From Pedosphaera sp. (GTDB lineage: Bacteria > Verrucomicrobiota > Verrucomicrobiia > Limisphaerales > SIBH01), in NCBI GenBank assembly GCA_031414955.1, contig JANOQV010000280.1:1-22420 (forward strand): DNA of 22,420 bases, written 5' to 3'. Positions 1-22,420 of this stretch are shown piece by piece (positions within the stretch are counted from its first letter, which is position 1; each line of letters starts with the position of its first letter). The notes under the pieces were generated by a model. The model did no database searches and was not told the DNA's origin. It saw only the letters and a program-made list of their open reading frames with translations. The position numbers were made by a program, and so were the translations under genes.

Positions 1-760
1 GGCCCAAGCACGCGCTCCCTGATCTTAAACACCGCCTGAAACTCTGCCTCCGCCTCCGCAGACTTGCCTTGGGCACACAGCGCACTGGCCAGATTGTTTC
101 GGCTGTCCACCGTGTCGGGATGCTCGGGACCAAGCACGCGCTCCTTGAGCTTAAGCACCGCCCGAAACTCTGCCTCCGCCTCCGCATGCTTGCCATGGGC
201 AACCAGCGCACTGGCCAGGTTGTTCCGGCTGGTCAGCGTGCCGGGATGTTCGGGACCAAGCACGCGCTCCATGAGCTTAAGCACCGCCCGATGCTCTGCC
301 TCCGCCTCCGCAGACTTGCCCTGGGCATCTAGCGCATTGGCCAGATCGTCCCGGCTTTTCAGCGTGTCGGGATGTTCCGTTCCAAGCACGCGCTCCCTGA
401 GCTTAATTACCGCCCGAAACTCTGCCTCCGCCTCCGCAGACTTGCCCTGGGCATCCAGCGCGTTGGCCAGATTGTGCCGGCTGCGCAGCGTGTTGGGATG
501 TTCGGGACCAAACACACGCTCGCTGATCTTAAACACCGCCCGAAACTCTGCCTCCGCCGCCACATTCTTGCCTTGGGCACCCAGCGCACCGCCCAGATTG
601 TTCCGGCTGGTCAGCGTGTCGGGATGTTCGGATCCAAGCACACGCTCCCTGAGCTTAAGCACCGCCCGATGTTCTGCCTCCGCCTCCGCAGACTTGCCTT
701 GGCCATTCAGTGCCTTGGCCAGTTGGTTCCGGCTCTCCAGTATGTCGGGATGTTCGGACC
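1..760. repeat. 126-bp coding tandem repeat (TPR units)
   Basis: AGCAC(G/A)CGCTC..TGA(G/T)CTTAA recurs near 7, 133, 259, 385, 511 (variant) and 637, at 126-bp spacing. Confidence 0.9.
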
Positions 761-1055
761 CCAATTGCTCCGTCCGAATGCGGATGACCTCACGGAACAG
801 TCTTTCGGCTTGGGCATGTTGTCCCTTGTCGGCGAGCGCAATGGCCAAAACTTGGTTCGTAGCGGCCCATTCCAACGTGGCAGGGTGTTTCTCGGCGGTG
901 GTTGCAGACTGCGTCACGGAGCCAGAAAGGCCCATGACCAGGAGCAGCGCCACGACCTCCATGCGACCCGGCCAGACGCGGTACCATCGGGCCACCCGCC
1001 CGATTCCGAGTTCCTGGCTGATCGCGCTGGGGGCAATTTTTCGCGGGGTGTTCAT
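3..1055 (-). CDS. Tetratricopeptide-repeat protein (42-aa kinesin-light-chain/TPR_12-type repeats), probably exported; runs off the window's left edge
   Basis: Manual minus-strand translation from ATG 1055 (alternative ATG 962, MEVVALLLVMGLSGSVTQSA, signal-like) is open to the edge. About 7 units like TLTSRNNLASALxAQGKSAEAEAEFRAVLKLRERVLGPEHPD. Missing from the ORF track because it has no stop in the window. Confidence 0.9.
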   Translation of the reverse strand, partial: MNTPRKIAPSAISQELGIGRVARWYRVWPGRMEVVALLLVMGLSGSVTQSATTAEKHPATLEWAATNQVLAIALADKGQHAQAERLFREVIRIRTEQLGSEHPDILESRNQLAKALNGQGKSAEAEAEHRAVLKLRERVLGSEHPDTLTSRNNLGGALGAQGKNVAAEAEFRAVFKISERVFGPEHPNTLRSRHNLANALDAQGKSAEAEAEFRAVIKLRERVLGTEHPDTLKSRDDLANALDAQGKSAEAEAEHRAVLKLMERVLGPEHPGTLTSRNNLASALVAHGKHAEAEAEFRAVLKLKERVLGPEHPDTVDSRNNLASALCAQGKSAEAEAEFQAVFKIRERVLG

Positions 1056-1081
1056 ATTGGTGCGCAGGTGTAGGGCATTTT

Positions 1082-1109
1082 CCCGCCGCTGGTAAAGGGG
1101 AACGGCGGG
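1082..1109 (-). terminator. Possible hairpin after the ytfQ-like stop codon
   Basis: CCCGCCG(1082-1088)...CGGCGGG(1103-1109) inverted repeat directly after TAG 1112-1110; no clear U tract on the minus strand. Confidence 0.3.
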
Positions 1110-2056
1110 CTAATACTTCCGGCTGCCGATCACGTCCTTGGCCACGGACTGCTTGAAGACTTCGTCCTTCACGATGGTTTTCTTGGGCAGGGTCTTGCTG
1201 GCCTTCACGGCCTCGATGGCGTCGAACGCGGCCGGCCCAAGCAGCGGATTGCACTCGACGGTGCAGTTCAGCTTGCCCGCACCATCGCTTCGAACGCGCC
1301 CTTCACGCCGTCGATGGACACGACGATGACATCGGTGCCGGGCTTGAGGCCCGCTTCCTCGATGGCCTGGATCGCGCCGAGAGCCATGTCGTCGTTGTGC
1401 GCATAGACGGCGGCGATCTTTTTGCCCTCGGCCTTGAGGAAGGCTTCCATGACTTCCTAGCCCTTGGAGCGGGTGAAGTCGCCAGTCTGGGACTTGATGA
1501 TCTTGAGGCCGGGAGTTTTGGCGATGATTTCCTCGAAGCCCTTCTTGCGATCAATCGCCGGTGCGGCACCGGGCGTGCCTTGCAGTTCCACGATGCCGCC
1601 CTACCCTCCGAGCTTCTTGGCCAGCCATTCGCCGGCCAGGCGGCCTTCGGCAACGAAGTCCGAGGCGATGAGCGTGGTGTAGAGCGATTCGTCGGAGACC
1701 TTGATGCCGCGGTCCACGAGGATGATGGGAATCTTGGCGCGCTTCACTTCCTTGAGCACCGGTTCCCAGCCCGTCTCGACCACGGGCGCGAGGATGATGG
1801 CATCGACGCCTTGGGCGAGGAAGACGCGGAGGGCTTTGATCTGGTTCTCCTGCTTTTGCTGCGCGTCGGAGAACTTGAGGTTCACGCCACGCTTCCTGGC
1901 CTCGTCCTGGATGGACTGGGTCTCCGCGCTGCGCCAGGCGCTCTCGGCACCGATCTGGGAGAAGCCGACGGTGAGCTTTTTCTGCGCGGCGGACAGGAGC
2001 GTGGTGGAAGAAATCGCGACCAGCGCGAAAGCCAGGGTGGGTCGAAGGAATTTGAT
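1110..2056 (-). pseudogene. ytfQ: Pseudogene of a sugar ABC transporter periplasmic binding protein (YtfQ/galactofuranose-binding type)
   Basis: Reconstructed: (I)KFLRPTLAFALVAISSTTLLSAAQKKLTVGFSQIGAESAWRSAETQSI...FSDAQQKQENQIKALR...KKLGG*GGIVELQGT...GDFTRSKG*EVMEAFLK...AHNDDMALGAIQAI...AFEAMV/GKLNCTVECNPLLGP...SRKY*. Lesions: ATC at the expected start (2056-2054), TAG at 1603-1601 and 1459-1457, 1-nt frameshift near 1280. Confidence 0.85.
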
Positions 2057-2092
2057 GGCCGGAGGATTTGGGAAACTGAAGCGGCAGTCAAC

Positions 2093-2151
2093 AACGTGCC
2101 GCCCGCGTCTCGCTGGCAGGCGAGGAGCCGGCAGGATGCCGGTGGCACGTT
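2093..2151. repeat. REP-like imperfect inverted repeat
   Basis: AACGTGCCGCCCGCGTCTCGCTGGC ... GCCGGCAGGATGCCGGTGGCACGTT, abutting the mutarotase stop codon. Confidence 0.6.
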
Positions 2152-3052
2152 ACAGCGCCGCGCTGCTCAGGACCACGCGCAGCAAGGAGGAGCGCCCCGG
2201 CGCGAGCGTGATTTTGTTCCGCCCCACGTTGCCGGACTCCACGCAGATCATCTGCTTGTATTCGTCCTCGCCGAAGTCGGGCATCTGGGCGGATTTCGCG
2301 ATCCACGGGTTCCAGACCACGGTGGACTGGGAGCCGGACTTCTCGATCGAGATTTTCCGGCGCAGCGACGGGTCGCGGATTTCGATCGGGCTGGTCGTGT
2401 CGAGATAGATTCGGTCCACTTCCGAGGCAATCACGATGGCCTCGCTGATCTCGGTCTTTTGGGCGTAGCTCTCCACCTTGTCGAGGCAGGTGTTCCCCTT
2501 CAAACCGGTCACGGACACCTGCGTGATGTCCCCGACGTGAAAGTAGGTGTGGAGACAATTCTCGAAACTGAACTGCTGGTCGCGCGAATTGTTCGTGACG
2601 ATCAGTTCCAGGGCCAGCTTGTCGGTCACGGTCACGACGTAGTTGGCCGTGAACGCAGACCACATGGCGCCGGCACTCGTCTCCGGCAGGCGGAAACGCA
2701 AGGAGGCGCCGCCCTCGGGCAACGCGCTGGTCTCGTGCAGCTCCCAATCGGTGGTGCGGGCGAAACCGTGGGCCGGCTCGCCTTCGCGCGCGCCGAACCA
2801 GGGAAGGATCAACGGGATGCCGCCGCGAATCGGTTCCCGACGCGCGAAGCGGCTGCACTGGCTCATGAAGAGCAAGGGCGGCTGTCCGTGGAGTTGGAAA
2901 TCGGTGACATGCGCGCCGTGCAGATAAACCTCGGCGCTGGCCGTGTCGCTGGTCACCTCGATCTTGGGCAGCTCGCCATTGCCCTCGATGATGGAGACGC
3001 GACCGGGAATCTCGAATCTCCGCAAAGCCTCGATTTGATTGTCGTTCGCCAT
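2150..3052 (-). CDS. D-hexose-6-phosphate mutarotase (aldose 1-epimerase family, YeaD-like)
   Basis: Motifs GAHVT, PIRGGIPLILPWFG, HGFAR, LHTYF, EVDRIY, VVWNPW, MICVE. Confidence 0.92.
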   Translation of the reverse strand: MANDNQIEALRRFEIPGRVSIIEGNGELPKIEVTSDTASAEVYLHGAHVTDFQLHGQPPLLFMSQCSRFARREPIRGGIPLILPWFGAREGEPAHGFARTTDWELHETSALPEGGASLRFRLPETSAGAMWSAFTANYVVTVTDKLALELIVTNNSRDQQFSFENCLHTYFHVGDITQVSVTGLKGNTCLDKVESYAQKTEISEAIVIASEVDRIYLDTTSPIEIRDPSLRRKISIEKSGSQSTVVWNPWIAKSAQMPDFGEDEYKQMICVESGNVGRNKITLAPGRSSLLRVVLSSAAL

Positions 3053-3338
3053 AGGAATTGCGGCGCAGCTTAGTCACGGCGCGGCGGGATGCCCAAGCAC
3101 TTTTTGAACACCGCACCCGGCGGAACAGGGATTTGAACCATGCATTGCGCGCTGGCCGATGGTCGGCGAGTCCCATGACCGCCCGAGGACCGGTTTCCCC
3201 ATCGAGAGGGGCCGGGAGTTTCTTCCATGCCAAGCGCCGCGCGATCTGGACGAGTATCGGGACGGTGATGAATAATGAAACGTGAACCCACAGGCATCCG
3301 CGACCACGTTTGGGGGCCAAAGCCTCTGAGGAAAGAGA

Positions 3339-3416
3339 TGGTCGGAGCGACAGGATTCGAACCTGCGACTTCGTGGACCCAAACCACGCGCTCTAGCCAG
3401 GCTGAGCTACGCTCCG
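3339..3416 (-). tRNA. tRNA-Pro(TGG)
   Basis: Reverse complement CGGAGCGTAGCTCAGCCTGGCTAGAGCGCGTGGTTTGGGTCCACGAAGTCGCAGGTTCGAATCCTGTCGCTCCGACCA; anticodon arm CGTGG-TT TGG GT-CCACG, T-loop GGTTCGAATCC, encoded CCA. Confidence 0.97.
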
Positions 3417-3537
3417 AACCGAGGTGCGGAATTAGTCACATAACGGCCCGCAGCACGCAACGAGGATTTCGGACAACCATCAGGCACGGGGGAAATGTGG
3501 CTAGACGGGGCGGGTGACGCTGGTACATTTGCCCGGT

Positions 3538-4764
3538 ATGACGATACCCGCGCCCATCGCGCCCAAAAAGATTAACCTCCGCCGCCCGGAAATCATGGAG
3601 GCGGTGCAGGCTCAGGTCATCTCACATTACCGCAGCGAAGTAGTGGAGCGCATTCGCGCCACGGGCAACGTCATCTCGGCCCAGGGCCTGACCGTGAAGC
3701 TGGCCAAGGAGTTTGGCTTTTGCTACGGCGTGGAGCGCGCCATCGATCTGGCGTATGCGGCGCGGAAATCATTTCCGGCGGACAAACCTATTTTTCTGCT
3801 CGGGGAAATCATTCACAATCCCGAGGTCAACGATCAGATTCGCAATCTGGGCATCAAGACCATTTCCAACAAGCCGACCGATGCCGAAATCGCGCAATTG
3901 AATCGCGAAGATGTGGTCATCATCCCGGCCTTCGGCACCGAGGTCGTCACACGGCGCAAGCTGGAGGAGAAGGGCTGCGTGCTGGTGGATACAACTTGCG
4001 GCGACGTGATGAGCGTGTGGAAGCGGGTGCGGCAGTATTCCAAGGAGGCGGTCACGAGCATCATCCACGGCAAGGCCAAGCACGAGGAAACTAAAGCCAC
4101 GACCTCGCAGGCCACGGCCTACGGCAGCGGACATTACCTCGTGGTCTTCAACCTCGCGGAGACGGATTACGTCTGCGGCTACATCTTGCGGGGCGGGAAC
4201 AAGGAGGAGTTTCTCGCCAAGTTCAAGGGCGCCTACTCGGCGGGATTCGATCCCGACGAGCACCTCAAGGCCATCGGCGTGGCCAACCAGACCACCATGC
4301 TGCGCGGCGAGACAGAGGAAGTGCAGCGGCGGTTGAAGGCCGCGATGGTGGAACGCTTTGGAGTTGCGAGCATCGATCAGCATTTCCGGTTCTTCGACAC
4401 CATCTGTGGGGCCACTCAGGATCGGCAGGACGCCTTGCAGAAGCTGCTCAAGGAGCCAATGAACCTGCTGCTGGTGATCGGCGGTTACAATTCCTCGAAC
4501 ACCTCGCATCTGGCGGAGATGGGCGAGGCGCTGCTGCCGACTTACTTCATCAAGAACGCGGCCAAGATGGCCTCGGACAAGCTGATCGTTCACTTCGACC
4601 TGCACCAGCACGAGGAAGTCGAGACGCGGGACTGGCTGCCCTCGGGGAACATTACTGTGGGCATCACCGCCGGCGCTTCCTGTCCGAACAACTTGATCGA
4701 GGACGCGATCCGGCGGCTGTTCGAGCTGCGCGGCGTGTCGGTGCAGGAGTTGTTGAAGAACTGA
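3538..4764 (+). CDS. ispH: 4-hydroxy-3-methylbut-2-enyl diphosphate reductase (IspH/LytB, long type)
   Basis: FGFCYGVERAI, EIIHNPEVN, VDTTC, HEET, NQTT, DTICGATQDRQ, GGYNSSNT, GITAGASCP; the three Fe-S cysteines are present. ATG 3538 preferred over GTG 3514. Confidence 0.97.
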   Translation: MTIPAPIAPKKINLRRPEIMEAVQAQVISHYRSEVVERIRATGNVISAQGLTVKLAKEFGFCYGVERAIDLAYAARKSFPADKPIFLLGEIIHNPEVNDQIRNLGIKTISNKPTDAEIAQLNREDVVIIPAFGTEVVTRRKLEEKGCVLVDTTCGDVMSVWKRVRQYSKEAVTSIIHGKAKHEETKATTSQATAYGSGHYLVVFNLAETDYVCGYILRGGNKEEFLAKFKGAYSAGFDPDEHLKAIGVANQTTMLRGETEEVQRRLKAAMVERFGVASIDQHFRFFDTICGATQDRQDALQKLLKEPMNLLLVIGGYNSSNTSHLAEMGEALLPTYFIKNAAKMASDKLIVHFDLHQHEEVETRDWLPSGNITVGITAGASCPNNLIEDAIRRLFELRGVSVQELLKN

Positions 4765-4857
4765 ATCCGAGTTTCGCAGTTGGAACCACGGATTTGACGG
4801 ATAACACGGGTGGGCCACGGCTTGCCACCCGGCCCGCGACGGATTAAGAATGGCCCC

Positions 4858-5106
4858 ATGAGCACCACGGCGTTGCACATCATTGAACTGGTCAAGAGCC
4901 TCCCGCTGCCGGAACAGCAGGCCATCTACAGCGAGATGGCCCGTTACCGTTCCGAACTGTTGGCGCGGCAATCCCACGGTTCCGCCGCCCGCCCCCGCAT
5001 GGCGGAAGAGGGCATTCCGAATGACCATGCCTTCTTCACGATCCTCGAAGCAGACGAAGCCGCCCGGCGGCGCGATTTTGGCCCTCCTCCGCCCGATTTC
5101 AACTGA
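4858..5106 (+). CDS. Putative antitoxin (82 aa) upstream of VapC
   Basis: MSTTALHIIELVKSLPLPEQQAI...RRRDFGPPPPDFN; ends 3 nt before a PIN toxin gene. Confidence 0.7.
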   Translation: MSTTALHIIELVKSLPLPEQQAIYSEMARYRSELLARQSHGSAARPRMAEEGIPNDHAFFTILEADEAARRRDFGPPPPDFN

Positions 5107-5109
5107 GCC

Positions 5110-5553
5110 GTGTATCTGCTCGACACGAACGTTCTCAGCGAAATCGCCCGCAGTCGGCCCCACCCGGATGTGCTCGCGCGCTTCCGCGCCGCGCCGGACG
5201 CGGCCTTGTTCACTTCGGCCATTTGCATCGAAGAAATCCATTTCGGCATCGCCGCCGGGCCGGACGGTGACATGGTGCGGCAGCGCATGGAAAGCCGGGT
5301 GCTGTTCCGCGTGGCAGTGCTGGCTCTGGACGATGTTGTGGCAAAAGTGGCCGGTGCCCTGCGCGGCGAGTGGAAGGTGCGCGGAACGCCCGTCGGCTAC
5401 CGGGACGGACTCATCGCCGCGACGGCCCAGGCTCACGCACTGATCCTGGTGACCCGCAACACGCGCCACTTCGATCACGTCGGCGGATTGCCGATTGAAA
5501 ACTGGTTCGAGCCGGCGCCCCCGGTTGCGCCAGAGCCGCCGGGTGACCGCTGA
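5110..5553 (+). CDS. vapC: VapC-family PIN-domain ribonuclease toxin
   Basis: YLLDTNVLSE, SAICIEEI, DGLIAATA, LVTRNTRHF, ENW are canonical VapC motifs. Confidence 0.93.
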   Translation: MYLLDTNVLSEIARSRPHPDVLARFRAAPDAALFTSAICIEEIHFGIAAGPDGDMVRQRMESRVLFRVAVLALDDVVAKVAGALRGEWKVRGTPVGYRDGLIAATAQAHALILVTRNTRHFDHVGGLPIENWFEPAPPVAPEPPGDR

Positions 5554-5559
5554 GGTGCG

Positions 5560-5643
5560 TGCCCGAACAACTTGATCGAAGACGCCATCCGGCGGCTGTT
5601 CGAATTGCGCGGCGTGTCGGTGCAGGAGTTGTTGAAGAACTGA
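5560..5643 (+). repeat. Second copy of the ispH 3' end (84 bp, CPNNLIEDAIRRLFELRGVSVQELLKN*)
   Basis: Matches 4681-4764 with 5 substitutions, all synonymous (TGT/TGC, GAG/GAA, GCG/GCC, GAG/GAA, CTG/TTG). Confidence 0.97.
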
Positions 5644-5700
5644 GCCACGCGATCGCCTCGTGTGCGCCGGGCTCGCCGCAAACGACCGGCCCGCGCTCAC

Positions 5701-5783
5701 GTAGGACAGCGCTTCCAGCCTGTCTCAAACGAGTTTTCTCGCGCTCTGTCGGGAGCGTCTGCGACAGATTCCTGCCTTGCCCC
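5701..5783. repeat. Degenerate GTAG-type REP element
   Basis: GTAGGACAGCGCTTCCAGCCTGTC (GTAG followed by GACAG..CTGTC palindrome), with a decayed partner GACAGATTCCTGCCTTGCCCC. Confidence 0.45.
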
Positions 5784-5810
5784 CGGCGGTCGCCATGGTA
5801 CAAATGCGGC

Positions 5811-5996
5811 ATGACGAGTAAAACTGTGAGCGTGGACGTGCCGGCCAAGGTACTGCTGAGGTTGGAGTCGTTCTTCAAAGATTTCACCGCCGCAGTGGAT
5901 CGCGCGAAAAAGCAGATGCGGCGCGACCAAGCCGAGATTGAGCGGCTGAAAACCGAGACGCGCTCGATGCTGGCGGAGTTGAAGACGCGGCGGTGA
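5811..5996 (+). CDS. Small hypothetical protein (61 aa), RHH-like N terminus plus coiled coil
   Basis: MTSKTVSVDVPAKVLLRLESFFKDFTAAVDRAKKQMRRDQAEIERLKTETRSMLAELKTRR; promoter-like TTGCCC...TGGTACAAAT just upstream; 3-nt gap to the next ORF. Confidence 0.65.
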   Translation: MTSKTVSVDVPAKVLLRLESFFKDFTAAVDRAKKQMRRDQAEIERLKTETRSMLAELKTRR

Positions 5997-5999
5997 ACG

Positions 6000-6257
6000 A
6001 TGTGGCGGCACTTTTTTAATTTCGCCGGGCGGCTTTGGAGCCTGCTGGACGACACGCAGCAAAACAAAACGGAGATCAAGGAGTTGCGCCGCGAGTTCCG
6101 GGATTTGACCGCCGAAGTGCGCCACCTGTCCTACGAACTGCGTCGCGTCGCTGAAACCGACGGCCACGAACGCGAAAAACTGGCCCTCCGAATGGAGAAT
6201 GTTTTGCTCCGCTTCGAGCGACGGCTGCCGGGCAGCAAGCAAAAGGGCGGTGAGTGA
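6000..6257 (+). CDS. Small hypothetical coiled-coil protein (85 aa)
   Basis: MWRHFFNFAGRLWSLLDDTQQNKTEIKELRREFRDLTAEVRHLSYELRR...EREKLALRMENVLLRFERRLP; amphipathic N helix followed by heptads. Confidence 0.75.
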   Translation: MWRHFFNFAGRLWSLLDDTQQNKTEIKELRREFRDLTAEVRHLSYELRRVAETDGHEREKLALRMENVLLRFERRLPGSKQKGGE

Positions 6258-6322
6258 GAGGCCGCGTCCGGCGGCTGTTCGAATTGCGTGGGGTGTCGGT
6301 GCAGGAGTTGTTGAAGAACTGA
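6258..6322 (+). repeat. Third copy of the ispH 3' end (about 65 bp)
   Basis: GAGGCCGCG-TCCGGCGGCTGTTCGAATTGCGTGGGGTGTCGGTGCAGGAGTTGTTGAAGAACTGA; last 30 bp identical in all three copies. Confidence 0.95.
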
Positions 6323-6555
6323 ACTGGCCGCGAGAGCACGCCGAGCAATGTCGCCCCGCATGCTTGCCGCTTTTCTTAAAGGTTGTAGAAACTAGGAACT
6401 GACTGCTCAGGCTAATGGGTGACCTCATTCTTGACCCATTCTGACCCCGTTCCGTTCTGATCCCGTTCCTGAGTGAACAGCACCAAGCCGAATTTTAGAG
6501 TTGGGCGGTAAGAGCTTCAGTTCATATGGCGGGCCAGAACATGGCGCGTTGACGA

Positions 6556-8388
6556 TTATGGAATAATTTCGAGATGGAAGGCCGGATCTTTGACCGGCGG
6601 TTTGCAGGTGGGGACATTCTGAGGTCCATAGAAGGCCAAGATGGAACCGCTTTCCACGCCGTCCAAAGCCGCACACATGAAGCGTCTTTTCGCCGAAGAG
6701 GTGAAGCGGCTGATGACAGGCCCGATGTCGATGACGTTGAGCACAGCAGGATCGTAGGCATGATGCGAGACGTTCAACGGGCCGATCTCAATAATTTTGT
6801 CTGTCATAGCGGTGATGATTTCCTCGGAGTGGTCTCGGATCCATGCCTTGGTGTGTTTCGCGGCATTTGCCCTGTAAACGTCAACCACCATCTGGCCGTA
6901 GGTTCCATATTTGGCACTACTGCCGTTGATCAGGTTCTCGAACATGACGCGCGCCTGATCTGCGGCGCTGCGATAGGTGCTGGTAATGACGCCATTGGGG
7001 TGGCCCGCTTGGCGAAGCAAGCTTTTGATTATCCGCTGACTCTTTGTGCTGACGTGGCTTTCGTCCCGGTCGGGATTCTCATAGGTGATCTGAACATCCG
7101 CCACGAATGCTTCGTTGTTCAGTTCCTGAGTCTCAAGCACCAGGTGTTCTGGATCAATAATGGCGACGAGGTGTGTGGCATCCGCGGGCGGGTTAACCAA
7201 AGCGGCACCCTCAACATTAACAGTTTTAGTTACCGAAGTCCTCGCCGTCCGCGGCGGGATGTTGGTCGAATAGATCAGGTTGCCGATGATGTTTGCCGAC
7301 GAATCGCCGTTCGCCCAAAAAAGCACGAGTGATGCGGAGTGATCGATGGGGCCGCTATAAGAATAAGTCACCTTGAGTCCTCCCCGCGCGGTGTTCCATC
7401 GAACGCTCTTGACCGCAAGGTCCATCCGTGGCGCCGTCGTGAAATTGGCGGTGTAGGTCGCGCCACTGGTCGGGGCGACCGTATGCGAGATTGCGCCGCC
7501 GTCGCTCCAACTGGTCCAGACGTACCAAACGCCCGAGCCTCCGCTCTGCGGAGAAGTCGTGGCAATCGTGTGGCTCGAACCCGAAACCCAACCGAAACCT
7601 TGGGCACTTGTGTATGTCGTGCCATCAACAGTAAAAGAGCGACCTGATAGGCTCGGCTGCACCGCCACTGGAATGTTCACCGGGTTCACCGTGAGCGTTG
7701 CCGAAGCACTGGTCGCATTTGGATTGATGCCATTGCTGACTACAGTACGGAAACGATACCCACTCATCCCGGTGCTCGTGTTCTTTACCGTCAAAATCGC
7801 CGTGGTGACGCCCGAATGAAATATACCGTTGCTCAGATTGCTCCAGTTTGCTCCGCCATCCGTAGAGCGCTGCCACTGATAACTCGGCGCTGGGTTGCCG
7901 CTGGCCACCACCGTGAAGACTGCATTCTGGCTTGCCGTCACCGTCCGATTCAAGGGGTGCGTTGTAATTGTCGGGGGTGATTCCTTAGTTACAGCGAATG
8001 ACCCAGACCTTACATTTCCGGAGCAACCACCCCACTTTACATAGGTGCCAGTGATAGACTCATTCGAGGCTGCAGTAATCGAATGAGTAAAATAGATGGG
8101 GCAGCCTCCATTATTGCCAGTCAATGTCAGAGTTACAGTAGGGCCGTTTACCGTGCCGGAAACGAGCACAGCTGTTACAGGCCAGACGGGTTCATAGAAA
8201 GTGGAACCGTAACCGGAGATGCTACCCCCAGTCTGAGTTAGTACCAGGCTCATCGGTCCGCCAATTCCATTCGCATCTGTCGCCGTTCCAGAGAACGTCC
8301 CGGTGAGGTTTAGTTGCGCTAGGGCAGGGTGGGAAGAAAGCAGCGTGGTGCAAATGATGACGACCAGCGTGAAGGGAAATGTTTTCAT
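6556..8388 (-). CDS. Secreted multidomain protein: Ig-like, B-repeat-like and CARDB-like domains plus C-terminal peptidase M15-like domain
   Basis: Signal peptide MKTFPFTLVVIICTTLLSSHPALA; Ig motif PPTITTHP...FTVVASGNPAPSYQWQRS; CARDB-like IIDPEHLVLETQELNN; ITSTYRSAADQARVM...SHHAYDPAVLNVIDI...FHLEI resembles M15/LAS zinc motifs. Confidence 0.8.
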   Translation of the reverse strand: MKTFPFTLVVIICTTLLSSHPALAQLNLTGTFSGTATDANGIGGPMSLVLTQTGGSISGYGSTFYEPVWPVTAVLVSGTVNGPTVTLTLTGNNGGCPIYFTHSITAASNESITGTYVKWGGCSGNVRSGSFAVTKESPPTITTHPLNRTVTASQNAVFTVVASGNPAPSYQWQRSTDGGANWSNLSNGIFHSGVTTAILTVKNTSTGMSGYRFRTVVSNGINPNATSASATLTVNPVNIPVAVQPSLSGRSFTVDGTTYTSAQGFGWVSGSSHTIATTSPQSGGSGVWYVWTSWSDGGAISHTVAPTSGATYTANFTTAPRMDLAVKSVRWNTARGGLKVTYSYSGPIDHSASLVLFWANGDSSANIIGNLIYSTNIPPRTARTSVTKTVNVEGAALVNPPADATHLVAIIDPEHLVLETQELNNEAFVADVQITYENPDRDESHVSTKSQRIIKSLLRQAGHPNGVITSTYRSAADQARVMFENLINGSSAKYGTYGQMVVDVYRANAAKHTKAWIRDHSEEIITAMTDKIIEIGPLNVSHHAYDPAVLNVIDIGPVISRFTSSAKRRFMCAALDGVESGSILAFYGPQNVPTCKPPVKDPAFHLEIIP

Positions 8389-8402
8389 AAATTTAATTTG
8401 CC

Positions 8403-8430
8403 GTAGCGGCGTCTCGTGAGAACGCCGCTA
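8403..8430. repeat. GTAG-type REP-like palindrome
   Basis: GTAGCGGCGTCTCGTGAGAACGCCGCTA (TAGCGGCGT...ACGCCGCTA). Confidence 0.55.
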
Positions 8431-8624
8431 ATTTTCTATAATCACCCGCGCATCTCGCGAGATGCAGCCATGGAGATGCAGCCATGTTTTCTTACAGCGC
8501 CACGATTTCCACAATTACCCAAAGCTTGCTCACCAAATCGAAGCGAGGCCAGTTGCGACTTTCCCCAGCTCTTCCGGGACTCCTATGCGGACGCCGTGGT
8601 TTCCATTCCATGAATATTCCCACG

Positions 8625-9137
8625 CTAATGTCCGACGGACCAGTGTTTGCTTTCCGTGTACTCGGCAGCGACGCGCTTGGCGATGTACTGGCCTACCTTT
8701 CCCGGCAGCTCAGCGAACAGTTCGCTCGCTTCCCGAATTTCCAATCGAAAAAGCTGTATGCCTTCCGGAGAGACAAGAGTCGCCACATAGCGGGCGCGGA
8801 ACAATTGCTTGGTCTCGGCACTGGCGAATCCCACATCCAACTTGCCTTCCGCCTGGATACCGACCAAGTCGATCGTGAGCTTCGCATGTTCGTTTTTACC
8901 CAACGCAGTCGATTCGTGCCTGACTCCACGGGAATCCAATCCATCGGTGACTTGTTTGAGCACCTGTTTCGAGAAGTTCTTGGACACATCTGGCCCTATG
9001 CCGGATACCAGAACATCCCCATCGGTTAGAGAAATAAGGACTGCCGTGTCTCTCTGCAACCGAGGCGGTTGAGTGACGCAGCCGGTGAGGAAGAGATGCA
9101 GAGCGCAAGCGAGTGCGAGGGAAAACATGCGTTTCAT
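8625..9137 (-). CDS. Hypothetical lipoprotein
   Basis: MKRMFSLALACALHLFLTGC lipobox; 170-aa ORF co-oriented with its neighbours. Confidence 0.75.
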   Translation of the reverse strand: MKRMFSLALACALHLFLTGCVTQPPRLQRDTAVLISLTDGDVLVSGIGPDVSKNFSKQVLKQVTDGLDSRGVRHESTALGKNEHAKLTIDLVGIQAEGKLDVGFASAETKQLFRARYVATLVSPEGIQLFRLEIREASELFAELPGKVGQYIAKRVAAEYTESKHWSVGH

Positions 9138-9181
9138 AGGTGAATTGATTTATTCGGTTTCCGTTAATCAGGCTGCGGCCA

Positions 9182-9457
9182 TTACTTGATCAGTGAACGG
9201 CCAGAAGCGTCCTTAGAAATAGATCCAACCAAGATCATGATGCCTTCAATAACACACCAAATAATGTTTCCAATCACTATTGGTATCCCGATACCGATGA
9301 GCGAAAGAACGAGGCCAGCGCCTAACAGGATGACGTGGGAAATACCCAGCTTCATGTAACCCAAATAAAACCGATGAATTCCGAGAGCGCCTGTGGGCGG
9401 GAATATCCCTAATAGGCCCGCCAAGACTTTTGATTTTCCCTGCGTTACTTCAGACAT
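9182..9457 (-). CDS. TM2-domain (NINE) membrane protein
   Basis: From ATG 9457: MSEVTQGKSKVLAGLLGIF...GALGIHRFYLGY...WCVIEGIMIL...KDASGR, a TM2 signature. Confidence 0.9.
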   Translation of the reverse strand: MSEVTQGKSKVLAGLLGIFPPTGALGIHRFYLGYMKLGISHVILLGAGLVLSLIGIGIPIVIGNIIWCVIEGIMILVGSISKDASGRSLIK

Positions 9458-9528
9458 ATGTTTTTCTTTCTGTTGTTTTTGTTGATGTTGACGTGGAACT
9501 GCCGGCTGTCGCCTAACTTGTGAATCTC

Positions 9529-11016
9529 CTACTCCGCGAGTTCCATGACCCACATGTCCCATTTCAGTCCGCGATTAGACCGGAAAAAGATCGTCTTCCC
9601 ATCTGGAGTGATGACCGGATGGTCGTCGTGAGAGCCGTTGGTGGTCAGTTGTTTTGGGTTCGAGCCGTCGGCATTCATGATCCAGATGTCATAGTTGTGT
9701 ACGCCGTTCGCGACGCCCCGATCACTGGCAAAGACAATTTTGGTGCCATCGGGTGACCAAGCGGGATCAATGTCGTTCGCATCCGAGCCGGTCGTTAGCT
9801 GAGTCGGCTGGGAACCATCCGGCAGCATCGTCCATATCTTTAGCTTTTTGATGCTTCGATCCATAACGCAATAAAGGATGGTCTTGCCGTCCGGCGACCA
9901 ATGAGGACCCTGGCCTTCCCGAATCTGCAATGGCAAGCCAGTGGGCAGTCCGTTTGGCAACAGGGCGAGACTCCACAATTGCGGGACGGTCGTGCCTTCT
10001 GTGTAGGCGGTCCACATCAGCGTCTCGCTGTTCGGGGCCGCACTTGGAAAACGGTCGATGGTCGTTCCTGGAGTGACCAGCCCAAGCCCGCCCTTCCCGT
10101 TGGAAGGCATACGGAAGATGCTGTTCTTTCCGGAGCGATTCGCCGCGAAATAGACATATTTCCCATCAGGCGAGTAGCAGGGGCTATCATCAATGTAATC
10201 TCCATCGGTATTTCGCAGCAGGCTGCCACCGGCACCGACATCAATGGACCACAAGCTGGAATAACGCATCAATTTGCCGTCTGGAGCGGTTACTCGTTCG
10301 AAAACATTCATCATAAGCCGCTTGCCGTCTGGCGAAAGTGAGCCGCCGCCGACCACGCGGGTCACTGGGAAATCAGTTAATCGGCGGACAGCCCGAACCG
10401 ATGGGGAACGCTCAATAACGTCTCGATCCGCGAAAACTGTCCTGGTTTGCACAACCATTCGATTGTCCACGATTACGGCTTCTGGGAGATCGAAGCCGGG
10501 GATTTTTCCGCCTAAGTCCACCTCGACCGTCTTGGATGAAGAAGGTGTCAGTGTCACACTTTTGGATTCGTACGCATAGAGACTCAGTTGATAAGTCTGA
10601 GCATCATTCGTAACTGAAATGACAACAGGAGTCTGCCCAATCATCGCTCCAGATGGTGTGAAGACATCAGCCTTGCTCGGGACACTGGTCAGCGTGATTT
10701 TTGGGATGATTTTTTCGAGCGTGACCAATACTTCGCGCGGACCGTTTTTTGAGACCGTTACCGATTGTGGCACATACCCTTCTTTCCTGAGTTCGCCATC
10801 CCATGTATCAGCGAGAAATCTGAACGAGACGGTATGCGGCGTTTTTTGGCCCAAGGAACTTCCCTTGCGATAAACATCTGCGTGGTCAGGATCGCTTTTA
10901 ATAACCACAGGCACAGGTGGAGGCGGAGGAGGTTGATTGGTCACACAGCCGGTCAGCGCGGCTCCGGCCACTGCGGCGAAAGGAATCGCCTTAATCATCT
11001 TCAGGTATAGCTTCAT
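9529..11016 (-). CDS. Lipoprotein with two PEGA-like domains and a TolB-like PD40 beta-propeller
   Basis: AALTGC lipobox; IKSDPDHADVY..G..LGQKTP and LTSVPSKADVF...IGQTP (PEGA-like); repeated P.WSPDG..I.F.S.R motifs. Start ATG 11016 or 10998. Confidence 0.88.
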   Translation of the reverse strand: MKLYLKMIKAIPFAAVAGAALTGCVTNQPPPPPPVPVVIKSDPDHADVYRKGSSLGQKTPHTVSFRFLADTWDGELRKEGYVPQSVTVSKNGPREVLVTLEKIIPKITLTSVPSKADVFTPSGAMIGQTPVVISVTNDAQTYQLSLYAYESKSVTLTPSSSKTVEVDLGGKIPGFDLPEAVIVDNRMVVQTRTVFADRDVIERSPSVRAVRRLTDFPVTRVVGGGSLSPDGKRLMMNVFERVTAPDGKLMRYSSLWSIDVGAGGSLLRNTDGDYIDDSPCYSPDGKYVYFAANRSGKNSIFRMPSNGKGGLGLVTPGTTIDRFPSAAPNSETLMWTAYTEGTTVPQLWSLALLPNGLPTGLPLQIREGQGPHWSPDGKTILYCVMDRSIKKLKIWTMLPDGSQPTQLTTGSDANDIDPAWSPDGTKIVFASDRGVANGVHNYDIWIMNADGSNPKQLTTNGSHDDHPVITPDGKTIFFRSNRGLKWDMWVMELAE

Positions 11017-11060
11017 AGTCTTTTGGTTCCTCGTTTTTGAACTTTGGAAATATCTCGGTC

Positions 11061-11909
11061 TCACCCGCCCACCGTCACGCTCACCGCGTTGCTCCACAAT
11101 CCCACCTGCCCATCGTCCTTGATGTAAATGGCGCGATAGGTCCAGCGGGTCAGGGCGGCGGCCGGCGCGGCGGTGTCCTTGTAGTCAGGCGTGGTGTCGT
11201 GGACGAGCAGGCGATAGCCCTGGCCGTCGCCGCGATCCACCTGGATGAGCAGCGCATCGAGGAAGGCGGCGAAGCCAGACCAGTTCCAATCGATCTCCAC
11301 GCCCGAGGCGGTGGCGCGGGCTTTGATCGCGGGTTGCAGGGTGGCGAAGTCCGGCGCGGCGGCCTCGGAGCCGATGATGCCGAGGTCGGTGGCGATGGCT
11401 TCCGTGGCCTGGCCGGTGTCCTTGATGGTTTGGATGAGGGCAAAAACGCGGTCGAGCGCGCCGGGGGCGACCGCCGCCACGCCGGCCGGGAGGGCGGGCG
11501 CGGTGAATACGGGCAACGTCATGGCCACGGCACCCGGGCCGGTTTGGGCGGCGGTGGCGGCGTCCGTGCAGGCCATGGCCCAGGCGCGGGAGGCCGGGAG
11601 CCAGGACTGGAGCACGTAGATGAGCCAGCCGCAATCGGCGGTGGCGGTGGCCAGTTGCCCGGCGCTGAGGCCGAGCGTCGCGGAATATCCGCCGAGTTTG
11701 TTGCAGAAATTGGTCAGCCAGACGATCTGGTCGGATTGGCGGATGGGGAAGTAACTATTGCGTCGCATACGTTTGGTTTTTTTGAGGGTTGGATTTTCGG
11801 GCGGGGGAACATAGCCGGGGTCGCCGGGTTCGAGGAGGTAAGAGGGGTCGCCCCAGCGGAGGTTCGGGTCGTCGAATCTCAGGCCGGAGTCCCAATAGGC
11901 GGTTCTCAT
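11061..11909 (-). CDS. Hypothetical protein: helical N region plus fibronectin-III-like C-terminal domain
   Basis: Strong GC3 bias; YFPIRQSDQIVWLTNFCNKL; C terminus VEIDW...WTYRAIYIKDDGQVGLWSNAVSVTV is FN3-like. Alternative start ATG 11768 (MRRNSYFP). Confidence 0.8.
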   Translation of the reverse strand: MRTAYWDSGLRFDDPNLRWGDPSYLLEPGDPGYVPPPENPTLKKTKRMRRNSYFPIRQSDQIVWLTNFCNKLGGYSATLGLSAGQLATATADCGWLIYVLQSWLPASRAWAMACTDAATAAQTGPGAVAMTLPVFTAPALPAGVAAVAPGALDRVFALIQTIKDTGQATEAIATDLGIIGSEAAAPDFATLQPAIKARATASGVEIDWNWSGFAAFLDALLIQVDRGDGQGYRLLVHDTTPDYKDTAAPAAALTRWTYRAIYIKDDGQVGLWSNAVSVTVGG

Positions 11910-11964
11910 GGGTGGTCGAAGGAGTAGGAGGGTGAATTCGGGGATAATCCGTGGTCAAACGGCG

Positions 11965-12258
11965 GTTTTTCGGCGCAAGTGCCTGATATTTTGCGGTTGG
12001 GGGCGTTTCACCAGCGGGAAGTGGCGTATTTTCCACGGCGGGTGGCGCATCACCAGCGGTTGGTGATGTTCTTTTTGCCGCTGGTGACGTTCTTTTTGCC
12101 GTTGGTGGCGTGTTTTCCGGGGCTGGTGAGGCGCCACCCGCGGCGGGTGCAGCATTTTTTACGAAAAGTGAGGCGTCACCAATGGCTGGTGTGGCATCAC
12201 TTTTGGTTCCTGGGACGCCACCAGCGGGAAAAAATGCGTCACCAACCGCAAGTGCGAA
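11965..12258. repeat. Array of about 14 degenerate, individually palindromic 21-bp repeats
   Basis: GTG recurs at 11979, 12021, 12042, 12063, 12084, 12105, 12126, 12147, 12168, 12189 and 12252 (all multiples of 21 apart); consensus about RTCACCAGCGGYTGGTGRCGY. Confidence 0.85.
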
Positions 12259-12304
12259 CGCCCCGCCGACGGGAAAACCTGGAGAAGGGAGACCGCCGCT
12301 TATG

Positions 12305-12374
12305 GCGCTGTTGCGCTGTTGCGCTGTTGCGCTGTTGCGCTGTTGCGCTGTTGCGCTGTTGCGCTGTTGCGCTG
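12305..12374. repeat. Perfect 8-bp microsatellite (GCGCTGTT)x8.75
   Basis: Read directly from the sequence. Confidence 0.97.
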
Positions 12375-12584
12375 GGCGGGCTGAGTTGGACTGGGAATCC
12401 GCTCATAGGCTTGGCCGCGCACTTCAAAGGTATGTTGCTCCAGAGTCAAGATATTTTCCCCTCGCAGTCAGCCGCGCCCGATGCAACCGGACACCCAGCG
12501 CATCCGGCGATGAGGCGCGGCTTGCGGACGCGGCGTGGAAACGACATGCTGCGCGCGTGAACACGGAAAAATCTTTCCAGCCCC

Positions 12585-13769
12585 ATGCCGGCCACCTGCG
12601 CTGAACTGGAAGCCCGCGAGCGGCAGTTTCTCGCCCCCTGCGCCCAATTCAGCGAGGACTCGCGCGGGCGGAAATTCCCCGAAGACGCTCCCGACTGGCG
12701 CACGCAATTCCAGCGGGATCGCGACCGGGTGATTCATTCGCGCGCCTTCCGCCGCCTGGAATACAAGACGCAAGTCTTCCTCAACGGCACCGGGGATCAT
12801 TTGCGGACACGCTTGACCCACACCATGGAGGTGGCGGGTATTTCGCGGAACATCGCCCGCGCCCTGCGGCTCAATGAGGATCTCACCGAGACGATTGCGC
12901 TGGCGCACGACCTCGGGCATCCGCCCTTCGGGCACAGCGGCGAGCAGGCGCTCAATCGTTTGATGAAGGGGCACGGCGGTTTCGAACACAACCGCCAGAG
13001 CTTGAAGATCGTCGAGGAACTCGAGCAGAAGTATCCCGGCTTCCCGGGCTTGAACCTGACCTGGGAGGTGCGCGAGGGGTTGATGAAACATGGCTTGCGT
13101 CCGGCCTTTCGACCGGTGGGACGGAAGTTGAAACTTGGACTGCAGCGTTCGCTCGAAGCGCAGGTCGCGAACCTGGCGGACGAAATTGCTTACTACAGCC
13201 ATGACTTGGACGACGGCCTCGAGGCGGGCTTATTGTCCGAGCAGGCACTCCGGAGGGATGTGGCCATCTGGGCCCGCGCCGCCCGGCAAATTCAGAAGCA
13301 ACATGGGCGGCTGCCCGATGAATGCCGTCGCTACTTCATCATTCGTTGCCTGATTGACTCACAGGTGAAAGACGTCGTGGAGACCACCGGGCAGCACATC
13401 GCTGACTCCGGCGTGGCGAGCGCGGACGCGGTGCGCAGTCACCCCAAACTGCTCGTCCAGTACAGCCCGGAGCGCCGGAGCCTGAACCTTGAACTGCGCA
13501 AATATCTTTATCAGAACCTCTACTACAGTCCGCAGGTCAACCAGCCCAACCGGCAAGCGGTGCGGATGCTCGAAGGTTTGTTTCATTACTACCTGAAGCA
13601 CCCGTCGGAAATCGGAGAGCTGTCCCGCCAGCGGGCCCGCAAGCTGGGGTGCCACCAGGCCGTGTGCGATTACCTCGCCGGCATGACAGATCGTTACGCC
13701 CTCTCCATTCATCAGCGCCTGTTCGGGCCGGGCCCTAGTCGGCCCATTCCCTCACCGGAGACGGACTAG
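12585..13769 (+). CDS. dgt: Deoxyguanosinetriphosphate triphosphohydrolase (HD family)
   Basis: FQRDRDRVIHSRAFRRLEYKTQVF, RTRLTHTMEV, AHDLGHPPFGHSGE, FEHNRQS, ADEIAYYSHDLDDG, DYLAGMTDRYA. Confidence 0.95.
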   Translation: MPATCAELEARERQFLAPCAQFSEDSRGRKFPEDAPDWRTQFQRDRDRVIHSRAFRRLEYKTQVFLNGTGDHLRTRLTHTMEVAGISRNIARALRLNEDLTETIALAHDLGHPPFGHSGEQALNRLMKGHGGFEHNRQSLKIVEELEQKYPGFPGLNLTWEVREGLMKHGLRPAFRPVGRKLKLGLQRSLEAQVANLADEIAYYSHDLDDGLEAGLLSEQALRRDVAIWARAARQIQKQHGRLPDECRRYFIIRCLIDSQVKDVVETTGQHIADSGVASADAVRSHPKLLVQYSPERRSLNLELRKYLYQNLYYSPQVNQPNRQAVRMLEGLFHYYLKHPSEIGELSRQRARKLGCHQAVCDYLAGMTDRYALSIHQRLFGPGPSRPIPSPETD

Positions 13770-14323
13770 CCAGTTTTTAACTCCGCCGGCCACGCCGATG
13801 ATTCGGGACGCCGTAATGAAACCACATTCCGAGGCAGGAAGGGCAGGCTGGCCGCGGGCGCACTGCATCCCTCATCGGCGCGCGGGTTTCAACCCTCAGC
13901 CTGTAGCTCACGACGAGGATCGAAATAGTTCCTGCGACTTCCGGCCCCGGAGTTGAAGCAGCGGAACGGCCGGAATCCTGTCCTGAGGACGGGAGTGCTC
14001 ATACTTACGACCCACCTCCGGCGGGAACTCCAAGTCGCACCCGGCCTGACGCTCCTGGGGCTGGGCGATATGATTGGGAACGCCACGCCGTGTGTCCGCT
14101 CACTCCAGAATTGGGACAGCCGAGAAACAAACCTCTGGCAGGAACCGATTTGCGCGGCCCCTCAACCGTCGCAAAAGTGAGCAGCGTCTCAACGCCCACC
14201 ACCACAGGGGTTCCATAAGCTCACAACTCAAGACTCACTTGCGGAATTCAGCTTCCAGAAGCCGACCGGAAGCGTGGCACAAAACCTGTTAATGGGAGTT
14301 CAGACTATGACTGTCCCAAGGTG

Positions 14324-15844
14324 ATGAAAGAGTTCAGTGCCATTCAGGAAATGTCGGATCGCGGTGCCAGCGCGGTCGGAGCAGCTGCGGCTTCGCCCTC
14401 CGTGGGCGCGGAGGTGCCGCCGGTCACTCTGGATGAAGCCATGGGACGGATCGACATCGAGGTCTCCCGCCGCCTCCGGGCCGAGGCTTCGGTGCGCGAA
14501 TCGGACGAACGTTTCCGTCAATTGAGCGAACACACCGGAAAGTTTCTTTGGATCAGCGATCCTCAAACCAACGAGCTTATTTACGTCAGTCCCGGCTTCG
14601 ATGAGGTCTGGGCCAGAACCCGCGAAGGCAGTTACGCCTCCCCCCAGGACTGGGTGCATTCCTTCAAACGCACCACCCGCGGCTCCACGCCGGGACCGAG
14701 GGGGAAGTCCGAGCAACTCTACCAGGTCGCGGCCCCGGATGGGTCGGTGCGCTGGATTCGCGACCGCATCTTCCCGCTGCGCGATAACTCGGGCCGGGTG
14801 CAACGGGTGCTGGGCATCGCCGAGGATGTGACCGACGCGCGTGCCCTGCACGAGACGGCCACGCAATCCGCCACGCGCACCAGGGCGCTGCACAGCATCA
14901 TTCCCGATCTCGTGTTCCGCATCCGCAAGGACGGTCAGATTCTTGATTCACATTTGGGGACCGACAACCCGTTGAGCAATCTGGCGAATCAAATCGCGGG
15001 GAAAAATTTACGGCATGTCCTGCCGCTCCACCTGGCCACCCAGGCCATGAACCACCTCGGGCAGGCGCTCAAGACGAGACAATTGGTGACTTTCACCTGC
15101 GAGCATCTTTGGCCCGAGGAACTGCGCGACTTTGAAACCCGGCTCATCGCGTGCGCCGAGGATGAGGCCATGGTGCTGGTTCGCGACGTCACCGAACACA
15201 AACGGCTGGAGCGCGAAATCGTGGAGGCCGCCAGTCGCGAGCAGCAGCGCATCGGGCAGGATTTGCACGACAGCCTCGGGCAACATCTCACGGCGATCAG
15301 TTTCCTGAGCAAAGTTCTGGAGCGCAAGCTGGCCGCGAAGGCCGTGGAGGAGGCGGAGGAAGCCGCCGAGATCGGACGCCTGATCGTCCAGGCCCTGGCT
15401 CAAACACGCAATCTCGCCCGCGGTCTCTTCCCGGCGGAGTTGGAGCAAGGTGGACTCGTGACCGCGCTGCGTGAATTGATCAGCTCCATCCAAAAATCGT
15501 GCCATGTCCGCTGCGAATTAGAGATGGAGGAAACGGCTTCGGTGCAGGATCACGTCCTGGCCACCCACGTTTTCCGCATCGCGCAGGAAGCCATGAACAA
15601 CGCTGTGAAGCATGGGCAGGCGCAGCACATCCACGTCTCTCTCAAGTCCAACGGCGACCGGATCGAGCTGTCCATCAGCGACGATGGCACCGGATTCTCG
15701 CCCGAGTCGCGGGTCGATGGACTCGGCTTGCGAATCATGAATTATCGGGCTCGTCGCATCGGCGGCAGCCTGGAAGTCACCACCAACGCCCAGGGAGGAA
15801 CCCGCGTCACCTGCTTGTTCCACAACAAATATGAATCGAATTAA
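14324..15844 (+). CDS. Cytoplasmic PAS-PAS sensor histidine kinase (HisKA_3, NarX/UhpB type)
   Basis: PAS/PAC motifs (YVSPGFDEVW, DGSVRWIRDR, EDVT); H-box EQQRIGQDLHDSLGQHL; QEAMNNAVKHG, DDGTGF, GLGL. Start uncertain. Confidence 0.92.
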   Translation: MKEFSAIQEMSDRGASAVGAAAASPSVGAEVPPVTLDEAMGRIDIEVSRRLRAEASVRESDERFRQLSEHTGKFLWISDPQTNELIYVSPGFDEVWARTREGSYASPQDWVHSFKRTTRGSTPGPRGKSEQLYQVAAPDGSVRWIRDRIFPLRDNSGRVQRVLGIAEDVTDARALHETATQSATRTRALHSIIPDLVFRIRKDGQILDSHLGTDNPLSNLANQIAGKNLRHVLPLHLATQAMNHLGQALKTRQLVTFTCEHLWPEELRDFETRLIACAEDEAMVLVRDVTEHKRLEREIVEAASREQQRIGQDLHDSLGQHLTAISFLSKVLERKLAAKAVEEAEEAAEIGRLIVQALAQTRNLARGLFPAELEQGGLVTALRELISSIQKSCHVRCELEMEETASVQDHVLATHVFRIAQEAMNNAVKHGQAQHIHVSLKSNGDRIELSISDDGTGFSPESRVDGLGLRIMNYRARRIGGSLEVTTNAQGGTRVTCLFHNKYESN

Positions 15845-16592
15845 CCGCACTAAAATCGTCTCCGCTCTGTCCGGAACGAGCAAACGATCGGCCGCGCCGG
15901 TCAATCTGCCCGCCGCCGCCAGTCCGAATGGCAGCAAGTCGAAGCGCCGCGTGCTGCTGATTGATGATCACCCGATCCTCCGCAAAGGCCTGGCGCAACT
16001 CATCAACCAGGAAGCCGACCTCGTGGTCTGCGGCGAAGCGGAGGAGGCACCCAAGGCTTTCGAGGCCGTGAACCAGTTGAAACCAGACGTGGCGGTGGTG
16101 GACATTTCACTCAAAGGCGGCAATGGCCTCGAACTGATCAAGAACATCAAGGCCTTGCATCCTGATTTGCCGCTGCTCGTCCTCTCCATGCACGACGAGA
16201 CGCTCTACGCCGAACGTGCCCTGCGCGCCGGCAGCCTGGGCTACATCATGAAAGAGGAGGCGCTGGAGAAAGTGCTCATCGCCATCCGCCAGGTCATCGG
16301 CGGCGATATATTCCTGAGCGAGCGAATGAAAGGCCGCTTGATCAATCAGATGGTCGGCGGTCGGATCAAGAAGGGCGAGACCTCCATCGACAGTCTGTCG
16401 GACCGGGAACTGGAAGTGTTCCGGCTGATTGGCGAAGGCCGCGGCACGCGCCAGATCGCCGAGGAACTCCGCCTCAGCGTGCGCACCGTCGAAGCCTACC
16501 GCGAGTACATCAAGGACAAGTTGAACCTGGCCAACGGCACCGAACTCGTGCAACACGCCTTCCAATATGTCCACAGCGGTCTGACCGTCTGA
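15831..16592 (+). CDS. NarL/LuxR-family DNA-binding response regulator
   Basis: LLIDDHPILRKGL, VVDISL, LSMH, YIMK; HTH LSDRELEVFRLIGEG...IAEELRLSVRTVEAY; overlaps the kinase 3' end. Confidence 0.94.
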   Translation: MNRINRTKIVSALSGTSKRSAAPVNLPAAASPNGSKSKRRVLLIDDHPILRKGLAQLINQEADLVVCGEAEEAPKAFEAVNQLKPDVAVVDISLKGGNGLELIKNIKALHPDLPLLVLSMHDETLYAERALRAGSLGYIMKEEALEKVLIAIRQVIGGDIFLSERMKGRLINQMVGGRIKKGETSIDSLSDRELEVFRLIGEGRGTRQIAEELRLSVRTVEAYREYIKDKLNLANGTELVQHAFQYVHSGLTV

Positions 16593-16691
16593 GCGTCGCA
16601 CCAAGCCTCCGCCCGCGCCGCCGCGCCGTCCGGTCGGTGATATAATTCCCGTTCGCTTTTGCGCGCGGGATGCTGTTCGCTCGCGCGCACC

Positions 16692-17699
16692 ATGTCCGGC
16701 GCCCAAGTTTTCATCGACCGCAGTCAGTTCCCTGCGAACGTGCGGCGTGATCTGCTCGACTCGCTCCGCGCCCGCGCCTTCAACCACAAGTTCCACTATG
16801 AAAGCCACAAGCAGGCCGCGAAGTGGCTCGCCCTCCACGAGGCTTTTTCCCCGGCGCGACACGACCCGAGTGCGCTGCGCACCTACGACGAGGCGTTTTC
16901 CCGCGCGGCGGATGACTGCATGACGCCGACGCTTCACCTCGTGGGTCTCGGCTGTGGCGGCGGACAGAAGGAGGCGCGATTGTTGGAACTGCTCAACGCC
17001 CGCCGCTCCAAAATCACATGCACGCTTGCCGATGTCAGTTTGCCGCTCGTGCTCACCGCGCGGGAAGCGGCCCGGCTCCACCTCGGCGAAGAGCATTGTC
17101 AAAGCATCGTCTGCGACCTAGCCACGACCGAGGGACTCGGCGCCACGCTGGACAGAATCGCGCCGCACCAGCCCCGGCTGTTCACCCTGTTCGGTCTGAT
17201 CCCAAACTTCGAACCGGCTCCCCTGCTCTCCCGCGTGTCCGCGCTGCTGCGCCCCGGCGACGCGCTCCTCCTCAGCGCCAACCTCGCGCCCGGACCCGAC
17301 TACGCCACTGGCGTGCAGGCCGTGCGGCCGCAGTATGACAACGCCTTGACCCACGACTGGCTGCTCACTTTGCTCCTCGATCTGGGCTTTGAAGCCAGCG
17401 ACGGTCGGCTTCAGTTCACCGTCGAAACCGATCCCCAAGGTCTGCTCCGGATCGCCGCTTACTTTGAATTAAACCGTCCGCGCCAAATCCAAGTTCACGG
17501 CGAAACCATTCCCTTCGTCCGCCACGACCGTATCCGGGTTTTCTTTTCCTACCGCCACACTGCCAGCACCATCTCCAAGCACCTGCTGGAACACGGCCTC
17601 GTGGTGGCAGCGCAATGGCAGAATGCGGCGGGCGAGGAGGGCGTGTTCCTTTGCCGGAAGCCCGGGCCGTTTGCGGGCGAGACTCTGCCGACCGGTTGA
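16692..17699 (+). CDS. Histidine N-alpha-methyltransferase-like SAM-dependent methyltransferase (EgtD/Methyltransf_33 family)
   Basis: HKFHY, LVGLGCGGGQKE, ADVSLPL, LFGLIPNFEP, LRPGDALLL, QYDN, FFSYR. Confidence 0.75.
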   Translation: MSGAQVFIDRSQFPANVRRDLLDSLRARAFNHKFHYESHKQAAKWLALHEAFSPARHDPSALRTYDEAFSRAADDCMTPTLHLVGLGCGGGQKEARLLELLNARRSKITCTLADVSLPLVLTAREAARLHLGEEHCQSIVCDLATTEGLGATLDRIAPHQPRLFTLFGLIPNFEPAPLLSRVSALLRPGDALLLSANLAPGPDYATGVQAVRPQYDNALTHDWLLTLLLDLGFEASDGRLQFTVETDPQGLLRIAAYFELNRPRQIQVHGETIPFVRHDRIRVFFSYRHTASTISKHLLEHGLVVAAQWQNAAGEEGVFLCRKPGPFAGETLPTG

Positions 17700-17785
17700 A
17701 GGTGGAGGTGAACGGGCCTAAACCCCACCGCGCCCGATTTCCCTTCTTGAATCACTTCCCCCGCCCTCCTACGTTGCCGCCCATC

Positions 17786-18076
17786 GTGGACGAGGAATCA
17801 AAGCAGCCGGCCAACCCTCCAGGCACGCCATCGACGCTCTGCCAGTTGAGCGACGTGCAGGCGGGCGATTCCGTCCGCATCAAGCAGCTCTCCGCTTCCC
17901 CCGAGATGTCCAAGCGTCTCCGGGAACTGGGCTTTTGCGAGGAGCAGCGGGTCAAGCTCCTCAGCCGCAATCCCAATCTCATCTGCCAGGTCTGCAACGC
18001 GCGGCTCGGGCTGAGTTCACAGCTCGCCGATTTGATCTGGGTCGAGAAGATCAAGTCGCGCCGCCTCGCCGCGTAA
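17786..18076 (+). CDS. feoA: FeoA-family protein (first copy, Cys-rich)
   Basis: LSDVQAGDSVRIKQL...KRLRELGFCEEQRV...ARLGLSSQLADLIWVE; start (GTG 17786) uncertain. Confidence 0.8.
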   Translation: MDEESKQPANPPGTPSTLCQLSDVQAGDSVRIKQLSASPEMSKRLRELGFCEEQRVKLLSRNPNLICQVCNARLGLSSQLADLIWVEKIKSRRLAA

Positions 18077-18077
18077 G

Positions 18078-18317
18078 ATGTCTGCCGCCTCCCAACCCCT
18101 GACTTCCCTCGAAGCCGGTGCGCGCGCCGTCGTCACCGAAATCAAAATCCCAGTCGAACATCGCGCGCGCATCCTCGAAATGGGACTGATCGTCGGCACC
18201 ACGGTCGAACTGGTGCGCTTCGCCCCGCTGGGCGACCCGGTCGAGATCAAAGTGCGAGGATATAACCTTTCGCTCCGCAAGCATGAGGCGGAGCAGATCC
18301 TCGTCACGAGGAAATGA
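18078..18317 (+). CDS. feoA: Ferrous iron transport protein A
   Basis: RILEMGLIVGTTVELVRFAPLGDPVEIKVRGYNLSLRKHEAEQI. Confidence 0.95.
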   Translation: MSAASQPLTSLEAGARAVVTEIKIPVEHRARILEMGLIVGTTVELVRFAPLGDPVEIKVRGYNLSLRKHEAEQILVTRK

Positions 18318-18421
18318 CGAAGGCCGAATGTCGAATGACGAAAGCATTTCCATATCCCCAATCACTCATCCGCGGGCCCCAGCCCGGCTTTGATGCCTGG
18401 TCCTCCGCGCATTCGTCATTC
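18313..18421. repeat. GAATGAC heptamer repeats with an inverted partner in the feoA-feoB spacer
   Basis: AATGACGAA GGCC GAATGTC GAATGACGAA (18313-18342) and TTCGTCATTC (18412-18421), a perfect 10-bp inverted repeat. Confidence 0.6.
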
Positions 18422-18439
18422 AAACTGGGTCCTTCGTAA

Positions 18440-20734
18440 ATGCCCGCAGCCGAACATACATCCCGCCACATCGTTCTCACCGGCAATCCCAATTGCGGCA
18501 AGACCACGCTCTTCAACGCCCTGACCGGTTTGCGCGGCAAAGTCGGCAACTACCCCGGCGTCACCGTCGAACGCAAGGAGGGCTGGTTGCTCGACCCACC
18601 TCCCGGTCCCACCGTTCGAATTCTTGATCTGCCCGGCACCTACTCGCTCAGCCCGCAGTCGCTCGATGAGCAAATCGCGCGCGATGTGTTGTTCCATCGC
18701 GTCCAGGATGTGCCGCCGCCTGATCTCGTGGTCGTGGTGCTCGATGCCTCGAACCTCCAGCGCAACCTCTACTTCGCCACCCAGGTCATTGAACTCGGTT
18801 ACCCGACCCTCCTCGCGCTCAACATGAGCGACGTGGCGCAGGAGAATGGCCACGAGATCGATGCGGCCGGCCTGAGCAAGGCCTTGGGCGTTCCCGTCGT
18901 GCCGCTCGTGGCCAGCCAGGGCGAAGGACTGAAGGAATTGCGCGCGCAAATGCTCGCCATGCTCAAGACCCCGGCGGCAGCAGTGACCCCTCGCGTCTTC
19001 GCTGAATTGCCCGAAGTCTTCGGCCGCGAAGCCGCGCAGCTCGTGTCCTTGCTCAAGGGCAACTTTCCCGAAACTCATTTTCAAGCCATGGCCGAAGCGC
19101 TGCTCATCCTGAGCGATGAACGCTTCCTCGTCTCCAGCGGCCACCATTACCCGGAAGCCATCCGCGCCGCCGTGGCCGCCGCGCGCCAGCGGCTCGAAAC
19201 GCAACAGATCGATTGGCGCAGCGCCGCCATCGAGGCGCGCTACGCCCGCTTGGCCGCCATCCAGGAAGCCGTCACCACCGAGACGCACATTGAGCAGGAG
19301 AACTTCAGCGACCGCCTCGACCGCGTGCTCACTCATCGCCTCTGGGGCGTGGTGATTTTTGTCAGCGTGATGACCCTGCTCTTCCAGAGCATCTTCACCT
19401 TCGCCCAAGTGCCGATGGATTTGCTGACGGCGGCCGTGGATGGGATCGGCAACTGGGTCGGCTCGTCGATGCCACCAGGCGACTTAAACAGCCTGTTGGT
19501 CGGCGGGGTGATCAAAGGCGTCGGCGCGGTCATCGTGTTCCTGCCCCAGATTCTGCTTCTCTTTCTCTTCATCGCGATCCTGGAAGACACCGGCTACATG
19601 GCCCGCGCCGCCTTTCTCATGGATCGGGTCATGAGCAAAGTTGGACTGCACGGCAAGAGTTTCATCCCCATGCTCAGTTCGTTCGCCTGCGCCATTCCCG
19701 GCATCATGGCCACGCGCACCATCGAATCTCCCAAGGACCGGCTCGTGACCATTCTCGTCGCGCCGCTCATGAGTTGCTCGGCGCGGCTGCCGGTTTACAC
19801 GGTGTTGATCGCGGCGTGTATTCCGCAGACCAAGCTTCTGGGTTTCCTCGGCCTGCCCGGACTGACCATGCTCGCCATGTATCTGCTCGGCATCATTGTG
19901 GCGCTGCTCATGGCGTGGTTGTTCAAGAAGACTTTGCTCAAGGGCGCCACCCCCATGCTCATCATGGAACTGCCGCCCTACAAACGCCCCGTGCCCACGG
20001 TCGTGCTGCGCCACATGTGGGACCGCTCGAAGCTGTTCCTGAAGCGCGCGGGCACGGTGATTCTCGGGATCAATATCGTGCTGTGGGGGCTGGCGACGTA
20101 TCCGAAGCACGAGGCTGTGAACACCGGGTTCATGGTGCAACGTGAACGAATGATTACGAACGCCTTTCCCGGCTTAAGCAAAGTCGAGGCCGAGGAGAAG
20201 TTGCGTAACCTCAAAGAGCAAAAACTCACCGGCGACGAAGGTCGATTGATAACTCCGATTCTTGAATTCGAAAGTCAGGAAGCCAGCCTGCAAGCCGGCG
20301 AAAAGCTCCGCGCCAGCTTCGCTGGCATGATGGGCCGCGCCATCGAGCCGTTCATCAAGCCGCTCGGCTTTGACTGGAAGATCGGCATCGGCGTCATCGG
20401 CTCGTTCGCCGCCCGCGAAGTTTTTGTCAGCACCATGTCCACGGTCTATAACGTGGGCGAGGCGGACGACAGCGACGAAGGCACCGCCAGCCTGGCCAAG
20501 ATGCTTCAGGATCAGAAACGCCCGGACGGTTCGCCCGTTTACACGCCGCTCCTCGGCCTCACGCTCATGGTCTTCTACGTCTTCGCCCTGCAATGCGTCA
20601 GCACCATCGCCGTCGTCCGCCGCGAGACCAACGGCTGGAAGTGGCCCCTCTTCCAATGGCTCTACATGACCGCCCTGGCCTGGGGGCTGGCCTTCCTCAC
20701 CTGGCACGGCGGACACTTGCTCGGCTTCAAGTAG
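18440..20734 (+). CDS. feoB: Ferrous iron transport protein B
   Basis: GNPNCGKT, GNYPGVTVE, DLPGTYSL, NMSD G motifs; LEDTGYMARAAF, CAIPGIMATR, MSCSARLPVY, AAREVFVS. Confidence 0.97.
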   Translation: MPAAEHTSRHIVLTGNPNCGKTTLFNALTGLRGKVGNYPGVTVERKEGWLLDPPPGPTVRILDLPGTYSLSPQSLDEQIARDVLFHRVQDVPPPDLVVVVLDASNLQRNLYFATQVIELGYPTLLALNMSDVAQENGHEIDAAGLSKALGVPVVPLVASQGEGLKELRAQMLAMLKTPAAAVTPRVFAELPEVFGREAAQLVSLLKGNFPETHFQAMAEALLILSDERFLVSSGHHYPEAIRAAVAAARQRLETQQIDWRSAAIEARYARLAAIQEAVTTETHIEQENFSDRLDRVLTHRLWGVVIFVSVMTLLFQSIFTFAQVPMDLLTAAVDGIGNWVGSSMPPGDLNSLLVGGVIKGVGAVIVFLPQILLLFLFIAILEDTGYMARAAFLMDRVMSKVGLHGKSFIPMLSSFACAIPGIMATRTIESPKDRLVTILVAPLMSCSARLPVYTVLIAACIPQTKLLGFLGLPGLTMLAMYLLGIIVALLMAWLFKKTLLKGATPMLIMELPPYKRPVPTVVLRHMWDRSKLFLKRAGTVILGINIVLWGLATYPKHEAVNTGFMVQRERMITNAFPGLSKVEAEEKLRNLKEQKLTGDEGRLITPILEFESQEASLQAGEKLRASFAGMMGRAIEPFIKPLGFDWKIGIGVIGSFAAREVFVSTMSTVYNVGEADDSDEGTASLAKMLQDQKRPDGSPVYTPLLGLTLMVFYVFALQCVSTIAVVRRETNGWKWPLFQWLYMTALAWGLAFLTWHGGHLLGFK

Positions 20735-20986
20735 CGCGGGTTCGCCACCTCCAGCGCCGCCCTGCTCCGCCCGTGGTGGCCGATGCCCCAGACGCAATTC
20801 ACTCCGTAGCCTTGCTTGGTCAACGCCTTCATCAGCTGCACGTTCTGGAGAAACCTGTAGTCGTTGGGGTGATGGCACGCCCGGAATGGCTGGCCGGCGG
20901 CGAAATGAATCGGAGGGATGAGGCGTCCGAATAACTTTTTGTGGCTGCCGTCCGAACGTGTTCACGTTTCACCAGCGAATCAACTT

Positions 20987-22240
20987 ATGAACCGCCGCAC
21001 ATTTCTCGCCGCCGCCCTGGGTTCCGCCGGGGCGTTGCCGCTGACCGCGCAGAATTACTCTGACTACACCAAAGATCCACGACCGGATGTGGCCGAGGGC
21101 GCGTGGACAGTGGGTGGGGTGGACGGGCCGATCTTCAAGGGCAGCCCGGTCATCAGCGGCCCGGCCGCCGAGGCCATGACGATTCTCCAACCGGTGCAAC
21201 GGATGGCGACCGGGCACATGGAATACGCCGTGGAGGAAGGCCCGTGGCAGCGTGTGGATGGCGACGAGGACGGCTTGATGCCGATGTCCGAGCATGTGCT
21301 GAAGTACCGCCTGCCGCCGTTGCCGCCCGGAAAACTCGTGCGGTACCGCGTCGTGGCGCGGGCCTGCGGTTGGGTGAAGGTGCGGCAGTTTTATCACGGC
21401 GAATTCAAGGCCGGGGAAACGCAGGTGAGCACGGAGCGCAGTTTTCGCACGCTCGATCCCGCGGCGGCGCAGACGACGTTCGCCGTATGGAACGACACGC
21501 ATGAGAATGCCGAGACGCTCAAAGTCCTCGACGCGCTGACCACGCCGCTGCGGCCGGATTTCATGCTCTGGAACGGCGACCAGTCGAACGACGTTCACTT
21601 CGAACGCGACATGGCCGGGCAGTTCCTTGCTCCGGCCGGACTCACCATCGCCGACCGCTGGCCGCTGGCTTACGTGCGCGGCAATCACGACGTGCGCGGC
21701 CCCGCCGCGCTATCGCTTCCGGACTTCACCGGCACGCCGGAGGACCGCTACTACTACGGCTTTCGCAGCGGCCCGATGGCGGCCATCGTCTTGGACACGG
21801 GCGAGGACAAGCCTGACGACAGCCCGTATCTGAGCGGGTTGGGTGCGTTTCAAAAAATGCAGCGACGGCAGGCCGAATGGCTCCAGAGCATCGTCAAGGA
21901 GCCATGGTTCCGCGACGCCCCGCACAAAGTCCTCTTCTGCCACATCCCGCTGTGGTTCAAGCACCCAAGGATTCCCAACAGCGACGGCACGAGATACTGC
22001 CGCGACCTTTGGACTCCGACGCTTCTCGCGGCAGGTATCAAGCTCGTCGTCTCTGGTCACACCCACGATTACCTCTGGATGCCCGCGAAGGCCGGCCAAC
22101 CCATCGCGCAACTCATCGGCGGCGCTCCGCAACCGAAATACGCGACCTTCATCCAAGGCACTGCGACCAGCACCGAACTGAAACTGAAGATGACCAAGCT
22201 CGACGGCACCGTCGTGGCCGATGTGACGTTGCCGGCGTGA
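20987..22240 (+). CDS. Tat-exported calcineurin-like metallophosphoesterase (purple-acid-phosphatase-like)
   Basis: MNRRTFLAAALGSAGALP Tat signal; NDTH, NGD, RGNHD, CHIP, SGHTH motifs. Confidence 0.9.
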   Translation: MNRRTFLAAALGSAGALPLTAQNYSDYTKDPRPDVAEGAWTVGGVDGPIFKGSPVISGPAAEAMTILQPVQRMATGHMEYAVEEGPWQRVDGDEDGLMPMSEHVLKYRLPPLPPGKLVRYRVVARACGWVKVRQFYHGEFKAGETQVSTERSFRTLDPAAAQTTFAVWNDTHENAETLKVLDALTTPLRPDFMLWNGDQSNDVHFERDMAGQFLAPAGLTIADRWPLAYVRGNHDVRGPAALSLPDFTGTPEDRYYYGFRSGPMAAIVLDTGEDKPDDSPYLSGLGAFQKMQRRQAEWLQSIVKEPWFRDAPHKVLFCHIPLWFKHPRIPNSDGTRYCRDLWTPTLLAAGIKLVVSGHTHDYLWMPAKAGQPIAQLIGGAPQPKYATFIQGTATSTELKLKMTKLDGTVVADVTLPA

Positions 22241-22284
22241 GAGCCTGTCTGAAAAGTCACTGGGGCAGCGCAAGCGGCCAACCC

Positions 22285-22394
22285 CGGAGTGCGCCCGTCC
22301 ACGGGCGCAGCAACGTGGGAAACACAGCGGGTATGGGTTTTTGCGACGCGCTCCAAGGCATCACCATGCTGCGCCCCAGGACGGGCACACACCG
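22285..22394. repeat. REP doublet (inverted pair of palindromes)
   Basis: CGGAGTGCGCCCGTCCACGGGCGCAGCA (22285-22312) and TGCTGCGCCCCAGGACGGGCACACACCG (22367-22394) are complementary at 24 of 28 positions. Confidence 0.75.
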
Positions 22395-22420
22395 CCAGCG
22401 TATTTTAATAAATGCTATAA

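Follow-up and report, generated by a model that had tools for sequence, protein, structure and literature searches.

Many chromosomal toxin–antitoxin (TA) modules lie beside neither a transposase nor an integrase, and their route of arrival is an open question. A locus bearing directly on it lies in a metagenome-assembled genome of Pedosphaera sp. (order Limisphaerales, Verrucomicrobiota; GCA_031414955.1, here G000; 96% complete, contamination 5.8%), where a window of 22,420 nt, the whole stretch of contig JANOQV010000280.1 analyzed here, carries two small gene pairs behind ispH, each followed by a further copy of the end of ispH. How was such an array assembled, and is ispH special in hosting it?

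The array runs from the ispH tail through antitoxin–vapC, an 86-nt tail copy 2 and orfA–orfB to a tail copy 3 of about 65 nt, with genes, tails and the promoter of cassette 1 all on the forward strand. The host gene (LytB; 3538..4764) is intact (PRK13371, 528.6 bits against a cut-off of 440; PF02401), and its last 86 nt (4679..4764) form the repeated unit. A spacer follows (4765..4820), which includes a short intergenic repeat motif in truncated form (16 matches to its pattern in the genome) and whose fold is not notable. Cassette 1 opens with a sigma-70-like promoter, TTGCCA-18-AAGAAT (4822..4851), ending 6 nt 5' of the ATG, so that its message is likely leaderless. It encodes a putative antitoxin of 82 aa (4858..5106; all Atlas matches below 0.9) placed before vapC (5110..5553), a PIN-domain toxin (PF01850, E 7.9e-17) of a bacterial type II TA pair; a PIN toxin after a small conserved partner, in what is predicted to be one operon, is the vapBC type II layout. 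An 83% identical homolog of the antitoxin precedes a vapC in genome G078, where cassette 1 stands behind an unrelated gene, the spacer is not shared and close homology begins at the promoter. At its other end, cassette 1's own sequence stops 4–7 nt past the vapC stop, overlapping the ispH copy by 2–5 nt (junction, 5554..5557). Copy 2 (5558..5643) is followed by the left flank of cassette 2 (5644..5810), with a GTAG-hairpin near 5702-5725, which we take to be REP-like, and a promoter-like TTGCCC-16-TACAAA at 5777-5804, recognized on visual inspection and not among the calls of the promoter scan. Next come orfA (5811..5996; 61 aa, helical, the conserved partner of orfB) and orfB (6000..6257; 85 aa, from an unnamed family). 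The putative antitoxin, orfA and orfB match no Pfam family over cut-off; orfA and orfB also match no NCBIfam family and give only unnamed Atlas clusters, and orfB has no PHROG family. Copy 3 (6258..6322) begins at the orfB stop. Beyond it, further inserted DNA (6323..12584, reverse strand), with Ig-domain, TM2, PD40 and unnamed genes and a GC content mostly of 47–59% until about 11000, contains no tail copies, and no more ispH or dgt remnants above shuffles were found in 6324-12584. The usual ispH neighbor, dgt (dGTP triphosphohydrolase; 12585..13769, forward strand), closes the region; it lies within 500 nt of ispH in 21 of 29 relatives, which represent the empty site in other species rather than in conspecific strains.

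The three ispH 3' ends (4681-4764, 5560-5643 and ~6258-6322; spacing 879 and 679) share their last 30 nt, and the live tail and copy 2 are identical over the final 38 nt. As an earlier sequence-only reading had described, there are three copies and no integrase (the contig has no match to a tyrosine recombinase, Y1 transposase or resolvase), copy 2 differs from the live gene at synonymous sites only, and copy 3 has CGT and GGG in addition and is decayed at its 5' edge alone (one substitution and a 1-nt deletion). Copy 2 shows five differences within 84 nt, all synonymous, an outcome with a chance of ~8e-4 under neutral decay, and its extension by 2 nt to 5558 adds a sixth, at a Ser third position. 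Both allele states at the differing sites are mixed among relatives, and either the live tail or the copy may be the incoming allele. In unitigs of two runs, possibly of the source sample, vapC is linked to copy 2 and cassette 2 runs into copy 3, with 0 differences from the array and similar depth, the whole array being in no single unitig; one of 756 nt joins vapC to copy 2's own alleles, also with 0 differences. In a second study, an ispH tail with five differences directly adjoins this flank of cassette 1, where the depth is only 2.5.

The sequence-only reading had proposed that ispH, as an essential gene of the MEP pathway, acts as a landing pad; a special role of this kind was not supported. 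An ispH-specific island was rejected: a search with the ispH C-terminus matched 374 of 401 genomes, G000 included, and a tandem tail copy was seen in none of the 373 others, all of this order (the search would miss copies that are far shorter than copy 3 or further decayed). Eighteen genomes besides G000 had two matches, the second being on another contig (a paralog or fragment) in G001 and in all 17 genomes searched again. Further ispH tail copies were absent from the rest of the G000 genome, and a scan of metagenomes with a degenerate ispH-tail motif returned one locus, with neither tail copy nor dgt within 5 kb. The position of cassette 1 in G078 also speaks against a special landing pad, as do relatives of orfB standing behind accC, gcvP and others. 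Members of the orfB family were found in 30 of 300 further genomes of this order and in four GTDB genomes (three labelled Armatimonadota), and the family profile matched none of 300 genomes from the phylum, most or all of them outside the order. Flanking repeats were seen at eight of 29 non-self orfB loci, only four of them clear gene tails, and at none of the four GTDB loci.

The scan for recurring gene ends that the same reading had called for proved productive, with about twenty more sites in this genome. A copy of a gene's own tail was found downstream of 30 of 3598 G000 genes, against 3 for mid-gene segments, 4 for first quarters and 9 for tails sought upstream (Fisher p 1e-6 to 1e-3). 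Twenty-three of the 30 (22 and ispH) were looked at, three matches being set aside (repeats on C142, a paralog on C164, a start copy on C184), and about 20 of the 30 close TA, R-M or orphan cargo. The ispH array is a stack of two cassettes and belongs to this group of about twenty sites. The hosts are unrelated to each other and include pyc, lepA, glmS and asd (above the NCBIfam cut-off), the partial genes lysS and thiH, DUF1501, DUF1553, amidohydrolase and aldehyde dehydrogenase genes and, in relatives, accC, gcvP, thyA and argG. The copies measure 33–529 nt (40–529 nt in one of the measurements), and 29 of 32 begin within 40 nt of the cargo stop codon, where the null expectation is 5%; the joints show microhomology. 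Over 24 copies, 314 codon differences are synonymous and 76 non-synonymous (181 and 62 with lysS left out), no cassette has identical long repeats (best ~97%), and outside lysS live tails and copies show no GC3 bias. No integrase, transposase or recombinase family was recognized in 66 ORFs from these loci, and not one of the 20 cassette contigs bears any of the eight tyrosine recombinase matches in the genome; no resolvase match was found genome-wide. Some cargo lies in antisense orientation or extends over several kb, and two other sites carry a methylase. Repeats flank 9 of 24 PIN genes, compared with 6 of 235 large genes and 27 of 227 small ones. In a ParE survey, four loci at contig edges were left out, and 9 of 27 loci had repeats both in the order (two being gene tails) and elsewhere in the phylum (one a candidate gene tail). 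The mirror prediction, copies of gene starts upstream, gave 16 against 5 in one scan and 18 against 21 in another.

At lysS, tail-copy arrays were present in 11 of 12 relatives examined, 10 of the 12 having been chosen for earlier extra matches. Compared with the G002 tail, the live G000 tail has 68 synonymous codon differences and no others, while copy 1 has 8 and 2, respectively. These counts indicate that the live tail is a foreign allele and the displaced copy native-like, as the sequence-only reading would predict from displacement of the old end. Its broader claim, that each copy was once the live terminus and was displaced in turn, is supported insofar as the copies descend from once-translated alleles, and does not apply in general: the dead lysS copies of G000 (all three), G007 and G073 have a 6-nt deletion in common, and the three in G000 differ from one another at many non-synonymous sites, from which dead copies appear to travel or duplicate along with their cassette. 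Units are shared across families; one vapBC unit is common to G000, G087 and G042, joining lysS at -328, -89 and -140, respectively, and one parE pair is common to G000, G015 and G073. Foreign live tails directly precede low-GC cargo, as a single incoming block, and start near -600 in three genomes, and many copies begin at -317 to -383; these common boundaries could represent a fixed crossover. Long intact copies (300–370 nt) still adjoin the cargo stop, and the G000 array holds an internal microhomology deletion. The lysS cassettes lack REP-like motifs, and their promoter comes directly after the stop.

These observations can be integrated, and we cautiously favor this account, by assuming homology-anchored insertion accompanied by a long target duplication, followed by spread through ordinary recombination between tails. 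Modules of a promoter and two genes can stand behind unrelated genes with no repeat, as cassette 1 does in G078. A donor made of a gene tail and such a module, in DNA from a relative, would anchor in the recipient allele by RecA homology, and its non-homologous end would be joined upstream of the stop through microhomology a few bases long. With the far end rejoined within the tail, the gene would remain intact and a spare tail would lie after the cargo; joining upstream of the stop would thus yield a duplicated tail with a variable 5' start and two natural alleles with synonymous differences. The two-tail unit may then spread to strains and families by double or circular recombination between tails, as lysS suggests, taking dead copies with their lesions along and displacing older units downstream. 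Selection would retain only joints that leave the host gene and all of the cargo unharmed, the latter probably minus its terminator, and TA addiction would guard units against loss by popping out between repeats. Several points count against this account: random joining would give looser joints than those observed, the two scans for copied gene starts disagree, the common lysS boundaries could represent a fixed crossover, and outside lysS there is no GC3 bias. The selection described is offered as a candidate reason for the position of the joints at the cargo stop. ComEC, widespread and not itself a sign of competence, is present in the genome; no Ku match, which would point to NHEJ, was found in the 96% complete assembly. 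The assembled contigs, the only data, contain no circle or half-integrated intermediate. The stacked, integrase-free cassettes, variable copy lengths and homology-anchored capture of the sequence-only reading are supported. In experiments, homology-facilitated illegitimate recombination (HFIR) replaces or deletes recipient DNA, and a tail duplication by this means would be an extension of the described process. It is also rare, according to the accessible text of Kirchberger 2017 (PMC5361080).

Among the alternatives, the one that survives best, though we consider it unlikely, is that the arrays are deletion remnants of integrase islands of the e14/icdC or CIME type, which would have brought recoded replacement tails and later lost the integrase, the displaced tail eroding up to the addictive cargo. 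The accessible texts on e14 (PMC13626634), which leaves icd and an icdC tail pseudogene with synonymous differences, and on CIME tandems, which arise at housekeeping gene ends (PMC5704250), provide precedents; the boundary near -600 and synonymous-only recoding of live lysS tails agree with it, and the microhomology deletion there shows that arrays erode. However, some 20 unrelated targets would have to be reconciled with eight tyrosine recombinase matches, no resolvase match and no integrase among the 66 ORFs, the genomes checked yielded no complete island that carries a tail copy at a distance, the same cargo is located at different genes, and symmetric erosion would not leave intact copies of 300–370 nt abutting the cargo stop. 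These tails were also on no viral contig, such contigs containing no close relative of the lysS tail (two distant matches), the ispH tail or orfB.

Less probable is a local target duplication, in which the module inserts at a break, the gene's own tail is copied during repair and the live tail is later overwritten by alleles of relatives. This is the outcome described for R-M systems, with repeats often across a start or stop (main text of PMC2853133), and it would suit both the 38 nt shared by the live ispH tail and copy 2 and the lysS copies 2 and 3, which appear duplicated after death. It is difficult to reconcile with the lack of identical long repeats in 24 copies, with the foreign lysS tail and low-GC cargo forming one block and with units common to several families. 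Of low probability as well is an unlinked, dedicated mobiliser that makes the tail-plus-cargo donor, either a HUH/RAYT nuclease working on ssDNA hairpins or a reverse transcriptase with read-through mRNA, cut back to the last stop, as its substrate. The tight joints, the exact span of cassette 1 from promoter to stop+4, the REP-like motifs in the window flanks and the 12 Y1 nuclease matches and DGR reverse transcriptase of the genome would fit, whereas the motif-free lysS cassettes, the weak folding of the window flanks (z 0.4 to -2.0), ispH copy differences that are not adenine-specific and antisense or several-kb cargo would not. Finally, a strain-mixture assembly artefact, suggested by the 5.8% contamination, by relatives with an empty ispH–dgt site in the same runs and by the lack of a spanning unitig, is highly improbable given the 756-nt unitig, the even depth along the array, a shared stretch of merely 38 nt and the same layout in independent assemblies.

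Under homology-anchored insertion, TA modules move in without an integrase likely because ordinary recombination works at conserved gene tails. A bolder version, which we hold to be doubtful, is that the order runs an "integron without an integrase", in which tails would be portable addresses, a dedicated process would cut cargo at the stop, and promoter-to-stop cassettes would move from family to family at dozens of core genes and replace the coding tails of essential genes such as lysS on the way; this would be a general mobile-element-free route for TA spread, with orfA–orfB a new addiction family riding it. Such arrays can be scored in any genome by three marks, a tail copy, differences of allele type and a joint at the cargo stop, and cargo between tail copies provides a list of candidate TA and defence genes, the unnamed orfA–orfB pair among them. 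Essential genes can have mosaic, horizontally replaced tails, as in lysS with 68 synonymous changes and an unaltered protein, which would affect marker-gene trees, and such copies would explain short "pseudogene" tails in annotations.

The literature covered, which leaves most subscription journals outside its scope, contains no description of TA arrays on duplicated housekeeping-gene tails, and several known systems share some of their traits. Integron arrays differ in that here no tyrosine recombinase is on the contig, the repeat is coding sequence and the flanks fold weakly (hairpins were judged by folding). A DGR would show adenine-specific changes, as the true one on contig C267 does (21 of 22), whereas only two of the six ispH differences fall at copy adenines and no reverse transcriptase is on the contig. 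The e14 prophage carries its own integrase. As far as the accessible text shows (PMC13626634), e14 at icd/icdC also has a live gene and a downstream C-terminal copy with synonymous differences and cargo between them, and loss by recombination is a trait shared with the proposed units; however, it is a 15-kb prophage with one target, in contrast to cassettes of 0.7–0.9 kb without integrase at many targets. CIMEs and IMEs, in the accessible text of Guedon 2017 (PMC5704250), likewise form tandem integrase-less units at housekeeping gene 3' ends, and use site-specific att sites of 8–60 bp with integrase-bearing relatives. Here the repeats are variable (33–529 nt) and the crossover is not constant (lysS joints at -328, -89 and -140, although later erosion could blur a fixed core); no integrase-bearing parent was found in the ispH and lysS loci examined, most genomes being fragmented, or in viral contigs. 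C-terminal displacement in Rhs proteins was reportedly described by Jackson in 2009. The T6SS effector–immunity arrays of Vibrio (Kirchberger 2017, PMC5361080, accessible text) are also integrase-free and polarised, with the new module proximal and old parts downstream, and HFIR was proposed for their creation and homologous recombination for their spread. In Rhs and T6SS arrays the anchor is a polymorphic toxin-delivery gene whose tip is replaced and whose product changes, whereas here any housekeeping gene serves, the cargo consists of separate genes and the encoded protein, including the ispH tail, is unchanged. The closest relatives are the R-M insertions with long target duplication (Furuta, Abe and Kobayashi 2010, PMC2853133), which occur without other mobile genes and have repeats of >30 bp, from 45 to over 400 bp; this comparison covers the main text, the supplementary figures of which may contain closer cases. 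In both, repeats across a start or stop keep the gene intact and relatives have an empty site, and ispH shows duplications of 86 and 65 nt, inserts far below 20 kb without another mobile element (units of 879 and 679 nt) and dgt near ispH in 21 of 29 relatives of other species. The described cases have R-M cargo, single inserts and restriction breaks as explanation, whereas the window carries vapBC and an unnamed pair, and the arrays reported here hold mostly type II TA pairs or orphans at about 20 sites in one genome, in stacks of up to three, with diverged alleles as repeats, joints at the cargo stop and units shared across families. The ispH array therefore works like an R-M long target duplication, outside the R-M class.

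Two spare copies of the ispH 3' end, recognized as sequence repeats, lie downstream of the live gene, whose stop is at 4764: copy 2 (5558-5643) closes cassette 1, made of a promoter, a gene for an 82-aa putative antitoxin and vapC, in that order, and copy 3 (about 6258-6322) closes cassette 2, whose orfA-orfB pair matched no known family in family searches. The sequence-only reading had described these repeats accurately: the terminal 30 bases are identical across the tails, copy 2 differs from the live tail by five synonymous changes in 84 nt (a sixth appears on extension to 86 nt), and copy 3 carries CGT and GGG and is decayed at its 5' edge. By neutral decay, five out of five synonymous differences between live tail and copy would have a computed chance of ~8e-4. 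The window is one entire contig of a 6.5 Mb genome (313 contigs, 62% GC), and the array is real. The Atlas taxa of orfB and a hit to a PVC-type family would place the genome in Verrucomicrobiota. In two runs, possibly from the source sample, unitigs link vapC to copy 2 and run through cassette 2 into copy 3, with 0 differences and even depth in both cases, and no single unitig across the whole array was found; two runs of a second study gave one 173-nt unitig (depth 2.5) with the ispH tail and the cassette-1 flank, showing 5 differences.

The gene dgt, found <500 nt 3' of ispH in 21 of 29 relatives, lies 7.8 kb downstream of it in the window. Between the array and dgt, a lower-GC block (6323-11100) encodes secreted/membrane proteins (Ig-domain, TM2, PEGA/PD40), and its left edge is similar to sequence near a Y1 transposase on contig C99. 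Positions 11064-12400 hold a 282-aa gene without name on the minus strand, preceded by a tract that combines nested inverted repeats (12033-12254) with some nine GCGCTGTT units. C184 bears a broken paralog, also preceded by such a tract, and fragments are present on C215; gene and tract are possibly a mobile unit of their own. Tandem 126-nt repeats (42-aa units) occupy 1-810 within a gene truncated by the contig end, and a tRNA-Pro(TGG) stands immediately 5' of ispH (3339-3416, minus strand), no repeat of its end being seen in the window.

The genome scan for other recurring gene ends, which had been proposed as a check, looked for non-paralogous copies of each gene's last 45 nt up to 15 kb downstream, using our own gene calls. 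It was positive for 30 of 3598 genes, versus 3 mid-gene, 4 first-quarter and 9 tail-upstream controls (p 1e-6 to 1e-3), and about 20 of the 23 hits inspected were judged cassette sites. An independent repeat census gave 26 tail-downstream cases, one of them a DGR, versus 8 in mirror geometry. The hosts include pyc (copy of 529 nt), asd (303 nt), lepA (61 nt), glmS (40 nt), lysS (three copies), an aldehyde dehydrogenase gene and a peptidase gene, presumably M16-type (two copies each), thiH, DUF1501 and DUF1553 genes and others; thyA and argG are further hosts, seen at ParE loci in relatives. Codon differences in 24 copies amount to 314 synonymous versus 76 non-synonymous, and no compositional direction between live tail and copy was detected outside lysS. 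In 29 of 32 same-strand cases, from a hand-compiled list that excludes antisense cargo, no more than 40 nt separate the beginning of the copy from the final stop codon of the cargo, versus 5% at random positions; several joints show short microhomology. At the asd locus (L091, G000:C65:14210-18638), the copy lies between a pair of paralogs, both antisense and coding for secreted-type proteins of 650 aa; cargo need not be TA. Mirror geometry, with the next gene's start region copied around cassettes or inserts, was seen in the source genome (G000) at C32:26557-27429, C267:9211-10451, C184:136599-137034 and C90:5898-7407; its enrichment was not consistent, with 16 versus 5 cases in the gene scan and 18 versus 21 in the repeat census. 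Contig C267 also bears a complete-looking DGR (10284-13428), consisting of a target gene with VR (11368-11506), an accessory ORF, an RT (YMDD) and a TR (13140-13278), with 21 of the 22 mismatches falling on adenines of the TR.

The notion of ispH as a particular landing pad was not sustained. The suggested search for variable cassettes behind the ispH of relatives found no tail copy in 29 loci (1.5 kb each) or in 20 longer stretches, and cassettes occur behind other genes, so an ispH-specific system was rejected. The ispH C-terminus was matched in 374 of 401 genomes of the order, and where 18 other genomes gave a second match, it was on another contig (the tallies include the unpublished G316, on which alone no claim depends). 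Cassette 1 has a counterpart in G078, from a different family (87% identity over 747 nt), placed downstream of an unrelated gene and without a repeat; close homology extends from the promoter to 4-7 nt beyond the vapC stop. Relatives of orfB were found in 30 of 300 other genomes, usually beside an orfA-like gene where traceable. Flanking repeats accompany 8 of 29 such loci, and in four the repeat is the 3' end of the preceding gene, which is accC, gcvP, a DUF1592/1588 gene or, judging from its sequence, a putative permease-like gene. Outside the order, orfA-orfB pairs (L082-L085) lack repeats and lie between what we take to be pheS and pheT, or after a presumed recR.

The lysS product is 90-100% identical over its last 60 residues among the listed genomes of the order. 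Twelve relatives, 10 of them picked for extra hits, were examined for tail copies behind the gene, and 11 had such copies, of 33-371 nt. One vapBC unit is common to G000, G087 and G042 (70-79% DNA identity) and one parE pair to G000, G015 and G073 (83-86%), with array position and joint varying between genomes. A 6-nt deletion common to dead copies in G000, G007 and G073 indicates that dead copies travel with their cargo. Near -600, the live tail of G000, G007 and G003 becomes foreign, synonymous divergence passing from about 10% to mostly 30-60%. Compared with G002, the live G000 tail has 68 synonymous and 0 other codon differences, and the first copy 8 and 2. At lysS this amounts to displacement by an incoming tail, as the sequence-only reading had supposed, but not in the general form that it proposed: the three G000 copies differ pairwise by 11/8, 5/7 and 4/1 synonymous/other codons, so they were not successive live termini. 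At ispH, relatives show live-tail-type and copy-type alleles mixed. Unrelated in-frame inserts of tens to >100 residues occupy one lysS site, roughly 540 nt upstream of the stop codon, in G007, G015, G042, G073, G087, G218 and G004 (L110, L114-L118, L123), and are absent from G000, G003, G009 and G123; the foreign tail begins at this same site.

The cargo is rich in PIN, ParE, PemK, MNT-HepT, Panacea, DUF433, HNH and methylase families, and none of 66 ORFs from the G000 cassette loci and the relatives' lysS loci matched integrase, transposase or recombinase families. Repeats flank 9 of 24 PIN genes (four by tail copies; 6 of 30 PIN genes were left out at contig edges), versus 6 of 235 among large genes and 27 of 227 among small ones. 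The layout recurs at many targets, with variable copy length, allele-type differences, integrase-free cargo and sharing across families. We lean towards a joint model in which homology-anchored illegitimate recombination would create the tail duplication, ordinary recombination between tails would spread the units, selection would favor an intact host gene with whole cargo, and addiction would protect the units. ComEC is present in the genome, and no Ku or resolvase matches were obtained there. Descent from eroded integrase islands, to which the -600 boundary and the clustered starts of the lysS copies would point, is unlikely in view of the target diversity and the absence of parent elements from the ispH and lysS loci and the viral contigs examined; the genome's 8 tyrosine recombinase matches all fall outside the 20 cassette contigs. 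Local duplication followed by allele exchange is less likely still, and an unlinked HUH or RT mobiliser, with which 12 Y1 matches in the genome are consistent, is about as unlikely. That the arrays are an artefact is very improbable.

Several known systems come close to the ispH locus. According to Furuta 2010 (PMC2853133), R-M systems insert with long, variable target duplication, often across a start or stop; our locus is similar in working and structure, but its cargo is not R-M. It also works similarly to the T6SS arrays, for which Kirchberger 2017 (PMC5361080) proposes homology-facilitated illegitimate recombination followed by homologous spread. Two further papers describe CIME accretion, in which the att repeats measure 8-60 bp (Guedon 2017, PMC5704250), and icd/icdC flanking e14 (PMC13626634); tested as a CIME, an integron or a DGR, the ispH locus behaved as none of them. 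Among the papers listed by the literature search, none described TA arrays built on duplicated tails of housekeeping genes; closer cases may exist in the supplements to Furuta 2010. What sets these arrays apart from known systems, well beyond ispH itself, is their scale, their stacking and their cross-family traffic.
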